From contig OZ253548.1 of the NCBI GenBank assembly GCA_965262595.1, positions 859,740 through 923,739 on the forward strand: a stretch of 64,000 nt of DNA. Reading direction: 5' to 3'. Shown here piece by piece: positions 1-64,000 of this stretch (positions are counted from its first letter, which is position 1; every line of letters starts with the position of its first letter). The notes below the pieces were generated by a model that was given only the letters and a program-made list of their open reading frames with translations, had not been told where the DNA came from and made no database searches. Source of the DNA: Dehalococcoidia bacterium. Lineage in GTDB: Bacteria > Chloroflexota > Dehalococcoidia > Lucifugimonadales > UBA3495. The position numbers were made by a program, and so were the translations under genes.

Positions 1-221
1 CCGGGCCACGGTCCCTGTTATGTTAATAGCAATGGGGATAATTAATTGGCAATCAGTCCCCCATTAGCTTCATTTCCGCAAGCCATGGACCATCAACCGG
101 AACTCGGAGCCAGGAAGACTCTGAAGCCGGGGCGCCGGGGTTTGCGACAACTTAAACGCCGGGAAAACGGAAGGCATACCCTATACGTTCCAGGCGATTT
201 TTCAATACAGTTGAATTCATT

Positions 222-368
222 ATGCCAATGACGTTGCAACGGAAGCTGGTCGTTTCCCTATTGGTTGCCGTAATGTTTATCCTAAGCGTGGCCGGGCTAC
301 TGGAAATACCAGCCGGAGAAACCGTGGCCCAGGTGTTACCTGGCATCCGAATGGAAGAAGGCATTTAG
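222..368 (+). CDS. speculative small hydrophobic peptide (48 aa)
   Basis: ATG at 222 and TAG at 366-368. Translation is MPMTLQRKLVVSLLVAVMFILSVAGLLEIPAGE..., with a signal/TM-like hydrophobic core. It is below the 60-aa track cutoff and I recognise no homology. Confidence 0.15.
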   Translation: MPMTLQRKLVVSLLVAVMFILSVAGLLEIPAGETVAQVLPGIRMEEGI

Positions 369-504
369 CTCCGTTCCGTTCGGTGAGTCTAACAACTTAA
401 TTCCCTACGCCGGGACAGTCGCTCAATTAAGTTCGTCGTACAGCTGCAAAGTCATACTTTCCCAAATTGGCAACCATGATTCTTTGGCCCAACCAGAGGT
501 TCGG

Positions 505-1446
505 ATGCGCCTGGTTTTTATGGGAACGCCGGCCTTCGTAGTTCCGGTGCTGGAAGCTCTCCTGGCCGAAGCTGAGGTACAGGTGGTTGGCATCTATACG
601 CAGCCGGACCGGCCCAGGGGTCGGGGCCGAACCGTCGAGCTGACCCCGGTCAAATCGGCCGGCGTGAACCTGGGGTTGCCAGTATTTCAGCCGGCGTCCC
701 TCCGCTCCGCAAGGGCGCAGCAGGAACTGGCAGACTTGAGACCCGACGTGATATTAGTGGCCGCCTATGGAAGGTTTCTGCCGCCGGAAGTCTTGGACCT
801 TCCTCCCCATGGCTGTTTGAATCTTCATCCCTCGCTGCTTCCCAAGTACCGCGGCCCTTCGCCGGTGGTTACCACGATTATCGACGGGGAAGCGGTTACC
901 GGGGTTACCCTAATGCAATTGGATGAGGGCATGGACACGGGCCCCATCCTGGCGCAGAAAGAGTATCCCCTGAACGGCGATGAAACCGCCGCCGACCTGA
1001 CCGAAGCGCTGTTCCGTACCGGGGCGCGATTGCTTCTGGACAATCTGGAAGCATTGGCGGCCGGCAAGCTGCCCGCGCAGCCTCAAGATGATTCCAGGGC
1101 CACGGTAACTCGAAAACTGGAACGGGCCGACGGGTTAGCCGATTGGACCCGGTCAGCGGTAACTTTGGAACGACAGCGGCGGGCTTTTACGCCCTGGCCC
1201 GGACTAACCGCCCACTGGCAGGATAAATCGCTGCGGCTGCTGGATGTAACCCCATTGAACCGGCCTGATTTGGCTGGTACGGACCCGGGGCTGGTGGTAA
1301 GCCTGCCTTCAGCGGAAACCCCGGCGGGCATCATCACTGCCGACGGCATCCTGGGCTTAAAATCGGTGCAGCTGGAAGGACGCCGAGCCACTTCTATTGC
1401 CGAGTTTCTACGGGGCTATCCGGCTTTTGTCAGTAGCAGGCTCTAA
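505..1446 (+). CDS. fmt: methionyl-tRNA formyltransferase
   Basis: MRLVFMGTPAFVVPVLEALL..., HPSLLPKYRGPSP and the C-terminal domain are typical Fmt. The track ORF starts at TTG 484; the ATG at 505 (preceded by AGAGG) is the more likely start. Confidence 0.9.
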   Translation: MRLVFMGTPAFVVPVLEALLAEAEVQVVGIYTQPDRPRGRGRTVELTPVKSAGVNLGLPVFQPASLRSARAQQELADLRPDVILVAAYGRFLPPEVLDLPPHGCLNLHPSLLPKYRGPSPVVTTIIDGEAVTGVTLMQLDEGMDTGPILAQKEYPLNGDETAADLTEALFRTGARLLLDNLEALAAGKLPAQPQDDSRATVTRKLERADGLADWTRSAVTLERQRRAFTPWPGLTAHWQDKSLRLLDVTPLNRPDLAGTDPGLVVSLPSAETPAGIITADGILGLKSVQLEGRRATSIAEFLRGYPAFVSSRL

Positions 1447-1544
1447 TTTCGTCAGTATCCTGGATGACTTGGCCGGGGCAAGAGTCGCGATGTTGGTAAG
1501 CCGACCCACCGTAAGGTTCGGTGCAACGGAACCGGGCCAAACGT

Positions 1545-2894
1545 TTATGAAGGCTTTTCCCCGCTCTCGGCACTCAAATGTCGAGACCGATCGGCTCTCT
1601 GCCGACTAATTTCCCGGGACAATTGGTGTTGGGAAGCAACATTGGTCAGGCAAAGTATCGCTGCCCCTACCAGAATCGGCGCCAAGGCCGGTAGAAAGAT
1701 TCCCTCTAGCTGGCGCGCCAACTCCAACCTGAAGACATCCGAAGCCAAGCTAACTACTTCAGGAGGCAAGCCAAACTCAAGGGTCAAAATCAAGGCACCC
1801 TGGCGGCTCAGCAATCCCGGCAGAATAGCTTCTGCCAACCATCCGGCAGCCAGGGCCACCAAACCGGTCAGTAACAAGGCCAGTCCGGCATGGCGCAGGC
1901 AGCGTCTCCAATTGGGCAAATACAACGCCCCAATCGCAATAGTTCCCAAGGCCACGATACCAATGCTCCAGATTTGGCCTTGGGTGAATACGCGGTTGAC
2001 GTCCACCCGAAACCCTTCAATTTTCCCTCGCAACTCGGTTTCGGTGACTCCTTCAGACCACCAGGCAAACAGGGCTACAAGATCCAATCGGCCCGCGCCT
2101 TCCAATCCGGCTTCGATTTTCTTCGATTCGTAGCCGATGGGGATGTCGTCCAGGACCGGAACCGCCGCCGCCCGTACCGCCAGGCGCAGAAACTCCCGGG
2201 TGTCGCCGGCGAGTAATTGTTCCCGCAGCACCGGCTCGGCAGCCTGTAATCCGTGGAGGCTCCGGGGCTCGAGGGAGCGTTGCCCCTCCAAGCCAGCCAT
2301 TGCCAGGTCAAAGGCTTCCATGCGCAGAGATTCGGGAACGGCGCTTAAAGAAATTATCGAAATCGCCGACAAAGTCTCGTCGTGCCCCTGAGCCGCATCC
2401 AGTAATACGTTAAGAAATTCGGTTAGTTCGCGAGAATAGCCGGGCTGGTCAAAGTGACGGCTGCCAGGGCCCGGTTCCAACCCGACCAGTTGATCCATAA
2501 CATCGTTAATTTCAGCCGCATCGATCCGTCGGTCTATGGAATCCAGAAATGCCGACTCCAGATTGGCTAGCGGTTCCTCTCACTCCATATAGAGCTCCAA
2601 CCGATCGGTTTCCTGCGTAAAGTAGGCCGCAGACCTTTCGATGTTGCTCTCAACTTGACTCTGCAAGTATTCCGGTGGCATCAACTCTAGCAGCAAAGGA
2701 ACCGTATCTGCCAAATCCGCGAGGACGGCTAAAGGTGTTTCTTTCAACGGCTCCCGCACTAAAACTTCAGGGCCGTATTTTGGCAATACTTCGGAGTAGA
2801 GCCGTTGATAAGCGTTACCTTCCAGCAAGGCATCGGTATAGGTCTGGGGGTCAAAAAGCCGGTCGGAGAGGTTGTTGAGTACCAGATAAGACAA
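1545..2894 (-). CDS. membrane protein reading frame interrupted by one in-frame TGA (2582..2580); pseudogene, recoding or two genes
   Basis: Track ORFs 2580..2894 and 1545..2498 are in the same frame. The 27 codons between them are open (EEPLANLESAFLDSIDRRIDAAEINDV). The C-terminal part has several TM helices. A TM-like segment (FLLLFWTARSLAAFVLGLLILGAFL) lies in frame upstream of the TTG at 2894 but has no canonical start codon. Confidence 0.4.
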
Positions 2895-3122
2895 GAACGC
2901 CCCCAGGATCAGGAGACCCAGGACGAAAGCAGCCAGGGAGCGAGCAGTCCAAAAAAGTAATAGGAAGGTTTTTGGCCCCGTTTTTTTCGTTTCAGTTCAG
3001 TTAATTTTACGCGGCGCCGCCAGCCGGACGGGTCCCCCACTGTATTACGTTGACACTCAAAGGACGTTGGTGATACATTCCACACCGCTAAAGTCAGTTA
3101 TATATCCTAAAGAGGAACCTAG

Positions 3123-3923
3123 ATGCCAGTCAAGATTGCCGTTTTAGCCAAGCAGGTCATTGACCCGGAAATGCCAATGGCCGCCTTCCAGATAGATTCC
3201 AGCGCCAAGCGGGTGGTGACGCCCCCGAATATCCCGCCGGTGGTCAACGGATTTGACGAGAACGCAGTGGAGGCGGCGCTACGGATTAAGGACGCCCAGG
3301 AAGCAAGCGTGACCGTCATATCTTCCGGCACGTCTTTTGCCCTGGATGTGATGAAAAAGCCCCTTTCCATGGGCGCCGACGACTTGGTACTGCTCCAGGA
3401 CGATACTTTTCAAAACACGGTGGACAGCTTCTTTACCGCCCAGTTGCTGGCGGCCGCAGTGCGCAAGTTGGGGGGATTCGACCTGATTATCTGTGGTCGT
3501 CAGGCATCCGATTGGGACAATGCTCAAGTTCCTTTGGGAGTCGCCGAAATACTTGGCCTTTCCTGCGTATCCCTGGGCAAAAAGGTGGACGTAAGAGAGG
3601 ACAAAGTAATAGTGGAGCGGCTGGTGCCCGACGGCTATGAAGTGGTAGAGGCTCCTCTGCCGGCCCTGGTTTCAGTCAGTAACGAACTGGGTCAGCCCCG
3701 CTATCCCACACTGCGCGGCATTATGGCGGCCACCCGGAAGCGCCCTACTATCTGGGGCGTGGCCGATCTGGACCTTGACGCTGCTCAGTTGGAACCGCGG
3801 ATAACCCTGCACGACCTTTTTGTGCCGGTTAGCAACACCGAGTGCGAAATTATCGAAGGGGACGACGATGCCGACGCCGGTCGAAAACTAGCTCTGCGTT
3901 TACGCGAGGATAAGTTCATCTAG
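3123..3923 (+). CDS. etfB: electron transfer flavoprotein, beta subunit
   Basis: MPVKIAVLAKQVIDPE...NGFDENAVEAALRIKD and the C-terminal RYPTLRGIMAA motif match EtfB. An AGAGGA RBS lies upstream, and etfA follows. Confidence 0.9.
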   Translation: MPVKIAVLAKQVIDPEMPMAAFQIDSSAKRVVTPPNIPPVVNGFDENAVEAALRIKDAQEASVTVISSGTSFALDVMKKPLSMGADDLVLLQDDTFQNTVDSFFTAQLLAAAVRKLGGFDLIICGRQASDWDNAQVPLGVAEILGLSCVSLGKKVDVREDKVIVERLVPDGYEVVEAPLPALVSVSNELGQPRYPTLRGIMAATRKRPTIWGVADLDLDAAQLEPRITLHDLFVPVSNTECEIIEGDDDADAGRKLALRLREDKFI

Positions 3924-4062
3924 TTCTGACTTTGCCGCATAGCTATCAGCTCAGAATTATTGGAGACTTCGGTATCAACCGGCCCCTAACGGCAAGCCAA
4001 AGTTTCAATTTACGTTCGATTATTGATTTTACCCAGGCTTATGTTTACCAACGGAGGCCCTG

Positions 4063-5061
4063 ATGGCAGATGGAACGGGAGTACTAGTCGTCGGTGAGGC
4101 GCAAGACGGCGAGCTGAGCCTCACTTCCAAAGAAATATTGGCGGCAGCTCGCAATGTTGCCGACGCCCTGGGGCAAGAACTGGCTATTGGTTTGTTCGGA
4201 GATACGCTGGAGGGCCAGGCGCAACAGGCTATTGTTCACGGAGCGGATAAAGTTTACTCCGTAACCCACCCGTCATTGGCCGGCTTCCAGGCAGAACTCT
4301 ACCTGTCCGCCATGGAAACCCTTTGTAAGGAAGTTAACCCCGGAATAATCCTGATCGGACGCACCGGCGAAGGACGTGAACTGGCTCCCCGGCTGGCATT
4401 TCGCCTGGGTGTCGGTCTGGCCCAGGACTGTCTTGAGGTTTCGGTGGATGCCGGCACCGGCAAGCTGTTGGCCAATCGTCCGGTGTACGGCGGCAACGCC
4501 GTGGCCGTGGTCAGCTGCAACTATTCTCCCCAAGTGGCCGCCGTTCGCCCCAAAGTTTACGAGCCTTTAGAACCGGACGCTTCACGAACCGGGGAAATAG
4601 TTTCCTTCCCGGTTGACCTGAATCCCTCCGAGGCCCGAAGCCGAGTAATAGAGGTGGTGAAGGAGGAGGCTGCGGGAGTCAAACTGGAGGACGCCAACAT
4701 TGTCGTGTCCGGAGGGCGCGGACTGGGCGGGCCGGAGCCGTTTCAGAACCTGGAGGAGCTGGCCAAGCTCCTTGGCGGAGCGGTGGGCGCTTCCCGGGCG
4801 GCGGTGGACTCCGGTTGGGTACCCGCCAGCTACCAGGTGGGCCTGACCGGAAAGACCATTACACCCGACTTGTACATCACGGTCGCGATTTCCGGAGCCA
4901 GCCAGCACATGGCCGGTTGCTCCGGTTCGAAGGCCATTGTTGCCATCAACAAGGACGCCGAAGCCAACATTTTCAAGGCGGCACGCTATGGCGTGGTTGG
5001 CGACTGGGATAAAGTGGTGGCCTCATTTACCGAAACGGTGCGGGAGTTAACCCAGGATTAG
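4063..5061 (+). CDS. etfA: electron transfer flavoprotein, alpha subunit
   Basis: The FAD-binding C-terminus is ...[47 protein letters not shown], and the gene sits immediately downstream of etfB. Confidence 0.9.
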
Positions 5062-5912
5062 ACCGCTGTTTCAGGCGGCTCCAGGATTATATTGTCAATC
5101 AGGCGAGTTCGGCCCATTCGTACCGCCACCGACACCATCGCCGTCCCGTCAACCCGCTCCAGTTCTTGCAGGGTAGCGGCGTCCGCTACACTAACGTAGT
5201 CAATGCCCTCAATCAACGGCTCCTCTTCCGAGATGGAGCGGACGGCAATTCGTAGCAATTCAGGATTACTCTGCCCTTCCCGCCACAACTCCGCCGCTTT
5301 TGACAGCGCCCGGTAAATTACCGGGGCGGCGGCCCGCTGCTCGGCAGTCAGGTAGGCGTTGCGGCTGCTCAGGGCTAGGCCGTCGGCATCCCTCACCGTG
5401 GGAACCGCCACTATTTCAATGCCCAAGTTCAGGTCCCGCACCAGTTGGCGAATTACCGCCAGTTGCTGCCCGTCCTTCTGCCCAAAGTAGGCCCGGTCGG
5501 GGTGCACCACGTTAAACAGCTTGGTTACCACCGTAGCCACGCCACGGAAATGGCCGGGCCTGACCATCCCTTCCAGCCGGTTCGCCAACTCCCCAGGTTC
5601 CACCCAGGTATCAAACCCCGGCGGGTAAACCTCCTCCGGCGCCGGCGTGTAAACCAGGTCAACCCCCTCCACTTCCAGCAACTTCAAGTCCCGCTCCATA
5701 TCCCTCGGGTAGGTAGCCAAGTCCTCCTGGGGCCCAAACTGCGTAGGATTAACAAAAATGGACACGGCAACGGCCGCGTTCTCCCGCCGCGCCTGCCGCA
5801 CCAACGCCAAATGCCCCTCATGCAACGCACCCATAGTCGGCACCAGCCCCAGCGGGCGGGGGCAGGCAGTCGTGGCTTGTGTGGTGGCGGTGTTGGTGGC
5901 TAGGGTTTGCAT
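5058..5912 (-). CDS. panC: pantoate--beta-alanine ligase
   Basis: PTMGALHEGHLALVRQAR, FVNPTQFGP and YFGQKDGQQ are PanC signatures. The gene is convergent with etfA and overlaps it by 4 nt. Confidence 0.9.
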   Translation of the reverse strand: MQTLATNTATTQATTACPRPLGLVPTMGALHEGHLALVRQARRENAAVAVSIFVNPTQFGPQEDLATYPRDMERDLKLLEVEGVDLVYTPAPEEVYPPGFDTWVEPGELANRLEGMVRPGHFRGVATVVTKLFNVVHPDRAYFGQKDGQQLAVIRQLVRDLNLGIEIVAVPTVRDADGLALSSRNAYLTAEQRAAAPVIYRALSKAAELWREGQSNPELLRIAVRSISEEEPLIEGIDYVSVADAATLQELERVDGTAMVSVAVRMGRTRLIDNIILEPPETAV

Positions 5913-5937
5913 CTTTAGGTAATAGAATTCCCGAAAC

Positions 5938-6696
5938 TTAAGCCATATCTGTTACTGTAAAATGGGGATTTTGGAATTGAGGAATCCTGTTGATCCCCCA
6001 TGGGCTCATAACTAACTGGTCGATACGATTCCGTATCAACCCCTCATGGTCTGGCTGAGCAATCACGAAGTAAGTTCTCGAAACGCGTCTACGCCACCTT
6101 ATTGACCACATCGCTTCTTGATTAAGTAGACCTCGCAGTGCATTAGCGATCTTCTCTATGCGATCCTCAGCTAATTCACCTTGTTTCAATCCCTGACCAA
6201 TATGTTGGTAAATCATCAAACTCTTGCCGTTCTCAAGAAATGCCCTAATGTCGTTAAGGTACGCATTTTTGGGGCTATCATTGTTGTCCTCGTAGGGTTC
6301 TACCTCAATACCATTATCCGGATTGAGAAAGACCAATTCTGCCTTAAGAGTATCTGCGACGGCGAGATTCAGCCAATCATTGCGGCTTGTAAAGTCACAC
6401 CTACAATTCCCGAAGTACTGGGTACCATTCGGTAGGATTCCTGCGTCTTCAATCGCATGGATGTTTCTTGGTCCGTGATTCACCAGTTCCTGTAGTTCGT
6501 TGTAGAGTACTTCATCACATTCATTCACCTCAGGATACTCGATAACTTGTCCACCGCCTTCGTCGTCGTGATAGAGATACCAAACGACACCCAAAGATAA
6601 TCTTCGCAGATCATCGCCTGATGTCATCCCCGTCAACCACCGCAACAACCCATTATTCGCAAAATCCCCAATGTCGCCCACGTACTTGTTCTGCAT
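5938..6696 (-). CDS. hypothetical protein in a low-GC, apparently foreign gene
   Basis: 252-aa ORF with an AAGGGGGA RBS about 8 nt upstream of the ATG. Motifs are an N-terminal KYVGDIGDFANNGLLRWL and a central VFLNPDNGIE. Two 60-nt lines counted by hand have 22/60 and 29/60 G+C, against 34/60 in a panC line. Confidence 0.6.
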   Translation of the reverse strand: MQNKYVGDIGDFANNGLLRWLTGMTSGDDLRRLSLGVVWYLYHDDEGGGQVIEYPEVNECDEVLYNELQELVNHGPRNIHAIEDAGILPNGTQYFGNCRCDFTSRNDWLNLAVADTLKAELVFLNPDNGIEVEPYEDNNDSPKNAYLNDIRAFLENGKSLMIYQHIGQGLKQGELAEDRIEKIANALRGLLNQEAMWSIRWRRRVSRTYFVIAQPDHEGLIRNRIDQLVMSPWGINRIPQFQNPHFTVTDMA

Positions 6697-6750
6697 ATGG
6701 TCATCCCCCTTCGCGCTCCTTCGTGTCCCTTCGTGGAAAAAAGAAAAACC

Positions 6751-8442
6751 TCACCCAAACAACTCCCCAATCTCCCGCTCCAACCGTTCCTCCGCTGTTT
6801 CCCCGGGCCGGACTTCTTCCCGCCGGCTCACCCCTGCCCGGCTGCTCAATAGAGCGTAAGATTCGGCAGTGCCATAATCTCGTGTATGCACCACCACGGG
6901 CATTGGTACGGCATGACCGAAAATCAGGGCTTGTTGCTTGGATTCCAACCGGGCTAACACGCCGCGCAGTTGTCGGCTTCCTGAAGCGCCCGACAACACG
7001 GCGTCAATATCCCGATCGTTATCCAGCAAACAAGTCAACCGAGTTCCCAATTGGCTCATCACCTCCTCATCTATGCCGCTGGGCCGCTGGTCGATGACCA
7101 TCAGTGTGACGTTATATTTTCGCAACTCGCGGGCGATGATTCCGAATATGGTTTGCGGAGCCACCGAGGGACTAAGGAACTTATGTGCCTCTTCAATTAC
7201 TATAATTAGCGGACGGGGTTCCTTGCCTCGGCCGCCCTCTGCCTCTTCTTTCAATTCAACGTACCGCTGGTGAATCCGGCGAGACAAAAGGTTGCTTACC
7301 AGGATGTATGCCGTCAGGTCGTTTCCGTACCGACCGAATTCAAGAACCACGTGCTGGCCCCTTTCCAGGTGTTCAATTATCTTTGCGGCGGTATTGTAGC
7401 GGTCGCCCTGTTTCAGAAATTCGTACCGGCGCAGGCGGCTCAGCCGGTTGTGCAGCGTCGCCAGGGCCGCCACGTTCACGTTCAGATCCCTGGCCAGCTC
7501 GTTAATATCCGGGGCTTCCAGGAACTGACCCATCCAGTTTCTTCCAAAGTGCTGCTGCAGATTATAGGCCGCAGCGGCGGCTACATCAGAGAGATTGAAT
7601 GTTTCCCGCAGCAGCTCCACATCTTCCGGCTCGATTTCCTCGTAACCGATTGTGGCAACCTCATCGGGAGATGAACCACGGCGGCGGGAACTCTCTTCAT
7701 CGAGAGTAAAAGTTGAAACCCGAGACGGAAACAATTGCTTCAAACCCTTAACCTGTAGGTTATGGTCGGTATCCTGACCGCTCCAGCCGTACTCACTGTG
7801 CATGTCAAAAACCAGGGACGACGCCGTTCCGCCCTGAAGAATGCCCACCAACAACAGGCGGGTCAAAAAGGTCTTGCCGGTGCCGCTTTTGCCGAACACG
7901 CCAATCGAGCGTTTCACCAGTTCGTCCAGATCCAGGCAGACTTTAGTATCCATATCCAGGGGACTGCCAATCCAGAAATGACGCTCGTCATCCTTGCCAA
8001 AAACCAGTTCCACGTCTCGAGCCGAAGCGGGATAGGCCGGTGAGAAATGGGAAGGAATGGTTTTGGCGGCTACCGGGCTTTCATCGCCGCCGGCCACCAA
8101 GGGCATGGTCAGATTGGGTAAGGCCGACACCGTACCGTAGGCCACCGGGCCGGAAATTATTTGGGACAGGAGCGGGTCAACTAAGTCCGGGGGACTATGC
8201 CTCAACCTGGGATCGGAACTGTTTAGCTGCAGGTCGGTAACGACACCAAAGAAGCGGTACTTGCGGCCTTGAATGGTCACGAAGGTACCCACTTTGACAT
8301 CTTCGATCAGCGTTTCCCCGGAGGGATCGAGGCGAATCTCCACACTCTGGCCCAGGGAACCCCCGACGACCAGACCGAAGGGCGGAGTTCCGGGAATAAA
8401 ACCGTCACTGGAGTTGCCGTTAGAGCCAAAACCGTCCGTCAT
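6751..8442 (-). CDS. HerA/FtsK-superfamily ATPase (DUF87-like) with an N-terminal HAS-barrel
   Basis: Walker A is GVFGKSGTGKTFL and Walker B is LIIVIEEAHKFL. Also present are LMVIDQRPSGIDEEVMSQLGT and an N-terminal barrel-like segment, GLVVGGSLGQSVEIRLD...VKVGTFVTIQGRKYRFFGVVTDL. Its ATG overlaps the TGA of the upstream gene (ATGA at 8439-8442), and GGAGGG lies 7 nt upstream. Confidence 0.75.
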   Translation of the reverse strand: MTDGFGSNGNSSDGFIPGTPPFGLVVGGSLGQSVEIRLDPSGETLIEDVKVGTFVTIQGRKYRFFGVVTDLQLNSSDPRLRHSPPDLVDPLLSQIISGPVAYGTVSALPNLTMPLVAGGDESPVAAKTIPSHFSPAYPASARDVELVFGKDDERHFWIGSPLDMDTKVCLDLDELVKRSIGVFGKSGTGKTFLTRLLLVGILQGGTASSLVFDMHSEYGWSGQDTDHNLQVKGLKQLFPSRVSTFTLDEESSRRRGSSPDEVATIGYEEIEPEDVELLRETFNLSDVAAAAAYNLQQHFGRNWMGQFLEAPDINELARDLNVNVAALATLHNRLSRLRRYEFLKQGDRYNTAAKIIEHLERGQHVVLEFGRYGNDLTAYILVSNLLSRRIHQRYVELKEEAEGGRGKEPRPLIIVIEEAHKFLSPSVAPQTIFGIIARELRKYNVTLMVIDQRPSGIDEEVMSQLGTRLTCLLDNDRDIDAVLSGASGSRQLRGVLARLESKQQALIFGHAVPMPVVVHTRDYGTAESYALLSSRAGVSRREEVRPGETAEERLEREIGELFG

Positions 8443-9083
8443 ACGTTGACCCTCCGCATAATAGCGCTTAAACGCGGTACGTCTCCGGCCAATTCGGCAG
8501 CCAGGGAGCGGCCGGCGCGGAGCGCAAATGCTTCCCTATCCGGCTGGCTAGCCATCGCCTCCCGCAAGCAGGCAACCACAACTTCGTCAGCCAACGGCGG
8601 CCCGGAGTTCACCAGCAAACGCAGAAAATCCAGGTTAGAAGTAAACCGGACCACCTCATCCGGAGAACAAGGATGCACAAAGGAATGAATCCTCGGAGGG
8701 GCGGGCGGCAGCAGTTGGTAGGCCACCCCTTTCCCAGCGCCGGCGCCGGCAGCATTTTCCAGGTAGCCTACTATGAGAGCTTCAAAGCGGGTGGTCAGCA
8801 GCCGTTCGATTTGGGGGTTATCCCGATAAACCTGGTCCAGGGACTCGGCATTCCTGCCTCGGGCCAGCACCGGCCGGCTGGGGTCAATCGGCTCGGTGCG
8901 GACTCTTTGCACCACGGCATAAATTGCCGGAGTACCCACCCGAAGCAGGGCGCCCAACGGCGGCGCTCCGTACAACTCATAGCACTGAACTACAAAGGAC
9001 GCGGAGTCGGCTTCGGTAACTCCACCTATTCGGTCGGTAAAAGGGTTGCCGTGGGCGTTCAGCATTCCTCCGGTTCGCTTCAA
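8439..9083 (-). CDS. hypothetical protein, possibly HAS-barrel-like, translationally coupled to the HerA-like ATPase
   Basis: 214-aa ORF; an alternative start is the ATG at 9065 (MLNAHGNPF). The N-terminal segment IGGVTEADSASFVVQCYELYGAPPLGALLRVGTPAIYAVVQRV resembles the barrel segment of the downstream ATPase. There are no nuclease or NTPase motifs. Confidence 0.55.
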   Translation of the reverse strand: MKRTGGMLNAHGNPFTDRIGGVTEADSASFVVQCYELYGAPPLGALLRVGTPAIYAVVQRVRTEPIDPSRPVLARGRNAESLDQVYRDNPQIERLLTTRFEALIVGYLENAAGAGAGKGVAYQLLPPAPPRIHSFVHPCSPDEVVRFTSNLDFLRLLVNSGPPLADEVVVACLREAMASQPDREAFALRAGRSLAAELAGDVPRLSAIMRRVNV

Positions 9084-9243
9084 TTACTCGCAGTTGCGCT
9101 ACTTTATTACTATATTGCGGCCCATTATATCCTGTTCAGACGCCGAGGTCAGTATCAGGTCGATCCTTAAAACGCGGCTTAACCGGCCCGCCCACCATGC
9201 TATAATTAGCCCCTTAATATACCTGACTTGGGGGATTTACTTA

Positions 9244-10143
9244 ATGCCAATTAGCACGGTAGCAATTTTGAGCCCCGGCGACATGGGCCACGCCGTGGGG
9301 CAACGATTAAAAGAGCATGAATTGGACGTTATAACCTGTTTGGCCGGCAGGAGCGAAAGAACCCGAACCTTGGCCGAAAAGGCCGGAATCCAGGATGTTG
9401 CCACGATGGAAGAATTGGTGGAACAGGCCGACCTGATTATGTCATTGACCGTTTCCGCAGCAGTTCCAAGCCTGTGCCGCCAGGTGGCCGACGTTATACG
9501 TGCGACCGGCGCTGATACGCTGTTCGCCGAGTGCAACGCCATTTCTCCCCAATTGACCCGGGAAATGGAGCCAATTATCACGAATGCCGGTGGCCGATTC
9601 GTGGATGTCTCTATCATCGGTGGGCCGCCTCGGCTGGGTTACAGTCCCCATTTTTATGTTTCCGGCTCCCAAGCCCCCAATTTCGCTGAGGTAGGTCAAT
9701 TCGGTCTGGACGTGCGCCTGCTGGACGGGGAGGTTGGTCAAGCCTCCGGAATCAAGATGTGCTACGCCGCCATGACCAAGGGGTCCTGGGCCCTGTACAG
9801 CCAGCTACTAATTGCAGCCGAGCTGATGGGATTGACCGAACCATTGCTGGCAGAGTTTCAGTCGGGCCAGTCCTCCGTGTTGGAGCGAATGACGCGGACA
9901 ATTCCCACCGTGCCACCTCGCGCCCGCCGGTGGGTCAGCGAAATGGAGGAAATTCGGGACACTTTTGACCACTTGGGGTTGACTCCGCTTATCTTCCAGG
10001 GAGTGTCCGATATGTACCGTTTTATGGGCGATACTCCCTTGGGGGAGGAGTTTCCGGAGTCCCGCGACCGGGAGCGAACCTTTACCGACACGATTCGGCA
10101 GCTGGCCACATACGTGGAGCCGAAGGAACGAACCCTGGGTTAG
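9244..10143 (+). CDS. NAD(P)-binding dehydrogenase, 6-phosphogluconate-dehydrogenase-like (DUF1932-type C-terminus)
   Basis: Rossmann N-terminus VAILSPGDMGHAVGQRL. The ATG at 9244 is preceded by GGGGGA. The track ORF start at 9046 adds an implausible extension. Confidence 0.6.
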   Translation: MPISTVAILSPGDMGHAVGQRLKEHELDVITCLAGRSERTRTLAEKAGIQDVATMEELVEQADLIMSLTVSAAVPSLCRQVADVIRATGADTLFAECNAISPQLTREMEPIITNAGGRFVDVSIIGGPPRLGYSPHFYVSGSQAPNFAEVGQFGLDVRLLDGEVGQASGIKMCYAAMTKGSWALYSQLLIAAELMGLTEPLLAEFQSGQSSVLERMTRTIPTVPPRARRWVSEMEEIRDTFDHLGLTPLIFQGVSDMYRFMGDTPLGEEFPESRDRERTFTDTIRQLATYVEPKERTLG

Positions 10144-10264
10144 GCGCTCACCCGGTTTCCGGGCGGTATTACCCAATAAATATCCCGGCGTCCGCGCTTA
10201 AAGTAATTAAGCGGTTTCGTCAGGCGTTTTAGCGAACGTTCCACGACAACCGCAGAAGGAAGAA

Positions 10265-10294
10265 AGGCCCCGGCTATTCAAAGCGCCGGGGCCT
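10265..10294. terminator. GC-rich hairpin between convergent genes
   Basis: AGGCCCCGGC (10265-10274) pairs with GCCGGGGCCT (10285-10294), giving a 10-bp stem and a 10-nt loop. It lies between the stops at 10143 (+) and 10333 (-). Confidence 0.4.
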
Positions 10295-10332
10295 CGGCCT
10301 GCTGGAGCAAATAACCGCTGTGCGGCGGGGAA

Positions 10333-10698
10333 TTAGGCCTCGGTTTGCTCGGTTTGGCTGCCCTTAACCGTAACGGTAATGTGGGCCATGGCGGTATCGC
10401 CGGGCGCGCCGTGCCAGTGGTTCTCCCCGGCGGGAACTATCACCACGTCACCTACCGTAACTTCCACTTCCTCGTCATCGGTCGCCACCGTGCCCGTACC
10501 CTCGGTAATGATGAGCATTTGATCGCCGCTATGCTTGTGGAACTTGTTGCGGGAACCGGCGCTGAAACTCACCACGCCAAAGTTAAAGTTGGTGCTGTCC
10601 CCAGCGTCAAATGGGGCCTGCCGAGTAACCAGGTTTCCGGTAAACAGGGCGCTGGTTGCCGCCTCTTTGGCGGTCTCACTAATCCTCACGATTTTCAT
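10333..10698 (-). CDS. cupin domain protein
   Basis: The cupin motifs are FHKHSGDQMLIITEGTG and PAGENHWHGA. The ATG at 10698 (MKIVRISE) is preceded by AAGGAGGAAAC. Confidence 0.7.
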   Translation of the reverse strand: MKIVRISETAKEAATSALFTGNLVTRQAPFDAGDSTNFNFGVVSFSAGSRNKFHKHSGDQMLIITEGTGTVATDDEEVEVTVGDVVIVPAGENHWHGAPGDTAMAHITVTVKGSQTEQTEA

Positions 10699-10896
10699 CA
10701 GTTTCCTCCTTAATTTTGGCCGCTTAAAACTGCGCATCGTTTAAGGTCTAACCCAAGCCGGATGCTTCCGAGTTTGCCTTGGTCAAACCATTTGTAATAT
10801 ACCCGGTTGGTATCGGCAAGTCCAGACCCGGATTGAAGCCGACGCGGCGAGGCAAAGTGGGTCAATTCATGCGCCGGGGATCAGTCTGTTTTCCAT

Positions 10897-11280
10897 CTAG
10901 CCAGCGTCATCGGTTCCCTGCATCGCGGCCAACAAGTCCGCCAGGGTGTGTGCCAACAGGCTGGGCCGTTCGGCAAACTCAGGAGTCGGGTACCATTCAT
11001 AATCAAAGCTGCGCAAAACCACGCCTTCAATGCTGCATCTCAAGCTGGAAAGTATTACCTTAAAACCTGCGGCATGGGTGGCCTGTTCCGCCAACTGCTC
11101 CAATACCGGATCCGGGCATTCGTAGATTACCAGAAACCCGCCCTGTCGCCCCCCGTCGGTTACCCTGGAGCGAAACACCTTACCCAGCAGGTCGAGTTCA
11201 ACTATCTTAAACTCCTGGGCCGGCCGCCCAAAGTCGGGCCAACCAATTTTGATGACGTCGCCAACCTGCCAATGGTGCAT
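10897..11280 (-). CDS. hypothetical protein
   Basis: ORF with GGAGG 9 nt upstream of the ATG at 11280 (MHHWQVGDV...). No family recognised. Confidence 0.4.
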   Translation of the reverse strand: MHHWQVGDVIKIGWPDFGRPAQEFKIVELDLLGKVFRSRVTDGGRQGGFLVIYECPDPVLEQLAEQATHAAGFKVILSSLRCSIEGVVLRSFDYEWYPTPEFAERPSLLAHTLADLLAAMQGTDDAG

Positions 11281-11493
11281 TGCTCCCGCCTCCAATGAAG
11301 GTTCGGTGCAGCGGCGATTGCAGCGGCAAAAGCGCAACAACGCCGGCATCTCTTTACAAGTAAGTGCGATGCTAAGTAAGCGTCGGACTGCACCATCCTA
11401 CGGGCGCCGACTGGTATAGGCAAGTGACCACACTGGCCGGCGGTCAATTGTGAATCCACATCCGGGCATGCCTGGGATTGGCAGGAAATTACC

Positions 11494-13119
11494 CTACCGC
11501 CGCTCCCGCAGCATCAAGAACGCCAAGGGAGCCGATGAGGCCAGAATTAGCAGCAATGCCGGAGCCGCCGCTTGGGCGAAGAAAGCCTCCGACGCGGCGC
11601 CCCAGATGGAAGTAGCCAAGGTGGAAAAGCCGATTGGCCGCAATATCAGAGTTGCCGGCAATTCTTTCATGGTCAGCAGAAATACCAGGGCCGCCCCGGC
11701 CAGGATACCGGGCCGCACCAAGGGTAAGGTGACCGAAGTAAATACACTGAATAGGGGGCGTCCCAAACTGCGGGCCGCCTCTTCAACGCTGGGATTCACC
11801 TGCAAGAAAGACGTTCGGGCTGATCCTACCGCGGCGGGCAGGAAGAGAATTACGTATGCCAAGATTAGTAGGCTAATGTTTTGGTACAAGAACCGGGCGA
11901 AGTTGGCCCCGAAAAATACCAGCCCCAGCGCGACCGCAATCCCCGGCAAGGCAAACCCCACATAGGTAATCCGCTCAATCAGGAAACTGAGCAAGCCGGG
12001 ATACCTTACGGACAGCGCAGCTATTGGTAAAGCGGCAACCACGGCGGCGACGGAGGCTAAAGCCGCCACGTAAAGGGAATGCCAGGTTGCGTCCCATACC
12101 AGGAGCAACGGTTCTCCGGCTCCTACGCCCCGAACCACCCAGTAAACCAGGACCGTCATTGGGAGCGCCAACGACAATGTAACTACCACTGCACAAAAGC
12201 CGGTAGCCGGCCAGCGCCACCTGCCCAGAGCGATTATTGTCGGTGGGCGGGCAACGCCGGTGTCAACACGATAATACCTGGAACGGCCCCGGGTCAGGGT
12301 TTCCATACCCAGGAATACCAGGGCTAGAATCACCAGAACCAGCGAAAACGCCGCTCCCAGGGTGCGGTCCAGAGCCGCCTCATACTGAATGAAAATTGCC
12401 CAGGTGAATGTTTCGTAGCGCAGCAGAGACACTGCCCCGAAGTCGCTGAGGGTATAGAGGGCTACCAGCAATCCGCCGGCGGCTACGGATGGACGAAGGA
12501 GGGGCAATACTACCCGCCGGAAGGTGGCACGCCAGCTATAACCCAAGCCGCGGGAGGACTCCTCCAACGAAGGATCCAGCCGCTGCAAAGCCGCCCTTAC
12601 CGTCAGCAGGACATAGGGATAGCTGAGTAAGGTCAGGGTTAACATAGCGCCGGGGAACCCGCTAATGTCGGGCAGCCTTTCTATTCCAAGAGGACCTTCA
12701 AGAAATCCCTGGAGCATTCCTCGGGGGCCGAGAGCCACGACGACGGCAAACCCGGCCACATAGCTTGGGATTACCAGGGGCAAAGTCGCCAGCACCCCCC
12801 AAACTCGCGCCAGGGGAAGGTCGGTGCGAATAGTAAGCCAGGCCAGAGGCACCGCCAGGACAATTGAAGCCGCGGTTACCGCTCCGACCAGAAGCAGGGT
12901 GCGAATCAGGATTTCCAGTACCCGAACCCGCAGCAGGGCGTCCCAAAATTCGTAGCCGGCGCCAAGAGAGCGGATAGCCAGGTAAACCGGCGACAAAATC
13001 AGGAACGCGCCAATAACCAGGGCCGGAGCCCACAAAATGACCGGCGGCCCGTTTATGAATCCGGCTCGGCGTCGGGCCGAGTCGAGGAATTTAGCGACGG
13101 AAGCGATGGAATCTGGCAC
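11494..13119 (-). CDS. ABC transporter permease with duplicated domains, Fe(III)/thiamine type (FbpB/ThiP-like)
   Basis: 541 aa with about 12 TM segments and two BPD-transporter EAA-like loops (EESSRGLG... and EEAARSLG...). It is adjacent to a matching substrate-binding protein gene. Confidence 0.8.
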   Translation of the reverse strand: MPDSIASVAKFLDSARRRAGFINGPPVILWAPALVIGAFLILSPVYLAIRSLGAGYEFWDALLRVRVLEILIRTLLLVGAVTAASIVLAVPLAWLTIRTDLPLARVWGVLATLPLVIPSYVAGFAVVVALGPRGMLQGFLEGPLGIERLPDISGFPGAMLTLTLLSYPYVLLTVRAALQRLDPSLEESSRGLGYSWRATFRRVVLPLLRPSVAAGGLLVALYTLSDFGAVSLLRYETFTWAIFIQYEAALDRTLGAAFSLVLVILALVFLGMETLTRGRSRYYRVDTGVARPPTIIALGRWRWPATGFCAVVVTLSLALPMTVLVYWVVRGVGAGEPLLLVWDATWHSLYVAALASVAAVVAALPIAALSVRYPGLLSFLIERITYVGFALPGIAVALGLVFFGANFARFLYQNISLLILAYVILFLPAAVGSARTSFLQVNPSVEEAARSLGRPLFSVFTSVTLPLVRPGILAGAALVFLLTMKELPATLILRPIGFSTLATSIWGAASEAFFAQAAAPALLLILASSAPLAFLMLRERR

Positions 13120-13171
13120 GGCTCTGCTCGATGAAGGATTGGGAGACGGCTTGGCGGCAAGATTCAGTCAA

Positions 13172-14269
13172 TTATGGCAGAACTCCCGCTTCCCGCAATA
13201 GCTCTTGAGTGCCTTTGAGGTCAAGCAGGTCTCCGGCGGTCAGTTCGGGCTTGGCAATGTCGGCCAGAGGGACCAGGACCCGCTCGGTCTTGACTCCTTC
13301 GACCAGGGGATACTCAAAAGTCTGCCCGGCAAAATACTGCTGAGCTACCGGAGACAGCATGAACTCCAAAAACCGCTCGGCGGTCTCCCGATTCTCCGCA
13401 GAGGACAGGATTCCCGCACCTGCCACCATCACAATGGATCCCGGTCCACCGGAGCGAGGATGGTAGTTGCGGGCGCCAAAGCCTTCTCCTTCCTCCGCCA
13501 GGAACCGGAAAAGATAATAGTGGTTGACAAATCCTACGTCTATTTCACCGGACGCCGCCGCCGCAATCTGGGACGTATTATTGGGGTATGTCCTGGGATC
13601 GTTAGCCCTAATTCCCTCCAGCCACTCCCTGGTTCGGTCTTCGCCCCATTCTGAGCGCATCGCGGTGACCATGGTTTGGAAAGAGGCGTTCGCCGGCGCC
13701 CAACCGATGCGGTCTTTCCAAACCGGATCGGTAAATCCAAACATATCGTCGGGCAGGTCATTTTCGGTCAAATTATCGGTGTTATAGGCGACCGTCCGGG
13801 CCCGCCCGGAGACTCCAACCCATTTGCCCTGGGGAGAACGCGCCCAAGGAGGTACCAGGTCCAGGATGTCCGAGGGCAGGGCAGCCAGTTGAGCTTCCAC
13901 CGCGCCCAACCCACCGGGGTCCTGGGCAAAGAATACATCGGCCGGAGAATTGCCCCCTTCCTCCAGAAGGGTCGCCGCTAACTGGGCCGTCTTGGCGTAC
14001 TTGACCTCTACCTTAACGCCGGTGACGTCTCCGAACTGCTGCACAATGTTGTCAACCAGGGATTCACTCCGCCCTGAATAAACTACCAACTTGCCGGACG
14101 CGGCTTTCCGCTCCATACTAACTTCGCCGGCGCCTTCTTTCTCAAGCGCTCCCTCTTTCGGAACCTCCCCTACAGCATCTCCGGTGCAGGCTCCGAGGAG
14201 GACACTTAGCAACCCCACTGCAAGAATGGTCAACCAAATTTTTCGATTCAACCTGTAATCTCCAATCAT
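13172..14269 (-). CDS. ABC transporter substrate-binding protein, Fe(III) (FbpA/AfuA-like)
   Basis: Lipoprotein-like N-terminus (LGAC). VVYSGRSESLVDNIVQQFGDVTGVKVEV...ADVFFAQDPGGLG is typical of the ferric-binding family. Confidence 0.75.
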   Translation of the reverse strand: MIGDYRLNRKIWLTILAVGLLSVLLGACTGDAVGEVPKEGALEKEGAGEVSMERKAASGKLVVYSGRSESLVDNIVQQFGDVTGVKVEVKYAKTAQLAATLLEEGGNSPADVFFAQDPGGLGAVEAQLAALPSDILDLVPPWARSPQGKWVGVSGRARTVAYNTDNLTENDLPDDMFGFTDPVWKDRIGWAPANASFQTMVTAMRSEWGEDRTREWLEGIRANDPRTYPNNTSQIAAAASGEIDVGFVNHYYLFRFLAEEGEGFGARNYHPRSGGPGSIVMVAGAGILSSAENRETAERFLEFMLSPVAQQYFAGQTFEYPLVEGVKTERVLVPLADIAKPELTAGDLLDLKGTQELLREAGVLP

Positions 14270-14334
14270 CGCTTAACCTCCAACCTTAGATACTCTCTAA
14301 TTTAATGGATGCCGGCAGATTCCGACCAATCAAC

Positions 14335-14376
14335 GGATGCCGCACCCGGAAAGTTACCAAACCGGGTGAGGCATCC
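14335..14376. promoter_or_regulatory. long imperfect hairpin in the leader/promoter region of the Fe-ABC operon
   Basis: GGATGCCGCACCCGG (14335-14349) pairs with CCGGGTGAGGCATCC (14362-14376): 14 of 15 pairs and a 12-nt loop. It lies 66-107 nt upstream of the substrate-binding protein start codon. Confidence 0.3.
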
Positions 14377-15203
14377 GAACTTGGCACGGGGTATATATTT
14401 ACTTTATCCAGGAAGGCCTTCCCACCTCGCCCGACCGGGAAGGAGGACGGTCAAGGCAAGAAGAGACGCCTGGGAAATTGACCATAACACGTATATACAT
14501 ATTATTACGTTAAGTACATACTATTTTAATGAACAAGACATTACCACTCGTTATCAGTTGTGTCAACACGTAAAACAAGTAAGAATATAAATGCCCAACA
14601 GGTCAGACCTGGCATTGATGTTGGGTTTGGGTGAATAACGCGCCCACCCCTGACCCCATAAGTATCAATTGGCGCCGGTTAATGCTCTTGGTGTCCAGCA
14701 CCTTTTCACTGGCCGGCTACGTCCGTAATTCCGGTGTAAGCCACGCCTTCCCAGCCAACTCGAGGTGACGTCAGCCCACTCTTTCGCTTGGCGAATATAC
14801 CGACTAGCCGTATTTAAGCCTGCAATACCTATCCGATCATTTCGACCGCTTTTTGCAGCCCTGCTTCTACCGGCCTGGCTCCGGTTTAAAAAATCATCGC
14901 TTGTTGCGCTTTAACTGCAAGGGCATTCCATTGACCCACGTCCAACAAGGAAGAGACACCTTATCTCTACACTAATGTCACTGCAAATAGTGATTAATTT
15001 CAAATACAATACAGCCTAACTATTGATTTCGCCTGATGTAACGTTTAAAATTACGCTACCTTACATCGTCAAACATACCAAGCGAACAACATAGTGGCGG
15101 CGGAGATAGTTTTATGGCATCCGGCATTAACCCGGCGCTTCATTCTTCTCAGCAAGTAGGGACCGGCCAGTCGGCCCCACAGCCAAACATCGGCCAGGGC
15201 ACC

Positions 15204-16265
15204 ATGGCGCTGAAATGCGCGAACTTGACCAAGAGATTCGGGGATGTTCTCGCGGTTAACGGCCTTAACCTGAGCATTCCCCAAGGTCGGATCCTCGCCC
15301 TACTCGGCCCTAGCGGTTGCGGGAAAACGACGGTCTTACGCATGATAGCCGGATTCACCCACCCGGATGCCGGTTCGATTGAGATCAATGGCAACCAGGT
15401 CTTCGAGACCGGCCGGAATATGCCGCCGGAAAAGCGGCAAGTAGGCATGGTTTTTCAGGAAGGCGCCCTTTTCCCTCATTTGACGGTGGAACAGAACATT
15501 GCCTACGGTCTCCCCAAAAACAGCGAACGGCAGGAACGGATGCAGGAAGTAGTAAGCCTGACCGGGCTGGACGAATTAACCCGGCGGATGCCCCACGAAC
15601 TCTCGGGCGGCCAACAACAGCGCGTCGCCCTAGCCCGCGCCCTCGCGCCCCGTCCGGAGCTTCTGCTTTTGGACGAACCTTTTTCCAATTTGGACCCCGG
15701 GCTGCGGGACCAGGTGCGCCGGGATGTTATGTCCATTCTGCGCGGTAGCGGGATAACCGCCGTATTTGTTACCCACGACCAGGAAGAAGCCATGTACGTA
15801 GGGGATTCTATCGTGGTCATGAATCGGGGAATAGTTGAGCAGCAGGGGGCACCGGAGGACGTTTTTCATCGTCCCAATAGCCGCTTCGTAGCTGAATTCG
15901 TGGGAATGGTTGATTTCCTGGCAGGCCGCCAAGAAAACGGCCGCATTGTCACCGCCGTCGGCTCCGCAGATTGGCCGGGGGGTTCTTCAACAATGGTACG
16001 GTCGGAAGTAACGGGACAGTTGGAAGTAATGGTACGTCCCGACTGCCTCGATTTTTATCCCTCTGACCTGGGGGAGGGCCTGATTGCCGAGCGCGAATTC
16101 CGGGGCGCTTTTTACCTTTACCGGATCTCCCTTTCATCCGGCGGGAGCGTCCGCTGCTTGCGGTCTCATACCGAGGAATACGCAGTCGGAACGCCGGTCA
16201 CGGTGCGAATGCGCGATGGACATTCCCTGAGGCCTTTTGTTGATGGTCTGGCCATCAATTCATAG
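15204..16265 (+). CDS. ABC transporter ATP-binding protein (FbpC/PotA-like)
   Basis: Walker A GPSGCGKTT, signature LSGGQQQRVALARAL and Walker B LLLLDEPFS, with a C-terminal TOBE-like domain. The start is either the ATG at 15204 (MALKCANLTKRFGD) or the ATG at 15114 (track). Confidence 0.85.
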   Translation: MALKCANLTKRFGDVLAVNGLNLSIPQGRILALLGPSGCGKTTVLRMIAGFTHPDAGSIEINGNQVFETGRNMPPEKRQVGMVFQEGALFPHLTVEQNIAYGLPKNSERQERMQEVVSLTGLDELTRRMPHELSGGQQQRVALARALAPRPELLLLDEPFSNLDPGLRDQVRRDVMSILRGSGITAVFVTHDQEEAMYVGDSIVVMNRGIVEQQGAPEDVFHRPNSRFVAEFVGMVDFLAGRQENGRIVTAVGSADWPGGSSTMVRSEVTGQLEVMVRPDCLDFYPSDLGEGLIAEREFRGAFYLYRISLSSGGSVRCLRSHTEEYAVGTPVTVRMRDGHSLRPFVDGLAINS

Positions 16266-16509
16266 CTTCGCCTCTGTCTTTACCCTTTAACCAAACGCGC
16301 TTTTTTGCCTATTTCGACGGCCACGGATCCTCCTAAGCCTGCTCCTCTCGATAGTCCGACCCCTTTGCCTTAACGCTCCGATCAGACCTTGAAATGGCCT
16401 ACCTAAAATCCCTGCGGCACTGTATAATTTAGAATCATTATTATCTAGACTTATCCACGGGACTGACGAGAAAGCGGAACCCCGTGATGTTATCCCTTGA
16501 GGTTAAGTC

Positions 16510-17271
16510 ATGCCTAGACCAGGCAAAACCGGTCAACGCCGAGACAAGGCCAACACTTCGGAGGACGGCGGGTCTCCGGAGAGATTCTCGGCAGTAACCG
16601 AAAATTACCTGCTTTGCCTTTACAAGCTGTGGGAAGAATCGGTTACGCCGACCGTAACCCTGCTGACCGACACGATAAAGGAACTGCCTTCCACGGAAGG
16701 ACTGGGTTCTTCCGTTCCCTCGGTAGCCGGCATGACCCGCCGAATGCAGAAACAGGGGCTGGTGGAAATCGGCCCGGACAAGCGCATTCGACTCACGAAG
16801 AAGGGTTTTGAAGGCGGCGAGGACATAGCGCGGCGGCACCGGCTGGCGGAATGGTTAGTCGTGAGATTGCTGGGAATGGATTTGCATCACGCGCACATCG
16901 AGGCGCATCGACTGGAACACGGCATTTCGGGAGACCTGGAAGCTAAGCTAATGGAGCGGCTGGACTATCCGAATAAGTCGCCGTTTGGCAGGCCAATTCC
17001 TGGAACCGGAACGCCCCAGATCCCACCAGGTTGTGTGACGCTGGACCGGGCGACTCCCGATACACCCTACCTGGTAGAGCGAATCCCCGAAGAGAACTCC
17101 AATCTGCTTCGTTTCCTGGACGATGCCAAAATAACGCCGGATAACCCGGTAAGCGTTACGGAATCTACTCCGTACCTGGGCGTAATGATGGTATCCACTC
17201 AGACCGACCGGGTTTCAATCGGTTTCAACGTAGCTGAGCAAATCCTGGTTCGCCCTGCCGTCAACGAATAG
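16510..17271 (+). CDS. DtxR/IdeR/MntR-family metal-dependent transcriptional regulator
   Basis: The wHTH is VPSVAGMTRRMQKQGLVE. The metal-binding/dimerisation region is RRHRLAEWLVVRLLGMDLHHAHIEAHRLEHGIS. A C-terminal FeoA/SH3-like domain is present. Confidence 0.85.
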   Translation: MPRPGKTGQRRDKANTSEDGGSPERFSAVTENYLLCLYKLWEESVTPTVTLLTDTIKELPSTEGLGSSVPSVAGMTRRMQKQGLVEIGPDKRIRLTKKGFEGGEDIARRHRLAEWLVVRLLGMDLHHAHIEAHRLEHGISGDLEAKLMERLDYPNKSPFGRPIPGTGTPQIPPGCVTLDRATPDTPYLVERIPEENSNLLRFLDDAKITPDNPVSVTESTPYLGVMMVSTQTDRVSIGFNVAEQILVRPAVNE

Positions 17272-17492
17272 ATAAGCGGCAGCTCACGTTCGTCCTGGAC
17301 CGCCGATAGGGTTTCACCGGCCGCAGCTTGCGAAGATCAAGACCAATCCTGCCCCTCTCCGAACCGTCCCGGTTCCCCTACTAGAGACGTAAACCGGCAA
17401 TCGCGCCTTTTCCGTGCCCCTTTCCGGCCCAGGTTAATCGTCCCAACCATTCTTTATGTAAAATGGGACGACAAGCGGCCACAATTGCGCTG

Positions 17493-18092
17493 CTACTGCC
17501 CGGCTAATAGCGTCCCTCGCACCGCCGCCCAGCCCTCCGCCATGCCACGCTTCGGGAAAGGCGCCAATTCGTCGTCGTGAACGACTTTGACCAGGACAAA
17601 CACCGGCCCGGCCTGTTCCATGACCTCTTCCAGTCCGATCAAGAAGTCCTCCAGATTTTCGAAGCGGAAAGTACGGCTGTATCCGGCGCCCTGAGCCATT
17701 GAAAGAAAGTTAACATTGTCCAGGCCTTTGAGCGGAATGCCATCAGTCGAAGAGTAGGTCACATCGTCAAATACAAAGTGCACCAGGTTCTCCGGCTTTG
17801 ATTCCCCAATAGTAGCCAGGGCGCCCAGGTCGGTACGGAGGGTTGCGTCGCAGTCCAGTACCAGCACCTTCCGGTCGGGCTGGGCTAGAGACAATCCCAG
17901 GCCAACCGCCGGCGCGCGGTCCATGCAGTCGGTCAGGTCAACGTCCAGCTCCCGCCGTTGCGAAACCTGATTCCAATCCCGCAGGGCCGCCGAGGTGGAC
18001 ACCACCAACGCATCCTTGCGGTGGTAATTAATCGCTCTTGCCGCTTCCATTGAGGGAATCAACGGGTTCGTCCTCCCTTGCATCTTCATCAA
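17493..18092 (-). CDS. ComE-like TPP-enzyme beta-subunit paralog with a degenerate TPP-binding motif
   Basis: It aligns with the 18544..19149 product, but GDGS is CDAT and NNG is DDV (LVLDCDATLRTDLG...FVFDDVTYSSTDG). The start is uncertain: 18092 or the ATG at 18050. Confidence 0.6.
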   Translation of the reverse strand: MMKMQGRTNPLIPSMEAARAINYHRKDALVVSTSAALRDWNQVSQRRELDVDLTDCMDRAPAVGLGLSLAQPDRKVLVLDCDATLRTDLGALATIGESKPENLVHFVFDDVTYSSTDGIPLKGLDNVNFLSMAQGAGYSRTFRFENLEDFLIGLEEVMEQAGPVFVLVKVVHDDELAPFPKRGMAEGWAAVRGTLLAGQ

Positions 18093-18306
18093 AATCGGTG
18101 ACTATCTGCCGGGCGCCAATGCGCCGGGTGGTCGCCATCAAGTACAGGCCGCCTAGTATCAAGGCGCTGCCCAAAACGGTGCCCAAGACCAGCAGGTAGG
18201 GATTGTCGTCCCGCAACAACCCCTGGTAGAGCAACCAAAAGCCCAGGGCGAACACGCCCAAACTTAACAATCTACCCAGTAAACTTCTACCCAGATCCTT
18301 CAGCAA
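18028..18306 (-). CDS. small two-TM membrane protein
   Basis: 92-aa ORF with a TTG start and GGAG 7 nt upstream. It has two hydrophobic helices and an acidic C-terminal tail, and sits between the two ComE-like genes. Confidence 0.4.
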   Translation of the reverse strand: MLKDLGRSLLGRLLSLGVFALGFWLLYQGLLRDDNPYLLVLGTVLGSALILGGLYLMATTRRIGARQIVTDFDEDAREDEPVDSLNGSGKSD

Positions 18307-18543
18307 TGAAATCTCCGGATGCCGGTCATGGGCGTAGCGACCGGCACAAAATTGATGAGACGTACCTGCTCAGCCCAATATAAGAGAAACCGAGGCGACT
18401 TTAGGGTGGCCGCCTCGGAATTGATACCCTTCTTAATTCCCAATCACTTTGTGCCGATCTCCGGATTCCAATTGTCGGTCCAAGACCGGTGCCGGAAGGG
18501 ACTGACCGTAGTCGGCGCTGGGTCCCTGCTACCGGTCTGTTTC

Positions 18544-19149
18544 CTAATCCCGACTTACGCCAAGGGCCTCCGGAACTTCCTGGAAGGCCATCAGCACCGT
18601 CCGCGGGGAGCGGGGCCGGAACTGTACCGGAGTATTCTCAATTTGGGGCTGCACTGCCAGGTGAACGAAGACCGGACCTTCGGCGCTCAGAACTTCGTCA
18701 ATACCGTTGGTAAAGTCCTCCAGGTTATCGTAGGAAAAAACCGCCGCATATCCGGCAGCCTTGGCCATTCCTTCCCAGTCCGACACTTCAGAACCCGGGA
18801 TGGGTTGCCCGCCGGTAACCGCATAAACGCCGTTGTTAAACAGGAAGTGATAAAAGTTCTTGGGCGCCTTGTTGGCCGTGGTGACCAAGGATCCCAGGTT
18901 CATCAGCAAACTGCCGTCGCCGTCCAGCACCATTACTCGGCGGTCCGGCTGAGCCAGGGCCAAACCCAGACCCAGGTTGGCCGCCTTGCCCATCGCTCCG
19001 GATAGGGGCAAGTCCAGCTTCTGGTCGGTGGTTAAGCTGGGCAGGCCAAAGCCAACGTTGTTAGCATTCATAGTGGGTACGATGAGCGAGCCATCGCGCT
19101 TGCTGTCAATTAGCCTTACGGCATCGGTATTATTGATCATACTCTTCAA
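18544..19149 (-). CDS. sulfopyruvate/phosphonopyruvate decarboxylase-like TPP enzyme, beta subunit
   Basis: The canonical TPP motif is present: GAMGKAANLGLGLALAQPDRRVMVLDGDGSLLMNLGS...FLFNNGVYAVTGGQ. Confidence 0.75.
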   Translation of the reverse strand: MKSMINNTDAVRLIDSKRDGSLIVPTMNANNVGFGLPSLTTDQKLDLPLSGAMGKAANLGLGLALAQPDRRVMVLDGDGSLLMNLGSLVTTANKAPKNFYHFLFNNGVYAVTGGQPIPGSEVSDWEGMAKAAGYAAVFSYDNLEDFTNGIDEVLSAEGPVFVHLAVQPQIENTPVQFRPRSPRTVLMAFQEVPEALGVSRD

Positions 19150-19166
19150 TCCTCCTTACAAGCGGG

Positions 19167-19673
19167 CTACGCGCCGAATTCGGTGCCGACCAGGACGGCC
19201 ACCGGCTTATGGGTACGGTCAGCTTCTTCAATCGCCGTGCTAATTCGTCCAGCATCGTCATCGGTTTCAATCAAATAATAGTTGATACCCCAGGCATGGA
19301 GAATATGCTCAATAAAGCGGGCGGCAGAGTCGCTGGTGACGCCGTGGCGGCTCCAGCCGCGATAGCCGATCAGCATTACCAATGGCTGGTTGATATCCAA
19401 GCCCAATCCGCGAATGGAATCGCCGGACTCGAAAATCCCGGTATTCTGAATCAGGACTATCGGTTTCTTGCCACCGACCCACAGGCCGGCGGCGATGGCC
19501 ATGGTTTCTCCTTCACGGCAGACCGGCACCAAGTCCAGTGAATCTTCTCCCATTAGCAACTGATACATAAAGTTGGTTTCGCTGTCCGGCAGCCAAACCA
19601 CATGAGTGATGTTATTCTTCTTAAGCTCGGCGACAATCGCCGGGGGATGCAGTACCGCTTCTTGAGTTGTCAT
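19167..19673 (-). CDS. sulfopyruvate/phosphonopyruvate decarboxylase-like TPP enzyme, alpha subunit
   Basis: TPP-enzyme N-terminal (pyrimidine-binding) domain: THVVWLPDSETNF...CREGETMAIAAGLWVGGKKPIVLIQNTG. It lies directly upstream of the beta subunit. Confidence 0.75.
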   Translation of the reverse strand: MTTQEAVLHPPAIVAELKKNNITHVVWLPDSETNFMYQLLMGEDSLDLVPVCREGETMAIAAGLWVGGKKPIVLIQNTGIFESGDSIRGLGLDINQPLVMLIGYRGWSRHGVTSDSAARFIEHILHAWGINYYLIETDDDAGRISTAIEEADRTHKPVAVLVGTEFGA

Positions 19674-19855
19674 TGTGTCTCCTTCCGAAGGCCAGATTCG
19701 TTTGAGTCTGCCCCATTATATTAGGGCCTCGCGTAGCTAGTCAACAAACGGGCGCGGCGCCTGGCCCAGCCCTCTCCAGCCAACCCCTTGATTGCACCGG
19801 GCAAGGGGAACTATCCTGGGTCGCAAAAGAGGCCAACGTGCAGGGGGCGGTAAAC

Positions 19856-21250
19856 CTAAAACTCCACGTTCTTGGGAGTACGGGGAAACGGTATTACGTC
19901 CCGGATGTTCTGCATTCCGGTTGCAAACTGCACCGTACGCTCGAATCCCAGGCCGAAACCGGAATGAGGCACGGTTCCATAGCGACGCAAATCCAGATAC
20001 CACCAATAGCTGTCAATATCCAGCCCGGCCTGCTGCATCCGCTCCAGCAAGATGTCCCTGCGTTCCTCCCGTTGGCTGCCGCCGATAATCTCGCCGATTC
20101 TTGGCACCAGCACATCCATAGCGCGCACCGTTTTCCCATCATCATTCACGCGCATGTAGAATGCCTTGATGTCCTTGGGGTAATCGGTGACCACCACCGG
20201 CCTGCCCACCCGTTTTTCGGTGAGGTATCGCTCGTGTTCCGATTGCAAATCGAACCCCCACTCCACCGGAAACTCAAAGGTTTCGCCGGAGCTCTTAAGC
20301 AAGGCCACCGCCTCGGTGTAAGTCAGCCGCTCAAAACTGGAGTTTATGATGCCCTCAAGGGTAGCGATTGTGGATTTGTCGTACCACTGGTTGAAAAATT
20401 CTATTTCCTCCGGGCAAGTATCCAGCGCATAGCTGAAAATATACTTGAGGAAGTCCTCAGCCAGGTCTGCCAGACCATCCAGGTCACAAAAGGCCACCTC
20501 CGGCTCCACCATCCAGAACTCAGCCAGGTGACGCGAGGTGTTGGAATTTTCGGCGCGGAAGGTGGGGCCAAAGGTATATACGTCGGAAAGGGCCAGAGCG
20601 AATATTTCCGCCTCCAACTGGCCGCTGACCGTCAAATAGGTTGGGCGTCCAAAGAAATCTTCCGCGGCGTCCACCGCACCGTCCCGCTTTGGCGGGTCTT
20701 GCAAATCAAGGGTTGTAACCCGGAACATGGAGCCGGCGCCCTCGGCGTCGCTGGCGGTTATCATCGGCGTCTGGATATATTGAAAGCCCCGTTCCTGGTA
20801 GAAGCGGTGAATACCGTAAGCCATTGCATTGCGGACCCGGGCCATCGCCCCAAAAGTGTTGGTACGGGGCCGCAGGTGGGCTATTTCCCGCAAAAACTCC
20901 AGGGTGTGCCGTTTCTTCTGGAGCGGATATTCCTCCGGGTCGGCCCAACCCAGCAACTCGAGGTCCGTCGCTTTGACCTCGTACTTCTGACCCCGACCCA
21001 GGGAGGCGACCAACTCACCGGTAACGCTGATGCTGCAGCCGGTATTTAGCGACGCTGCCAGGGAATAATTCTGCGTGGCTTCCTCAACTACAATCTGGAG
21101 GTCGCCCAGGGTTGAACCGTCGCTGAGTTGGATGAAGGAAACGGCCCCGGAGGAACGGAAGGTCTTGACCCAACCCTGCACCAGGACTTCGCCGCCAGCC
21201 GCTTCCCGATTCAGGATGTCCTTGACTCTGGTACGCTGCATCATCTTCAT
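19856..21250 (-). CDS. asnS: asparagine--tRNA ligase
   Basis: Class IIb aaRS with an N-terminal OB fold. [26 protein letters not shown] and [17 protein letters not shown] are characteristic of AsnRS. Confidence 0.85.
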
Positions 21251-21426
21251 CCTATCCCGATTCTGGCAAAATAGGCTCTAGGCGCGGAGAGGACCAGAAC
21301 TGTAGAAACCACGAGTTGTTGACGCTTTTAGCTGCGAGACGATGCGCCGACAAAACTACCAGTTTGATTATACTTCCAATCACCCAACCGGAATCCGCCG
21401 GCCCCAAGTGCGAACTTGCCCACCCT

Positions 21427-22884
21427 CTAAAGCTCCGGGCGGGCCCGGTGCCATTCCGTTGCCTGCTCGTAAGCAAAGGCAATTCCCAAAAGCCGCTCTT
21501 CGGATAGATGCGGGCCGATAAGCTGCATCCCCACCGGCAGCCCTTCGGAAAAACCACAGGGTATTGAAATGGCGGGCAGCCCGGCAATATTTATTGGCAG
21601 GGTACAAACGTCAATCAGGTACATCTGCAGCGGGTCGGCGGTCCTTGCTCCCAAGGGAAAGGCAACCACCGGCGACGTGGGGGTTACCAGAGCATCCACC
21701 TGCCGGAATACGCGGTCAAAGTCCTGCCGGATTAATGTCCGAACCTGCTGCGCTTTCAGGTAGTAGGCGTCATAGTAGCCGGAGGACAGGGCGTAAGTGC
21801 CCAACATTATCCGCCGCTTGACCTCCGGGCCAAAGCCGTATTGTCGGGTGCTTTCCATCGCTTGCCACATATCCGACGTATCCTGGTAGGAATAGCCATA
21901 CTTAACGCCGTCATAGCGCGCCAGGTTTGCCGAGCATTCGGAAGGAGCAATGATATAGTAGCAGGCCAGGGCGTGTTCCGTGGTTGGCAGGGAAACCGGC
22001 TCCACTGTGGCGCCCAAACCCTCCAGAGTCTTGACGGCGTCCAGCACCGCTGCCTTAACGCCCGGTTCTATCCCTTCAATGAAGTACTCATCAGGAATGC
22101 CCAGCCGGACACTTTCCAGCTTTCCGGTCAGGCCGGCGGTAAAGTCCCGGGCTTCCAGCGGCAAAGAAGTCGAGTCCATCAGGTCATAACCAGCTATGGC
22201 GTTCAAGGTGATAGCGCAGTCCGTTACATCCTTGCTGACCGGTCCAATTTGGTCCAGGGATGAAGCAAAAGCGATCAGCCCATAACGGCTCACCAGCCCA
22301 TAGGTCGGCTTGAGGCCCACCACACCGCAAAGCGCGGCTGGCTGGCGAATGCTGCCCCCGGTATCAGAACCCAGGGCAAAAACCGCCTCGCCGGACGCCA
22401 CCGCTGCGGTCGAACCGCCGCTGCTGCCACCGGGAACCCGCTGTAAATCCCAGGGATTATGGGTTGGGAAGAAGGCTGAGTTTTCGCAGGATGATCCCAT
22501 CGCAAACTCATCCATATTGCCTTTGCCCAGCAGCACCGCGCCCTGGCCGAAAAGTTTCTCGGCTACAGTCGCGCTATAAACCGGCACATAGTTTTCGAGC
22601 ATCCGGGAGGAACAGGTAGTCGGAATGCCCTTGGTGCAAATCAGGTCCTTGAGCTGCATCGGGATGCCCGTCAAAGGACTGGCGGCGCCGGAGGCTAAAA
22701 TGCGGTCGGCGCTTTCGGCCTGTTCCAGCGCAACCTCTTCGGTGACGGTTACGAAGGACTTGACCCGGTCTTCCACCTGCCCAATGCGGTCAAGACACGA
22801 TCGGGTAAGCTCTACCGAACTGAAATCCCGGCGCCGAAGTCCTTCACCGGCAGCGTGAATCGTTAATTGCCAGAGTTCGTTCAA
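21427..22884 (-). CDS. gatA: Asp/Glu-tRNA amidotransferase subunit A
   Basis: The amidase signature is [15 protein letters not shown], the length is 485 aa, and gatC lies immediately upstream. Confidence 0.9.
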
Positions 22885-22889
22885 CCGGC

Positions 22890-23180
22890 TTACTCCTCGA
22901 GAATCGCCTTAACCCGGAAAAAATCTCCTTCCTGCCTGGGGGCGTTGCGCAGCGTTTCTTCCGGATTCAGGGGCTGCCCGGCTATGTCGTCGCGCATAAC
23001 CGTATCCAGATCCACCGCATGGCCGGTCGGCGTTACCGATCGGGTATCCAACTCCTTCAACCGCTCAAATTGCTCCAGGATATTGGAAAGCTGTTCCCGA
23101 AAAGTTTCAATTTCTTCCTCGGTCAAACCGATACGAGCCAAGACGGCAATGTGTTCAACTTCGGCGCGATCCAGAGCCAT
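22890..23180 (-). CDS. gatC: Asp/Glu-tRNA amidotransferase subunit C
   Basis: 96 aa. [29 protein letters not shown] is typical GatC. The gene ends 5 nt upstream of gatA. Confidence 0.85.
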
Positions 23181-23352
23181 GGCTATTCTATTGCTCCAAC
23201 ATTTTCAAGTTCAGCTCAAGGTTCTGAGTCACTTCTGCGGGTCACATCCCACGTTTTCGGCATACCGAACCAATTTGCCTTGAGCACCAAGCCACGGAAT
23301 AATTCTACCGGGTACGAATTTCCCCCAAGCAGAGGAAACACCCCGCTATTGG

Positions 23353-24204
23353 CTAGTTCATTTCCGAGCCGCCGGATACGCTGATCGACAATCCGGTCAT
23401 ATAATCGGATTCCCCGGAAGACAGGAAAGCGGCCATTTTGGCAATGTCATCGCCCTGGGCTATCCGCCCCATTGGGACCCTGGTTGACCTTTCTCGCACC
23501 ATCAAAGCCCGGTGCTCCTCCGCCGACTGCCCTTCACCCGCCAGGGCGGCGGCGATAAAGTCCACTCGCTCGGTATCCACCAGGCCGGGGCAAATGGCGT
23601 TGACGTTTACCCGATGCGGCGCCATCTCCTGGGCCAATGCCTGGGTAAATCCCACCAGCGCAAACTTGGAAGCGCAATAAACGGCGTAACGGGCAATTCC
23701 CCGCTTTCCGGCGCCGGAGGAAATGATGATGATCTTGCCCCCCTGGTTGCGCGCAACCATGTGGCGCGCCACCGCCCGGGAGCACAAGTAGGTGCCACGG
23801 ACGTTTACCCGCATCACTTCATCAAATGCCTCCTCTTCCAACTCGACAACGGGCACCCGGTCGCGGCCGGGCCGGGATCCGGCATTGTTAACTAAAATGT
23901 CTATCTGCCCGAACTGCTCCAGGACCTGTCCGACCATTTGATCGACCTGGGCGCTGTCGGAAACGTCGGAAAATAGACCCAGGGATTGTCGGCCTGCCGC
24001 CTCAATTTCCTTAACTACACTGGGCAATCCTTCCCATCCTTCCTGGCGGTCCTCCGGTCGGATTGCGTCCAGGGACTGAGGGATGTCGGTAACAACCACG
24101 TCCGCACCCTCCTGAGCCAGTCGGGTGGCTATGGCGCGGCCGATTCCGTGCCGCCCGCCGGCGCCGGTAACAACTGCCACTTTGCCGCTGAGGTCATACA
24201 TCAT
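23353..24204 (-). CDS. SDR-family oxidoreductase
   Basis: TGAGGRHGIGRA glycine motif, NNAG, and the catalytic YCASKFA (YxxxK). Confidence 0.8.
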   Translation of the reverse strand: MMYDLSGKVAVVTGAGGRHGIGRAIATRLAQEGADVVVTDIPQSLDAIRPEDRQEGWEGLPSVVKEIEAAGRQSLGLFSDVSDSAQVDQMVGQVLEQFGQIDILVNNAGSRPGRDRVPVVELEEEAFDEVMRVNVRGTYLCSRAVARHMVARNQGGKIIIISSGAGKRGIARYAVYCASKFALVGFTQALAQEMAPHRVNVNAICPGLVDTERVDFIAAALAGEGQSAEEHRALMVRERSTRVPMGRIAQGDDIAKMAAFLSSGESDYMTGLSISVSGGSEMN

Positions 24205-24399
24205 TAACCAGCCCTTTCCGTCACAAAATTAGTTAATACGCCAATAATAGCCCGCGTCGGACGGGATTAACTTACTTGGCAGCTTGGGTCACCGGATAGT
24301 CAAACTCGGTCGGTTGAACCTCGTGAGGCAAACATTACAGCGAAGGTAATGCTGCCCAGAACAGGCGCCGCCCGGCGTGCTGCCGGCATCGCCCATAGG

Positions 24400-24846
24400 T
24401 TAACTGCTGCCGGGTAGAACGAGGAGGGCAGTACCGCCGATGTAACGTTCCCCCGCCGCTCCGGTCATCAGCACATCGCACTCTATCAGGTTCTCGCCGT
24501 TCTCCTGGCGGGTATCGGTGACCGTGGCGGAAATCAGCAGGGGCTTGTTATGGGGCACCGGCTGGCGGAACACCAGGTCCAGGTCTTTCAGAGACTCCGG
24601 GCCGGCCCAATCGGTCAGGGCCTGGCTCATTATAGCCATACTCATCACGCCGGGAATTATGGGGCCGGGAAGACCGGAGGCTTCGGCCAATTCCTGGTCG
24701 GTAAACCGATTGGGCATCGGATTGCCCCAAAGTTCACAGAAGGTCAGCACTCTTTCGTCGGAAGCGACCAATTCCACCGGACCGATCTCATCGCCCAGCT
24801 CAATGTCTTCAAAGTGAAGAGTGTTTCCTTGATTGATAGCATTCAT
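24400..24846 (-). CDS. MaoC-like (R)-hydratase hotdog protein
   Basis: 148-aa hotdog-fold pattern, paired with the N-terminal-type MaoC gene upstream. Confidence 0.6.
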   Translation of the reverse strand: MNAINQGNTLHFEDIELGDEIGPVELVASDERVLTFCELWGNPMPNRFTDQELAEASGLPGPIIPGVMSMAIMSQALTDWAGPESLKDLDLVFRQPVPHNKPLLISATVTDTRQENGENLIECDVLMTGAAGERYIGGTALLVLPGSS

Positions 24847-24855
24847 GGTTAAACT

Positions 24856-25305
24856 TTACTCTCGGGCGGCATAAGATTCCTGCACGTCGGCTACCACCGT
24901 ACCATCCTGGTTACGAAAGGTAGTTTCCCAGACCACAAAGACCATCGTGCCACTGCGGCCGGTCTTGGGATAAACTTCTTTCAGGTGCGACGATGCGGTG
25001 ATGCTGTCACCGGCAAAAATGGGGGCGCGAGCCTGTACCCGCTGACCGGCGTGAAAACGGTTACTGCCAAACTTCAGGTCAATATCGGGGAGTTCAACCT
25101 TTCGAACCAACAGCGTGCAGAAGGTTGGAGGAGCTAGAATACCGGAGTAGCCCGCAGCCCGCGCCGCGTCCACATCAGTAAATACCGGGTTGGATTCGCC
25201 GACGCTACGGTTAAAAGTTTGAATAAGTTCACTGGTGATCTCGAAAGGCCCCGCCTGATGCTCCACGCCGTATAGGTCTCGGTTATATTCCAATTGCAAA
25301 GTCAT
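24856..25305 (-). CDS. MaoC/FAS1-like dehydratase N-terminal-type hotdog protein
   Basis: 149 aa. FNRSVGESNPVFTDVDAARAAGYSGILAPPTF is typical of this family. It probably forms a heterodimer with the downstream partner. Confidence 0.6.
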   Translation of the reverse strand: MTLQLEYNRDLYGVEHQAGPFEITSELIQTFNRSVGESNPVFTDVDAARAAGYSGILAPPTFCTLLVRKVELPDIDLKFGSNRFHAGQRVQARAPIFAGDSITASSHLKEVYPKTGRSGTMVFVVWETTFRNQDGTVVADVQESYAARE

Positions 25306-25396
25306 TGCTCACTCCTGATTATCCGGTAGCAGAGCCATCTCAAGGTTAACATCATCTCAAATGATATGTTCACAACGATGACAGTAGAATGCGGCG

Positions 25397-26047
25397 TCAG
25401 CTCCGCTTGGTATCCTCCATCCAGACCGGCGCAAAGTCACGCGAAAGAAGAGCGTCAACCAATTCCCGTTCGTTATCTATTTCCGTAGGGAAGGAGGTGA
25501 GGCAGGCCCCGATATGGCTGGCCAGATGTGCGTCGCTGCCGCCGGTACCCAGATAATTTTCCTGAAGACACAGGCTATCCGCTCGCTCATTTTCTCCGGC
25601 GCGACTACCACCATTGAGACGCTCCACGGTATGCACGTCGTTAAAAGCCTCGCCTTGTTCCATATAGTCCACCAAGCCAATCCCGAAACGTCCAGGGTGG
25701 GCGGGTATGGCAATGGCATTATGATGACGCGCCACCCGCATCAGCTCCCTGGCATCCATCCGCACGTCGGCCAGGTTAATCTCCCTGGATAATGCCTCGG
25801 TGACGCCGTAAACGAGAAAATGGCCGTAGCGGGTGTCAAGCTCCGACCCCTTATAGATACGGACATCGTACTCTGCCGCTAACTGAGAATAATCCTTGTC
25901 GAAGTCGAACTTGCGGTGTTCGGTAAGAACAAAACCATCCACGACGAAACCGCGCTTTCGCAGCACCTGAATAAACTTGACGTATTGCAATACTGTGGCC
26001 CGGGAATCATCGGAAGATACGGAATGGCTATGCAGGTCCAAGTACAT
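25397..26047 (-). CDS. PHP-domain metal-dependent phosphoesterase
   Basis: MYLDLHSHSVSSDD...AHPGR...GGSDAHL gives the His/Asp pattern of PHP domains. Confidence 0.7.
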   Translation of the reverse strand: MYLDLHSHSVSSDDSRATVLQYVKFIQVLRKRGFVVDGFVLTEHRKFDFDKDYSQLAAEYDVRIYKGSELDTRYGHFLVYGVTEALSREINLADVRMDARELMRVARHHNAIAIPAHPGRFGIGLVDYMEQGEAFNDVHTVERLNGGSRAGENERADSLCLQENYLGTGGSDAHLASHIGACLTSFPTEIDNERELVDALLSRDFAPVWMEDTKRS

Positions 26048-26310
26048 CCGGCAGCTATCGCCCTCCTTGCGTTTGGCAGGTCAATATGCAGCGACTACGT
26101 GCCGACACACTCTTTCCCGCCTTAACCACAAAAATACATTGGCGGCCCAAGCGGGTATTTCCGATGCGCTGCTTCGATTGCATTTTTGGAAAAGCGGCCA
26201 ATATGGCTACGGCTCCATATTAACCTTTGGGGACCAATTCATCAACCGGCTTTCCGGCCATCCGGCTTAGCCCAATACGGTACAATCCGCCCGGCTCCCA
26301 ATGCGGCCGC

Positions 26311-27084
26311 TCAGCCGCGCATGGCCTGGAGAAAGCCGTCGCCGCCGCCGCGTATCATGTCCTGAGCCCCAACCGAAAGAATCTGCACGCCTCGCCCGGC
26401 GAAGTGCCGGAAGCGCTCAATATTGTTCAAGGACATTCCGGCTCCGGCCACTCCTACTGCTTTGCCCTCGGCTTTTGCCCCCTCAATAACCCGGCCGATC
26501 GCCGCGTCTAAGTCGGCGGCGCCGGCCATACCCATGGTCTGAGTCAAGTCGCTGCTGCCCACCAACACGGCGTCAATACCGGGGACGGCGGCAATTTGGC
26601 GCACATTTTCTACCGCTTCCGGCGTTTCAATCATTACGATAACCAGGGTTTCCCGATTGGCTGCGGCGTAATATTCCGGCGTGGAGAGTCCTGCGCCGAA
26701 AAGATTAGTTCGGCCCCCGGTGGCGCTGCTGCGGTCGCCCATCGGGTAATACCGGGAGGCTTGAGCTACACCCTCGGCTTCAGCACGGTTGGATATGTGG
26801 GGAACAATGATGCCTTGCGCCCCTCGGTCAAGGAAACGAAGGATGGTAGAAGGGTAGGCGTTGGGTATCCGCACGATGGGAGTAAGATCATAAAGTTCGG
26901 CGGCACGCACCATGTTTTCCGTTTCGGAATCGTTGGACGAACCATGCTCACAGTCAATCCAGACCCAGTCGAATCCCATCACGCCATAGAGTTCTACCAG
27001 GCCCGGAGCGTAGAAATTGATGCTCGCCCCGATTGCCACTTGGCCTTCATTGAGCTTTGCCTTTGTCTTGTTGCTGCGAACCAT
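26311..27084 (-). CDS. HpcH/HpaI-family aldolase
   Basis: 257 aa. FDWVWIDCEHGS and VRIPN...RFLDRGAQGIIVPH are class II aldolase motifs. Confidence 0.75.
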   Translation of the reverse strand: MVRSNKTKAKLNEGQVAIGASINFYAPGLVELYGVMGFDWVWIDCEHGSSNDSETENMVRAAELYDLTPIVRIPNAYPSTILRFLDRGAQGIIVPHISNRAEAEGVAQASRYYPMGDRSSATGGRTNLFGAGLSTPEYYAAANRETLVIVMIETPEAVENVRQIAAVPGIDAVLVGSSDLTQTMGMAGAADLDAAIGRVIEGAKAEGKAVGVAGAGMSLNNIERFRHFAGRGVQILSVGAQDMIRGGGDGFLQAMRG

Positions 27085-27229
27085 GTTATCTACTAACTCC
27101 CTATGTGGGCTCCCGGCCGCAAAAACTCAGGAACCTTTGACGATTTGGCTAACCGCTCCCAATGCTCAGCCCAATTTCGGTTGAACCCGCCAGGCAAAAA
27201 GTCGGGAAAGAGGAAGCGCCGTTTCAAAA

Positions 27230-27812
27230 AAGTGGAGGGAACCAGGAAAACCTGTAAGCCGGGTTCTGTATCCCGCCGGCGTTGCCGCGCCGCCAAAAAG
27301 TATTGGCGGTGTGCACCGGACGGGCGGTGACCATCTATCTAGCCCCCAGGCGGTAGTCTTGAGGCTACCGTCCGGCCCAGCGCGCCAAAATGGCGCCGGA
27401 CAACGTTGCCGTCAGGGTCAAGCAGCCAACCCGGGGACGAGCCGGACGCCCATAGTCCCCCTATTCGGCCTTGCTCCAGGTGGGGTTTAGCCGTCGCTGT
27501 GTCACCACAGACGACCGGACGCTCTTACCGTCCGATTTCAACCTTACCGCCGGATTTACCCACTCCCGTTGTTCTGCTGAAAAGCGATCGGAAATGCCAT
27601 AGAGTTTTTAGACTTTTCGGCCATTGAGGGGAGCAATAGAACCCGGAGGCGGTATGTTTCTGTGCCACTATCCGTCCCCTGAGGCAACAGCTAAGTCGCC
27701 ACAGGAGCCTGGGCGTTACCCAGCACCCTGTCCAGTGGAGCCCGGACTTTCCTCCCCAAAGAGGTTGCCCCCAATGCGGCGGTCACCCGGTTCGCCTGGC
27801 CTCTCCAGCCGC
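27230..27812 (-). ncRNA. rnpB: RNase P RNA, bacterial type A, unusually long (ends approximate)
   Basis: The reverse complement contains GGAGGAAAGTCCGGGCTCC (27756..27738) and GGCTAAACCCCACCTGGAGCAAGGCCGAATAGGGGG (27492..27457). It also contains ACAGAACCCGGCTTA (27269..27255). A P1-like pairing joins GGAGAGGCCAGG (27806..27795) with CCTGGTTCCCTCC (27246..27234). Confidence 0.9.
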
Positions 27813-28255
27813 ACTCTAGCACAAGCCCATAGGGGGGTCAAGGAATGACCCGCTCTTTCCAGAGTCTTCCTAAGGCCCTTATTCCGGTACCTAGCCGTTC
27901 ATCCTGAGCTTTTCGAAGGGCCGGCTCATGCACCTGCCCACCTTTCGCCTGTCGAAGGACAGCCCGCGCCAACGGCGGCTTTCCGGGCCGGCAAATAGAC
28001 CCTGCCGTTCCCTGCAAGGTCAATGGGCTGCCGAAGATGATGCCGACTTTTCGGCCAGCCTGGTCCACCGGGTTTACCGATGGCAGCAACAGGAATGGGT
28101 GAACGAGAGGTTACGCAAAAGGGAGAATGAGGCAGGGTGACAGCCAAAATACTGAGGCGGGGATATCCAGCGGAGCCAGTTCAAGAACCGTCTGTCAGAG
28201 CGAATCTGCTCGTCCGGCGCTTATAGGAAAACAGCCTCGGACAGTGGAGGTTCTA

Positions 28256-28957
28256 CTAACCGGCCAGAAGCATCCTGCCGCAACTATTGCAAAGAACGGT
28301 TTGGCGGCCGGATTTCACTTTCTGCAAATGCTGGGTAGGCAAGGACATTCGGCATGCCTGACAGAGTCCGCGAACCACCTGCGCCACTGCCTGTCCGCCC
28401 TTATTCCGCCGCAACCCCTCGTAGGAGTTGAGCTGGATGGAGTCCACTCCGGCGGCCAAAGCGGTCCGTTCTTTGATTAGCGACCGCTGCCGACCGGTCA
28501 ATTCTACAAGCTGTTGAGAAAGTTCGGCCTGTCGCGTCTCCCAAGCTTCCTGGGTATCGGCCAATTCCTTCTCCAGGGACTCGATTCTGGACCGCAAATC
28601 CTGAGCCTGTAGGGAAAACTCGAGGAGTTTTACGTCTTGTTGTTCCACCTGATGCCGGACGTTGTTGGCTTCCAGCTGCAGGGCTTCCAAGTCTCGCGGG
28701 TTGGCTACATCTCCGCCATAAAGCTGCGTGTCCAGGTGGGAGGAGCGCTGCCGCTGACTGTCCGTCTCCAGTTGCAGGTCCCGGTGGCCGTTCTGAATTT
28801 CCTGCAACTTAACTCTGGCTTGCTCCAGGGATTCTTCAATTTGGCCCAGGGTTAAGCGTCCTTCCAATTCCCGCTCTACCACAACTAACCGGGCATTGAC
28901 GCCATCCAACAAAAGGTCCAATTCCTGCAAGGAATACAGTAATCTGACGGTAGTCAT
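28256..28957 (-). CDS. C4-type zinc-ribbon coiled-coil protein (COG1579/DUF164-like)
   Basis: A long coiled coil is followed by CQACRMSLP...LCNSCGRML. The likely start is the ATG at 28957 (MTTVRLLYSLQELD). The gene lies upstream of rnpB, an arrangement I recall from other bacteria. Confidence 0.7.
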   Translation of the reverse strand: MTTVRLLYSLQELDLLLDGVNARLVVVERELEGRLTLGQIEESLEQARVKLQEIQNGHRDLQLETDSQRQRSSHLDTQLYGGDVANPRDLEALQLEANNVRHQVEQQDVKLLEFSLQAQDLRSRIESLEKELADTQEAWETRQAELSQQLVELTGRQRSLIKERTALAAGVDSIQLNSYEGLRRNKGGQAVAQVVRGLCQACRMSLPTQHLQKVKSGRQTVLCNSCGRMLLAG

Positions 28958-29289
28958 CTGAGCCTGCCTGAAGTTTCCAAAGATTATCGGTTGATAGACT
29001 GATTCTATTGACCCGGGCCCAGCATTGTCAATGATAATCAACGATTGCAACCTGTACCCTCGATAGTCGCAGACATTCTCTATGGCCGGTTTAGGGTATC
29101 CTTCAGACCGAAGTATGTTTTCCGAGGTACCGCACCCTTTCTGTTATACTTCCGAGTATATCTTCGGGGAGGCTCCACCTTGTTGGCCGTTCCCGCCATC
29201 AGCCGATTTTAGCTTGGAATGAACCAGGGGTTGTGCTCCAGGTTGGTCTAAACCCAGACTTGGGCATGCGCTACCAACCAAGGCGGTAT

Positions 29290-30540
29290 ATGAGAATACT
29301 TCACTTCTCCGACCTGCATATCGGGGTGGAAAATTACGGACGATACGACCCGGTCACCGGATTGTCCACCCGGCTGGGGGATTTTCTGGATTCCCTTGAT
29401 GAAGTGGTGGAATTTGCCCTGAGCCAAGACGTTGACCTGGTCTTGCTGGCCGGAGACGCCTATAAGGGGCGCGACCCCTCCCAAACTCATCAGCGGGAGT
29501 TTGCCAAGCGGCTGCAACGCCTATCCTCGGCAGGTATACCGGTGTTCCTGCTGATTGGCAACCACGACCTTCCCAACGCCAACAGCCGGGCCAACGCCGT
29601 CGAAATTTTCCCTACCCTTCAGGTGCCCAACGTTTACATTGGCGATGACCTGAATACCTACGCTATCTCCACCCGCAGCGGGCCGCTGCAAATTTTAGCC
29701 GTCCCCTGGCCGAGACGCGGTCGAATGCTAACGCGGGAAGACTCTCGGGGCTTGACCATCGAGGAAGTACGCGCCGAGATTGAATCCCGAATGACGACTG
29801 CAATTCAGGACCGGGTGCGCCAATTGGACCCGAACATCCCGGCCATTCTAGCCGGTCACGTCACCATCAACGGAGCGACGGTGGGCACCGAGCGGTCCAT
29901 GATGCTGGGCAATGACCACGTCCTCCTCGCCAGCGCAGTTCACCGTCCCGAGTTGGAATACGTTGCCCTGGGTCACATTCACAAGCACCAGGTGCTGCGC
30001 CGGGAGCCGCCCATAGTGGCATATTCGGGTAGTCTGCAGCGGGTAGATTTTTCCGAAGAGGGTGACGAAAAGGGCTTTTGTGTGGTTGACCTGGATGCTG
30101 CGGCTCCCCAGGGACAAAGATTAGTGGACTTTCGATTCCAGCCGGTCCAGGCTCGTCCCTTTGTGACCATCGACGCAAGAGTTTCGCCAGGAGACCCGGA
30201 GCCTACCGAGACGGTGCTCCGCGCTATCGCCCGCCGCGACTTGGCCGGCGCGGTGGTGCGGGTGCGGATAAGCTTGCCGGCGGAAGCGGAACTGCTCCTT
30301 CGGGAAGCCGAAATCCGGGAGGCGCTGCAACCGGCCCACTACATTGCCGCCATCAGCCGCGAGGTTTTGGGCGCTCGCCGAACCCGCTTGGGAACGAATA
30401 TGACCGAAGGATTGCAACCGTTACAGGCGCTGCGCCTCTATCTGGAAAGTCGGGAAACCGAGCTGCAAAGGCAGGAAAAAGTAATCAGCTACGCGGAAGA
30501 ACTGATGCAAGAAGACAATGGCGAACTTGAGGGCCCCTAG
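29290..30540 (+). CDS. sbcD: Mre11/SbcD-family DNA repair exonuclease
   Basis: The calcineurin-like phosphoesterase motifs are MRILHFSDLHIG, LAGDAYK, GNHD and GHIH. No sbcC/rad50 gene is adjacent. Confidence 0.75.
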   Translation: MRILHFSDLHIGVENYGRYDPVTGLSTRLGDFLDSLDEVVEFALSQDVDLVLLAGDAYKGRDPSQTHQREFAKRLQRLSSAGIPVFLLIGNHDLPNANSRANAVEIFPTLQVPNVYIGDDLNTYAISTRSGPLQILAVPWPRRGRMLTREDSRGLTIEEVRAEIESRMTTAIQDRVRQLDPNIPAILAGHVTINGATVGTERSMMLGNDHVLLASAVHRPELEYVALGHIHKHQVLRREPPIVAYSGSLQRVDFSEEGDEKGFCVVDLDAAAPQGQRLVDFRFQPVQARPFVTIDARVSPGDPEPTETVLRAIARRDLAGAVVRVRISLPAEAELLLREAEIREALQPAHYIAAISREVLGARRTRLGTNMTEGLQPLQALRLYLESRETELQRQEKVISYAEELMQEDNGELEGP

Positions 30541-30770
30541 CCCAGCCGGTTGTCGGCTTGACACTCCATTGGCCTACCCGTAGAATCAGACTGCAATCCA
30601 CCCGAAAGGGGGGTTAGCGGCTGTTAATTCCGTAGCTACTTTGCCTATATGCCTGGTGGGCCGCTGGGATCCGATGCAGACCGAGACGGCCAAAACTGAA
30701 CCGGTACTATTAGACCCGACAGGCTCAATCGGTCACACGGTTGCGCCGTCCCTAAACGCTGCGCCACAGG

Positions 30771-31877
30771 TTGGCGCGGCTTTCTTTTTGCCTGGAATCG
30801 GGCGAGTTTCAATCTCACTGGGAGCGTAAACCGGCTGTGAATACTACCCTGACCGCAGTGGCTGGGCTGGAAGTGGGCCACTCCACCGACCAAGACAATG
30901 CCACCGGCTGCACCGCAATCCTGTGCCGTCAAGGAGCAGTAGGCGGAGTTGACGTGCGCGGCGGCTCTCCGGGGACCCGGGAAACCGACCTGCTTCGGCC
31001 CATGCACCGAGTCGAACGGATTCATGGAATTGTCCTCAGCGGGGGGAGCGCCTTCGGTCTGGACGCGGCATCCGGCGTCATGCAATACCTGGAGGCGGAA
31101 GGTATCGGCTTCCGGGCGGGGCCCACAATCGTCCCCATAGTGTCCTCGGCGATCCTCTTTGATTTGGGACTGATTACCGGCAAGGTACGCCCCGGTCCGA
31201 CAGAGGGTTTCGCCGCGGCCACCGCAGCTAATTCGAAGCCGGTCAGCGAGGGCAGCGTTGGCGCCGGCACCGGAGCTACGGTGGGTAAGGCCCTGGGACT
31301 GGAACGGGCAACGAAGGGCGGCCTCGGCTGCTCCGCCATGAAACTGTCCGGTGGGTTCACCGTAGCGGCGCTGGTTGTCGTAAATGCCTATGGGGACGTG
31401 GTTGACTATACCTCCGGTCGGTTAATAGCTGGGCCGCGATCCGAATCTGAACCGGGATCGGAACAGGAATCGAGATCGAGCTTGGTTAACACGGTTGAAT
31501 GGTTGACCCAGGGAGACCCCGGGGACCGCCGCGATGCTGGGGCGACCAGCGGCGACGACGATACCGGCATCGCCAATACTACCATCGGCGTGGTAGCCAC
31601 GGACGCTTCGCTTACCCGCGAAGAGGCGAACTTCCTGGCTCAGGTCAGCCATGACGGCCTGGCGTTAGCCATAAGGCCGTGTCATACCATCAGGGACGGC
31701 GATACCATGTTTGCCCTCGCTACCGGACAGAACGTCGGGCAAGATGCCGGGAGAGTGGACCTTACCCTGCTGGGAGCGGCAGCGGTCGAAGTTACCGCCC
31801 AGGCGGTTTTACGCGCCATTTCCACTGCCACCGGTTTAGGCGGTATCCCGGCCAGCAGCGAGTTGACCCATGGATGA
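30771..31877 (+). CDS. peptidase family S58/P1 (DmpA/BapA-like aminopeptidase)
   Basis: TAVAGLEVGHSTDQDNATGCTAIL, VDVRGGSPGTRETDLL and VLSGGSAFGLDAASGV are present. The start is uncertain; a GTG near 30838 is possible. The gene ends in an 8-nt overlap with the next gene. Confidence 0.7.
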   Translation: MARLSFCLESGEFQSHWERKPAVNTTLTAVAGLEVGHSTDQDNATGCTAILCRQGAVGGVDVRGGSPGTRETDLLRPMHRVERIHGIVLSGGSAFGLDAASGVMQYLEAEGIGFRAGPTIVPIVSSAILFDLGLITGKVRPGPTEGFAAATAANSKPVSEGSVGAGTGATVGKALGLERATKGGLGCSAMKLSGGFTVAALVVVNAYGDVVDYTSGRLIAGPRSESEPGSEQESRSSLVNTVEWLTQGDPGDRRDAGATSGDDDTGIANTTIGVVATDASLTREEANFLAQVSHDGLALAIRPCHTIRDGDTMFALATGQNVGQDAGRVDLTLLGAAAVEVTAQAVLRAISTATGLGGIPASSELTHG

Positions 31878-32787
31878 TCCGCTAATAAACACTTTGAATC
31901 CGCGAATCGGATTTATTGGCGCCGGTGTCCTGGGCACCGGCCTGGCCTTGGCTTTGGCCCAACAAGACTACCGCGTTAGCGCCGCCAATAGCCGCAGCCC
32001 GGCCTCGGCCAAGGCGATGTGCGAGAAGATTCCGGGCTGTCGCGTGTTTGCCTCCGCCCAGGAATTAGCCGACGCCACCGACCTGGTGTTTATCACCACT
32101 CCCGATGAAGCCATAGGATCTATCGCTGCGTCGGTAGGGTGGCGCCCGGGGCAAGGGGTAATCCATTGCTGCGGAGCGGCGGGCACGGATATATTGAGGG
32201 CGGCTAAAGCCTTTAAGGCGGTCACCGGCGCATTCCACCCGTTCCAAACTTTTGCCGGCTTGACCGACCCGTCTAAAACCGTCGAACGCCTTGCCGGAGT
32301 CACCTTCGCGGTATCCGCCGAAGGCTGGTTGGGCGAGTTTCTGAATGAAATGGCACGGCGTTTAGGCGGCAATCCGGTGAGCATAAGAGACGCTGAGCGG
32401 CCGCTCTACCATGCGTCGGCGGTGCTGAGCTGCGGTTACCTGGCAGCGCTGTTGCAGGGAGCGGTTGAGCTGTGGCAGACAATGGGTTTCAGCCAGGAAC
32501 AAGCCGTCGGCGCCTTGCTTTCCCTGAGCCGGGCAACGCTTGGAAATATAGAAGAGGTCGGCTTGCCAAACTGCGTCACCGGCCCGGTAATTCGAGGCGA
32601 CGCCGAAACCATTGCATCCCATCTGGAATCAATTGTACGGGCCAAGCCGGACTTGACCCGGGTTTACCTTGCATTGACCGAAGCTTCCCTTTCGCTGGCG
32701 GCCGAGGCCGGGATTGGCCCCGAAAAAGAAGGCGCCATTCGTCAATTGCTGCGGCAATACGATCACCAAAACATACCAAGCCAATAA
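31870..32787 (+). CDS. Rossmann-fold / DUF2520-type protein (putative ketopantoate-reductase-like)
   Basis: IGFIGAGVLGTGLALALAQ is the Rossmann motif. The C-terminal YHASAVLSCGYLAALL region is typical of DUF2520 proteins. The gene lies directly upstream of panB. Confidence 0.6.
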   Translation: MDDPLINTLNPRIGFIGAGVLGTGLALALAQQDYRVSAANSRSPASAKAMCEKIPGCRVFASAQELADATDLVFITTPDEAIGSIAASVGWRPGQGVIHCCGAAGTDILRAAKAFKAVTGAFHPFQTFAGLTDPSKTVERLAGVTFAVSAEGWLGEFLNEMARRLGGNPVSIRDAERPLYHASAVLSCGYLAALLQGAVELWQTMGFSQEQAVGALLSLSRATLGNIEEVGLPNCVTGPVIRGDAETIASHLESIVRAKPDLTRVYLALTEASLSLAAEAGIGPEKEGAIRQLLRQYDHQNIPSQ

Positions 32788-32804
32788 AACCGGAGGTCGG
32801 AATC

Positions 32805-33635
32805 ATGCCCAGAATAACCGTCAGGAACATCTCCGAAATGAAGCGGCGCGGGGAGAAAATCCCGATGATTACTGCCTACGATTACACTACGGCCATCTTG
32901 GCGGACGCCGCACAGATACCGATTATTCTTGTTGGTGACAGCTTGGGCATGGTAGTCCTGGGTTACGAATCTACCGTTCCGGTAACGCTGGAGGATATGA
33001 TTCACCACTCCAAAATGGTAGCCCGGGGCAGCAAGAACGCCCTGATCGTCGCCGACCTGCCCTTTATGTCCTACCGGGTCGATCCGGCGCAGGCCCTGGG
33101 CAACGCCGCGCGCCTAATGCAGGAAGGCGGAGCCCACACGGTCAAGCTGGAGGGCGGAGAAAATGTGGCGCCTATTGTACGGAGCATTGTTGAGTGTGGC
33201 ATTCCGGTGATGGGCCATATCGGCGTTACACCCCAATCGGTCAATTTCTACGGCGGCTACCGAGTTCGGGGGCGCAGTTCCAAAGAAGCGGCTCAATTGC
33301 TGAAAGACGCCCTGGCTTTAGAAGCGTCAGGAGCCTATGCGGTAGTACTGGAAATGGTGCCGACTCCCCTGTCCCGGCTCATTTCTCAAAAGCTGACTAT
33401 TCCCACAATCGGTATCGGCGCCGGACCCGACTGCGACGGGCAAGTGCAGGTGCTTCATGATATGCTCGGCCTGTTCACCGACTTCGTTCCCAAGCACGCC
33501 AAGAAATACGCCGACTTGGCCCAGGTAATTCAGGAGGCCTTCGTCAGGTACGGGACGGAAGTTAGAGAAGGCGCCTTTCCCACAGCGAAGGAAAGTTTTT
33601 CCATGGACGAGTCGGCGCTGGAAGATTTGGGCTAG
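32805..33635 (+). CDS. panB: 3-methyl-2-oxobutanoate hydroxymethyltransferase
   Basis: KIPMITAYDYTTA, LVGDSLGMVVLGY and HTVKLEGG are PanB motifs. The ATG at 32805 has GGAGG 9 nt upstream. The track ORF start at 32472 overlaps the previous gene and is rejected. Confidence 0.9.
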   Translation: MPRITVRNISEMKRRGEKIPMITAYDYTTAILADAAQIPIILVGDSLGMVVLGYESTVPVTLEDMIHHSKMVARGSKNALIVADLPFMSYRVDPAQALGNAARLMQEGGAHTVKLEGGENVAPIVRSIVECGIPVMGHIGVTPQSVNFYGGYRVRGRSSKEAAQLLKDALALEASGAYAVVLEMVPTPLSRLISQKLTIPTIGIGAGPDCDGQVQVLHDMLGLFTDFVPKHAKKYADLAQVIQEAFVRYGTEVREGAFPTAKESFSMDESALEDLG

Positions 33636-33684
33636 ACGGCAACGACTCATTTACCCGAAATCGGCATCCGTTCCGAAAAGTAAG

Positions 33685-33718
33685 AGGCGCTGGGGGAAAT
33701 ACCCAGCGCCTTTAATCT
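33685..33718. terminator. hairpin terminator between convergent panB and the tubulin-operon end
   Basis: AGGCGCTGGG (33685-33694) pairs with CCCAGCGCCT (33702-33711), with a 7-nt loop, followed by TTAATCTT. Confidence 0.55.
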
Positions 33719-33749
33719 TGCCGGCGATGCCAGGGCAATTGAACTGACG

Positions 33750-34568
33750 CTAAGACCGGGGCCGGCGGCTTTCAATTTGGTCAATAATCAACTGGAGCTC
33801 GTCCAAGACTGCATCAACTGCTACCTGGTCCGTCTGCTGAACCGCTATGCCTTCCCGATCAAATATTCCGGTGCGGTCCAGTTGCACATTGACCTGGATG
33901 TCTCCGGCGCCATTGGCCAGGATCAGGTCCTGCTCAATCAGGGACAATCGCAGCGTGGGAGAAAAGAGACTGGGTTCATAGGGTTGGAAGTGATAAGACT
34001 GCTGCGATATCATCGTCCCTTCTTCCCGGCTTATGGAAAGGACTCGCTCCGGAGCATCCGGATAAAACAGGGTTATTTCCGCGTTATCAATAAGGGTGCC
34101 CTGGCTGTAGTCATCTATCTTTACCGCACGAGTAATAGCGGTTCCGTCTCCGCTATACAGCGCAAAAAACGCGGTAATGTCCTGGGTGCTGGTATCGACC
34201 TGAAAGGTGAACCAGGTGCGTACCGAACCGGCCAGAAGTTGCAGGTCAACGAAGTCTTCGGCAAGAACTTCACCATAACTCACGGCCGGAATCGGATACT
34301 TAACATTACTACCGGTCGGGGACATAACATCAGGTTGAGAAACCGGGGGAGCCAAGGTAGGAAGCTCCTGCAACGGGGCAGTCTGTGGAGAAGGAACCTG
34401 GGTGATGGGAGCGGGTGGGGGTACTACCGGCGCCGGGCCAGAAGCATTGTTTCCAAGCAGCAAGTAAATAACTACGCCGCCAACAATCAATAAAGCAATT
34501 AAAAATACAACAATAAGAACCGGGGAACCGGCACCTCCCCGGTGCTCAGGGGATCGTGAGACTCTCAA
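33750..34568 (-). CDS. single-pass membrane protein, partner of the tubulin-like GTPase
   Basis: TTG start with GGAGG 7 nt upstream. It has a short basic N-terminus and one TM segment (VLIVVFLIALLIVGGVVIYLLL). These are followed by a Pro-rich linker (PAPVVPPPAPITQVPSPQTAP...) and a roughly 190-aa domain with no recognised family. Confidence 0.55.
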   Translation of the reverse strand: MRVSRSPEHRGGAGSPVLIVVFLIALLIVGGVVIYLLLGNNASGPAPVVPPPAPITQVPSPQTAPLQELPTLAPPVSQPDVMSPTGSNVKYPIPAVSYGEVLAEDFVDLQLLAGSVRTWFTFQVDTSTQDITAFFALYSGDGTAITRAVKIDDYSQGTLIDNAEITLFYPDAPERVLSISREEGTMISQQSYHFQPYEPSLFSPTLRLSLIEQDLILANGAGDIQVNVQLDRTGIFDREGIAVQQTDQVAVDAVLDELQLIIDQIESRRPRS

Positions 34569-34594
34569 TTTTGCCTCCAGTTTATTTTCAGTAG

Positions 34595-34621
34595 CAGGCT
34601 CAGGGAACTACCCTGAGCCTG
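34595..34621 (-). promoter_or_regulatory. intercistronic hairpin between the tubulin-like gene and its partner
   Basis: CAGGCTCAGGG pairs with CCCTGAGCCTG: an 11-bp perfect stem with a 5-nt loop. There is no U-tract, so it is more likely a processing/stability or attenuating element than a full terminator. Confidence 0.45.
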
Positions 34622-34639
34622 AATCAATTCTCAAAACGC

Positions 34640-35905
34640 CTACAAATTGGGCAACACGTCGGTTAGCTTGGAAATGTCCTCCCAACGCCGGCCCCGTCCT
34701 TCCCGTCGGTCGCGGGAAGTGGTCATCATGTTAGCCGCTTCCCGGTAGAACCATTCGATCCGGTCCATTGCCTTTCCTTCACCAATGTTGGAAAGGATGG
34801 CGGTAACGCTGATGGTATCTGAGGTCCGACCGGGGTAAGTTCCCTTACGACGCCCGGCCCCGGGTACACGCTCAGCGAAGGTGTTATCCATCATCTCTAC
34901 AATCTCTGCGGTAGCCTCGTTGGGGGGGCCGCTGAAGAGGCCAAGAACGTGCTGGGCGTCGTAGAGTATTTTCCCCCTTTCGTCATAGTCGCAGTCCAGG
35001 GAAAGCTCGGCCAAAGCCTGGGTAACCACATTTTGGGCCCGCTCGATCTGGGCCTTGGACACGGAAAAGTGCTGCTGAACCCGATCGTGATTAGTGCGGA
35101 TGCGGCCAAACCAGGAACCCGATTTCCTGGTTTCAGGAATAGCGGCATGGCTGACGCCAATTACGGTTGGGCCCCGGAGGATACGGATAACGTCATTGGC
35201 ATCAAGAACTTCGCCAATATAGCGGCGCTCAGTTTCCTCGCCAACACACAGTATGTCCATGAAAGAATCAGCGATCTTCCGATTGATGGTAGCGTAGTTC
35301 AATCCCATCGCGTCTTGCTTGCGGGCGAACTTCTGGTTATCGACCAGGAACACCGCGTCGGCTTTGGAGTTATCGAGCACCTTCTTCAAACAGGTTGCCG
35401 TGTTTATGACGCTGTCCGGTTCGTCGTATTGGTTCTCGAACGGCAATACCAGCATCGCGTAAACCGGCTTTTTGAATTCATCCTTTAGCAGGTCAACGAT
35501 CACTCCCACCGAGCCGGAGCCGGTTCCGCCGGCGGTAGTGGCGATTACCAAAATGGCGTCGGCGGAGTAAACGTCCCCATGATCCCGGATAGTTGACGCA
35601 ATTTTGCGGGAATCGCGCCGGGCCTGTTCGGCGCCATCGGCGTTCACTTTTCCAGCGCCCCGGCCCCTAAATTCATCCGTTGAGCCCAGCAAAATTGTGT
35701 GGTCATCAGTCTGGGGTATATGCTGCAGCGCATAAAGGTCACCGGCGCCCAGATTAACCGCAAAAACGCCGCTGGAAATCGGGTCGGAATCCGAACCGGT
35801 GAACAGCCGCACCCGCCGGTTAGCCCAAACCCAATGACCCAGCGCAACAAATTCATCCGCAATGTTAGAACCACCTTGTCCAGTGCCTACAATAACGAGC
35901 TTCAT
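34640..35905 (-). CDS. tubulin/FtsZ-superfamily GTPase, CetZ-like
   Basis: MKLVIVGTGQGGSNIADEF is the T1 loop, and ILVIATTAGGTGSGSVGVIVDLLK is the tubulin signature (A/G)GGTGSG at aa 125-131. LVDNQKF and a second domain (VLDANDVIRILRG..., LFSGPPNE...RKGTYPG...VTAILSNI) are collinear with my recollection of Haloferax CetZ1. AAGGAG lies 6 nt upstream of the ATG. Confidence 0.75.
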   Translation of the reverse strand: MKLVIVGTGQGGSNIADEFVALGHWVWANRRVRLFTGSDSDPISSGVFAVNLGAGDLYALQHIPQTDDHTILLGSTDEFRGRGAGKVNADGAEQARRDSRKIASTIRDHGDVYSADAILVIATTAGGTGSGSVGVIVDLLKDEFKKPVYAMLVLPFENQYDEPDSVINTATCLKKVLDNSKADAVFLVDNQKFARKQDAMGLNYATINRKIADSFMDILCVGEETERRYIGEVLDANDVIRILRGPTVIGVSHAAIPETRKSGSWFGRIRTNHDRVQQHFSVSKAQIERAQNVVTQALAELSLDCDYDERGKILYDAQHVLGLFSGPPNEATAEIVEMMDNTFAERVPGAGRRKGTYPGRTSDTISVTAILSNIGEGKAMDRIEWFYREAANMMTTSRDRREGRGRRWEDISKLTDVLPNL

Positions 35906-36318
35906 CGTGAACTCCTTAAAACGATAAGCGAATACTCGACGGTACCAGCAGGACCCTTACGTAACCCCAACTCATACTTGTCGATTCCTTCAGTTCAATT
36001 AAAACTTCTTTAAAACAACCACCTATTTCAGTGCACCCGAGTATCGGCCACACTCGAACGTCGGCGCCCGTATAACCCATTGCGCCGACACCAAAATTAA
36101 TTGTAACACGTTGAACGAATTAGGCGCAATTGGGATAGGGCGAATGTATGAGAGCTTCCACGAAGCTGCCAAAAGTAACTCCCCAGGCTGCGTTCCTTTT
36201 AGCAGTTGAAGTAGTTAGATCGGCTCGCCACGAGCAATGTGTCGATGATCTCTCGGTTTGGAGTCAATTTTCGTAACTGCCGGCTAGCCCTGACCCGGTA
36301 TATCGCTTATGAAGTTCG

Positions 36319-36347
36319 TTGACACAACGCCTTTGATAGCATATATT
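36319..36347 (+). promoter_or_regulatory. sigma70-like promoter candidate for the ABC permease operon
   Basis: TTGACA (36319-36324), a 17-nt spacer, then TATATT (36342-36347). This would give a leader of about 210 nt before the ATG at 36566. Confidence 0.35.
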
Positions 36348-36565
36348 TTTCTGGAACTTTCAAGGGACCTAAATCCCTTGATTCGAATGTAGGGAACACG
36401 GCCGGCCGGACCCAAAGTGCCCTGCCCGCTTTTCGGCTGTACCAGCTACCATAAATATACGAATATACGCGACGGGGTTTTGGAGTTTACACCGCGGGCC
36501 GGCGGCTTTTCAATGGTAGGAACCCTGGAATCCTATCGCTAGCGCCATAAGTCAGAGGTATAGGA

Positions 36566-37483
36566 ATGCAACGGTTCATAATCATTCGGGTCTTCTACGC
36601 CCTGATCGTCCTCTTTATTGTCAGTATCATCGTCTTTGCCCTGGCCCGAATAAGCGGCAACCCAGTGGATGTATTTCTACCTTTCGACGCAACCGACGAG
36701 CAACAAGCAGCCCTGGAGCGAGACTTGGGACTGGACCAACCACTCCCAATACAGTATCTCAAGTTCGTTGGTAACGCGTTGCGCGGGGAATTCGGGAACT
36801 CAATCAAGTGGGATGGCCAAAGCGCCCTGGGATTGGTAGCCCAGCGATTCCCCGCAACCCTCCAACTTGCCGGAGTTGCCATAGTTATCAGCTTGCTCAT
36901 CGCCGTTCCCATAGGTGTGTTGTCCGCCGTGAAGAAAGACAGCATATTCGACCTGATCGGCAAGATCATTGCGCTCGGAGGCCAATCACTGCCTCCTTTC
37001 TGGTTGGGCATCGTGCTTATCTTCATTTTCGCCGTCCAACTCGACTTTTTCCCCACCTCCGGCCGTGGCGGGGGAAAGAACTTGATCCTTCCCGCCATCA
37101 CGTTGGGCTGGTTCCAGGTGGCAGCAATGATGCGGCTGGTACGCTCCGCAATGTTGGAAGTTCTGGATACCGAATACGTGAAATTGGCCCGGATCAAAGG
37201 CATTGTGGAATGGAAAGTAATCTGGAAGCACGCTTTGCGCAATGCCTCCATCCCGCCTTTGACCTACTTCGGTATCGTTGCCGGGCAGTTGATGACCGGC
37301 GCCGTTATTACCGAGAGTGTCTTTACCTGGCCGGGCACCGGACTGCTGGCAGTTGACGCCATCCGGGCCAGGGATTACCCGGTTGTACAGACGGTAGTCA
37401 TCACGTTTGCCGGCATATACGTTCTCGCTAATCTGGCCGTGGATATTCTTTATGCCTACCTGGACCCCCGCATTCGTTATTAA
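36566..37483 (+). CDS. ABC transporter permease, peptide/nickel type (DppB/OppB-like)
   Basis: N-terminus MQRFIIIRVFYALIVLFIVSIIVFAL and an EAA loop (EYVKLARIKG); 305 aa. Confidence 0.85.
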   Translation: MQRFIIIRVFYALIVLFIVSIIVFALARISGNPVDVFLPFDATDEQQAALERDLGLDQPLPIQYLKFVGNALRGEFGNSIKWDGQSALGLVAQRFPATLQLAGVAIVISLLIAVPIGVLSAVKKDSIFDLIGKIIALGGQSLPPFWLGIVLIFIFAVQLDFFPTSGRGGGKNLILPAITLGWFQVAAMMRLVRSAMLEVLDTEYVKLARIKGIVEWKVIWKHALRNASIPPLTYFGIVAGQLMTGAVITESVFTWPGTGLLAVDAIRARDYPVVQTVVITFAGIYVLANLAVDILYAYLDPRIRY

Positions 37484-37628
37484 GAGGGCGGCGGGAGGAC
37501 ATCCACTGTATTTTAGGCGGAAGGCAATCGGGCAACGTTTCGAGCAAGTGCGGTAATCGACTGACAATCGATAATCACTGTTAGCAACGGTCCGGAATAA
37601 TTGGGGATACTAAACAGGAGTTGGTCCA

Positions 37629-38528
37629 ATGGAAATAACTGCGCCAGCAAGAAAAACTAGCTGGTACTCGCCGGCCGGCATACTCAACATCGGGCGCGAG
37701 ATTCGCCGGTATCCGTTGATACCTTTGACGATCCTGATGTTGATCTTGATTATTCCCGCGTTCTTTGCTCAATCAATTTCTCCCCATGACCCGGTCAGCG
37801 GCCAATTCTCCAAGCGTCTGACTCCTCCGGCTTGGCAAGAAGGAGGGTCTTCGGAATACCTCTTGGGCACGGACAAGCAGGGCCGTGATATGTTGAGCCG
37901 CATTCTCCACGGGGCCAAGTATGTGCTGGCTGTCTCTCTTAGCGTCATTTTTATTAGCGGAATAGTCGGGGTTTCCCTTGGTCTGATTGCCGGATATTTT
38001 GGCGGCAAGTACGACATGTTCATAATGCGGGGGGTGGATATCGCCTTATCGATCCCCGCCATACTTTTGGCCCTGGCTATCGTGGCATCCCGTGGCCCCA
38101 GTTTTGGCACAGTGATTTTTGTCATCTGCGTAATTCTGTGGTCCAGGTATGCTCGGCAGGTTCGGGGAGAGGTCTTGTCTATTAAGAACCAGGACTACAT
38201 CGCCCGGGCCCAGGTGTCGGGCGCCTCCAGTTTCCGAATCATCGTACGCCACGTATTTCCCAACGTAGTCAACTCAATTGTGGTGTTAGCTACGCTCCAG
38301 GTGGGGTTCGTTATCCTCCTGGAGTCGAGCTTGAGTTTCCTGGGGGCCGGCATCCCCCGGCCCACTCCGGCCTGGGGTCTGATGGTTGCCGAAGGGCGTG
38401 AATTGGTAACGAGCCACTGGTGGGTATCATTCTTCCCCGGCGTCGCCATATCCTTGGTAGTGCTCTCACTCAACCTTATGGGGGACTGGATCAGGGATCG
38501 GCTCGACCCCAAACAGCGCAATCTATAA
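37629..38528 (+). CDS. ABC transporter permease, peptide/nickel type (DppC/OppC-like)
   Basis: [20 protein letters not shown] and [13 protein letters not shown] are DppC/OppC motifs; 299 aa. Confidence 0.85.
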
Positions 38529-38558
38529 TCGGTAAGTCCACCGAACTTAGACCAACCA

Positions 38559-38600
38559 AAAATACCGGAACTTCCGCGAAGGAAGTTCCGGTATTTTCTT
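38559..38600. terminator. strong rho-independent terminator, potentially bidirectional
   Basis: AAAATACCGGAACTTCC and GGAAGTTCCGGTATTTT form a 17-bp perfect stem (38559-38575 with 38581-38597) and a 5-nt loop. An A-tract lies upstream and T-rich sequence downstream. It is 30 nt after the permease stop. Confidence 0.8.
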
Positions 38601-38763
38601 GCACCTTATCCGGCTCTGGCTCAGTTGAGATCGATCTCTGACCATTAGGGAAACCAAGGCGTTTTCGGATATATAAGGCTGGGGCTGGTCTGACTCTACC
38701 CGATGTTAGGACCCTCATAGGGTTTATCCGGCTTGCCTCACCCAGATGACCCGACCGCGTCGC

Positions 38764-39345
38764 TTAACGGAGCTCATCCCGCCATAACTGGTAGGCAGAG
38801 GCCAGCACGCCCGGCCAAACGCCGACGCACAGGACGATGAGTCCCCAACTGACCTCTACGCTTCCAGAGAAAAACAGCTTGGAGTCAGCCCGCGGTATAT
38901 TTCCCACATTGGCCCAATTTACTATGCCCACCAGGGCGCTGACCGACAGCAGGACAAAAATAGCCAGCAACAGGAAGCCGCTGGACTTTGGTGGCAGTAG
39001 TACCCGCCAAAGAATCAGCCCACCGGCCAGGGCGGCCAGAATCAGGATAATTAGTCCATCGCCCACTAGAGGAATCATACCCGGCGCTTCCGTACCCTTA
39101 ACCCAGAATAAGTCAGACTGTTCACTCGCATAACCGTAAACGCTCCGATAACTCGGCACCTTGGCCCACGGACTTAAGGCTCCAACTATTACCAGAGCCA
39201 CGCTGACAATGGAAATGACCATGGGAACGGGGAAACCGGAGGAGCGACCCGCTAACAGGGGCGCCGGTGGTGTAAACTTCAAGCCAATCACCTTGGTAGG
39301 ATTTTCGTTGCCAATTATTATGACGGGATTGCCAGGCAGAGGCAA
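38764..39345 (-). CDS. hypothetical polytopic membrane protein
   Basis: 193 aa with 4-5 hydrophobic helices. No family recognised. Confidence 0.45.
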   Translation of the reverse strand: MPLPGNPVIIIGNENPTKVIGLKFTPPAPLLAGRSSGFPVPMVISIVSVALVIVGALSPWAKVPSYRSVYGYASEQSDLFWVKGTEAPGMIPLVGDGLIILILAALAGGLILWRVLLPPKSSGFLLLAIFVLLSVSALVGIVNWANVGNIPRADSKLFFSGSVEVSWGLIVLCVGVWPGVLASAYQLWRDELR

Positions 39346-39432
39346 TAATGTTGCAACCGTCCCGGTGGGACGGCTGCAACAACAATCGCAAATGGGGAAG
39401 GGTTGGTGTAGGGAGCCAAGCTCCCATTGCGG

Positions 39433-40491
39433 CTAGCGAAACGCGGGCATAACTTCCTCAGCGAACAGGCCAATGGAACGCATCACTTGTTCGTGAGTAA
39501 GGTCTCCCCAGGCAAAGATCGAGCAAAAATAATTGATGCTGCTTTCTTCCACAGTTCGCTTGACCTGGTCGAGCACCGTCTTAGGCGATCCGGCAATCAC
39601 CACTTCCTTCTCCACCCACTCATCGAAGTCTATCGTGGCCGGAAGGGGCACATCGTGCTTGTCCCACAAGAAGTTAATGTTATGGAACCAGGTGGCAAAT
39701 GCCGCGCGGCAATCATTGATAGCCTCCGCATCGGTAGGGGCGACGTAAACGTGTCGAGTGAGGCCCAGTTTTGGCTCCGTTACGTGGCCGTTCAAACGGT
39801 TGGCATCCCCCAAGTGCTCTTGCCAGATCTGGCGGTAAAGGTCGAAATGGGGCTTCACTTCCGCCGCCGGGTCGAACACGCTGCTGGTATTGAATCCGTG
39901 CTGCGCAATCCAGGGCACCGATTCCCGATTGTTGGTGGCGTACCACAATGGGGGATAAGGCTTTTGCTGCGGTTCGGACCACAGGCGGATATCCTTGTAG
40001 TTGTAATGCTTGCCCTCGTAGTTAAGAGTATTTCGGCTCAGGCCCATGATAAGGACGTCCAGAGCCTCAAGGAATATTTCCCGGCTTTCCTCCAGCTTCA
40101 CATCATAATGTTCCGCTTCCATTGGGACGATTCCCCGACCCACTCCCAATTCAAGCCGGCCGTTGCTCAGGTTGTCCAGCATACATACTTCGTGGAGCAG
40201 GCGCAGCGGACTGTAGAAGGGCAATAGATAGACCAGGGGGCCGAGACGAATGTTCTTGGTCCGTTGTGCGGCGGCTGCCAGGAAAACCCCCGGCGAGGGA
40301 GCCAGGCTAAGGGGAGTTATGTGATGCTCGGCCAGATGGTAACAGTAGAAGCCGTTTTGGTCGGCATATTCCAGAAGTTTTAGGCGTTCCTCATATATCT
40401 GATTGTGGGGGAGCTTCTCCCATTCAATCCAGTCAAAGAGACCAAACTCCAGGGCATTGCCATTGGGCCGCGTGATTTGTGACGTACTCAT
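39433..40491 (-). CDS. LLM-class (luciferase-like) flavin-dependent oxidoreductase
   Basis: FDWIEWEK..., YHLAEHHITPLS and RLELGVGRG are typical of luciferase-like monooxygenases; 352 aa. Confidence 0.8.
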   Translation of the reverse strand: MSTSQITRPNGNALEFGLFDWIEWEKLPHNQIYEERLKLLEYADQNGFYCYHLAEHHITPLSLAPSPGVFLAAAAQRTKNIRLGPLVYLLPFYSPLRLLHEVCMLDNLSNGRLELGVGRGIVPMEAEHYDVKLEESREIFLEALDVLIMGLSRNTLNYEGKHYNYKDIRLWSEPQQKPYPPLWYATNNRESVPWIAQHGFNTSSVFDPAAEVKPHFDLYRQIWQEHLGDANRLNGHVTEPKLGLTRHVYVAPTDAEAINDCRAAFATWFHNINFLWDKHDVPLPATIDFDEWVEKEVVIAGSPKTVLDQVKRTVEESSINYFCSIFAWGDLTHEQVMRSIGLFAEEVMPAFR

Positions 40492-40634
40492 TCCCAGACT
40501 CCGGTACGGTTTCGGTTGTTGTTATTTACCCAGTGTAATTTAGATCCGGAACCAAACGAAGAGGCAGGCCACTTTTAGAGCAGCCTGCCTCCAATGGAGC
40601 TTTGCAGAAAGTAACCGTAGTTACCTATTCCTTT

Positions 40635-42581
40635 TTACTTAGCCGCCGCCTTTACGCTGTGTAGGTGGCCGCCCCGAGGCACCGTACTGCCCGGATAGAC
40701 CCATTCGGACACTACCGAAGGATCAACGGCGACAGTGTGCGGGAACCAGAACAAAGGCATAGTCATGTAGTTATCAAAGGCATAGTTGCCGAATTCGCGC
40801 GCAAGATTGTCCCGCTCGTCGAAGTCGGTAATAGTCCGCCATTCGAGCGCCTTCCGGTTAGTCCAATTGTCCTGGTAGTGGTTACTCACTCCGGCGGTGC
40901 TGCTAAACCCGCTGGTATTACCGTATTCCAGGGGGAAGTAAATAATGATATTGGGCCAGACCCGGTGCTGCATCTCACGGCCACGGTAGCGCTGCCGCAC
41001 GGTGGCGCCGTCCAAGTCCTCAATCTTTACCTCAATCCCCACCTGGGACCAGTAGTTGCCGATGGCCTCCATCGCCTGGGGCAGTTCCGACTCACCCGGG
41101 GAGACATAGGATTGCACCGTCACCTTCACCGGGTTATCGGGACCGTATCCGGCTTCGGCCAGCAGCTGCTTGGCCTCTTCCGGGTCATACTTGTAAGCTG
41201 CCTCATAGCGTTCCGGCCAGGTATCGTCCCAACCGTAGTGGCTGGGGTGATAGTAGCCAACGTACATCAGTTCGCCGATGCCCTTGTAAAGCTCATCCAA
41301 CAACTCTTCCCGGTTGATGGCCTTGTTCATGGCCTTCCGTACCTTCCAACCCGGGTTGGGAGTGCCGGGAGCAGGCGGTTCTTGCCCCGCCCAGGGGGTG
41401 TTGGCCCAGGGCACCGTGGAGTCATAGGACGCTATGTCCCGCTCGTCATCACTGAGGTACATTCCACCAAAGAACACGAAGAAGTTATTGGCGGTGAACT
41501 GAGAGCGCATCAGCTTAAGGCCATTAATCGCCGCGTCCTTCTGCAAATCAAGGGGCAGGTCAGCCATGTGCGCTTCGCCGGCCCGAAGGGCGGCGTAGCG
41601 GCTGGCATCCTCAATCACCCAGTAAATTCGAACTTCCTGGAAGTCCGGGTCTTCCGACGGCACGTCGGAGGCGTCCTGGGTCCAGTGACGTCCGGGGGTC
41701 TTTTCAATAATGAAGGACTGAGCCGCTTCCCGGTCGAGATATTGGAAGGAGCCGGTCCCCTGAAGACCCTTATCGTCCAGGAGCTTTTCCCGGTCATCGA
41801 CAATTGGCCCGGCGGACTGCCAGAAGTCCTCGCTCCAGACACCCATTTCAGAGGAAGCGTTACTCATCACGAATTCGGCATCAAAGGTGGTAGTCGGGAC
41901 GCCATTCTCGTGAAAAATTACGGTGAACTCGTAGTCGCTGATCTTCCTGAAATACTGGTCCGGGCCAACCTTTTCCTGGCGCCCAGTGAAGTACCGGCCG
42001 GTCCCCAGACGGGAGTCTTCCCGGGTAACAATCTCGGCGGTATGCCGGAAGTCATCAGCAGTCAGTTCGCCCCAACCGTTATGGAACTGTACACCCTCGC
42101 GAATCTTGAAGGTCCATTCGCTCAGGTCTTCGTTGGCCGACCATTCGGTGGCCAGTTCGGGCACGTAGGCGCTGCTAGTGGCATCAATGCCGATGGCGTA
42201 TTCCAGTGTGGGGTCATACTGGACGTAGGACTGGCGGCTGCCAGCCCAAGGGCGGTTGGTCTCATTGGCTACCGCGCCGATGGCGTATTCCAGGCGTTCC
42301 ACCATTCGGGCCTCAACCATTGATTCCGTGGACGTATCCGCCGGTGCGGGTACCGCCGTTGCGGCGGGCTCCACAGCCGCGGATCCTGATGAGTCGGCTG
42401 AAGATTCGCGCTGAGCCACCGGAGCTGGCAGCCTTTCCGCCGGCACTTCCGCGACCGGCGCGGGGGCTGGAGCCGCGGCTTCCGGCGCAGACGATGAACC
42501 ACAAGCGACAATCAGAAGTAATGCTAAGCACAGCGACCCATAAATCCATGCTCTAGGGTCTTTAAACCAGTGAAGATCCAT
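40635..42581 (-). CDS. ABC transporter substrate-binding protein, family 5 (peptide/nickel type), lipoprotein
   Basis: Lipobox LLIVACGSS followed by a low-complexity Ala/Pro linker. 648 aa with SBP_bac_5-like organisation. It lies upstream of the LLM gene. Confidence 0.75.
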   Translation of the reverse strand: MDLHWFKDPRAWIYGSLCLALLLIVACGSSSAPEAAAPAPAPVAEVPAERLPAPVAQRESSADSSGSAAVEPAATAVPAPADTSTESMVEARMVERLEYAIGAVANETNRPWAGSRQSYVQYDPTLEYAIGIDATSSAYVPELATEWSANEDLSEWTFKIREGVQFHNGWGELTADDFRHTAEIVTREDSRLGTGRYFTGRQEKVGPDQYFRKISDYEFTVIFHENGVPTTTFDAEFVMSNASSEMGVWSEDFWQSAGPIVDDREKLLDDKGLQGTGSFQYLDREAAQSFIIEKTPGRHWTQDASDVPSEDPDFQEVRIYWVIEDASRYAALRAGEAHMADLPLDLQKDAAINGLKLMRSQFTANNFFVFFGGMYLSDDERDIASYDSTVPWANTPWAGQEPPAPGTPNPGWKVRKAMNKAINREELLDELYKGIGELMYVGYYHPSHYGWDDTWPERYEAAYKYDPEEAKQLLAEAGYGPDNPVKVTVQSYVSPGESELPQAMEAIGNYWSQVGIEVKIEDLDGATVRQRYRGREMQHRVWPNIIIYFPLEYGNTSGFSSTAGVSNHYQDNWTNRKALEWRTITDFDERDNLAREFGNYAFDNYMTMPLFWFPHTVAVDPSVVSEWVYPGSTVPRGGHLHSVKAAAK

Positions 42582-42832
42582 ATTCTACTCTCCATCGCCT
42601 CCCGGCAAATTGTAATTGGTTATACCCATGATAATCATGACCGACTGGGGTTACTGAATAACCGATTTGGCGACCCACCCCAAAACCATTAATTGCCGCT
42701 AATCGGTAAGACCTATTCCCCCAATCCGGAAAACTATAAGACCGACTATCTCAATTGTCAATAATCTATTAATGGTTACACGAACTGACAACAACCCCCG
42801 AATCAACCTTCTTTCTTGACAGTCGTGAACGA

Positions 42833-45145
42833 TTACGCCGGAAGAGGACCAAAGTCCGGCGGGGAGACCCGACGCCGGGAAGCAGCCTCGTAAGCCGATG
42901 CAATGGTCAGGAGAATATCTTCCTTGCCCGGCTCGGTGCGAAAAACCAGGGAGAAGGGCAGACCAGGCTCCGTCAGGGTAGTTGCAACATCGGATTGAAC
43001 CGACTCATAGCGAGTGCCGTCCGCTGAAAGTTTGAAAACCGGGTCGTAAGCAGTCTGAACGTAGCCGGCGGGTATCAATACCTCGGTCAATCCGGCGTTG
43101 GGGCCGTTGGTTGACTCTTGACGGATGTTGTTCCCGCCGTCGTTCTGGTTGGCGCCGCCAATCTTGGCCGGGGGATAGGGAGTATGCAGCCGCACCAGGG
43201 CGTCCAACTTGTTCTCCAGAATTACCATCATATCCACCCGCCGCAGCAACTCCCGAAGCATAATGCGCTCATCCACACCCTGCCGTTCGCCCAGCGGGTT
43301 ACGCATATCCGTAACTTCTTCCCAGTTCTTAAAGGCGGCTCGTTGGTCGTCGCCCCAGAACTTGGAGCGAGCGTTGAGGGTGGGCCAGTCCACCAGGCTT
43401 TCTCCGTAGCCCAACGCGCGCCAGTCGGCGGAGCGGCGGCTGAGATATTGCCGAATGTGGAACCGGAAAGACATTGCCAGAACCTGTTGTTGAATGGTAG
43501 CCAGGTCCAGGTTCACCGGCGGCTCAATCAGCCCGTCGGCCAGCTCTACAAAATAATCTATCGGCTGCATCTCCCCGGAACCGAACACCTTGCCAGGGGC
43601 AAACTCGGTGGGAACGATGACCTCGGCAAACTCCTTGAACAGGGGTTGGCCGTCCGGCCCCAGGCGGTAGAGGATATCCGGCATAAAGACGGGCGTCAGC
43701 CGGGCAATGGCCCGCCGGAAGTCAACCGTCATCATCTCAATTTCCGGGTCTGCCGGCCAGTTCCGGTCGTAGGACTCAAGCAGGGTGGCCCCCAGCCGAT
43801 CCCTCAACACTTCCTTTATCTCGCGGTTGGCGGCGGTGACGATCGGCTCTTCGGTGCGGGAGCCGGGCGGATAGGCCATTGATTCCCGGATAATCCCAAT
43901 ACGCATCCCGGACAAGGACTCCGGCGCTCCGGAACTGCCGGAGTGGCTGGCATAGGGCGTAGGCAACACCGATGAACGGGGGACGGTAGTGAAGGGGTCG
44001 CGGGGGTCATAATAACCGTTTTCCGGGTCTTTAAGGGCATCCAGCACTTTGGCGCAGTCCTGAATTCTGCGGCAGTGAATACCGGTGCGGTCACAGTAGA
44101 TATCCGCGCCAATAGCCCCGCCGTCAAATCCCAACATCGCCTTGTGGGGCAAAATGAGAGCGACGGAATTGTGATTGGCCGGCCCACGGGTAGAGGCTCG
44201 GGTTTCTTCGCCCAAACTGGCCATAACCATATTAGTGCTGACCGAAAGAGCCGACCCGGAACTGGAACCCAGGGAGGCGGAACGGGAGGTATCATAAGGA
44301 TTGGAGGGGTTGCCGCCCCACGAACTACGCTGGTAACCCAACACCGACGGCAGTACCTTATCCGGAGTGTGACGCCCCCCAGGGTCTCCGGCTCGGCCAT
44401 TGTATTCGGTGTTAACCGCCTTGGCGAAGATTATCGCCCCTTTATTGCGAAGCTGCTCAACCAGAACGTGGTCGCGGGCCGGAAAATCAATGTCGTAGCT
44501 GGCATCCCCGCCGCCGGTGGAACGCATATCCTTGGTGTCAAATGGGTCCTTAAAGGAAAATGCGACACCGTGCATCGGCATTAATTCCAAGTCCGGGTTG
44601 CTGCCATACTCGGCATCCAACTCGGCCGCCCTTTCCAGAGCGTCGGGGAATTGGCGAAAGTGTTCGCAAACCGGCGGCGCCCCGGCGGGCAATGGTCCCT
44701 GGGAAGGATGGCGGTCAAAGTCCCCTTTGCAGGTTACCGACCGTTCTCCCCGGATATTCAGGGTGCCCAGGGCGTTCACCTGTCCCGCCTTACTTTTGGC
44801 GACAATCATTCCGTATTGCTGCTGCACCGACGGATCGGATGCGGTAGATTCCATCCGGCCAAACTCAAGGGGCTTCCCCTGGTACTTGTCCAGGTCGGGC
44901 AAAATCTCCGATGCCCGGACAGTTTCGGTTGGAAAGCTGACCGGCTGCCCTCCGCGAATGGCGCCGGTGGCTTCCGGGACCGGCGAACCGTCTGTAGTTA
45001 CCAGGTGACTGGGTACTCCGTTGTAGGCCCGTACCCGATCGATATAGCGCTGTACAATCTCGACACAGGTTATTTGACCCGCCTGAATCGCCCGGTGCAG
45101 GTCGTCTATGGTTGCCTCTTCCAGCCGGAAACTATTGTCGGTCAT
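42833..45145 (-). CDS. amidase-signature family enzyme, large (770 aa)
   Basis: The amidase signature is SASLGSSSGSALSVSTNMVMASLGEETRASTRGPA. A catalytic Lys region is near VAFSFKDPFDTKDM. Large N-terminal insertions and a C-terminal extension are present. Confidence 0.75.
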   Translation of the reverse strand: MTDNSFRLEEATIDDLHRAIQAGQITCVEIVQRYIDRVRAYNGVPSHLVTTDGSPVPEATGAIRGGQPVSFPTETVRASEILPDLDKYQGKPLEFGRMESTASDPSVQQQYGMIVAKSKAGQVNALGTLNIRGERSVTCKGDFDRHPSQGPLPAGAPPVCEHFRQFPDALERAAELDAEYGSNPDLELMPMHGVAFSFKDPFDTKDMRSTGGGDASYDIDFPARDHVLVEQLRNKGAIIFAKAVNTEYNGRAGDPGGRHTPDKVLPSVLGYQRSSWGGNPSNPYDTSRSASLGSSSGSALSVSTNMVMASLGEETRASTRGPANHNSVALILPHKAMLGFDGGAIGADIYCDRTGIHCRRIQDCAKVLDALKDPENGYYDPRDPFTTVPRSSVLPTPYASHSGSSGAPESLSGMRIGIIRESMAYPPGSRTEEPIVTAANREIKEVLRDRLGATLLESYDRNWPADPEIEMMTVDFRRAIARLTPVFMPDILYRLGPDGQPLFKEFAEVIVPTEFAPGKVFGSGEMQPIDYFVELADGLIEPPVNLDLATIQQQVLAMSFRFHIRQYLSRRSADWRALGYGESLVDWPTLNARSKFWGDDQRAAFKNWEEVTDMRNPLGERQGVDERIMLRELLRRVDMMVILENKLDALVRLHTPYPPAKIGGANQNDGGNNIRQESTNGPNAGLTEVLIPAGYVQTAYDPVFKLSADGTRYESVQSDVATTLTEPGLPFSLVFRTEPGKEDILLTIASAYEAASRRRVSPPDFGPLPA

Positions 45146-45301
45146 TACCGCACCTTCCCAAGTCAGTTAAAAACAGACGGCAGACAAGGGCCTTCCCCGG
45201 CCAGGGTCGGAAATCGCCCAGCCGGGGAATCCACTTTCGTTCACCGCCCGCATTCCAAGTCTCGTCACTTCGTTTTCTTCTTAAAGGCTCGAAGAGTCAA
45301 G

Positions 45302-46321
45302 CTATTCCACGACCACTTGCTCATCCATCAGTACGCCACCCTCCCGGTAGGCAATCGAAATGGGGTCGCGCAACAGGGCGGCCTGTATTGCCTCGATGGG
45401 CATAGTACGGGGGCTGCCCGGAGCGACAATCCGGCGCACCGCGTTGCGGTTGGCTACCCGACCTTCGGCGGCATTGCCCTGAGCCTGGTTGCGCCCTCCC
45501 GTCACGTTCATGCCCACCTCCACCCTCAAATCTGAAGCATCCCCGACTCCCTCCAAGGGCAGCAGGCGGCTCAGGGTAGTCGCCGTGGAGGCGGCCCAGC
45601 CGGCCTGGGCGGTGGGGAATGGCGGCGGCACCCAACCATCGGAACTGTGGCCGGCCAGCAGTGTCCACCGGCTGGTATGGGTCAGGTTTTGGGTGGTGAC
45701 GTAAACCTTGGCCTCGCCCTCTTCCTGCATCCCCCCATTTTCGTCGTATTCCTTGGTGTCCAGCAGATAGCTGCCGTGCACCGTACCCGGCATTATCGTC
45801 GGGAGGTTGCCTTCCAAAGGCTGAAGACCCTCTGGGGCCGGAGAAGCGGCGGTTATTTCGCCGGACAACCACTGTACCTCATCTTCTACCACCATTGCGC
45901 CCTTGGTGAGGGCCTGCCCCACGGGACAGAAGCGGGCGGCGCGCTGTAGCCGGACTCGCTCCGTCTCGGAGAGATTACCCTTCAGTCTGACCACTTCCCG
46001 GACGCCAAAACCGATGGAACCGGCGCGCTCAATCGGCTCAACCTCGAAGTCAACTTCGATGTTTTCCAAGGGAATGCCACCACGGTAGGCGACGCCTACC
46101 ACCGTGACCACCGTTCAAGCAGCCCAGCCGGCCACCGCCAAGTACTGCGGCGGTGGGCCGCTAAGGTCCGAACTCAGGTTGGGAATGCCGGTTACGAAAG
46201 GCCAGGGGCCCCGGTTGCCGGCGCCAGCGCCAATCAGGGTAAGAACCGTGTCCTCGCCCACCGGACGGGAGATGATGCTTCGTTGGGGCTGGGAAGCGTT
46301 GGCATTATTAGCTTGAGTCAT
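45302..46321 (-). CDS. tandem OsmC/Ohr-like protein, predicted selenoprotein (UGA at 46117..46115 read as Sec)
   Basis: Track ORFs 46115..46321 and 45302..46111 share one frame and are separated only by TGA: ...PPPQYLAVAGWAA-U-TVVTVVGVAY.... The second Cys motif, AARFCPVGQAL, is retained. GGAGGGG lies 5-6 nt upstream of the ATG at 46321. The second half repeats the fold with GWAAST and LLRDPIS. Confidence 0.7.
46078..46106 (-). promoter_or_regulatory. candidate bacterial SECIS hairpin
   Basis: The mRNA CACGGUGGUAGGC-GUC-GCCUACCGUGGUG starts 9 nt after the UGA. It has 12 pairs (2 G-U) and 1 mismatch. The apical loop contains G and begins 21 nt after the UGA. Confidence 0.6.
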
Positions 46322-46391
46322 AAGGCCCCTCCGTTTAATGTATTGGGATTGAGTTCACTATAGTTGGGCAGCAGCAAAAGCGTCAACCGGA

Positions 46392-46814
46392 TTACTCTGC
46401 GTCCCGCGGCAACCGACAGGAGCCATTGGGACGGCAGGGTTTGAAACCGGAAAAGCGGGGACGCACTCGCCGAAACAGGGCATAGCCGACCATCCCTAAC
46501 TGCCGCAGGCCTGGAACCCGCGTCCAACCCCAAACCCAGCCCTGGCCGACGACATCCCACATTATAGGGAAGCTGTCCAGACCTTCGTGCAGGACACCTT
46601 CCTTGTCTTTGACATACATTCTGGCAACGAAGTCCGACAGCTCCAGGTCGTATTGGGCCGGGTCAAAGTCGGGACTGGCAATATCTGTGGTGCGAAGGCT
46701 CCCTTTCTTGTCCAGCCGCCGCAAAAGGCCAATTTCCTGCCGGCATACCGGACAGAGGCTATCGTAAAAAACCTCAACCAATGGCGTTTCCTCAGCGGTG
46801 TCTATACTCGCCAT
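46392..46814 (-). CDS. DCC-family thiol-disulfide oxidoreductase (DUF393)
   Basis: VFYDSLCPVCRQEIGLLRRLD matches the DxxCxxC motif of the DCC family; 140 aa. Confidence 0.7.
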   Translation of the reverse strand: MASIDTAEETPLVEVFYDSLCPVCRQEIGLLRRLDKKGSLRTTDIASPDFDPAQYDLELSDFVARMYVKDKEGVLHEGLDSFPIMWDVVGQGWVWGWTRVPGLRQLGMVGYALFRRVRPRFSGFKPCRPNGSCRLPRDAE

Positions 46815-46869
46815 TTAATAACCCTCCCGAGCGGGTTTCCAACTCGCCAATGCAGGCGCGGACTTGAGG

Positions 46870-48096
46870 TTAGGGAGCGACGTCAAACGGCCCGGGCAGT
46901 TCCAGTTCATCGCCAATTTCGCGAATGGCGGGCAGGACTTCCTGGTCCATCAACTGCAAACAGCGCATGGTTGCCTCGTGGGAGATGGAGCCGTCATTGG
47001 TCCAGACCGCGAGGATGCCGGGGCGCACAATTTCCAATACCTCTCGCACTTTGCGAATCACCGTGTCCGGGCTGCCGATAACCATGCGGTTGTCGTCGAT
47101 CATCGCCTGGAAGGTTTCGTCCGTCACCGGGCCGGTGCGGAAGGGGTCGCTGGCGCGGGTTTCCCGGACCTTGGCTTCCCGCGCGTCGTCAGCCCATTCG
47201 TCCCGGGTAGCCCGGTTATAACCGGGCGGGAAGGAATATTCCCGGGGCATCGGCACCCGGCCAACGCCGACCAAAGCCTCCAGGAAGCCGCGGCCGGCCT
47301 CTTTGGCCTTCTCGTCGGTATCCTGAACGTGGATCGGCAACATATAACCGAAGTTCTGCGGCCCGGCCTCATACCCCTGAATCCGGGCGGCGTCCCGGTA
47401 AATGTCCTGCATATAGCTAAAGGTATAGGGAACTATACCCAGATAGAAGTAGGGGTAGTGGTGCTCGGCGCACCAGGCTGCCGTTTCCGCGCTGCCGGTT
47501 CCCGGAATCCAGACGGGTGGATGGGGCTTTTGGAACGGCACCTGGAAGGGATTTACGTGCCGGAAGTGGTAATGCTTGCCTTCCCAGCGGAAGGGGCCAG
47601 GCGTGGTCCAGGTCTTGATGAGGAGGTCGTGAGCCTCTTCAAACCGCTCCCGGTTGTAAACCGGGTTGGTGTTGGTGGCCCAGCTCTCGGTGCCGCCGCC
47701 ACGCACAAAGCCGGAAACCAGGCGGCCCCGGGAGATACAGTCGATTTCCGCAAGCTCCTCGGCCAGCCTGAGGGGGTTTTCATGGATGGGCAGCGGGTTG
47801 CCCATCAGGACGATTTTGGGCTTCTTGGTGATACGGGCGAGGATGGCAGCCTCCAGGTTCATGGCCGCGCCCAGGCTGGTGGGAGTGCTGTGGTGCTCGT
47901 TGAGCATCATCCCATCAAAGCCCACTTCTTCGCAGTATTGCCACTCGTCCAGGTAGTAGTTGTACTGGTTGGCGGCCACTTCCGGGTCAAAATGGGAGTT
48001 GGAGAAGGTAACCCGGTGGGCGCCGCCGGGGCTGTTTTTAACGTCTTCCTCGGTATAGTTAAAGTAAGCGCGCTCGGTGAACCTCATTACGAACAT
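46870..48096 (-). CDS. LLM-class (luciferase-like) flavin-dependent oxidoreductase
   Basis: 408 aa. FDGMMLNEHHSTP and RLVSGFVRGGG are luciferase-like motifs. Confidence 0.8.
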   Translation of the reverse strand: MFVMRFTERAYFNYTEEDVKNSPGGAHRVTFSNSHFDPEVAANQYNYYLDEWQYCEEVGFDGMMLNEHHSTPTSLGAAMNLEAAILARITKKPKIVLMGNPLPIHENPLRLAEELAEIDCISRGRLVSGFVRGGGTESWATNTNPVYNRERFEEAHDLLIKTWTTPGPFRWEGKHYHFRHVNPFQVPFQKPHPPVWIPGTGSAETAAWCAEHHYPYFYLGIVPYTFSYMQDIYRDAARIQGYEAGPQNFGYMLPIHVQDTDEKAKEAGRGFLEALVGVGRVPMPREYSFPPGYNRATRDEWADDAREAKVRETRASDPFRTGPVTDETFQAMIDDNRMVIGSPDTVIRKVREVLEIVRPGILAVWTNDGSISHEATMRCLQLMDQEVLPAIREIGDELELPGPFDVAP

Positions 48097-48253
48097 TAGA
48101 AGAGCCTCCCGGTAGTGGGATTAATGGTTGTCAAGTTACTCTATCCGTTTGTTATAGTCAAACAAGGTTGAGGCGGGCAACCACATGGGTTGACCCTTCA
48201 AAATAGGGCTGGTGCTGTAGGGTCAACCCATGTGGTTGCCTTAGTCTATGCGC

Positions 48254-49399
48254 CTATCCCCACATCTGTGCCGACGCCAGCCGCGCCCCTTCTACCAGCG
48301 ACCCGATTTTCATCCAGACAATCTTTGAGTCCACCTGGAGCCGGCCGGCAAAGGTCCCGAAACCGCAGTCAACGCCGGCGATCATATTTTCCCGCCCTAC
48401 AACTTCCGCATAGCGGAGAATCCGGTCGGCCACCACCTCCGGGTGTTCGACGAAATTGGAGGTGGAGTCGATAACCCCGGGGATGATAATTTTCCCTTCG
48501 GGCAGCTTTAAGTCACGCCAGATTTTCCACTCGTGTTCGTGGCGTGGGTTGGCGCCGGGAAAAGCCACCGCGGCCGGCCTGGCCTTCAGCACGATGTCGA
48601 TTACGTCACTGATGGGCACGTCGGTATGGTGAGGCCCCAGGGTGCTGCCCCAGCAGATGTGCATCCGCATCCGGTCGGCAGGAATGTCGGCCACCGAGTA
48701 GTTCAGCACCTCCACGTGCATCTCCGCCACGGCGCGAAACTCCTCCAGGGTCAGGTGAGAGAAAATTTGGTGACGGCCCAGGGCCAGGTCGGGGCAGTCC
48801 AACTGGAGCAGGAAGCCGGCGTCCACGATGGCCCGGTACTGGCGCTTCATTACCTCGGCCAGGGCCCAAAGATAATCTTCGTCGGTGGCGTAAAACTCGT
48901 TATGCAGAAAGCGGGCGATCTGCCCCGGCGAAGGGGAGGTCATAAAGACATCCTGAGCGGATACCCCGGATGAAGCGACTTTGAGATTTTCAATATCCGC
49001 CTCGACCGCCGCCCAATCCTCCCAGTCAATGGGGCCGGTACAGGTGGGCCGAGCCTGGAAAGGGGAAGCGAAAGGCTTGAGCAATTCCGCCAGTTCGGGA
49101 AACTCGACCTCGCTGGTCATACCGCCCAGGGGCGTACTTTCGCCGTCGTAGCCGGTGAGCCGGTCTTTGACGTACACCGTGTAGTCCACCCGGCCCTGCT
49201 CACCGTCGTTGATAACGTCCAGACCGCTCTCCACCTGCCGGTTAACCACATCCTGAACGGCGGCGCGAACCGAGGTGTCCAGGTCGCCGCGGTCGTCCAG
49301 GCGGGATTGCTGTTCTTCCACCAGCAAACCCAGCATATCCGGGGGACGGGGCAGGCTGCCGGTGTGGGTGGTTAATATCCGGTCAACACTTTGTTTCAT
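48254..49399 (-). CDS. cobalamin-independent methionine synthase (MetE C-terminal domain)-like protein
   Basis: ILTTHTGSLPRP..., INDGEQGR and HICWG fit the UROD/MetE-like fold pattern (COG0620); 381 aa. Confidence 0.7.
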   Translation of the reverse strand: MKQSVDRILTTHTGSLPRPPDMLGLLVEEQQSRLDDRGDLDTSVRAAVQDVVNRQVESGLDVINDGEQGRVDYTVYVKDRLTGYDGESTPLGGMTSEVEFPELAELLKPFASPFQARPTCTGPIDWEDWAAVEADIENLKVASSGVSAQDVFMTSPSPGQIARFLHNEFYATDEDYLWALAEVMKRQYRAIVDAGFLLQLDCPDLALGRHQIFSHLTLEEFRAVAEMHVEVLNYSVADIPADRMRMHICWGSTLGPHHTDVPISDVIDIVLKARPAAVAFPGANPRHEHEWKIWRDLKLPEGKIIIPGVIDSTSNFVEHPEVVADRILRYAEVVGRENMIAGVDCGFGTFAGRLQVDSKIVWMKIGSLVEGARLASAQMWG

Positions 49400-49471
49400 T
49401 GTCGTTTCCTTTGTAATGAGGTGGAATGGGGAATTTACTGATACCTGAAAGAAAAATTGAACCGACTCAAC

Positions 49472-49633
49472 CCGTCATTCCGGCCTGTGCCGGAAATGAC
49501 GGTGGTCAAGTTGCCCAAGTTCAGGAATACTCTGAAAGAGTCATTAGCGCCAGCGCCTTTACCCCGTCGTTCCTGCAAAGCAGGGACTTAAAACTTTGTG
49601 GACAGAGGTTCCTGCCTTCGCAGGAACGACGGG
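49472..49633. repeat. cluster of REP-like palindromic units
   Basis: Unit 1 is CCGTCATTCCGGCCTGTGCCGGAAATGACGG (49472-49502). Units 2 and 3 are CCCGTCGTTCCTGCAAAGCAGG... and ...CCTGCCTTCGCAGGAACGACGGG. Their outer arms, 49563-49576 and 49620-49633, are a 14-bp inverted repeat. All three share the core GTC(A/G)TTCC(G/T)GC. Confidence 0.7.
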
Positions 49634-49797
49634 TAGGGATCAACACCCGAGTCGCGGGCCTATTACGAGGCTCCTTAGTTCATCGTTCACCTTTCAGTAG
49701 TGCACTGAACAATAGTTGGCCCCAATTGTGCCTACTATGGGTTCAGTAAACTACCGGGGCTGGGAACTGCGGCGGGTATCCAACGAATTGCCGTTTC

Positions 49798-50205
49798 CTA
49801 GCTGTGCTCTCCCTCGGCCAACTGGATATAGACACCATGGGAGCTACCGGTGTCAATGTTGGCCGTCTTGTAGCCGAAGGGACTGATGGACGGACCGTCT
49901 CCCCGCATTTCGTTGCCTTTGGCCTGCAAGTCGCTGAATACCTGGTCTATGTTGTCCACGCCCCAGGCTACGTGCATGACTCCCGGCCCGCTTTCCCGTA
50001 GCTGGCGCGCCAGGGGCGTGTCGTCCCTGATTGGTTGGAAGAAGTCAACCAGAGTTTCTCCGACTTGGTACAGGATAGACTTGAAACCGCGTTCAGCGAA
50101 TTCGTCACTCCGAATCGGCTTGAGGGAAAAATTGCTTTCCAGGTAAGCCGCCATATCCTCAACGCTCTCCACGGCGTAGGTAATGTGATGCACTTTGTTT
50201 AGCAT
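49798..50205 (-). CDS. VOC-family protein (glyoxalase / methylmalonyl-CoA epimerase-like)
   Basis: MLNKVHHITYAVESVEDM...GVMHVAWGVDNID. The ATG at 50205 is preceded by GGAGG. Confidence 0.7.
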   Translation of the reverse strand: MLNKVHHITYAVESVEDMAAYLESNFSLKPIRSDEFAERGFKSILYQVGETLVDFFQPIRDDTPLARQLRESGPGVMHVAWGVDNIDQVFSDLQAKGNEMRGDGPSISPFGYKTANIDTGSSHGVYIQLAEGEHS

Positions 50206-50283
50206 GATGTACCTCCACACTGATAGAATTGGTAGAAGCCTATTGGATTCTGCGCCAGCTTTCAACCCTCAGGAGGTGCCGAA

Positions 50284-51297
50284 ATGAGCGATCACAGCAT
50301 ATTCGAACTGGGCGACGTGGACCTTCAATGCGGCCTGCGGCTGCGCGGCGCCCGATTGGCCTACAAGACTTACGGTATCTTGAACGAAGGCAAGGACAAT
50401 GTAATTGTGTTTCCTACCTTCTTTGCGTCCCAGCACTCGGCCAACGAGCCGATGATAGGGCCAGGCATGGCGCTGGACCCTTCAAAATACTTCATCATAG
50501 TCCCCAATCTGTTTGGCAACGGACTGTCTTCATCCCCCAGCAATACTCCGGCTCCCTACGACCGGGCGAGATTCCCCAAAGTCACCTACTACGACAACAT
50601 CAGGTGCCAGCGCCGCCTGGTGACCGAGTATTTCGGCATCGAGCGCATCGCGCTGGTCTGCGGTTTCTCAATGGGTGCGCAGCAGGCCTTTCATTGGGGC
50701 GCGCTGTTCCCCGACATGGTGGAGCGGATCGCCCCCTGGTGCGGCTCGGCGCGAACGTCTCCTCACAACTTTGTTTTTCTTGAAGGCGTCAAAGCCGCGC
50801 TGTGCGCCGACGAAGCCTGGAACAATGGCTGGTACGACAGCCCACCCCACAAGGGATTGCGGGCGATGGCCCGGGTTTATGCCGGGTGGGCCCCATCGCA
50901 AGCCTTTTACCGCGAAAGAGTGTTCCTTGACTTGGGGTTCTCGTCCCTGGAGGACTATTTGATCACCGCCTGGGAGGGAAGGTATCTGCAACTGGACGCC
51001 AATGACATTCTGGCAATGGTCGCAACCTGGCAGTTCGGGGACATCAGCGACAACCCCATTTACCGAGGCGACTTCGAAAAGGCCCTTGGCTCGATAGAGG
51101 CGCGAGCATTCGTCATGCCCTCCCACACCGACCAGTACTTCCCACCGGAGGACAACCGGATAGAGGTTAGCCTGATGCCCAATGCCGAACTGCGCACGAT
51201 TTCAACAATCTGGGGGCATACCGGCGGCGGCCCGGGCCGCAATCCCGCCGATACCGCATTCATCGACAGTCAGCTAAAGGAGTTATTGGCAAGTTGA
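50284..51297 (+). CDS. alpha/beta hydrolase of the homoserine O-acetyltransferase (MetX-like) family
   Basis: 337 aa. The N-terminus is LRLRGARLAYKTYGILNEGKDNVIVFPTFF, and the nucleophile elbow is GFSMGAQQA. Confidence 0.65.
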   Translation: MSDHSIFELGDVDLQCGLRLRGARLAYKTYGILNEGKDNVIVFPTFFASQHSANEPMIGPGMALDPSKYFIIVPNLFGNGLSSSPSNTPAPYDRARFPKVTYYDNIRCQRRLVTEYFGIERIALVCGFSMGAQQAFHWGALFPDMVERIAPWCGSARTSPHNFVFLEGVKAALCADEAWNNGWYDSPPHKGLRAMARVYAGWAPSQAFYRERVFLDLGFSSLEDYLITAWEGRYLQLDANDILAMVATWQFGDISDNPIYRGDFEKALGSIEARAFVMPSHTDQYFPPEDNRIEVSLMPNAELRTISTIWGHTGGGPGRNPADTAFIDSQLKELLAS

Positions 51298-51350
51298 CTT
51301 TTCAATAGGCCGGTGGGCGCCGATACCGTTGAGCCGGCGGGGCCAGAGTG

Positions 51351-51400
51351 GGGTTGCTGGGACGTGCTGGGACGTGCCGGGACGTGCCGGGACGTGCCGG
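51351..51400. repeat. 10-bp tandem repeat, about 5 units
   Basis: GGGTTGCTGG GACGTGCTGG GACGTGCCGG GACGTGCCGG GACGTGCCGG lies between the convergent stops at 51297 (+) and 51465 (-). Confidence 0.85.
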
Positions 51401-51464
51401 GCTTGGAATTCCCCTTGCTCCGCCGGATTACCAGCCCAACTGTGGCCGAAGCGCTATCCCCGCT

Positions 51465-52712
51465 CTAAATCTGCAACCGGCGGAGAGTCGGGCGCCAGAT
51501 AGCCAGCCAGACGGTAAAGACCAGGCTAATTACCGCGCCGCCGGCCAGGGCCAGGGGCCAACTGACCAAGTCCGCCACTACCGCCATCGGCAGCGAACCG
51601 ATAAACATCAGGCCGGCCGATACGTACCACAAGCTCATCACCCGACCCTGCAACTCCGACGGGACCGAAAGTTGCAGCACTGTGGTGCCCAGGGAGATGT
51701 AACTGATACTGCCCACACCGACGAACAGCAAAATGGCCCAGGAAAGCCAGAACCACTGAGACCAGGCGAACAGGAACAGACTGAATTCAAAGAGCAAGAC
51801 CGACCCGATTAAGAGCCAGTTCTTGTGACGAAAGTTTCCCAGCAAGGACAGGAAGACATTGGCTAGCAGCGAACCCAATCCGGCCGCGGTAATGAGCAGC
51901 CCGGCTTTCGCCGCGCCCGCACCCAGCACCTCTTTGGCGAAGGCGGGCATTACCTGGATATGCGGCATCCCAAAGAAGCCAAAAGCAAACCCCACTCCGA
52001 TGATGGTAAATACCACCGGCGTCTTCCGAAAATAGTCCAGCCCGGCCAACAGGTCGCGAAACACCCCCGCCCGCCGCGCCGGTTGGCCCTGACCGAAGTT
52101 TCGGATAAGGAGGACAAAGCCGGCCGCCATCAGGTAACAACTGGCATTGATGTAGAGGGCCGGGCCAATGCCGACCAGCTCGATGATTCCCCCGGCAAGG
52201 GCCGGTCCAATTATCCGCCCGGTATTCATCACCGCCGCATTCAGTACCACTGCGTTCATTATGTCATCCCGGTCCACCAGGTTTACTACCATAGCGAGAC
52301 GAGTAGGCATATTGATTGCGTGCAGCGTCCCCAGCAGAAATGATGCGGCGTAAATCTGCCAAACGGCCACCAGATTGGTAATGGTCAGGGTCGCGACAAC
52401 AAAGACAGTCAAAGTCACGCCCATTTGAGACGCCACAAGGAGTTTTTGGCGGTTGATACGGTCGGCGAAAATTCCGCCAAACAGCACGAGGGTAAGGTTA
52501 GGTATGCCGTAGAAGAAAACGGTCAACCCCAATTTGGACACCGAGTCGGTAAGGTCCAGCACCAGCCAGCCCAGTATTAGAAACTGCATTCCCTGGGCCA
52601 TTGCCTGTCCGGCGGTACTTAGCCAAAACCAGCGGAAATTCCTGTGGCGAAGGGAGCGAAATGTTTGAATTCGGGGATGCGCCGACTTTATCCGTGTTAG
52701 CAATTGGGGCAT
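51465..52712 (-). CDS. MFS transporter
   Basis: 415 aa with about 12 TM helices. The N-terminus SLRHRNFRWFWLSTAGQAMAQGM is typical of the enterobactin-exporter-like MFS clade. Confidence 0.8.
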   Translation of the reverse strand: MPQLLTRIKSAHPRIQTFRSLRHRNFRWFWLSTAGQAMAQGMQFLILGWLVLDLTDSVSKLGLTVFFYGIPNLTLVLFGGIFADRINRQKLLVASQMGVTLTVFVVATLTITNLVAVWQIYAASFLLGTLHAINMPTRLAMVVNLVDRDDIMNAVVLNAAVMNTGRIIGPALAGGIIELVGIGPALYINASCYLMAAGFVLLIRNFGQGQPARRAGVFRDLLAGLDYFRKTPVVFTIIGVGFAFGFFGMPHIQVMPAFAKEVLGAGAAKAGLLITAAGLGSLLANVFLSLLGNFRHKNWLLIGSVLLFEFSLFLFAWSQWFWLSWAILLFVGVGSISYISLGTTVLQLSVPSELQGRVMSLWYVSAGLMFIGSLPMAVVADLVSWPLALAGGAVISLVFTVWLAIWRPTLRRLQI

Positions 52713-52935
52713 TCCCGTCCTTGATGCCTGGATACTTGAAGCAATGGATGCGCCCTAACACTGGCTGGGGGTTTCGCCGTTACTTGTTGAGCCGGCCTGG
52801 GGCTGGGCCGGTTTTGTCCGTAAACCATGCAGCAGCCATGTAGCTGGAGAAAATAGTTCATAAATGCATAAATAGCAGATTAAGGGAAACGGGCGGACGG
52901 CATTCGCTGGGAGCAAGCCCGGCGGGGCTACCCGG

Positions 52936-53007
52936 TGGAGGTGAGGGGGATCGAACCCCTGACCCCCTGCTTGCAAAGCAGGTGCTCTCCCGCTGAGCTA
53001 CACCCCC
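52936..53007 (-). tRNA. tRNA-Ala (anticodon UGC)
   Basis: The reverse complement is GGGGGTGTAGCTCAGCGGGAGAGCACCTGCTTTGCAAGCAGGGGGTCAGGGGTTCGATCCCCCTCACCTCCA. It folds as a cloverleaf with the G3:U70 Ala identity pair, a TTCGATC T-loop and anticodon loop CTTTGCAAG. CCA is not encoded. Confidence 0.95.
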
Positions 53008-53395
53008 GAGTTCACCGGTCGTGGGATAGTGCGCGCCAATGGCGCAAGCGCCATCGGGGGGCAAAAGTATCGCCGGGCAGACTGCGCCTCAGCGAAGGGC
53101 TAAGTCTCCGGCGACTGGCTATTTTGCCATTGCGACGACAGTTGCTATTCTATCACCGATCAACGGCCGGGCCAACACCTTTACTCTCGGGTCGGGCCAG
53201 CCGCCAGCGCCACCCAATTCAGCGTTATGTCGTCGGATAAAGGCAACCCTGATAGCTGCTTTGGGGTTCTGCCTTTTCGCTTGGAAGTCCCGGCCTTTGG
53301 GTTCGACATTAGAGGAGCAAACGGGTATTATATTGGCGATTAGGCCGGGCAATTATTTTGACAAACTTATACCTGTTGGATGTAAGGAGCAGCTG

Positions 53396-54592
53396 ATGCG
53401 AGGAGTCGCAATTGTATCACCGGTTAGAACCGCAGTAGGAACATTCGGCGGAGGCTTGCGGGGTATTTCCGCCGCTGACCTGGCGTCCACCGTCATCAAG
53501 GAGTTAGTGGAGCGCAGCGGGATCGAGCCTTCCCGGATAGACGACGTAATCCTGGGATTAGGTTACCCCAGCGGCGAGAACCCCGCCATTGGACGGCTGG
53601 CCGGACTGAAAGCCGAGCTGCCCATAGAAGTCCCCGGGTACCAGTTGGACCGCCGCTGTTCGTCAGGCTTGCAAGCTATTCTGAACGCCGCAATGCTGAT
53701 CCAGACCGAGAACGCCGACGCCGTGGTTGCCGGCGGCGTGGAAAGCATGAGCAACGCCGAGTATTATGTCAACGAATCCCGTTGGGGCGGCCGGTTCGGC
53801 TCTATGACCTTGCATGACCGTCTGGCCCGGGCACGGGAGACTATTTCCCCGGAAGAGAGGTTTGGTTATATCTCCGGCATGGTAGAGACTGCGGAGAACC
53901 TGGCAAAACAGTACGAAATTTCCCGGGAAGAACAAGACGAATACTCCCTGCGCAGCCACCAGAGAGCGATAGCCGCCATGGAGTCGGGCAAGTTTTCTCA
54001 GGAGATAGTACCGATTCCGGTGCCCCAGCGACGGGGAGACCCGGTGAATTTTATTCAGGACGAAAACCCCCGGGCCGACACTACTTTGGAGGCCCTGGCA
54101 CGTCTCCGGCCGATAATGCCCAGCGGTACGGTTACCGCCGGTAACGCCAGCAGCCAGAACGACGCGGCCTCGGTATGCCTGGTGGTGGCCGAGGATAAAC
54201 TGGAAGAGTTGGGACTAACTCCTATGGGCTACCTCAAGGGGTGGGCCGTAACCGGCTGCCATCCCGCCTACATGGGCATTGGCCCGGTGCCTTCAGTCAA
54301 CAAGGTGATGTCAAAGCTGAATATGTCCCTGGAAAACATGGATTTGATTGAGCTTAACGAAGCCTTCGCCGCCCAGGTGCTATCGGTGCTCCGTGAGTGG
54401 AAGCTGCCCAATGAGGACAAACTTAACGTCAACGGCTCCGGCATATCTCTGGGTCACCCCATCGCCGCCACCGGCGCTCGCATCCTGACCACTCTGCTAC
54501 ACGAGATGGAGCGGCGAGATGTCCAGTATGGTCTGGAGACCATGTGCGTTGGAGGCGGGCAGGGCGTAGCGGCAGTGTTTGAACGTCGCTAG
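53396..54592 (+). CDS. acetyl-CoA C-acetyltransferase (thiolase)
   Basis: MRGVAIVSPVRTAVGTFGG at the N-terminus. The active-site Cys is in QLDRRCSSGLQA, and the C-terminus has NGSGISLGHPIAATG and CVGGGQG. The ATG at 53396 has AAGGAG 7 nt upstream. The track N-terminal extension overlaps the tRNA region. Confidence 0.9.
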   Translation: MRGVAIVSPVRTAVGTFGGGLRGISAADLASTVIKELVERSGIEPSRIDDVILGLGYPSGENPAIGRLAGLKAELPIEVPGYQLDRRCSSGLQAILNAAMLIQTENADAVVAGGVESMSNAEYYVNESRWGGRFGSMTLHDRLARARETISPEERFGYISGMVETAENLAKQYEISREEQDEYSLRSHQRAIAAMESGKFSQEIVPIPVPQRRGDPVNFIQDENPRADTTLEALARLRPIMPSGTVTAGNASSQNDAASVCLVVAEDKLEELGLTPMGYLKGWAVTGCHPAYMGIGPVPSVNKVMSKLNMSLENMDLIELNEAFAAQVLSVLREWKLPNEDKLNVNGSGISLGHPIAATGARILTTLLHEMERRDVQYGLETMCVGGGQGVAAVFERR

Positions 54593-54685
54593 AAACGCAG
54601 AGTGCCCAGCGCTCTCCCAGGAGTCTCAGGAGTTGACCCGGATACCGACAAGGTTCATTTACCCACGTTCTTTTACCAAGGAGGG

Positions 54686-56284
54686 ATGATGGCTAACCGG
54701 AAAGATGTTGCTGATGTCCTGGTTATCGGAGCAGGCGCTTCCGGAGGCGCTTTTAGCTGGAGTCTGGCCCAGGCCGGAATCAAGGTAGTGTGCCTGGAGC
54801 AAGGCGGCTGGGTACCCTTGGACGCCTTTTCCACCAGCGAGCCTGATGCCCAGATTCTCTGGCAGCAAAAGTTTCACTCCAACCCGAACTTCCGTGGTCT
54901 CCCCGAAGATTATCCGGTGAACGAAGCCGAGACCCCCATTGCGCCCCTGATGTACAACGCGGTCGGCGGCAGCACCATCCATTGGGGTTCCCACTTTCCC
55001 CGCTTTCATCCTTCCGACTTTCGGCTCAGGTCCCAGGACGGAGTTGCCGATGACTGGCCGATGACTTATGCCGAGTTAGAGCCTTACTACGACTTGAACG
55101 ACCGGATGCAAGGCGTCTCCGGGTTGCGGGGCGACCCAGCCTATCCGCCCAAATCGGAAAGACCGACGCCGCCTCTGCCCATTGGCGCAGGCGGTGAGTT
55201 GCTGGCCAAAGGTTTCAATAAGCTGGGCTGGCACTGGTGGTCGTCGGATAACGCGATTTCCTCCGTCGAATACGACGGGCGTCAGCCGGACACCGGGGGA
55301 ACTCTCCGCTCCATGTCCAGCTCAGACATAATTTACTGGCCCAAGGCGTTGCGATTGGGCGCCCGCCTCAAGACTTATGCCCGGGTCAGGGAAATTCTGG
55401 TGGACAAATCGGGCCGGGCCACCGGCGCATTGTATTATGACGCCGACGGCAACTTGCAAGAACAACGGGCGAAAGTGGTAGTCATGGCATGCAACGGCGT
55501 CGGAACCGCCCGCTTGCTGCTAAACTCCAAATCGTCGCTCTTCCCTGAAGGTCTGGCCAACAGCAGCGGCCTGGTGGGCAAGAACCTGATGCACCACCCG
55601 GTCGGCGGCGTTATGGGCATATTCGACGAATGGCTCGGCGCCGACTCGGGACCTCGTGGCAGCAGTATGCTCAGCCAGGAGTTCTACGAGACCGACCTGA
55701 GCCGGGGCTTTGTACGCGGCTACGACCTGCAAATTACCGGTGTTACCGGCTCCCCGCTGCCCACGGCGTTGGGTGGAATTCAGCAGGAAGTTGTGCCCTG
55801 GGGTCAGGACCACCACCGGATATATGGTGAACGGTTCGGGCACACTATCGGAATCACCGTTATGACTGAAGACCTGCCGGAGGAAAGCAACCAGGTAACC
55901 CTGGACCCGGTTCTTACCGACTCCCACGGCATTCCGGCGCCCCGAATCCAATACACCGTCAGCGAAAATACCCATAAGATGCTGGATCACGGTGTGGAGC
56001 GGGCGCGGGAAGTGCTGGAGGCTGCCGGCGCCAGGCAAACTTTCGGCTCTCACATTCGACGTAACTCCGGCTGGCACCTGCTGGGAACTGCCCGAATGGG
56101 TGACAACCCCAATAATTCGGTGGTGGACCGCTGGGGGCGGGCCCATGACGTGCCGAACCTGCTTATTATTGACGGCAGCATTTTTACCACCGGCGCCTGC
56201 ATCAATCCCACGACTACTATTCAGGCCCTGGCGCTGCGCACTGCCGACTTTGTTAAAGGTGAGGGGAGCAGTCTGTTGGCCTAG
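54686..56284 (+). CDS. GMC-family FAD oxidoreductase
   Basis: DVLVIGAGASGGAFSWSLAQAGIKVVCLEQG is the FAD-binding motif. The C-terminal HLLGTARMG and LIIDGSIF are GMC motifs. The start is the ATG at 54686 or at 54689. Confidence 0.85.
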   Translation: MMANRKDVADVLVIGAGASGGAFSWSLAQAGIKVVCLEQGGWVPLDAFSTSEPDAQILWQQKFHSNPNFRGLPEDYPVNEAETPIAPLMYNAVGGSTIHWGSHFPRFHPSDFRLRSQDGVADDWPMTYAELEPYYDLNDRMQGVSGLRGDPAYPPKSERPTPPLPIGAGGELLAKGFNKLGWHWWSSDNAISSVEYDGRQPDTGGTLRSMSSSDIIYWPKALRLGARLKTYARVREILVDKSGRATGALYYDADGNLQEQRAKVVVMACNGVGTARLLLNSKSSLFPEGLANSSGLVGKNLMHHPVGGVMGIFDEWLGADSGPRGSSMLSQEFYETDLSRGFVRGYDLQITGVTGSPLPTALGGIQQEVVPWGQDHHRIYGERFGHTIGITVMTEDLPEESNQVTLDPVLTDSHGIPAPRIQYTVSENTHKMLDHGVERAREVLEAAGARQTFGSHIRRNSGWHLLGTARMGDNPNNSVVDRWGRAHDVPNLLIIDGSIFTTGACINPTTTIQALALRTADFVKGEGSSLLA

Positions 56285-56335
56285 CTTGCCGGTTGGTTAA
56301 TGGCGGCCAAATCCCGCTAAAAACGATGCTCTTTG

Positions 56336-56367
56336 GGACCCTCTTCGTATTGGAGAGGGTCCTTTTT
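56336..56367 (+). terminator. rho-independent terminator
   Basis: GGACCCTCT (56336-56344) pairs with AGAGGGTCC (56354-56362), with a 9-nt loop, followed by TTTTT (56363-56367). Confidence 0.65.
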
Positions 56368-56466
56368 ACTGACACCAGGCCATTGTTGGGCGGTATTTCC
56401 TCCGGTAATCTGCTGGAACGCCGGGTGTACCGGCCCGGACAAAGACCAAAAGAAAGGAGGTTACAA

Positions 56467-56841
56467 ATGCCCAGAGTAGTCCATTTTGAAGTGCACGCCG
56501 ACGACCTCGAACGCGCTGCCAAGTTCTATACCGACATTTTCGGTTGGAAGGTGAATAAGTGGGAAGGGGCAAATGGCTTCGTTTATTGGCTGGTTACCAC
56601 TGGGGACGACTCGACCCCGGGAATTAACGGAGGTATGTTGCAGCGGCAAGACCCGGCGTCGGTTACAACCACTGTTCTGGATGTTCCCTCGGTTGACGAG
56701 TACACCGGAAAGATAACTGAAGGTGGGGGAACTGTGCTGGTCCCCAAGATGACCGTCCCCGGGGTCGGTTACGCCGCCTACTTCAAGGACACCGAAGGCA
56801 ATCCATTTGGCATCTTCGAGGACGACTCGACAGCAGCATAG
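56467..56841 (+). CDS. VOC-family (glyoxalase-like) protein
   Basis: MPRVVHFEVHADDLERAAKFYTDIFGW...GYAAYFKDTEGNPFGIFE. The ATG at 56467 is preceded by AAAGGAGG. Confidence 0.75.
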   Translation: MPRVVHFEVHADDLERAAKFYTDIFGWKVNKWEGANGFVYWLVTTGDDSTPGINGGMLQRQDPASVTTTVLDVPSVDEYTGKITEGGGTVLVPKMTVPGVGYAAYFKDTEGNPFGIFEDDSTAA

Positions 56842-57104
56842 ACCGTTAAGACAATGAACTCCCTCGCCGGCCCTTTACACTCAATCCGTTAAGGTAGTTC
56901 CGGGCGAGGCTGCCTAAGGTTCTGCCGGGTTATCTTCTTTGGCCCTCCGCTCGCGAATTGCCGTCGAGGACAACAAGAAAACCGCAATTGACGGCAACAT
57001 TCCTTGAAGGTAGTATGACTAAACCCTGGTACTCTTTAGGCGCCCCAGCGAAAATTGGGAGTTCTTAAAGTTTGGAGGGCCAAAGCGACAAGGAGGATAG
57101 AACA

Positions 57105-58049
57105 ATGCCAGATACTTTTGGGGAAGGCGAGTTCCAATATACCCACGTGGATAACTGGGTAAAGCTGCCCAGCGGGATGCGGCTGATGGAATGTCCGGGT
57201 GTCGTATGCGATTCCCAGGACCGGGTGTTCATCCTTACCCGGGGAGAGCATCCGATAATGGTCTTTGATGGGGAGGGCAATTTCTTGCGTTCCTTTGGCG
57301 AGGGATTGTTCAGCGACCGCACTCACGGCCTCTATATTGCCCATGATGACTCCATCCTGGCGGCGGATGACGGCATTCATACCATCCAAAAGTTCACACC
57401 GGACGGCGAGAAAATAATGGAGATCGGGGAGCGCAACCACCCGGCGCCCCGGTGGAGCGGTCAGCCCTTCAACCGGCCCACTTCGGCGGCCATCCGACCG
57501 GCGAACGGGGACATTTACATCTCCGACGGTTATGGCAACTCCCGCATTCACGTTTACACCGGGGACGGCCAGTATAAGTTCAGTTGGGGCGAACCGGGAA
57601 TTGACTCCGGCCAGTTCATCCGCCCGCACAACATTGCCGTTGACGGCGATGACCGGATATTGGTCGTGGACCGGGAAGCTCATCGGGTGCAGGTCTTCGA
57701 TCCGGAAGGCGGATTCATTACCATGTGGAGCAACATCCACCGCCCCGATGCCATGGTGCTGTGGGAAAACAATATTTACATCGGCGAACTGAACGGGATG
57801 GGCGGGGTTGATGACGCGCCGGGCCTGGGTCACCGCGTATCCATCTATAACCTGGAAGGCAACCGGGTGGGCCTGTTCGGCGACAAGGATGAAGGCGAGG
57901 GGCCGGGCCAATTCATCGCTCCTCACGGAATCGCAGTGGATTCCACCGGCGCGATTTACGTGGCCGAAGTTTCCTACACTATCCGGGGGTCCAAGATGGA
58001 TCCGCCCCGGGAATTGCGCAGCATCTCCAAATACGCACGGGTAAGGTAG
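57105..58049 (+). CDS. NHL-repeat beta-propeller protein (peptidyl-alpha-hydroxyglycine alpha-amidating lyase-like)
   Basis: The NHL-like units repeat (...GQFIRPHNIAVDGDDRILVVDREAHRVQVFD..., ...GQFIAPHGIAVDSTGAIYVAE). The ATG at 57105 is preceded by AAGGAGG. The 372-aa antisense ORF is rejected. Confidence 0.7.
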   Translation: MPDTFGEGEFQYTHVDNWVKLPSGMRLMECPGVVCDSQDRVFILTRGEHPIMVFDGEGNFLRSFGEGLFSDRTHGLYIAHDDSILAADDGIHTIQKFTPDGEKIMEIGERNHPAPRWSGQPFNRPTSAAIRPANGDIYISDGYGNSRIHVYTGDGQYKFSWGEPGIDSGQFIRPHNIAVDGDDRILVVDREAHRVQVFDPEGGFITMWSNIHRPDAMVLWENNIYIGELNGMGGVDDAPGLGHRVSIYNLEGNRVGLFGDKDEGEGPGQFIAPHGIAVDSTGAIYVAEVSYTIRGSKMDPPRELRSISKYARVR

Positions 58050-58230
58050 AAGGTAACGGGTTAAATTGCCATAGCCGACGATTAAGCAAAGGATTGGCGG
58101 CCAGCTTTTCGGCTGAGACAGGACGTCTCCAATGCTGGCCGCCCTCTTTAACAATAATTTTGACGAAATCTTAATTATGACTCCACCCTCCCCGAATGTC
58201 GGCGAACATCGGTATGATCATAGATATTAG

Positions 58231-59301
58231 GTGATCGGATTGGTTGAAATCACTAGGGTAAACTGGGGCAATGTATTTGAGGCGATTGAGCGCTGCTACG
58301 AGTTAGGCTGGACCGACGGGCTACCGGTGGTTCCCCCAACGGAGGAGCGGGTCGGCGAGTTTCTGAACCGCGCCGGACGGGATGCCTCGGAAGTAGTAGG
58401 AGAGTTACCGGAACGCCGCCGCCAAATAACGGCGGAGAAGGTCGCAGCCAATGCGGTGATGGCGGGGTGCCTTCCCGAATATCTGCCGGTAGTGCTAGCC
58501 GCCACTGAAGCTATGTTAGCTCCGGACTTCAACCTGGTCGGGCCGTCCTCGAGCATGGGCGGCGCGGCGGTACTGATAATTGTTAACGGCCCGGTGGCCC
58601 GGGACTTGAACATCAACGCCCGAAATAACCTTTTCGGCCCAGGCAACCGGGCTAACGCCACTATCGGACGAGCGCTGCGGCTGGTCTTGATGAACGCTTG
58701 CGCTGCTATACCCGGACTGTTCGACCGCAGCGTCATCGGACATCCTGGCAAGTTCACCTATTGTATTGCCGAAGCGGAAACGGAAACTCATTGGACGCCA
58801 CTCCACGTGGAACGAGGATTCGCCCCGGAGCAAAACGCCGTCACCGTTTTCGCCGCCGAGGGCCCCCGGCAAGTTCGGTCGGTCGGACACCCGGAAGCGA
58901 TTTTGTACTCCATTGCCGACGCAGCCTCTTCCTTGGGCACCTCCCTTTCCACGTCCGGTTCGGTAGGTGACCCGGCCCAGGGAATACGTCAGGGCGAGAT
59001 TGTAGTTACCATCGCCGGTAGCAGCAACCTTTGGCAGGAATGGAGCAAGGACGACATCAGGGACTACCTGTACCCCAGAATCCGTCGTTCCGTCGCCGAC
59101 CTAAAGAGTGCGCAGGTCTTCGCCGGTGATCTGGAACCCGGGGACGAAACCCGGTTTATGACCCTCATCCCGGAACCCAAGGACATTATGGTAGTATTTG
59201 CCGGCGGCGAGGAATCCAATATGTCCTCAGTGATTCCAAGTTGGGGACCAAAGGTTTCCTCGGCAGCCGTAACCCGAGAGGTCCGTCTCGCCGGCAGCTA
59301 A
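58231..59301 (+). CDS. hypothetical conserved protein upstream of the UGSC gene
   Basis: 356-aa ORF with a GTG start. The motif YELGWTDGLPVVPPTEERV and a Cys-containing MAGCLPEYLPVV are present. No family name recalled with confidence. Confidence 0.5.
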   Translation: MIGLVEITRVNWGNVFEAIERCYELGWTDGLPVVPPTEERVGEFLNRAGRDASEVVGELPERRRQITAEKVAANAVMAGCLPEYLPVVLAATEAMLAPDFNLVGPSSSMGGAAVLIIVNGPVARDLNINARNNLFGPGNRANATIGRALRLVLMNACAAIPGLFDRSVIGHPGKFTYCIAEAETETHWTPLHVERGFAPEQNAVTVFAAEGPRQVRSVGHPEAILYSIADAASSLGTSLSTSGSVGDPAQGIRQGEIVVTIAGSSNLWQEWSKDDIRDYLYPRIRRSVADLKSAQVFAGDLEPGDETRFMTLIPEPKDIMVVFAGGEESNMSSVIPSWGPKVSSAAVTREVRLAGS

Positions 59302-59354
59302 GAGTTTCACCGGCGCCACGGGCTAAACAACCGTTCCTGGAGGGTAAGCAATTT

Positions 59355-59936
59355 ATGTCAACCAGCACAAATAATGGAAGCGACAACGGAAGGGAATACA
59401 ATCTGGTAAATCCTACTACCGAGCCGATAACCGCTCCTTTTGATGGCGCCCCTCGGCTAATTACCATGGCCGGGACCCGGCTCGGACTCATCGACGATAG
59501 CAAGCGTAACGCCGATGTGCTCTTGGAAGAGCTGGCCGAAACGCTGCGCACCCGGTACGAAATTGCCGAGGTGAAATGGCACCGCAAGCCAAGCGCGTCC
59601 CGCCCCGCCGACCCGGCGGCCATCCAGGAATTGGCCCGGGACTGCGACTCGGTGGTAATCGCAATAGGCGATTGAGGCTCCTGCAGTGCGTGCAGTGTGC
59701 ACGACGGCATTCATGTGGAAAAGGCCGGACTACCCTCAGCCACGATTTGCACCGATCGGTTCACTCAAACCGCGTCCGCCATGGCAAAGATGTGGGGAGC
59801 GGCCGATTACCCGACCATTTTCACGGAACACCCTATTGAGAACCTGAACCGCGAACAGTTGCGCCAGCGGGCGGAAGAATTGGCCCGACAGGTGGTTGCT
59901 ATCCTGACCGGCGACGGCCCGAATAGCGTCTCCTAA
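59355..59936 (+). CDS. UGSC-motif protein, predicted selenoprotein (UGA at 59673..59675 read as Sec)
   Basis: Track ORFs 59241..59675 and 59697..59936 are in one frame: ...CDSVVIAIGD-U-GSCSACSVHDGIHVEKAGLPSATICTDRF.... That gives a U-x-x-C redox-type motif. The ATG at 59355 has GGAGGG about 12 nt upstream. Confidence 0.65.
59676..59703 (+). promoter_or_regulatory. candidate SECIS region with two alternative short hairpins
   Basis: One hairpin is CUGCA-GUGCG-UGCAG (59681-59695). The other is CGUGCA-GUG-UGCACG (59689-59703). Both have G-containing loops; the loop of the second begins 19 nt after the UGA. Confidence 0.4.
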
Positions 59937-60027
59937 CCTGACTTAATAGGCGGCGCCGAAGCGAAGGAAAAGAACAGGCCGGGTCAAATCATCGGCAGCT
60001 TCGCCTCACGGTCCGCCTCCAATTTTG

Positions 60028-60210
60028 CTATACGCGCATCTGTGGCGGAAGCAGGTTGGGTATTGCGTCGTTTATCGGGTAGGATTCGTCGCAACTCGCG
60101 CAGAGGAGGGCGCCTTCAATAACCTCATCGCCTTCCTCTGACTCTACAGTCAATTCCAGTTCCCCTTTGCACACCGGGCAAGCCAGTATCTCCATCAGTT
60201 CCTTTTTCAA
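60028..60210 (-). CDS. Trm112-family zinc-ribbon protein
   Basis: 60 aa. LMEILACPVCKGEL...LLCASCDESYPINDAIPNLL is the classic Trm112/UPF0434 pattern. Confidence 0.8.
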   Translation of the reverse strand: MKKELMEILACPVCKGELELTVESEEGDEVIEGALLCASCDESYPINDAIPNLLPPQMRV

Positions 60211-60378
60211 GTTTCCTCCGTATAAGTCGTTCCGGCGCCGTACTGGAGCATATTACCGCAAGTTTGCCCGGGGCAACCCGGGAAATGGGTAATGCCCGTA
60301 GTCCTGCTACCGGGCCGTAACCCTACCAAGCATTTTCATCCCGAATTCGTCCCCGTTATTTGGTTTTGGATTTTGCCC

Positions 60379-60897
60379 CTACCCGCCCTGGCTTCTTTCT
60401 CCCAATGCACCCAAAACATCGGCCAGGCCAAACACCACCAGGCCGAGTATCAGCAGCGCCGTTGTGCCGGTGAGGGCGCCCCGTAACCTGGCCCAGCGCC
60501 CAGGGACGGAAATGGAGATGGCCGAAGTCGGAGTCGTAGCTTCCCGCCGGTTGGCCGACCGCCGGCGAAACCAGATAACGGCAAACATATAGAAAGCCAG
60601 GGAGACTTTAAGAACTAACACGCCAACATATGGGGCGCTGATCCCCTGGGTGCGTAAATTTGAGACCATTACGATTACGCCGGTGATTACCAGGATGGCA
60701 ATGGCCGTATGCACCACATTCCGAAACTCCTCTCCAATCGCCCGTCCCGTTGCCGGCCCCGGAGCGGAGCGGCGAAATGCCGGACGAAGCACCAGCAAAT
60801 AGAAAATGCTTCCTCCGACCCAAGACACTGCCGCCAGGTTATGGAACCACTGGATCAGCAGCAGAAACCACTCCAGAACCCCCATTAAACTATCCAA
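60379..60897 (-). CDS. membrane protein, possibly CopD-like
   Basis: 172 aa with 4 TM helices. The N-terminal WFHNLAAVSWVGGSIFYLLVLRP resembles CopD/DUF4149-type helices. The function is uncertain. Confidence 0.45.
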   Translation of the reverse strand: MDSLMGVLEWFLLLIQWFHNLAAVSWVGGSIFYLLVLRPAFRRSAPGPATGRAIGEEFRNVVHTAIAILVITGVIVMVSNLRTQGISAPYVGVLVLKVSLAFYMFAVIWFRRRSANRREATTPTSAISISVPGRWARLRGALTGTTALLILGLVVFGLADVLGALGERSQGG

Positions 60898-61138
60898 CGC
60901 TCCAATCTGATCCGGCGCTTTGGCGGTTCAATATGCTTTTCAGCACTGACCGTCCCAAGGCCAAGGCGGGAACCGTATATACGATACAAGCGGAAGGCAG
61001 GCAGGTCAATTGACCCAGGAGCAACGCCAAATTCCGCGTCGTATGCCAATGCTATCCTTGACTCCAAGCCGGTGCAGGTTACAATCCTTCCAACGGAGAT
61101 TCCCACTTGGCTTACGAGATTAAACGGAGGGGGCAACA

Positions 61139-61888
61139 ATGCGGCTGGAAGGCAAGGTAGTATTGATTAGCGGCGGCGCCAGGGGTCAAGGCGCGGTGGA
61201 GGCCAGACTTTTCGCCGGCGAAGGCGCCAAAATTGTCATCGGGGACGTTTTGGAGGCGGAAGGCCGCCAAGTAGAAGCAGAGATTAACGAGAGTGGCGGA
61301 GAATGTCTGTTTATGCGTCTGGACGTAACCGGCGAGGCAAATTGGCAGGAAGTGGTAGCGGCGACGGTAGCGCGCTTTGGCAAGCTGGATGTGCTAATTA
61401 ACAATGCCGGTATTTATCGAACAGAGCGGGTGGAAGAAACCACCGAAGAGTTGTGGGACCAGATAATGGACATAAACAGCAAGGGCGTATTCCTGGGAAC
61501 CAAAAGCGTGATTCCTGAAATGCGCCGAGCCGGCGGCGGCTCCATTATCAATATCTCTTCCACCGCCGGACTGGTCGGAAGCAGCATGTCTGCCGCTTAT
61601 GGCGCTTCCAAAGGAGCCGTCCGTATTTTCACCAAAGCCACCGCCATCCAGTACGCCGGGGACGGCATTCGAGCCAATTCCATCCATCCTGGCATCATCG
61701 AGACGCCAATGACCGAACAGTTGCTTTCCGATGACGCCCAATATCGGGAGCGGCTGGGCCGCACGCCTATTGGCCGGATCGGGCGCCCGGAGGATGTAGC
61801 TTACGGCGCCCTGTACCTGGCCTCGGATGAATCATCCTTTGTAACCGGCAGCGAATTGGTCATAGACGGCGGCCGTACCGCCATGTAA
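61139..61888 (+). CDS. SDR-family oxidoreductase (hydroxysteroid-dehydrogenase-like)
   Basis: The motifs are ISGGARGQG, NNAG and the catalytic YGASKGA, with PGIIETPM also present. Confidence 0.85.
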   Translation: MRLEGKVVLISGGARGQGAVEARLFAGEGAKIVIGDVLEAEGRQVEAEINESGGECLFMRLDVTGEANWQEVVAATVARFGKLDVLINNAGIYRTERVEETTEELWDQIMDINSKGVFLGTKSVIPEMRRAGGGSIINISSTAGLVGSSMSAAYGASKGAVRIFTKATAIQYAGDGIRANSIHPGIIETPMTEQLLSDDAQYRERLGRTPIGRIGRPEDVAYGALYLASDESSFVTGSELVIDGGRTAM

Positions 61889-61972
61889 TTCCGGCGTCCA
61901 GGCTTGGCATACCCCTAGTCCAGGTCTTTCAAGGATAAATCGCTTACGTGGAATCGGAACCTTGCAAGAATT

Positions 61973-62004
61973 AAGGGCGGGCTTTGAAACCCGCCCTTTC
62001 TTTG
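61973..62004. terminator. hairpin terminator between convergent genes
   Basis: AAGGGCGGG (61973-61981) pairs with CCCGCCCTT (61990-61998), with an 8-nt loop, followed by TCTTTG. Confidence 0.6.
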
Positions 62005-62053
62005 CCTAACCAGGACCAACTGAATCGGCCGCCAACATAACGGATTGCTCCAG

Positions 62054-63811
62054 CTAACGGCCCAGAGCGTAGTTATCCCGGCGCAGATCCGCGCCCACTT
62101 CAAGGGAACCCCGGTCAGTGTTGACCTGGATAGCGCAGAGGGCGCCCATCCGCGGCGTCCAGTCATCCCAAACTTCCACCTGGTGGCCGCGCCGCTCCAG
62201 TTCAGCGATGGTGTCCGGGTCAATACGGCCCTCCGCCGACATCGATGCCGGAGTGTAACCGTGGGGCCAGCCAGAGTCTGGAAAGCTCCAGCTTGCCACC
62301 CGCGGGGCTTCAATCGCCTGCTGAACGTCCATCCCAAACTCCACCACGTTCAGGAAGAGCTGGACCATAGATTGGCATTGCACGTCACCGCCCGGGGTAC
62401 CAAAAGGCATCCACAGTTTACCGTCACGGAAGGCCATTGCCGGGTTAGGAGTCAACCGAGGCCGCTTGCCCGGGGCCAGACAACTGGGATGATCCGGGTC
62501 AAGCCAGGCCTGGTATCCCCGAGAGGAGATGGGAAAGCCCAGACCAGGGGTTAACGGCGCCCCACCGATTCCGTCGCTGGGTGTGGCCGAAAATCCGTTG
62601 CCCCACCGGTCCACGACGCAAATGTAGCTGGTATCCGCTTCGGCCCGGCCGGCCACCGGCTCCGGATGGGCGGGCTTGCTGCCGGTGGCTCCATCGCCCT
62701 GGTAAGGCCACGGGTCACCGGCCGGCGGCATCTCCGGGTGGGCCCTGCCGGGGTCAATTCCCTGGCGGCGCAGGGTCGCATAGTCGGAATTGAGCAGGCC
62801 GGACATAGGAACATCAACAAAGTCCGGGTCGCCGTAGTAGGAATGCCGGTCGGAGAAGGCCAATTTAAGCGCCTCAATTAGCGTATGCAGGTAATCGGCG
62901 CTGTTATGGCCCATTGCCTGCAAGTCGAAGCCTTCCAAGATGCGGAGGGCTTGCAGGGTTGTCGGCCCCTGACACCAGGGACCACAAGTGTAAACTTCGG
63001 TGCCCTTGTAATTGGCGACGGCCGGCGGCTCCAACTTGGCTTGAAATTCGGCCATGTCTTCCCGGGAGAGCAGCCCGCCCTGGTCCCGGTTGAACTGCAC
63101 CAACTCCTGGGCAATCTCACCACGATAAAAGAGGTCGTGGGCTGCCTGGATTGCAGCTTCCCGTCCTTCACCCGCGGCATCCTTTTCCGCCGCAATCAAG
63201 CGACGGAAGGTCTGGGCCAAATCCCTTTGAATGACTACCGCCCCCGCGTCAAGGGCCCGGCCATCCGGGTAGAATACTTCCCGGGTTGCTGCCCAATGGG
63301 AAACGTTCCGCTGTGGGTCGGAATACTTAACCCCTTCCTGTGCCAACGCCCGATGCAGGGAATGGGGTATGGGAAACCCGCCCTCAGCCAGCTCCAATGC
63401 GGGGGTTACAACTTGCTCAAAAGTCATGGTTCCGTATTGCTTCAGAGCAGCTAACCAGGCAGCGGCAGCGGAAGGAGTAACAGTCCGTAGCACGCCTGCC
63501 GGCAGGTCTCCGCCGGTGTTCTGCCTGAAATAATCGACGCTGGCTTCTCTTGGCCACCGCCCCAGACCGCTGATGGTTGCCGTCTCTCCCCGACTGGCAT
63601 CATGAACCATGATCGGAGCTACCCCGCCAAAGCTGGTATATTGGGGCAGCGTGACGTTAATAGCAATGCCGGCAGCCACCCCGGCATCAGTGGCATTGCC
63701 TCCCTGCTCCAGGATACGAAAAGCGGCGGCGGTAGCCAAATAGTGCCCCGTAGCTGCCATATGGGTGGTTCCCGCGATAAGGGGTCGGTAAGTCCTGAGT
63801 CCTAAAGCCAT
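62054..63811 (-). CDS. gamma-glutamyltransferase family protein
   Basis: 585 aa. The autoprocessing/nucleophile region is ADTSYICVVDRWGNGFSATPS (canonical form: DTTHFSVVD...), and FGTPGGD is present. Confidence 0.8.
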   Translation of the reverse strand: MALGLRTYRPLIAGTTHMAATGHYLATAAAFRILEQGGNATDAGVAAGIAINVTLPQYTSFGGVAPIMVHDASRGETATISGLGRWPREASVDYFRQNTGGDLPAGVLRTVTPSAAAAWLAALKQYGTMTFEQVVTPALELAEGGFPIPHSLHRALAQEGVKYSDPQRNVSHWAATREVFYPDGRALDAGAVVIQRDLAQTFRRLIAAEKDAAGEGREAAIQAAHDLFYRGEIAQELVQFNRDQGGLLSREDMAEFQAKLEPPAVANYKGTEVYTCGPWCQGPTTLQALRILEGFDLQAMGHNSADYLHTLIEALKLAFSDRHSYYGDPDFVDVPMSGLLNSDYATLRRQGIDPGRAHPEMPPAGDPWPYQGDGATGSKPAHPEPVAGRAEADTSYICVVDRWGNGFSATPSDGIGGAPLTPGLGFPISSRGYQAWLDPDHPSCLAPGKRPRLTPNPAMAFRDGKLWMPFGTPGGDVQCQSMVQLFLNVVEFGMDVQQAIEAPRVASWSFPDSGWPHGYTPASMSAEGRIDPDTIAELERRGHQVEVWDDWTPRMGALCAIQVNTDRGSLEVGADLRRDNYALGR

Positions 63812-64000
63812 GACTAAACCTCCTCAGATTCCTGGGTTGACACTGAGAACCCGACTTCCCGGAACAAGCAGGCCGGGCGGGCAGGACGGTAGAAGCCGGG
63901 CATTTACTTCTTGGCAGCCATTTGCTGATTTGGACTTGAAAGTTTTGGATTAGTTGATAACCATGGACCGGCAAGGGCGGTCCACCGACCCTGGCAGGCC

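What the first reader, a model, noticed from the sequence alone, without database searches (positions are those of the whole stretch)
33750..35905. CetZ-like tubulin-superfamily GTPase with a single-pass membrane partner in a bacterial genome
**Seen in the sequence**
- The 421-aa product of 34640..35905 carries both tubulin/FtsZ hallmarks: the T1 loop VGTGQGGSN and the T4 signature TTAGGTGSG.
- It is not FtsZ-like in detail. It lacks the GGGTGTG signature, the NLDFAD T7 loop and the FtsZ C-terminal peptide.
- It is collinear over its whole length with Haloferax CetZ1 as I remember it:
  - MKLxxIGxGQxG at the start
  - AVNxxxxDL
  - DAxLVxxxxxGGTGSG...PVY...LP
  - VFDNDAW against LVDNQKF
  - a second domain with LxGPP...RxGxYP...LSxx
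- Its basic tail is RREGRGRRWEDISKLTDVLPNL.
- Seventy-one nt downstream is a 272-aa protein. The gap holds an 11-bp perfect hairpin followed by GGAGG-TTG.
- The partner has a short N-terminus, one TM helix, a Pro-rich linker and an unrecognised domain of about 190 aa.
- A terminator follows at 33685, so this is a discrete two-gene operon. It is flanked by a 660-bp ORF-free upstream region.

**Established knowledge**
- CetZ proteins are described as archaeal cell-shape cytoskeletal proteins.
- Known bacterial tubulin relatives are FtsZ, TubZ/PhuZ, BtubAB and the FtsZl families.

**Inference**
- This may be a horizontally acquired or undescribed bacterial CetZ-type cytoskeletal module anchored by a dedicated membrane partner.
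Basis: partly seen in the sequence, partly recalled or inferred. Interest (0 to 1): 0.8.

Follow-up and report, generated by a model that had tools for sequence, protein, structure and literature searches.

The report
Bacterial CetZ-like tubulin with membrane partner
A Dehalococcoidia (Chloroflexota) bacterium, from a group reported to lack a peptidoglycan wall, encodes a close relative of the archaeal cell-shape protein CetZ, always paired with an uncharacterised single-pass membrane protein, so it may use an archaeal-style internal skeleton linked to its envelope.

Summary
The 421-aa product (34640..35905, minus strand) is a tubulin-superfamily GTPase. Its closest relatives by Pfam, by sequence against solved structures and by predicted fold are the archaeal CetZ proteins, not FtsZ, TubZ, FtsZl-1 or BtubA/B.

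The window is bacterial and not chimeric. It carries a bacterial RNase P RNA and is syntenic with complete Dehalococcoidia chromosomes.

The protein belongs to a bacterial clade (83% bootstrap). Every named member is Dehalococcoidia or Chloroflexota, and the clade lies outside the canonical archaeal CetZs. Deeper branching, and therefore the direction of any transfer, is unresolved.

The 272-aa downstream gene is co-conserved in 61 of 61 informative species loci, across at least three genomic contexts. It encodes an N-in/C-out single-pass membrane protein with:
- a conserved 14-residue basic cytoplasmic peptide
- a Pro-rich linker
- a beta-rich ectodomain with no recognisable relative

A sister bacterial clade lacks this partner.

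The bacterial clade ends in an FtsZ-like C-terminal peptide: KDIPSLL in the sister clade, degenerate LPNL here. Archaeal CetZs lack it.

One 2023 paper mentions Chloroflexota CetZ-like sequences in passing. The two-gene module, the partner and the tail motif are, as far as I could find, undescribed. Function is inferred, not shown.

The parts
34640..35905 (-). Gene for the 421-aa CetZ-like tubulin-superfamily GTPase
   Evidence: Pfam Tubulin 78.6 bits and CetZ_C 47.1 bits against a cut-off of 21.6. Best solved-structure matches are CetZ1, CetZ2 and Methanosaeta CetZ, by sequence and by predicted fold, with TM 0.89-0.91 for 4b46/4b45.
35912..35917 (-). Shine-Dalgarno AAGGAG, 6 nt before the ATG of the CetZ-like gene
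   Evidence: Read from the sequence.
35864..35890 (-). T1 loop VGTGQGGSN (residues 6-14), phosphate binding
   Evidence: G7, G9, Q10 and G12 are invariant in both bacterial clades.
35771..35797 (-). Clade-specific 9-residue insertion GSDSDPISS (residues 37-45) in the H1-S2 loop
   Evidence: Present in the main clade, absent in the sister clade and gapped in CetZ1. It lies between predicted H9-30 and E47-52.
35513..35539 (-). T4 tubulin signature TTAGGTGSG (residues 123-131)
   Evidence: G126-G131 are invariant.
35189..35209 (-). T7 loop VLDANDV (residues 233-239). D238 aligns with the catalytic E218 of CetZ1.
   Evidence: D235, A236 and D238 are invariant in both clades. Alignment to CetZ1 VVDSSEI.
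35084..35116 (-). Extended M-loop with a hydrophobic/basic tip, SWFGRIRTNHD (residues 264-274)
   Evidence: Main-clade-specific relative to the sister clade. It aligns with the CetZ1 M-loop tip LLSRL, described as a CetZ1-subfamily hallmark. Low pLDDT, as expected for a loop.
34643..34720 (-). C-terminal tail (residues 396-421): basic stretch, conserved Trp, terminal LPNL-COOH
   Evidence: P419 and L421 are invariant in both bacterial clades. [ILV]Px[LF] occurs in 118/120 main-clade proteins and 1/43 archaeal-side representatives.
34595..34621 (-). Intergenic 11-bp perfect hairpin, with no U-tract after it
   Evidence: The 71-nt gap folds at -25.5 kcal/mol, z -3.37. Not conserved family-wide.
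34574..34578 (-). Shine-Dalgarno GGAGG for the partner gene
   Evidence: A purine-rich SD-like sequence (GGAGG in most) precedes the start in most related loci.
33750..34568 (-). Gene for the 272-aa single-pass (N-in/C-out) membrane partner, TTG start
   Evidence: A profile of the family hits the ORF immediately downstream, on the same strand, in 61 of 61 informative loci. No Pfam, NCBIfam, PHROG or PADLOC family matches.
34524..34568 (-). Partner cytoplasmic N-terminal peptide MRVSRSPEHRGGAGS (family motif MRxSRxPExRxG)
   Evidence: E8 and R10 are invariant; S4, R5 and P7 are nearly so. K+R is enriched on the N side of the TM in 61/61.
34452..34523 (-). Partner transmembrane helix (residues 16-39)
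   Evidence: AF2 helix 16-39. The family's TM segments have median mean hydropathy 3.09, and there is no second hydrophobic segment.
34290..34451 (-). Partner Pro-rich linker of variable length (about residues 40-93)
   Evidence: pLDDT below 50 for residues 41-87. Length and sequence vary across the family.
33753..34289 (-). Partner extracytoplasmic domain (about residues 94-272): beta-strands, one helix, two more strands, then a long C-terminal helix
   Evidence: pLDDT above 90 over most of residues 90-190. No Foldseek PDB match at E <= 0.001. No profile match to PDB sequences.
33685..33711 (-). Terminator-like hairpin (10 pairs, 8 G-C) followed by CTTACTTTTC
35906..36565 (.). 660-bp divergent intergenic region between the CetZ-like gene and an ABC-transporter permease gene
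   Evidence: Only two modestly conserved blocks among 24 close relatives, at 36306-36346 and 36086-36125. Promoter-like sites on both strands.

Best explanation
The locus is a chromosomal two-gene module of Dehalococcoidia (Chloroflexota).

The first gene encodes a CetZ-type tubulin-superfamily GTPase. It keeps every nucleotide-binding and catalytic motif, so it most likely forms GTP-dependent protofilaments. Its enlarged H1-S2 and M-loops may promote lateral sheets or bundles on the cytoplasmic face of the membrane.

The second gene encodes an N-in/C-out single-pass protein. Its conserved 14-residue basic cytoplasmic peptide is proposed to dock on the filament. Its Pro-rich stalk and beta-rich ectodomain reach into the envelope.

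The pair would then couple an internal cytoskeleton to the external cell surface, to shape the cell or pattern the envelope. These bacteria are reported to lack peptidoglycan, to have an S-layer-type wall, and to keep FtsZ and FtsA for division.

What is shown: identity, fold class, motif conservation, bacterial host, strict co-conservation of the pair, and partner topology. What is inferred: polymerisation, physical contact between the two proteins, and the role in shape or envelope.

My confidence by step is about 0.9 for 'CetZ-like GTPase in a bacterium', about 0.85 for 'functionally linked two-gene module', and about 0.35 for the coupling mechanism and shape role.
For: Identity:
- Pfam Tubulin plus CetZ_C, both above gathering cut-offs.
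- phmmer against PDB gives CetZ1 1.4e-22 over the full length, CetZ2 8.5e-16 and Methanosaeta CetZ 6.6e-9, against TubZ 1e-5, gamma-tubulin 4e-4 and FtsZ 6.5e-4 or worse.
- The AF2 model (pTM 0.81) matches 4b46 and 4b45 at TM 0.89-0.91 and rmsd 2.6-2.8 A, ahead of all FtsZ and TubZ entries.

Activity: T1, T4 and T7 residues are invariant across two bacterial clades, and D238 aligns with the catalytic E218 of CetZ1.

Host: bacterial RNase P RNA lies 7 kb away. The same flanking genes appear in complete Dehalococcoidia chromosomes.

Module:
- The partner is immediately downstream on the same strand in 61 of 61 informative loci.
- The flanks fall into at least three unrelated contexts.
- A 54-100 nt gap (longer, up to about 250 nt, in a few loci) with an SD-like purine-rich sequence before the partner start in most loci.
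- A terminator follows the second gene.

Partner: N-in/C-out in 61/61, conserved cytoplasmic motif, confident ectodomain model.

Co-variation: the main clade, which has the partner, differs from the partner-less sister clade by insertions in the H1-S2 loop and the M-loop.

Context from papers:
- Dehalococcoidales and SAR202 keep mraZ-mraW-ftsA-ftsZ but lost the peptidoglycan genes and have S-layer-like walls (PMC10608941; PMC11994032).
- CetZ1 controls rod shape in Haloferax and needs its M-loop tip and C-terminal tail.
Against: - No experiment or complex prediction shows that the two proteins touch.
- The partner exposes only about 14 residues to the cytoplasm.
- The sister clade works without the partner.
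- CetZ1 is reported to bind liposomes on its own.
- The family has an FtsZ-like C-terminal peptide that could tether it through FtsA or SepF instead.
- The ectodomain has no recognisable envelope-binding fold.
- I could not verify that the very genomes carrying this pair lack peptidoglycan genes or contain ftsZ. That rests on published surveys of the orders.
- Mean conservation of the partner (0.52) is much lower than that of the GTPase (0.83).
Confidence: 0.5

Rival explanations
1. It is a second division-ring protein. The CetZ-like GTPase co-assembles with, or assists, FtsZ at mid-cell in wall-less Dehalococcoidia, as FtsZ2 does in archaea. It would be tethered through its FtsZ-like C-terminal peptide to FtsA or SepF, and the partner would be a divisome-associated envelope protein, comparable to FtsN.
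For: The bacterial clade ends in an FtsZ-type peptide: KDIPSLL in 116/120 sister-clade proteins, against E. coli DIPAFL, and a degenerate LPNL here. These lineages retain ftsA and ftsZ but no septal peptidoglycan machinery. The partner's architecture (short basic N-terminal peptide, TM, Pro-rich linker, globular ectodomain) resembles FtsN, from my own knowledge of FtsN.
Against: - Sequence, Pfam and fold all place it with CetZ, not FtsZ.
- The pair lies next to pantothenate and ABC-transporter genes. None of the 64 loci shows division genes among the conserved flanking families, although most of those families were not annotated.
- The main clade's tail lacks the acidic residue of the full FtsZ motif (0/120).
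Confidence: 0.17
2. It positions or assembles the horizontally acquired archaellum or another surface machine, as reported for CetZ1 in Haloferax, with the partner acting as an envelope adaptor.
For: Archaellum clusters were transferred from Methanotecta archaea to Dehalococcoidia and Anaerolineae (PMC12488501). SAR202 isolates encode archaella (PMC10444878). CetZ1 is reported to influence assembly of the motility machinery (abstracts).
Against: The conserved flanking gene families of the 64 loci that I could identify are metabolic or transport genes, and I saw no archaellum genes among them, although most families were not annotated. Co-occurrence of the pair with archaellum clusters was not tested. 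The archaellum papers do not mention CetZ.
Confidence: 0.1
3. The two genes are neighbours without a shared function. The membrane protein acts independently, for example as an envelope or adhesion protein, and is merely co-transcribed.
For: No direct evidence of interaction. The partner evolves much faster. The sister clade has no partner.
Against: Adjacency, order, strand and short spacing are kept in 61 of 61 informative species-level loci while the flanks are reshuffled. No partner homolog was found away from a CetZ-like gene among the loci examined.
Confidence: 0.1
4. It is a TubZ/PhuZ-type DNA-segregation tubulin of a plasmid, phage or integrated element.
For: TubZ structures are detectable relatives (E 1e-5; Foldseek TM 0.62-0.77). 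There is a weak match to one PHROG of unknown function (9e-7).
Against: - The setting is chromosomal and syntenic in many complete genomes.
- GC content is like the surroundings.
- No TubR-like DNA-binding gene is present; the only conserved neighbour is a membrane protein.
- CetZ matches are far stronger.
- Conservation of 66-90% identity across the 64 species-level loci is typical of a core gene.
Confidence: 0.02

Closest known systems
Archaeal CetZ1/CetZ2 (Haloferax volcanii; PDB 4b46, 4b45) and Methanosaeta CetZ (3zid)
   Same: - Two-domain architecture, Tubulin plus CetZ_C.
- Full-length collinear alignment.
- Best sequence and fold matches.
- GGTGSG T4 signature and an acidic T7 residue.
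- Long C-terminal helix followed by a short hydrophobic terminal peptide.
- Extended M-loop with a hydrophobic tip, as in the CetZ1 subfamily.
   Different: - Bacterial host.
- Only about 27% identity to CetZ1, and outside the canonical CetZ clade.
- Extra H1-S2 loop insertion.
- The tail is LPNL (sister clade DIPSLL, FtsZ-like) rather than the acidic/hydrophobic tails of archaeal CetZs.
- A dedicated membrane-protein gene downstream, which was not found outside Dehalococcoidia.
'CetZ-like' Chloroflexota-Dehalococcoidia sequences noted by Santana-Molina et al. 2023 (PMC9871819)
   Same: Almost certainly the same group of proteins. That paper reports that a CetZ C-terminal-domain model hits bacterial Chloroflexota sequences at about 1e-10.
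   Different: The paper gives one sentence and calls the groups 'sparse' and 'paraphyletic'.

Here the group is abundant: more than 900 proteins at 90% clustering for the window's clade, and 5,120 proteins at E <= 1e-10 for a profile of the wider bacterial clade, a count that may include archaeal CetZs. It is also monophyletic at 83% in my tree.

The partner gene, the two subclades and the tail motif are not discussed in the text I could read.
FtsZ with its C-terminal-peptide adaptors (FtsA, ZipA, SepF)
   Same: - Tubulin-superfamily GTPase.
- Globular core, then a basic or variable linker, then a short conserved terminal peptide.
- The sister clade's KDIPSLL fits the same pattern as E. coli FtsZ DIPAFL.
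   Different: - Fails the FtsZ equivalog model (37 against 295 bits).
- No FtsZ_C match at E <= 1.
- T4 and T7 sequences differ.
- Not in the mraZ-ftsA-ftsZ cluster.
- Binding of the tail to any adaptor is untested.
Single-pass cytoskeleton-to-envelope couplers (FtsN with FtsA; RodZ with MreB)
   Same: Works-like comparison only. The partner is an N-in single-pass protein with a short conserved cytoplasmic segment, one TM helix, a Pro-rich stalk and a globular outer domain, and it is genetically tied to a cytoskeletal gene. The FtsN and RodZ architectures are from my own knowledge.
   Different: No sequence or fold similarity to SPOR, RodZ or ZipA domains. The host is reported to lack peptidoglycan.

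Membership tests
CetZ (tubulin superfamily) | Tubulin/FtsZ GTPase domain with T1, T4 (GGTGSG) and acidic T7 motifs | tested here: met
   PF00091 at 78.6 bits. The motifs are invariant across both bacterial clades.
CetZ (tubulin superfamily) | CetZ-type C-terminal domain (Pfam CetZ_C, PF21011) | tested here: met
   47.1 bits against a gathering cut-off of 21.6, covering profile positions 4-178 of 180. PF21011 is precomputed on all 240 listed relatives.
CetZ (tubulin superfamily) | Closer to solved CetZ structures than to FtsZ, TubZ or tubulin | tested here: met
   Sequence: 1.4e-22 against 1e-5 or worse for non-CetZ chains. Fold: the top three Foldseek hits are the three CetZ entries.
CetZ (tubulin superfamily) | Phylogenetic placement inside the clade of canonical archaeal CetZs | tested here: inconclusive
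   In a neighbour-joining tree of 87 sequences, the window falls in a 23-representative bacterial clade (83% bootstrap) that excludes all CetZ1-like representatives. Nodes joining it to archaeal groups have under 30% support. No maximum-likelihood tree was possible.
CetZ (tubulin superfamily) | Archaeal host (the family is described as archaea-specific) | tested here: not met
   Bacterial RNase P RNA is in the window. All named relatives are Dehalococcoidia, Chloroflexota or SAR202. Reviews call CetZ archaea-specific.
CetZ (tubulin superfamily) | Role in cell-shape control through GTP-dependent polymerisation | not testable with these tools
   Needs biochemistry and genetics.
FtsZ | Scores above the FtsZ equivalog model TIGR00065 and carries the FtsZ_C domain | tested here: not met
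   37 bits against a cut-off of 295.2. No FtsZ_C match at E <= 1.
FtsZ | GGGTGTG signature and NxDFAD T7 loop | tested here: not met
   The sequence has AGGTGSG and VLDANDV.
FtsZ | Conserved C-terminal peptide of the D-I-P-x-F-L type | tested here: inconclusive
   The window clade has only [ILV]Px[LF] (LPNL; 118/120) and never the full pattern (0/120). The sister clade has the full pattern in 116/120.
TubZ / PhuZ | Plasmid or phage context with a TubR-type centromere-binding partner | tested here: not met
   Chromosomal and syntenic. The only conserved neighbour is a membrane protein. The only PHROG match is a weak one to a family of unknown function.
FtsZl-1 (Pfam Tubulin_2) | Match to PF13809 above its cut-off | tested here: not met
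   19.2 bits against a cut-off of 27, over 43 residues only.
BtubA/B and tubulins | Tubulin_C domain and closest similarity to tubulins | tested here: not met
   No Tubulin_C match. BtubA E 0.06, gamma-tubulin 4e-4.
Partner: any described family (FtsN, RodZ, ZipA, FliL, others) | Significant match to a curated model or a solved structure | tested here: not met
   No Pfam family. NCBIfam gives only a TM-helix-level FliL match at 15 bits against a cut-off of 187. Foldseek PDB gives nothing at E <= 0.001. The family profile against PDB gives a best E of 0.029, over the N-terminal TM-containing region only (profile positions 8-65).

The most novel reading that the evidence does not exclude
Peptidoglycan-less Dehalococcoidia, including the abundant marine SAR202 group, determine cell shape or envelope organisation with an archaeal-type CetZ cytoskeleton rather than a wall-synthesis machine. 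That cytoskeleton has been adapted to a bacterial cell in two ways. It gained an FtsZ-type C-terminal peptide for bacterial membrane tethers. In one large clade it also gained a new transmembrane coupler that links the filament to the S-layer. This would parallel the published transfer of the archaellum into the same lineages.
Probability: 0.25. Interest if true: 0.8.

Novelty: new variant of a known kind. Interest (0 to 1): 0.62.

Why it matters
CetZ is still presented in the field's reviews as an archaea-specific third branch of the tubulin superfamily. Here it appears as a deeply conserved core gene, 66-90% identical across the 64 species-level loci retrieved, in a major bacterial class that has been reported to have lost peptidoglycan and gained S-layers and archaella.

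If the pair works as proposed, it would give three things:
- a bacterial model for CetZ function
- the first candidate transmembrane partner for any CetZ-type protein
- a concrete answer to how wall-less, S-layered bacteria such as SAR202 and Dehalococcoides relatives control their shape

The FtsZ-like tail on a CetZ-type core is also a testable clue to how a foreign or ancient cytoskeletal protein is plugged into bacterial membrane tethers.

Tried and rejected
- **Archaeal or chimeric contig:** rejected. Bacterial RNase P RNA, even GC content, and the same gene order in complete Dehalococcoidia chromosomes.
- **FtsZ, FtsZl-1, TubZ/PhuZ or BtubA/B membership:** rejected by model scores and structure ranks.
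- **Defence system:** no PADLOC match.
- **A third module gene:** the same-strand gene after the partner in one subclade lies 240-1,600 nt away and looks, by eye only and without a family scan, like a dienelactone-hydrolase-type enzyme. Not part of the unit.
- **Partner fold identification:** Foldseek on the full model and a profile search of PDB sequences found nothing significant. The weak beta-barrel and MucB-like hits have TM below 0.3 and I do not rely on them.
- **Hairpin as a conserved regulatory element:** rejected as a family feature (median z -0.8). It is real in the window and some close relatives.
- **Taxonomic labelling of mid-distance relatives:** cluster look-ups named only a few.
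- **ftsZ in the same genome:** could not be tested.
- **Cavalier-Smith 2020 (PMC7203096):** it contains both 'CetZ' and 'Chloroflexi', but the CetZ passages lie beyond the text that is held.


Full report
**1. Observation**

- The minus strand carries a 421-aa ORF (34640..35905, ATG, preceded by AAGGAG).
- Seventy-one nt downstream lies a 272-aa ORF (33750..34568, TTG, preceded by GGAGG).
- The gap contains a perfect 11-bp stem with a 5-nt loop at 34595-34621. The gap folds at -25.5 kcal/mol, z = -3.37 against dinucleotide-preserving shuffles.
- A terminator-like hairpin with a T-rich tail follows the second gene at 33685-33711.
- Upstream lies a 660-bp divergent intergenic region, up to an ABC-transporter permease gene.
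- The quoted motifs are all in the translation: VGTGQGGSN, TTAGGTGSG, the absence of GGGTGTG and NxDFAD, and the tail RREGRGRRWEDISKLTDVLPNL.

**2. What the 421-aa protein is**

- Pfam gives Tubulin (78.6 bits) and CetZ_C (47.1 bits, cut-off 21.6, nearly the whole model). Tubulin_2, the FtsZl-1 family, is below its cut-off.
- The NCBI FtsZ equivalog model scores 37 bits against a cut-off of 295.
- Against all PDB sequences, the best three matches are 4b46, 4b45 and 3zid at 1.4e-22 (full length), 8.5e-16 and 6.6e-9. TubZ, gamma-tubulin, FtsZ and BtubA follow at 1e-5 to 0.06. Foldseek's descriptions identify those three entries as Haloferax CetZ1, Haloferax CetZ2 and Methanosaeta CetZ.
- An AlphaFold2 model built on 26 sequences (pLDDT 78.8, pTM 0.81) again finds these three as the top hits. 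TM is 0.89-0.91 with rmsd 2.6-2.8 A for 4b46/4b45, and 0.78 with rmsd 5.3 A for 3zid. FtsZ and TubZ reach TM 0.82 at most, with rmsd 3.6 A or more.
- The model has a long C-terminal helix (378-415) followed by a disordered terminal peptide.
- There is no meaningful phage or defence family match.

**3. Whose genome**

- The window holds a bacterial class A RNase P RNA 7 kb away and has even base composition.
- A scan of one genome per species found 64 loci encoding 66-90% identical proteins. All are titled Dehalococcoidia, Chloroflexota or SAR202, except one labelled Saccharibacteria. Many lie on complete 2.6-5.1 Mb chromosomes.
- About twenty of them share the window's flanking genes on both sides.

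The contig is neither archaeal nor chimeric.

**4. Place in the superfamily**

- An exhaustive HMMER pass over 1.84 billion cluster representatives found only 285 with E <= 0.001.
- I built a neighbour-joining tree of the 84 near-full-length representatives plus the window protein, the 4b46 CetZ1 sequence and E. coli FtsZ (read from NC_000913). The window falls in a clade of 23 representatives with 83% bootstrap. That clade excludes every representative close to CetZ1.
- All named members of the clade are Dehalococcoidia or Chloroflexota.
- Nodes linking this clade to archaeal groups have under 30% support. Its nominal neighbours, Nitrososphaerales proteins, join it at 9.5%.
- The window protein is about 27% identical to CetZ1 and about 23% to E. 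coli FtsZ over aligned columns.

So it is CetZ-like by domain content and fold, and it forms its own bacterial branch. Whether that branch arose by transfer from archaea cannot be told from my tree.

**5. The pair**

- A profile of the 272-aa family hits the ORF immediately downstream, on the same strand, in 61 of the 64 loci. In the other three, the contig ends at or inside the GTPase gene.
- Flanking genes fall into at least three unrelated arrangements, and only the pair is constant.
- A same-strand gene that follows in one subclade lies 240-1,600 nt away and looks like a hydrolase, by eye only.
- The word-indexed search found just 64 partner relatives. All were unnamed or 'hypothetical', and the only one carrying an organism name is a Dehalococcoidia bacterium. 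None has a Pfam domain.
- A sister bacterial clade (about 391 aa, 37-41% identical; named members are Dehalococcoidales or Chloroflexota) lies in a gap-cetZ-like-dnaX-ybaB-recR-recO context without any such partner.

The partner is thus specific to the window's clade and strictly linked to it.

**6. Partner anatomy**

- The family shares an N-terminal motif MRxSRxPExRxG, one strongly hydrophobic helix, a Pro-rich linker of variable length, a conserved domain of about 170 residues and a conserved C-terminal helix.
- AlphaFold2 predicts the helix at 16-39, disorder at 41-87, and a confident beta-rich domain with pLDDT above 90 over most of residues 90-190.
- In 61 of 61 members, lysine plus arginine is enriched on the N-terminal side of the helix (median 4 against 0), and there is no second hydrophobic segment. 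The protein is therefore N-in/C-out, with only about 14 residues in the cytoplasm.
- Neither Foldseek against the PDB nor a family-profile search of PDB sequences finds a significant relative.

**7. Expression signals**

- The gap between the genes is 54-100 nt in most loci, longer (up to about 250 nt) in a few, with a purine-rich SD-like sequence before the partner start in most of them.
- The partner starts with TTG in 25 loci, essentially the window's subclade, and with ATG in 35.
- The hairpin is significant in the window and in several close relatives, but not family-wide (median z -0.8).
- A weak start codon plus a stem-loop would be expected to give less partner than GTPase. That is inference.

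**8. Residue-level clues**

- The GTPase is far more conserved than the partner: mean column conservation 0.83 against 0.52.
- T1, T4 and the T7 Asp-x-x-Asp are invariant in both bacterial clades, and D238 aligns with E218 of CetZ1.
- Relative to the partner-less sister clade, the window's clade has insertions at 37-45 (H1-S2 loop), 264-274 (M-loop, tip SWFGRIR), 316-322 and 377-379.
- The M-loop tip aligns with LLSRL of CetZ1. A preprint describes that tip as a CetZ1-subfamily hallmark needed for function. It also reports that the hydrophobic C-terminal tail is required and that CetZ1 binds liposomes.
- From my own knowledge of microtubule structure, the M-loop and H1-S2 loop make the lateral contacts between tubulin protofilaments. 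These insertions therefore suggest sheet or bundle formation. That is inference.

**9. The tail (an unplanned finding)**

- The bacterial clade ends in a short peptide that resembles the FtsZ C-terminal peptide.
- In the sister clade, 116 of 120 proteins end in [DE][ILV]Px[LFM][LFMI], typically KDIPSLL. E. coli FtsZ, read from the genome record, has DIPAFL.
- The window's clade keeps only [ILV]Px[LF] (LPNL; 118 of 120), with P419 and L421 invariant.
- Of 43 archaeal-side representatives, 1 and 0 match these two patterns.
- From my own knowledge, that FtsZ peptide is the docking site for FtsA, ZipA and SepF. Whether these tails bind such tethers is untested.

**10. Biological setting from papers**

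- Dehalococcoidales and SAR202 keep mraZ-mraW-ftsA-ftsZ but have lost the peptidoglycan-synthesis genes and have S-layer-like walls. Basal Dehalococcoidia retain the wall genes (PMC10608941).
- SAR202 genomes contain ftsZ and ftsA, lack ftsW and ftsI, and some encode archaella (PMC11994032; PMC10444878).
- A complete archaellum locus was transferred from Methanotecta archaea into Dehalococcoidia and Anaerolineae (PMC12488501). That paper does not mention CetZ.
- These are order-level statements. I could not check them in the genomes that carry this pair.

**11. Most likely mechanism**

The best-supported reading has four steps.
- The GTPase forms GTP-dependent filaments at the inner face of the membrane.
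- The partner's conserved cytoplasmic peptide docks on those filaments.
- The partner's stalk and ectodomain reach the envelope.
- The pair therefore couples the cytoskeleton to the cell surface, for shape or envelope organisation, alongside an FtsZ/FtsA division system.

The first gene's identity and the genetic linkage are shown. Contact and function are inferred.

Rivals are:
- a second division-ring protein, favoured by the FtsZ-like tail
- a role in archaellum placement
- mere co-transcription
- a TubZ-like segregation system, effectively excluded

**12. Novelty**

- Within the searchable library, the only paper that ties CetZ-like proteins to Chloroflexota is Santana-Molina et al. 2023. 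It mentions them in one sentence and notes the CetZ_C similarity.
- Reviews of CetZ call the family archaea-specific.
- JGI names some of these proteins CetZ, while NCBI names them 'tubulin/FtsZ family' or 'hypothetical'.
- The abundance and monophyly of the bacterial clade, its split into two subclades, the strictly linked membrane partner and the FtsZ-like tail are, as far as I could find, not described.

I rate it a new variant of a known kind.

**13. Limits**

- The tree is neighbour-joining with a single outgroup.
- Taxon labels exist for only a minority of relatives.
- No complex could be predicted.
- No experimental data exist for any member.

Noticed in passing
P0352-P0471 (sister clade) and window 34643-34666: Bacterial CetZ-like proteins end in an FtsZ-type C-terminal peptide. 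KDIPSLL-like tails occur in 116/120 sister-clade proteins, matching the E. coli FtsZ DIPAFL pattern. The window's clade has a degenerate LPNL. Archaeal-side representatives lack it (1/43 and 0/43).
   Followed up: partly
L066 and L067, 839-6176; L068, 5001-6179: The sister Dehalococcoidales clade of CetZ-like genes sits between gap (GAPDH) and dnaX-ybaB-recR-recO. In some genomes it is duplicated, with two opposite-strand genes of unknown function (176 aa and 669 aa, no Pfam) between the copies.
   Followed up: partly
window 27239-27798 (-): The bacterial class A RNase P RNA match spans 560 nt for a 367-position model, implying about 190 nt of insertions.
   Followed up: no
L035 and L041: One MAG (JADFFS01, isolate B28T3L11) carries two diverged copies of the whole GTPase-plus-partner pair on separate contigs (74% and 71% identity to the window protein). 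This is either a duplication of the module or a mixed bin.
   Followed up: no
L052: A locus titled 'Candidatus Saccharibacteria' carries the pair (66% identity) with unique flanks. It is probably a mis-binned Chloroflexota contig, possibly a rare transfer.
   Followed up: no
P0220, P0236 and their clusters: Nitrososphaerales (Thaumarchaeota) MAGs encode 'tubulin/FtsZ family' proteins 40-44% identical to Haloferax CetZ1. They are the nominal nearest archaeal neighbours of the bacterial clade in my tree, but with only 9.5% support.
   Followed up: partly
window 34519-34543 (-): A terminator-like hairpin followed by a T-rich run lies inside the partner ORF, at about codons 9-17. The number of such sites in the region is not above the shuffled expectation.
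   Followed up: no
window 36086-36125 and 36306-36346: These are the only two modestly conserved blocks in the 660-bp upstream region among 24 close relatives. The second coincides with a near-consensus plus-strand promoter-like site (TTGACA-17-TATATT) facing the ABC permease gene.
   Followed up: partly
window 33750-34568 and loci L001-L023, L054, L056: The TTG start codon of the partner gene is conserved throughout the window's subclade (25 loci), while other subclades use ATG.
   Followed up: partly
window 32472-33635 (+): The mechanical ORF for panB has a spurious N-terminal extension of about 112 aa that overlaps the preceding gene. The Pfam match begins at residue 114.
   Followed up: no

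What the first reader, a model, noticed from the sequence alone, without database searches (positions are those of the whole stretch)
45302..46321. Tandem OsmC-like protein with UGA at the catalytic Cys position and a downstream SECIS-like hairpin
**Seen in the sequence**
- The track's 68-aa and 269-aa minus-strand ORFs are in the same frame and are separated by a single TGA (46117..46115).
- The joined sequence reads ...GPPPQYLAVAGWAA-[UGA]-TVVTVVGVAYRGG....
- In E. coli OsmC as I recall it, the corresponding stretch is NPEELIGAAHAACFSMALSLML. The UGA therefore replaces the first catalytic Cys.
- The second catalytic motif is retained: AKAGCPVSQVL in OsmC against AARFCPVGQAL here.
- Nine nt after the UGA begins the hairpin CACGGUGGUAGGC-GUC-GCCUACCGUGGUG, with 12 pairs and 1 mismatch.
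- Its G-containing apical loop starts 21 nt from the UGA. That is within the 16-37 nt geometry used for bacterial SECIS prediction.
- The C-terminal half repeats the same fold (PPPFPTAQAGWAASTATTLSRLL and IQAALLRDPISIAY). Here Ser and Asp occupy the two redox positions, so it is a redox-dead duplicate.
- The next gene upstream (46392..46814) is a DCC-type CxxC oxidoreductase.

**Established knowledge**
- I recall OsmC-like selenoproteins being reported from marine metagenome selenoproteome surveys.
- I do not recall the fused Sec-active plus inactive tandem form.
Basis: partly seen in the sequence, partly recalled or inferred. Interest (0 to 1): 0.7.

Follow-up and report, generated by a model that had tools for sequence, protein, structure and literature searches.

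The report
Selenocysteine OsmC/Ohr-like tandem peroxidase gene
The two apparent genes are almost certainly one gene for a two-domain OsmC/Ohr-type peroxide-detoxifying enzyme whose catalytic cysteine is replaced by selenocysteine, encoded by a recoded UGA; the gene is widespread in marine SAR202/Dehalococcoidia bacteria and is routinely mis-annotated as a truncated protein.

Summary
On the minus strand, 46321..45302 is one 339-codon frame interrupted only by TGA at 46117..46115. A Pfam OsmC hit spans the TGA. The TGA aligns with the peroxidatic Cys of solved OsmC/Ohr structures, and Cys132 aligns with the resolving Cys.

The same codon is TGA in all 105 orthologous sequences examined: the window, 58 species-representative MAG loci, 45 metagenome loci and one further contig. 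The 32 upstream codons are under purifying selection. More distant full-length homologues with the same tandem architecture carry a real TGT or TGC Cys codon there.

An 8-bp hairpin with a G-U-N loop starts 21 nt after the UGA. It is 99.6% paired, shows compensatory changes and freezes synonymous sites. It is degraded in the two Cys forms checked.

The C-terminal half is a diverged OsmC/Ohr-fold repeat with Ser and Asp at the redox positions.

Three points need correcting:
- The DCC1 neighbour is present in only 5 of 58 genomes.
- The protein fails the curated model for the known OsmC selenoprotein family.

No Sec machinery could be examined in this genome. I rate it a new variant of a known kind.

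The parts
45302..46321 (-). Complete coding sequence: ATG 46321..46319, 339 sense codons including UGA at codon 69, stop TAG 45304..45302.
   Evidence: - Single frame confirmed.
- The Pfam OsmC hit spans the TGA.
- tblastn matches in 58 genomes cover residues 1-339 across the stop.
46326..46332 (-). Shine-Dalgarno-like GGAGGGG, 5 nt upstream of the ATG (the GGAGG core lies 7 nt upstream).
   Evidence: - Read directly from the sequence.
- No comparable motif precedes the internal GTG at 46111.
46115..46117 (-). In-frame UGA, codon 69: the proposed selenocysteine at the peroxidatic position.
   Evidence: - TGA in 60/60 loci, 44/44 metagenome loci and 3/3 divergent members.
- Context NNU-UGA-A in 104 of 105.
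- Aligns to the catalytic Cys of OsmC/Ohr.
- Cys (TGT/TGC) at this position in P0122 and P0127.
46083..46101 (-). Conserved SECIS-like stem-loop: 5' arm 46101..46094, loop GUC 46093..46091, 3' arm 46090..46083.
   Evidence: - 8 pairs, 99.6% of cells paired.
- 2 pairs show compensatory changes.
- No slid control approaches this.
- Synonymous third positions inside the stem are frozen (G 60/60, C 60/60, C 60/60, C 56/T 4), while those outside vary freely.
- Further compensations appear in L065 and L066.
46078..46106 (-). The lower part is specific to this sequence.
   Evidence: Across 60 sequences the lower pairs hold as follows:
- 22-42: 33/60
- 21-43: 20/60
- 19-45: 7/60
- 18-46: 26/60
- 20-44 (C-G): 60/60, the only invariant one
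45872..46267 (-). N-terminal OsmC/Ohr-fold domain (about residues 19-150) carrying Sec69 and Cys132.
   Evidence: - Pfam PF02566: 38.5 bits against a cut-off of 27.5, residues 54-142.
- In the AlphaFold model of homologue P0003, a helix runs through the Sec position.
- Foldseek hits are all Ohr/OsmC.
45926..45928 (-). Cys132 codon (FCPVGQ): the proposed resolving cysteine.
   Evidence: - Aligns to the second conserved Cys of OsmC/Ohr.
- Cys in 59 of 59 scored orthologues and invariant in alignments A1 and A4.
45305..45814 (-). C-terminal diverged OsmC/Ohr-like repeat (about residues 170-339). Ser245 (45589..45587) and Asp319 (45367..45365) occupy the two redox positions.
   Evidence: - hhalign N half vs C half: probability 70.6%, E = 3.9e-5.
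- Same order of secondary-structure elements as the N half.
- Foldseek on the C half alone: top 16 hits are Ohr/OsmC, but weak (E = 0.03-0.3, model pLDDT 61).
- The Ser is nearly invariant and the Asp invariant.
46392..46814 (-). DCC1-like thiol-disulfide oxidoreductase gene. This is context only, not a conserved partner.
   Evidence: - PF04134, E = 2.4e-18.
- Found upstream of the orthologue in only 5 of 58 genome loci.

Best explanation
**Gene.** 46321..45302 (minus strand) is a single gene for a 339-residue selenoprotein.

**Translation (inferred from comparative evidence).**
- Translation starts at the ATG behind a GGAGG ribosome-binding site.
- At codon 69 the UGA is read as selenocysteine, because an 8-bp hairpin with a G-U-N apical loop lies in the mRNA 13-32 nt downstream.
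- That hairpin is the bacterial SECIS type of signal, bound by SelB carrying Sec-tRNA(Sec).

**Protein architecture (inferred from profile comparison and structure prediction).**
- The product is a single-chain pseudo-dimer of two OsmC/Ohr-fold halves.
- The N half keeps the two redox residues: Sec69 in place of the peroxidatic Cys, and Cys132 as the resolving Cys.
- The C half has Ser245 and Asp319 at those positions. It probably serves only as the structural partner that a second subunit provides in OsmC/Ohr homodimers.

**Chemistry (inferred from family knowledge, not shown).**
- The selenolate of Sec69 reduces an organic or lipid hydroperoxide and becomes a selenenic acid.
- Cys132 condenses with it to form a selenenylsulfide.
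- An unidentified thiol reductant regenerates the enzyme.

**Annotation consequence.** Gene callers stop at the UGA. Databases therefore hold a roughly 266-aa fragment that lacks the catalytic residue.
For: **Recoded UGA**
- One frame, with the Pfam OsmC hit spanning the TGA.
- TGA at the homologous codon in all 105 orthologous sequences, at 37-98% protein identity.
- The upstream ORF stays open for about 61-69 codons.
- The 32 codons upstream of the TGA are under purifying selection: pS 0.64 against pN 0.165.
- 119 of the 120 listed database homologues are about 250-280 aa and begin just after the TGA. The one full-length call reads the TGA as Trp.

**Cys homologues**
- Full-length tandem homologues have Cys at this codon: P0122, P0127, P0129, P0139, P0130 and P0152.
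- P0122 and P0127 were checked at DNA level: the codons are TGT and TGC, and the genes translate exactly to the called proteins.

**Catalytic position**
- The residue aligns with the peroxidatic Cys of OsmC/Ohr, and Cys132 aligns with the resolving Cys.

**SECIS hairpin**
- 8 bp, 99.6% of cells paired.
- Compensatory changes A-U to C-G or G-C, and G-C to A-U, that even cost Tyr to Asp or His at the protein level.
- Synonymous sites are frozen only inside the stem.
- Only 5 of 8 pairs survive in the two Cys forms examined.

**UGA is otherwise a stop**
- Pfam-complete genes in the window end in TGA.

**Sec use in the lineage**
- A rhodanese gene with TGA at its catalytic Cys and its own hairpin lies close to the orthologue in 5 loci: about 100 nt downstream in four, several kb upstream in L026.
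- BSepDB lists two Dehalococcoidia MAGs among the ten most selenoprotein-rich bacteria (PMC13326102).

**Tandem fold**
-.
Against: - No selA, selB, selD or tRNA-Sec was found in the 64-kb window or in about 1.2 Mb of flanks of orthologous loci. The rest of this genome could not be read.
- The sel protein queries were E. coli sequences written from memory.
- No Rfam family matches the hairpin.
- The apical loop is only 3 nt, and its G and U are also fixed by a Val codon.
- The structure models are of moderate confidence (pLDDT 63 and 61), so the pseudo-dimer geometry is not established.
- The Ohr catalytic Glu aligns with Gln in most members.
- No reductant partner is conserved in the neighbourhood.
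Confidence: 0.88

Rival explanations
1. The UGA is recoded, but to an amino acid other than Sec. One route would be Cys inserted by a tRNA-Sec-like tRNA with a SelB paralogue. Another would be Trp by near-cognate read-through stimulated by the hairpin.
For: - The sequence evidence (conserved UGA, hairpin, Cys in homologues) does not by itself say which residue is inserted.
- No Sec machinery was seen in the DNA that could be read.
- That such Cys-recoding systems have been proposed is my own recollection. The paper I checked (PMC5424206) does not describe one.
Against: - The geometry matches the SelB/SECIS rule: loop G 21 nt from the UGA, stem directly downstream.
- The position is the peroxidatic residue, where Sec is the usual replacement.
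- Dehalococcoidia MAGs with the Sec pathway and 46-49 selenoproteins are on record.
- A plain Cys codon would serve if Cys were wanted, and the Cys forms lack the hairpin.
Confidence: 0.05
2. The UGA is a true stop. A 68-aa peptide and a separately initiated roughly 266-aa protein (GTG two or five codons after the stop) are made, as current annotations imply. The hairpin would then serve termination-reinitiation coupling.
For: - GTG codons follow the TGA, and gene callers start there.
- Short ORFs ending at the TGA are also called as separate proteins (hits covering query residues 1-61).
Against: - The OsmC domain and a predicted helix run straight through the stop.
- Both fragments would lack the catalytic residue.
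- Homologues are uninterrupted, with Cys at exactly that codon.
- No ribosome-binding motif precedes the internal GTG.
Confidence: 0.04
3. The TGA is a sequencing or assembly error, or a recent nonsense mutation, so the gene is a pseudogene.
For: - Two of the 58 genome copies are disrupted further downstream (L052 and L059).
- This shows that errors or decay do occur in these assemblies.
Against: - The identical TGA is present in 105 independent assemblies that are saturated at synonymous sites (pS 0.64).
- Purifying selection acts on both sides of the TGA.
Confidence: 0.01

Closest known systems
OsmC-like selenoproteins from marine metagenomes: Sargasso Sea and GOS surveys (PMC1088965, PMC2398784), curated as NCBIfam NF041052 'OsmC-related (seleno)protein'
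   Same: - OsmC superfamily (PF02566).
- Sec replaces a redox Cys.
- Marine bacterial origin.
- Bacterial SECIS directly downstream of the UGA.
   Different: - Those are described as COG1765/YhfA-type proteins with a UxxT motif, and the curated profile is 144 positions long.
- This protein scores 15.6 bits against a cut-off of 95.
- Its motif is U-T-V-V-T.
- It is 339 aa long, with a second, redox-dead OsmC-like half.
Ohr and OsmC two-cysteine hydroperoxide reductases (for example E. coli OsmC 1qwi, Xylella Ohr 1zb8, B. subtilis OhrB 2bjo)
   Same: - Same fold by Foldseek.
- The peroxidatic and resolving positions align.
- The likely chemistry is the same.
   Different: - Those are roughly 140-aa homodimers with two identical active sites and Cys at both positions.
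- Here two halves sit in one chain, with one active site, Sec at the peroxidatic position, and Gln in most members where Ohr has its catalytic Glu.
- The Ohr model TIGR03561 scores only 19.9 bits against a cut-off of 88.85.
Cys-containing tandem homologues found here (P0122, P0127, P0129, P0139, P0130, P0152)
   Same: - Same two-half architecture.
- Same Ser and Asp in the second half.
- 35-49% identity to the full-length Sec-form homologue P0003.
   Different: - They have a Cys codon (TGT or TGC) where this gene has UGA.
- The hairpin is not maintained.
- Their gene neighbourhoods differ.

Membership tests
Bacterial selenoprotein gene (UGA recoded via SECIS/SelB) | In-frame UGA conserved among orthologues, with protein-level conservation on both sides | tested here: met
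   - TGA in all 105 orthologous sequences.
- Upstream 32 codons: pN/pS 0.26. Downstream codons +13 to +28: 0.23.
Bacterial selenoprotein gene (UGA recoded via SECIS/SelB) | Homologues with Cys aligned to the UGA | tested here: met
   - Six full-length homologues have Cys at this position.
- TGT and TGC were verified in L060 and L064.
   - The loop G starts 21 nt after the UGA.
- 8-bp stem, 99.6% paired, with covariation.
- Frozen synonymous sites.
- No Rfam model matched.
Bacterial selenoprotein gene (UGA recoded via SECIS/SelB) | selA, selB, selD and tRNA-Sec in the same genome | not testable with these tools
   - None found in the window or in the flanks of about 100 orthologous loci.
- Indirect support:
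  - Sec-pathway-positive Dehalococcoidia MAGs are on record.
  - A second TGA-containing (rhodanese) gene lies close to the orthologue in 5 loci.
Bacterial selenoprotein gene (UGA recoded via SECIS/SelB) | Selenium demonstrated in the protein | not testable with these tools
   This needs 75Se labelling or mass spectrometry.
OsmC/Ohr superfamily (Pfam PF02566) | Profile match above the curated threshold | tested here: met
   38.5 bits against a cut-off of 27.5, residues 54-142, with U entered as C.
OsmC/Ohr superfamily (Pfam PF02566) | Two conserved redox Cys positions (peroxidatic and resolving) | tested here: met
   - Sec69 and Cys132 align to them in 9wo1, 2bjo, 6ecy and 1zb8.
- The second half has Ser and Asp at these positions.
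OsmC/Ohr superfamily (Pfam PF02566) | OsmC/Ohr fold | tested here: met
   - Foldseek on the model of P0003: top 50 hits are all Ohr/OsmC, best E = 1.5e-4, TM on the target about 0.55.
- The model is only moderately confident (pLDDT 63).
Ohr subfamily (TIGR03561) | Score above the curated cut-off, and the catalytic Glu | tested here: not met
   - 19.9 bits against a cut-off of 88.85.
- In the alignment to 1zb8, the E of the Ohr NPEQL motif falls on Gln59.
- That this E is the Ohr catalytic Glu is from my own knowledge.
Known OsmC-related selenoprotein family (NCBIfam NF041052; 'OsmC-like, UxxT' of the Sargasso/GOS surveys) | Score above the curated cut-off, and the UxxT motif | tested here: not met
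   - 15.6 bits against a cut-off of 95, with only profile positions 38-80 matched.
- The motif here is U-T-V-V-T.
Functional pairing with the DCC1-like oxidoreductase | Conserved adjacency | tested here: not met
   - DCC1 is upstream in 5 of 58 genome loci.
- The commonest neighbour is a 770-aa amidase-like gene downstream, in 22 of 58.

The most novel reading that the evidence does not exclude
This is a separate selenoprotein lineage, not captured by curated models: an independent Cys-to-Sec replacement within the OsmC/Ohr superfamily.

- It arose in a single-chain pseudo-dimer that keeps one active site and one dead site.
- It is fixed across at least about 60 species-level lineages of SAR202-type Dehalococcoidia, a major deep-ocean bacterial group.
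- It is truncated in essentially every database entry.
- Together with the adjacent TGA-containing rhodanese in some members, it would point to an under-counted selenoproteome in this group.
Probability: 0.55. Interest if true: 0.5.

Novelty: new variant of a known kind. Interest (0 to 1): 0.42.

Why it matters
- **Annotation.**
  - Of the 120 best database homologues listed, 119 are fragments that start just after the UGA and lack the catalytic residue.
  - The one full-length call reads the UGA as Trp.
  - Functional and abundance surveys of SAR202 therefore miss or mislabel this enzyme.
- **Selenium biology.**
  - It adds a second, separately evolved Sec-containing branch to the OsmC/Ohr superfamily.
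  - Sec and Cys forms share the same architecture, which makes a natural pair for studying why Sec is selected.
- **Enzyme design.** A fused OsmC/Ohr pseudo-dimer with one live and one dead site is a clear case of subunit fusion followed by loss of one active site.
- **Ecology.** It suggests that selenium-dependent hydroperoxide defence is routine in a bacterial group known for oxidative attack on recalcitrant organic matter.

Tried and rejected
- **Rfam.** The gathering search on the whole window and a permissive search on 45900..46350 gave no SECIS family match.
- **Sec machinery.** Nothing was found, so nothing can be concluded for the genome.
  - ARAGORN on the window and 58 genome loci, and later on all loci then held.
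  - Pfam on 20 long window ORFs.
  - tblastn with E. coli SelA, SelB and SelD written from memory.
- **DCC1 as redox partner.** Rejected: it is present in 5 of 58 loci.
The lower four pairs are not conserved.
- **A second selenoprotein in the window.**
  - The only other good in-frame TGA joins two ORFs of a membrane protein (2582..2580, minus strand).
  - It has no redox motif and no Pfam hit.
  - Same-frame neighbours by chance is the likelier reading, and I did not pursue it.
  - MAFFT misplaced the 68-aa ORF, so I dropped it from the alignment used for structure prediction.
- **Cys-recoding rival.** PMC5424206 was checked for a UGA-to-Cys recoding system in Dehalococcoidia and does not describe one.
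- **Literature on a fused OsmC pseudo-dimer.** No hits.

Full report
**1. The observation**

On the minus strand, the 68-aa ORF (46321..46115) and the 269-aa ORF (46111..45302) share a frame. They are separated only by TGA at 46117..46115. The ATG at 46321 is preceded by GGAGGGG at 46332..46326.

With the stop entered as Cys, Pfam OsmC (PF02566) matches residues 54-142 at 38.5 bits against a cut-off of 27.5. The match runs across codon 69.

Its loop starts 21 nt after the UGA. On one sequence alone its stability is unremarkable (z = -1.2).

The gene upstream (46814..46392) is DCC1-like.

**2. Is the UGA real and recoded?**

A protein search returned 224 relatives. Of the 120 listed, 119 are about 250-280 aa and begin a few residues after the stop. 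The single full-length entry (P0003, JGI) shows Trp at the position, but its DNA has TGA.

A scan of one genome per GTDB species gave 58 loci, all Dehalococcoidia, SAR202 or Chloroflexota MAGs. The tblastn matches run through the stop.

The homologous codon is TGA wherever I looked:
- the window, the 58 genome loci and the JGI contig: 60 of 60;
- a metagenome scan: 44 of 44 further loci;
- three divergent members at 37-40% identity: 3 of 3.

A final pattern count over all loci held found 105 orthologues with the TGA. The flanking context is NNU-UGA-A in 104 of them.

The frame upstream stays open for about 61-69 codons in nearly all loci. The 32 upstream codons have pS 0.64 and pN 0.165. That pattern is protein-coding purifying selection at near-saturated synonymous divergence.

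TGA is otherwise an ordinary stop in this genome, because Pfam-complete genes end in it. Sequencing error, a pseudogene and a reassigned genetic code are therefore excluded.

**3. Cys homologues**

An exhaustive HMMER search with P0003 found full-length tandem relatives at 35-49% identity that have Cys at this codon. They are P0122, P0127, P0129, P0139, P0130 and P0152.

For P0122 and P0127 the contigs translate exactly to the called proteins. The codons are TGT and TGC.

The same search lists short proteins that end at query residue 61. These look like the upstream ORFs called on their own.

**4. The RNA signal**

I aligned 57 distinct 60-nt stretches around the TGA without gaps.

- **Pairing.**
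  - An 8-bp stem (window 46101..46094 with 46090..46083) around a G-U-N triloop is paired in 99.6% of cells.
  - The same structure slid by 1-3 columns gives 19-64%.
- **Compensatory changes.**
  - Two pairs change on both sides.
  - A-U becomes C-G in L040 and G-C in L043, L045, L048 and L050.
  - G-C becomes A-U in L045 and L048.
  - These changes cost Tyr to Asp or His in the protein.
  - Divergent members add U-A to C-G and U-G to C-G.
- **Synonymous sites.**
  - Third codon positions inside the stem are frozen: G 60/60, C 60/60, C 60/60, C 56/T 4.
  - Those just outside the stem, and those of other invariant Gly and Ala codons in the same gene, use three or four bases.
- **Cys forms.** In the two Cys forms only 5 of 8 pairs can form.
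- **Rfam.** Nothing matches. This is not surprising for bacterial SECIS elements.

**5. The protein**

phmmer against PDB sequences aligns codon 69 to the first conserved Cys and Cys132 to the second. The matched structures are OsmC 9wo1 and Ohr 2bjo, 6ecy and 1zb8.

The AlphaFold model of P0003 has pLDDT 63 and pTM 0.67. Both halves show the same order of elements (two strands, a long helix, two strands, two helices, a strand), and the long helix of the first half passes through the Sec position. Foldseek returns only Ohr/OsmC structures.

For the internal repeat:
- A profile comparison of the N half against the C half gives probability 70.6% and E = 3.9e-5.
- It aligns WAA-U-TVVT with WAA-S-TATT, and CPVGQA with DPISxA.
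- The C half modelled alone (pLDDT 61) again finds Ohr/OsmC as its top 16 hits, weakly.
- The Ser is nearly invariant and the Asp invariant.

The 'redox-dead duplicate' reading is therefore supported. The pseudo-dimer geometry remains an inference.

**6. Relation to known families**

OsmC-like selenoproteins were reported from the Sargasso Sea (3 sequences, COG1765, motif UxxT; PMC1088965) and from GOS (5 sequences; PMC2398784). Recent reviews still list them.

NCBIfam has a model for that family, NF041052. This protein scores 15.6 bits against a cut-off of 95. It also falls far below the Ohr model (19.9 against 88.85). It is therefore an OsmC-superfamily selenoprotein, but not a member of the curated OsmC selenoprotein family.

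I found no paper on a fused OsmC pseudo-dimer. The three papers that mention both SAR202 and selenocysteine do not describe SAR202 selenoproteins. Whether BSepDB already holds the family could not be checked.

**7. Sec machinery**

None of selA, selB, selD or tRNA-Sec is in the window or in the flanks of the roughly 100 loci. The rest of the genome was out of reach.

Indirect support comes from two sources:
- BSepDB, which only scores genomes that have the Sec pathway, lists Dehalococcoidia UBA1141 (49 selenoprotein genes) and a UUID-named Dehalococcoidia MAG (46) among the ten richest bacteria (PMC13326102).
- In five loci a rhodanese gene (PF00581) with TGA at its catalytic Cys and its own 9-bp hairpin lies close to the orthologue. 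It is about 100 nt downstream in four loci and several kb upstream in L026.

**8. Context**

The DCC1-like neighbour accompanies the gene in only 5 of 58 genomes. A 770-aa amidase-like gene follows it in 22 of 58. No reductant partner can be inferred from the neighbourhood.

**9. Verdict**

This is very probably (0.88) a genuine selenocysteine-containing OsmC/Ohr-like hydroperoxide reductase in a tandem, half-dead architecture. It is conserved across SAR202-type Dehalococcoidia and systematically truncated in databases.

It is a new variant of a known kind and of moderate interest. The missing test is the presence of Sec machinery in the same genomes.

Noticed in passing
L040 7071..7463 (TGA at 7338); L097 and L099 (TGA at 11338); L101 (TGA at 4134); L026 (TGA at 471): A 130-aa rhodanese-domain gene (PF00581, E = 4e-15) has an in-frame TGA at the catalytic Cys position (QVIVT-U-GGGQ) and a 9-bp hairpin about 20 nt downstream. 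In four loci it lies about 100 nt downstream of the OsmC-Sec orthologue. It scores below the cut-off of the curated rhodanese selenoprotein model NF041203 (22 bits against 115). It is a likely second selenoprotein in this clade.
   Followed up: partly
window 2582..2580 (minus strand), joining ORFs 2894..2583 and 2498..1545: A second in-frame TGA has good coding scores on both sides. The joined product looks like a membrane protein, with no Pfam hit and no redox motif. The upstream ORF also lacks an obvious start codon for its first transmembrane segment. Probably two same-frame neighbours or a damaged gene.
   Followed up: partly
window 34640..35905 (minus strand): A tubulin/FtsZ-family GTPase has a CetZ-type C-terminal domain (PF00091 plus PF21011). 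CetZ is usually regarded as archaeal, so its presence in a Dehalococcoidia-like genome is unusual.
   Followed up: no
window 27239..27798 (minus strand): The bacterial RNase P RNA (class A) match spans 560 nt for a 367-position model, which implies large insertions.
   Followed up: no
window 46120..46114 and the same site in all loci: The codon before the UGA is GCU in 102 of 105 sequences, while the preceding Ala codon varies freely. The base after the UGA is always A. This may be a context requirement for recoding.
   Followed up: partly
L052 and L059: Two chromosome-level MAGs carry copies that break off 199 and 66 codons after the UGA. This could be a frameshift, a rearrangement or an assembly error.
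   Followed up: no
P0013 (homologue at 76% identity): This homologue has Cys instead of Ser at the 'dead' peroxidatic position of the second half (WAACTAST).
   Followed up: no
window, whole: TGA is the rarest stop codon: about 9 of 57 long ORFs end in it, and TAG is the commonest. The window also holds luciferase-like monooxygenase genes (39433..40491 and 46870..48096), a gene family I recall as expanded in SAR202.
   Followed up: no

What the first reader, a model, noticed from the sequence alone, without database searches (positions are those of the whole stretch)
59355..59936. Second in-frame UGA gene: a UGSC-motif (U-x-x-C) putative selenoprotein with a conserved upstream neighbour
**Seen in the sequence**
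- ORFs 59241..59675 and 59697..59936 share a frame. Joined across the TGA at 59673-59675 they read ...ARDCDSVVIAIGD-U-GSCSACSVHDGIHVEKAGLPSATICTDRF....
- Sec would be the first residue of a CxxC-like dyad, the usual place for Sec in thiol-oxidoreductase-type selenoproteins.
- The likely real start is the ATG at 59355 with a GGAGGG RBS. That gives 193 residues.
- Two mutually exclusive short hairpins with G-containing loops lie 5-28 nt after the UGA. This is weaker than the OsmC case.

**Established knowledge**
- I recall RefSeq using the name UGSC family (seleno)protein for roughly 190-aa proteins with exactly this motif. I cannot verify that here.

**Inference**
- The 356-aa gene ending 54 nt upstream (58231..59301) is probably a functional partner. 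It carries the motifs GWTDGLPVVPPT and AGCLPEYLP.
- The biochemical role of this pair is, as far as I know, uncharacterised.
- Two Sec candidates in 14 kb suggest a selenoprotein-rich organism in which standard ORF calling systematically splits genes.
Basis: partly seen in the sequence, partly recalled or inferred. Interest (0 to 1): 0.65.

Follow-up and report, generated by a model that had tools for sequence, protein, structure and literature searches.

The report
UGSC selenoprotein gene with conserved partner
The in-frame UGA at 59673 is very likely a real selenocysteine codon in a member of the already known UGSC selenoprotein family, and the gene always travels with, or is fused to, an uncharacterised 353-residue partner that gives a handle on the family's unknown function.

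Summary
Reading 59355..59936 through the TGA at 59673-59675 gives a 193-residue protein. It passes the curated cut-offs of NCBIfam NF041046 (UGSC family (seleno)protein) and Pfam PF24696.

All 159 related genes read at the aligned position carry TGA (80 SAR202/Dehalococcoidia genomes, 4 diverged contigs, 75 metagenome loci). The protein stays conserved after it.

A 6-bp hairpin with a GUG loop lies at 59689-59703. It puts G and U at positions 23-24 from the U of UGA. Its six codons are the only ones after the UGA with no synonymous variation (81/81). In distant homologs the stem shows compensatory changes while G23 and U24 stay invariant.

The upstream gene (probably 58240..59301, 353 aa) is a true partner:
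- It is adjacent in 80/80 SAR202 loci.
- It is adjacent, in reverse order, in Actinobacteria that carry Cys forms.
- It is fused to UGSC in both orders.
- It is sometimes fused to a ferredoxin:thioredoxin-reductase-like domain.

The partner matches no Pfam, NCBIfam or PDB entry. UGSC is predicted flavodoxin-like, not thioredoxin-like.

The Sec machinery could not be checked. The biochemistry is inferred. Verdict: a new member of a known family.

The parts
58240..59301 (+). Partner gene, 353 aa from TTG 58240 (356 aa if GTG 58231 is used). Uncharacterised family with no Pfam or NCBIfam model. Near-invariant Cys80 (TGC 58468-58470) and Cys178 (TGT 58762-58764), numbered from 58231.
   Evidence: Adjacent to UGSC in 80/80 SAR202 loci. 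Adjacent in Actinobacteria. Fused to UGSC in 31 of 149 family representatives.
59339..59344 (+). GGAGGG ribosome-binding site, 10 nt before the ATG of the UGSC gene.
   Evidence: Read directly. A public gene call starts at the same ATG (P0002).
59355..59936 (+). UGSC-family selenoprotein gene, 193 residues including Sec107, stop TAA.
   Evidence: NF041046 162 bits against cut-off 125; PF24696 197.8 bits. tblastn runs through the TGA in 80 loci.
59673..59675 (+). UGA read as selenocysteine (Sec107), first residue of U-G-S-C-S-A-C. Cys110 is 59682-59684 and Cys113 is 59691-59693.
   Evidence: TGA at the aligned codon in 81/81, 3/3 and 75/75 genes. Cys occupies this position in actinobacterial homologs.
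59689..59703 (+). SECIS apical hairpin CGUGCA-GUG-UGCACG. The loop is 59695-59697, so G23 and U24 count from the U of UGA.
59688..59705 (+). Block of six codons (GCG TGC AGT GTG CAC GAC) with no synonymous variation in 81 sequences. GAT at 59670-59672, just before the UGA, is equally fixed.
   Evidence: These are the only 7 single-codon columns among 99 conserved degenerate columns.

Best explanation
59355..59936 is one gene for a UGSC-family selenoprotein. The ribosome reads UGA 59673-59675 as selenocysteine. A SECIS hairpin 14 nt downstream (59689-59703) presents G and U in its loop at the distance at which the Sec-specific elongation factor SelB binds in the E. coli fdhF paradigm (this last comparison is from my own knowledge, not tested here).

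The protein is predicted to be a small flavodoxin-like alpha/beta domain. Sec107 lies at the end of the third strand and Cys110 at the start of the next helix, a geometry suited to a reversible selenylsulfide.

It works as the small subunit of a two-part system with the product of the upstream, co-transcribed gene (58240..59301). That partner belongs to a large uncharacterised family with a near-invariant cysteine (Cys80) at a helix N-terminus and a second conserved cysteine (Cys178).

The most likely mechanism is inferred, not shown. UGSC shuttles reducing equivalents as a selenol/thiol couple to or from the partner's cysteines. Electrons enter from a disulfide-reductase-type donor, which in some lineages is a ferredoxin:thioredoxin-reductase-like domain fused to the partner. 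The system probably serves catabolism of organic (carboxylic) acids.

My probabilities: about 0.95 for 'real Sec gene of the UGSC family', about 0.85 for 'obligate partner or complex', and about 0.4-0.45 for the redox-relay mechanism.
For: **Family membership**
- NF041046 scores 162 bits (cut-off 125) and PF24696 scores 197.8 bits.

**Sec codon**
- TGA sits at the aligned codon in 81/81 SAR202-type genes, 3/3 diverged genes and 75/75 metagenomic genes.
- Cys occupies this position in actinobacterial homologs.
- The protein is conserved on both sides of the TGA.
- TGA is an ordinary stop in this lineage: 84 of 496 ortholog stops and 3 of 31 in the window.

**SECIS**
- Only codons -1 and +5..+10 are single-codon among 99 conserved degenerate columns.
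- Across 73 distinct diverse sequences, the loop G and U are invariant even though that codon encodes Ser, Cys or Gly.
- The five core pairs are at least 98% paired. Pair types seen are UA/GU/UG at one position and CG/GC/UG at another.
- The covariation score is 0.151 against 0.070 +/- 0.008 in shuffles (0/500 reach it). With partners slid by 1-3 columns, 15-49% of cells pair, against 82.6% in register.
- RNAalifold predicts the same stem on its own.

**Partner**
- It is adjacent in 80/80 SAR202 loci.
- Five UGSC-partner pairs in reverse order, each overlapping by 4 nt, occur in four actinobacterial genomes; a sixth lies on an unnamed metagenome contig (L083).
- Of 149 family representatives, 26 are UGSC-partner fusions, 4 are partner-UGSC fusions and 2 carry an FTR-like (FeThRed_B) domain, one of which is also a UGSC-partner fusion.
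- Of 80 metagenome loci, 78 hold both domains.
- Cys80 is kept in 143/149 representatives and Cys178 in 134/149.

**Transcription**
- Metatranscriptome contigs at about 96-97% identity run from the partner's 3' end across the spacer and past the UGA.

**Fold**
- The model of a Cys-form homolog (pLDDT 85.8) places the redox residue at the strand-3/helix-3 junction.
Against: - No selA, selB, selD or tRNA-Sec lies in the window or the fetched loci. Sec machinery in this genome is therefore assumed, not shown.
- The hairpin is no more stable than shuffled sequence (z = +0.26, -0.55, +0.75).
- Covariation is modest. Four pairs have two-sided changes, which shuffles reach in 61/500 trials. The tool warns that related sequences can beat shuffles without any structure.
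- Nothing shows a physical complex or any redox chemistry.
- Two fused UGSC domains (P0320, P0324) have lost both Sec/Cys and the resolving Cys. Two others keep only the first Cys. UGSC redox activity is therefore not needed in every family member.
- The third Cys of U-x-x-C-x-x-C is not conserved family-wide.
- The partner has no recognisable catalytic fold.
Confidence: 0.85

Rival explanations
1. The TGA is a true stop. The locus holds a 106-aa gene and a separate 79-aa gene, or a decaying pseudogene or a sequencing error, and no selenocysteine is inserted.
For: Public gene callers report the 106-aa fragment (P0002). TGA is used as a normal stop in this lineage. Sec machinery was not found in the DNA available.
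Against: The same in-frame TGA occurs in 159 independent genes, with strong protein conservation on both sides. Cys-form homologs are single uninterrupted ORFs. RNA-level constraint sits exactly after the TGA. The curated family models span the stop.
Confidence: 0.02
2. UGSC is a free-standing thiol/selenol oxidoreductase, and the upstream gene is only a syntenic neighbour with no functional link.
For: Within SAR202 the whole neighbourhood is syntenic: NHL 74/80, Trm112 69/80, SDR 63/80. Adjacency inside that clade therefore proves little. Two UGSC copies lack an adjacent partner: L085, and L171 on a short contig.
Against: Adjacency survives between phyla with the gene order swapped and the genes overlapping by 4 nt. 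Gene fusions occur in both orders.
Confidence: 0.05
3. The pair is a two-subunit non-redox enzyme, for example an iron-sulfur hydro-lyase built like class I fumarase, tartrate dehydratase or aconitase X. The partner's Cys80/Cys178 and the UGSC Sec/Cys would then bind a metal or cluster rather than cycle between reduced and oxidised forms.
For: The layout is large subunit plus small subunit, fused in either order. U-x-x-C-x-x-C resembles a cluster-binding motif. Class I fumarate hydratases are among the weak Foldseek hits of the partner (E 6.5e-3). Neighbours in metagenome and actinobacterial loci are rich in carboxylate transporters (TctC, TRAP), CoA-transferase III, aconitase and MmgE/PrpD.
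Against: Foldseek TM-scores are only 0.22-0.25. Profile comparison of either protein with E. coli FumA is not significant (P about 0.5). No Pfam hit to Fumerase, DUF521 or DUF126 appears even at E <= 10. Only two cysteines are conserved in the partner. The UGSC Sec/Cys is missing in some fusions. Fusion to a disulfide-reductase-type FtrB domain points to thiol redox chemistry.
Confidence: 0.12

Closest known systems
UGSC family (seleno)protein (NCBIfam NF041046, Pfam PF24696); 'UGSC-containing protein' of Zhang and Gladyshev (GOS analysis, PMC2398784)
   Same: Passes both curated models. About 190 aa, U-G-S-C motif, mostly Sec forms in aquatic bacteria and Cys forms elsewhere. That paper already noted a fusion to a conserved domain it called 'Unknown_1'.
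   Different: Nothing about the protein itself differs. This is a SAR202/Dehalococcoidia member. Added here: the exact SECIS, a predicted flavodoxin-like rather than thioredoxin-like fold, and the extent of the partner linkage. I could not verify that 'Unknown_1' is the partner family, because that figure panel is an image.
Bacterial SECIS element (E. coli fdhF paradigm: apical hairpin with loop G23/U24, bound by SelB)
   Same: A hairpin a fixed distance after the UGA, inside the coding region. G and U lie at positions 23-24 from the U of UGA. The stem is kept through compensatory changes. The fdhF numbering is from my own knowledge.
   Different: 6-bp stem with a 3-nt GUG loop (a 5-nt UGUAU loop in other clades). 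No conserved bulged U is evident. No Rfam family matches at gathering threshold. SelB binding is untested.
Selenoprotein B of glycine/sarcosine/betaine reductase (GrdB/F/H) and PrdB of D-proline reductase
   Same: Same U-x-x-C-x-x-C spacing as GrdB/F/H. There is a weak sub-threshold match to TIGR01917/TIGR01918 over model positions 331-410 (query 92-171), a stretch that contains Sec107. Both act with a separately encoded larger partner.
   Different: 17.7 bits against a cut-off of 602, and no Pfam GRDB hit. The partner shows no match to the GrdE/PrdA proprotein family. The third Cys is not conserved across UGSC. The organisms and operons are aerobic-type catabolic ones, not Stickland fermenters.
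Ferredoxin:thioredoxin reductase catalytic chain (PF02943) / FtrB family double-selenoprotein (NF041072)
   Same: In some lineages a domain of this type is fused to the partner, alone or together with UGSC (P0360, P0339). It marks the likely electron-entry module.
   Different: It is not present in this window. The NF041072 matches are below cut-off (75-81 bits against 160).

Membership tests
UGSC family (NF041046 / PF24696) | Scores above the curated cut-offs of the family models over the full domain | tested here: met
   NF041046 162.1 bits (cut-off 125), profile 2-147/147. PF24696 197.8 bits (cut-off 25), profile 2-171/172.
UGSC family (NF041046 / PF24696) | Sec or Cys followed by G-S-C (U/C-G-S-C) after a beta-strand ending in G-D | tested here: met
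   IAIGD-U-GSC in the window. The same motif occurs in 81 + 3 + 75 homologs. Actinobacteria have CGSC.
Bacterial selenoprotein gene | In-frame UGA kept in orthologs, Cys in some homologs, coding conservation downstream | tested here: met
Bacterial selenoprotein gene | SECIS hairpin immediately downstream, conserved as RNA | tested here: met
   Synonymous-site invariance. Invariant loop GU and compensatory stem changes. Folding energy alone is not significant.
Bacterial selenoprotein gene | The genome encodes selA, selB, selC (tRNA-Sec) and selD | not testable with these tools
   None lies in the 64-kb window or the fetched loci. A second Sec-type gene (OsmC) in the window is indirect support.
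Thioredoxin-fold oxidoreductases (as the earlier literature guessed for UGSC) | Thioredoxin fold with the redox motif at the N-terminus of helix 1 | tested here: not met
   The AF2 model of Cys-form homolog P0013 (pLDDT 85.8) is a five-strand parallel beta/alpha sandwich. In the Foldseek list the best hits are GTPases, the GH3 alpha/beta domain, flavodoxin-like proteins, CheY-like receivers and PTS IIB, at TM 0.29-0.46. No thioredoxin-fold protein is among the 50 matches listed. The redox motif does sit at a helix N-terminus.
GrdB/PrdB selenoprotein B family | Match to TIGR01917/TIGR01918 or Pfam GRDB at family threshold | tested here: not met
   17.7 and 15.2 bits against cut-offs of 602 and 65. 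No GRDB hit at E <= 10.
GrdB/PrdB selenoprotein B family | U-x-x-C-x-x-C motif | tested here: met
   U-GS-C-SA-C in the window. The motif definition comes from PMC6778437 and PMC13188914. The third Cys is not universal in UGSC.
GrdB/PrdB selenoprotein B family | Paired with a GrdE/PrdA-type pyruvoyl proprotein | tested here: not met
   The partner has no Pfam or NCBIfam hit at all.
Class I (Fe-S) hydro-lyases / Toblerone-fold cyclic amide hydrolases (for the partner) | Significant sequence-profile or structural similarity | tested here: not met
   Best Foldseek E 2.6e-3 with TM 0.22-0.25. hhalign against E. coli FumA gives P about 0.5. The PDB sequence search is empty.

The most novel reading that the evidence does not exclude
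UGSC and its partner, with an FtrB-like module in some lineages, form a widespread two-component Sec/Cys-dependent enzyme that has not been described. There are at least 6,289 clusters at 50% identity. The large subunit has a fold not represented in the PDB. The system acts in catabolism of carboxylic or aromatic acids in SAR202, Actinobacteria and many uncultured bacteria. That would assign a function to one of the most abundant aquatic selenoprotein families.
Probability: 0.3. Interest if true: 0.7.

Novelty: new member of a known kind. Interest (0 to 1): 0.42.

Why it matters
UGSC proteins are among the most abundant selenoproteins in ocean and freshwater metagenomes (PMC2398784), yet reviews up to 2026 still list them as uncharacterised (PMC13188914).

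This locus adds three things:
- A precise, comparatively supported SECIS. It can be used to annotate these genes correctly in SAR202 genomes, where gene callers currently split them.
- Evidence that the protein is not thioredoxin-like.
- A clear experimental route to function. The obligate partner has conserved cysteines. Natural fusions include a ferredoxin:thioredoxin-reductase-like domain. Cys-form pairs also sit inside IclR-regulated catabolic operons of cultivable Actinobacteria.

The partner family is large and has no Pfam or NCBIfam model, which is an annotation gap.

Tried and rejected
- **Rfam:** The gathering scan of the window found only RNase P and one tRNA, and no SECIS family.
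- **PDB sequence searches:** Nothing for either protein.
- **Partner fold search:** No match at E <= 1e-3. The Toblerone-fold and class I fumarase hits have TM about 0.22 and were not accepted.
- **hhalign against E. coli FumA:** Not significant for the partner or UGSC profile, so that lead was dropped.
- **Lower SECIS stem (59676-59683 with 59705-59712):** No covariation beyond shuffles, so not claimed.
- **First hairpin (CUGCA/UGCAG, 59681-59695):** Rejected as the functional element, because the fixed synonymous sites lie outside it.
- **Folding-energy z-scores:** Not significant.
- **Genome-wide UGA reassignment:** Rejected, because TGA ends many orthologous genes.
- **Identity of 'Unknown_1' in PMC2398784:** Could not be verified. 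The panel is an image and the stored sequence file is truncated.
- **Search for Sec machinery:** Nothing found in the window or loci.

Full report
**1. The observation**

The sequence is as described. ORFs 59241..59675 and 59697..59936 are in one frame. Translating 59355..59936 gives a single internal stop, the TGA at 59673-59675, in the context ...RDCDSVVIAIGD-U-GSCSACSVHDGIHVEKAGLPSATICTDRF....

ATG 59355 lies 10 nt after GGAGGG (59339-59344). A public gene call used the same start for the 106-aa fragment P0002. The full product is 193 residues.

The upstream ORF carries the quoted motifs. Its near-identical homologs are 353 aa and begin MVE... GTG 58231 lies inside an AGGTGA Shine-Dalgarno-like sequence. 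The true start is therefore probably TTG 58240.

**2. Family**

With Sec written as Cys, the protein scores 162.1 bits on NCBIfam NF041046, 'UGSC family (seleno)protein' (cut-off 125). It scores 197.8 bits on Pfam PF24696 UGSC.

The family has been known since the Sargasso Sea and GOS analyses. In GOS it had 255 Sec forms against 21 Cys forms and ranked among the top selenoprotein families (PMC2398784). Reviews from 2022 and 2026 still list it without a function.

**3. Is the UGA a Sec codon?**

- A scan of one genome per species found 276 relatives. The best 80 are all Dehalococcoidia, SAR202 or Chloroflexota MAGs.
- In all 80, plus the window, the aligned codon is TGA and the motif [AG][IV]GD-U-GSCSACSVHDG is kept.
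- tblastn alignments run through the stop to residues 179-193 at 71-90% identity.
- Three more diverged genes (58-69% identity) also have TGA.
- So do 75 of 75 alignable genes from diverse metagenomes.
- Actinobacterial homologs have Cys at this position in uninterrupted ORFs.
- UGA is not reassigned in this lineage. It terminates 84 of 496 orthologous genes in the SAR202 loci and 3 of 31 verified genes in the window.

**4. SECIS**

I examined 99 codon columns where the amino acid is conserved and the codon is degenerate. Only seven use a single codon in all 81 sequences. They are the GAT before the UGA and the six consecutive codons GCG TGC AGT GTG CAC GAC at 59688-59705.

These codons form the hairpin C17-G31 ... 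A22-U26 with loop G23 U24 G25, counting from the U of UGA (window 59689-59703). All the third-position sites of these codons that lie within the hairpin are either paired with each other or are the loop U. The overlapping first hairpin does not explain this pattern.

The diverse metagenomic set gives 73 distinct sequences in which the downstream residues differ (SSGS, TSCC, VSCS, TTCS and others).
- The loop G and U are invariant, although that codon encodes Ser, Cys or Gly.
- The five core pairs are at least 98% paired. Pair types seen are UA/GU/UG and CG/GC/UG.
- The covariation score is 0.151 against 0.070 +/- 0.008 in shuffles (0/500 reach it).
- Pairing is 82.6% in register against 15-49% when the partners are slid.
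- RNAalifold finds the same stem independently.

Caveats:
- The folding energy is not better than for shuffled sequence.
- A lower stem has no support.
- The count of pairs with two-sided changes is not significant by itself.

G23/U24 is the position of the SelB-contacting loop bases in the E. coli fdhF SECIS. That statement is from my own knowledge.

Reads add an independent sign. In metagenome and metatranscriptome assemblies, depth rises 10- to 80-fold over about 59600-59760. Many contigs with unrelated flanks meet there. The core is therefore shared at nucleotide level by several different UGSC genes in one sample.

**5. The partner**

- The upstream gene is present, on the same strand, in 80/80 SAR202 loci.
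- Synteny inside that clade is generally high, so the informative evidence comes from outside it.
- In Modestobacter (two tandem pairs), Thermocatellispora, Saccharopolyspora and Pseudonocardia, and on an unnamed metagenome contig (L083), a Cys-form UGSC gene is followed by a 349-364-aa gene that overlaps it by 4 nt. For the Modestobacter and L083 copies, identity to the window's partner was measured at 35-39% (E about 1e-56 to 1e-58).
- A profile of the partner finds 6,289 clusters at 50% identity with E <= 1e-3.
- Of the 149 best representatives, 26 are UGSC-partner fusions. Many of these begin just after the Sec codon, as expected for Sec forms cut by gene callers.
- Another 4 are partner-UGSC fusions that end exactly at the Sec codon, and 10 are tandem partner duplications.
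- Two carry a ferredoxin:thioredoxin-reductase catalytic-chain domain (one of them is also among the 26 UGSC-partner fusions). Its best NCBIfam match is the 'FtrB family double-selenoprotein'.
- In 80 metagenome loci, 78 hold both domains. 15 of these are fused and 60 are adjacent within 300 nt. This set is biased, because the query was itself a fusion.
- Metatranscriptome contigs span the partner's 3' end, the 53-nt spacer and the UGA. No terminator-like site lies between the two genes.

**6. What the two proteins look like**

The partner has no Pfam or NCBIfam hit even at E <= 10 and no PDB sequence relative.

Its AF2 model (pLDDT 75.9, pTM 0.81) has no Foldseek match at E <= 1e-3. The best matches are Toblerone-fold amidohydrolases and class I fumarases, at TM 0.22-0.25.

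Near-invariant partner residues include D29-G-L-P32, A78-G-C80, R140, N142, R147, E181 and W188. Cys80 is kept in 143/149 representatives and Cys178 in 134/149. In the model, Cys80 precedes helix 82-95.

The UGSC model was built on Cys-form homolog P0013, because the tool would not accept U->C. It is a parallel beta/alpha sandwich. The redox residue lies after strand 3 and the resolving Cys lies at the start of helix 3. Foldseek hits are generic flavodoxin/Rossmann-like folds, not thioredoxins.

A weak sub-threshold match to GrdB and the shared U-x-x-C-x-x-C spacing are leads only. Membership in that family fails.

**7. Mechanism**

Shown by comparative evidence: a Sec codon with its SECIS; a small redox-motif domain; and a partner tied to it by conserved adjacency and by fusion.

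Inferred: UGSC cycles between a selenol/thiol form and a selenylsulfide form and exchanges with the partner's cysteines. Electrons are supplied by a disulfide-reductase-type module.

Context suggests catabolism of organic acids.
- Actinobacterial operons combine a PaaK-like CoA ligase, Zn-ADH, ALDH, a luciferase-like monooxygenase, SDRs, Amidohydro_2, IclR and a peptide-type binding protein.
- Metagenome neighbours are enriched in TctC and TRAP transporters, CoA-transferase III and LysR/IclR regulators.
- The window has thiolase, GMC oxidoreductase, VOC, an NHL propeller and an SDR around the pair.

Against a universal redox role: some fused UGSC domains have lost the Sec/Cys pair.

**8. Not testable here**

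Sec machinery could not be assessed. A second Sec-type gene in the window gives indirect support. It is an OsmC-like gene on the minus strand with its TGA at 46115-46117, and its PF02566 match (38.5 bits, cut-off 27.5) spans the Sec.

**9. Verdict**

This is a correct call of a known selenoprotein family in a new host lineage. The added value is the exact SECIS, the corrected fold, and a well-supported but still uncharacterised partner.

Noticed in passing
window 45302..46322, minus strand; TGA at 46115-46117: Second selenoprotein candidate. Read-through gives a 339-aa protein whose OsmC domain (PF02566, 38.5 bits against cut-off 27.5) spans the Sec, in the motif AGWAA-U-TVVT. A long C-terminal extension has no Pfam match.
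   Followed up: partly
window 34640..35905, minus strand: A tubulin/FtsZ-family protein with a CetZ-type C-terminal domain (PF00091 + PF21011). CetZ is regarded as archaeal, so its presence in a Chloroflexota/SAR202-like genome is unexpected.
   Followed up: no
whole window and loci L001-L080: Stop codon usage is dominated by TAG. It is 20 TAG / 8 TAA / 3 TGA in the window and 283 / 129 / 84 in orthologs, which is unusual for a 57% G+C bacterium. The TGA ending the HerA-like ORF (6751-6753, minus strand) is followed in frame by 270 more codons.
   Followed up: partly
window 27239..27798, minus strand: The RNase P RNA (class A) match covers 560 nt for a 367-position model. This implies about 190 nt of insertions.
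   Followed up: no
L015 5222..5896 (about 15 of the 80 SAR202 loci have a similar gap of about 700 nt): In L015 a DUF1326 gene (PF07040, 125 bits) with a CNCDWGCPC motif is inserted between the partner and UGSC genes. The other loci show a similar-sized gap, but their gaps were not inspected.
   Followed up: partly
L171 626..715 (protein P0001; P0003 is similar): A UGSC homolog has CGA (Arg) where Sec should be, and AGC where the following Gly should be. It still keeps the SECIS core GCGTGCAGTGTGCACGACGG. No partner gene is adjacent on this short contig. This may be a decaying copy or an Arg variant.
   Followed up: partly
window about 59600..59760, in runs X1, X13, X19: Assembly depth rises 10- to 80-fold. 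Many contigs with unrelated flanks begin or end here. The Sec/SECIS core acts as a nucleotide-level repeat shared by several UGSC genes in one sample and breaks assemblies. The runs with transcripts are sponge metatranscriptomes, which suggests a sponge-associated source.
   Followed up: partly
proteins P0339, P0360, P0293 (relatives, not in the window): Partner-family proteins fused to an FtrB-like domain (PF02943; best NCBIfam match is the 'FtrB family double-selenoprotein'). One UGSC-partner fusion has a weak NifU-like N-terminal domain (E 0.005).
   Followed up: partly
L081 8001..13256 (Modestobacter roseus): Two tandem UGSC + partner pairs separated by two SDR genes. They are followed by a 76-aa ORF with no Pfam match and are preceded by an IclR regulator.
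   Followed up: partly
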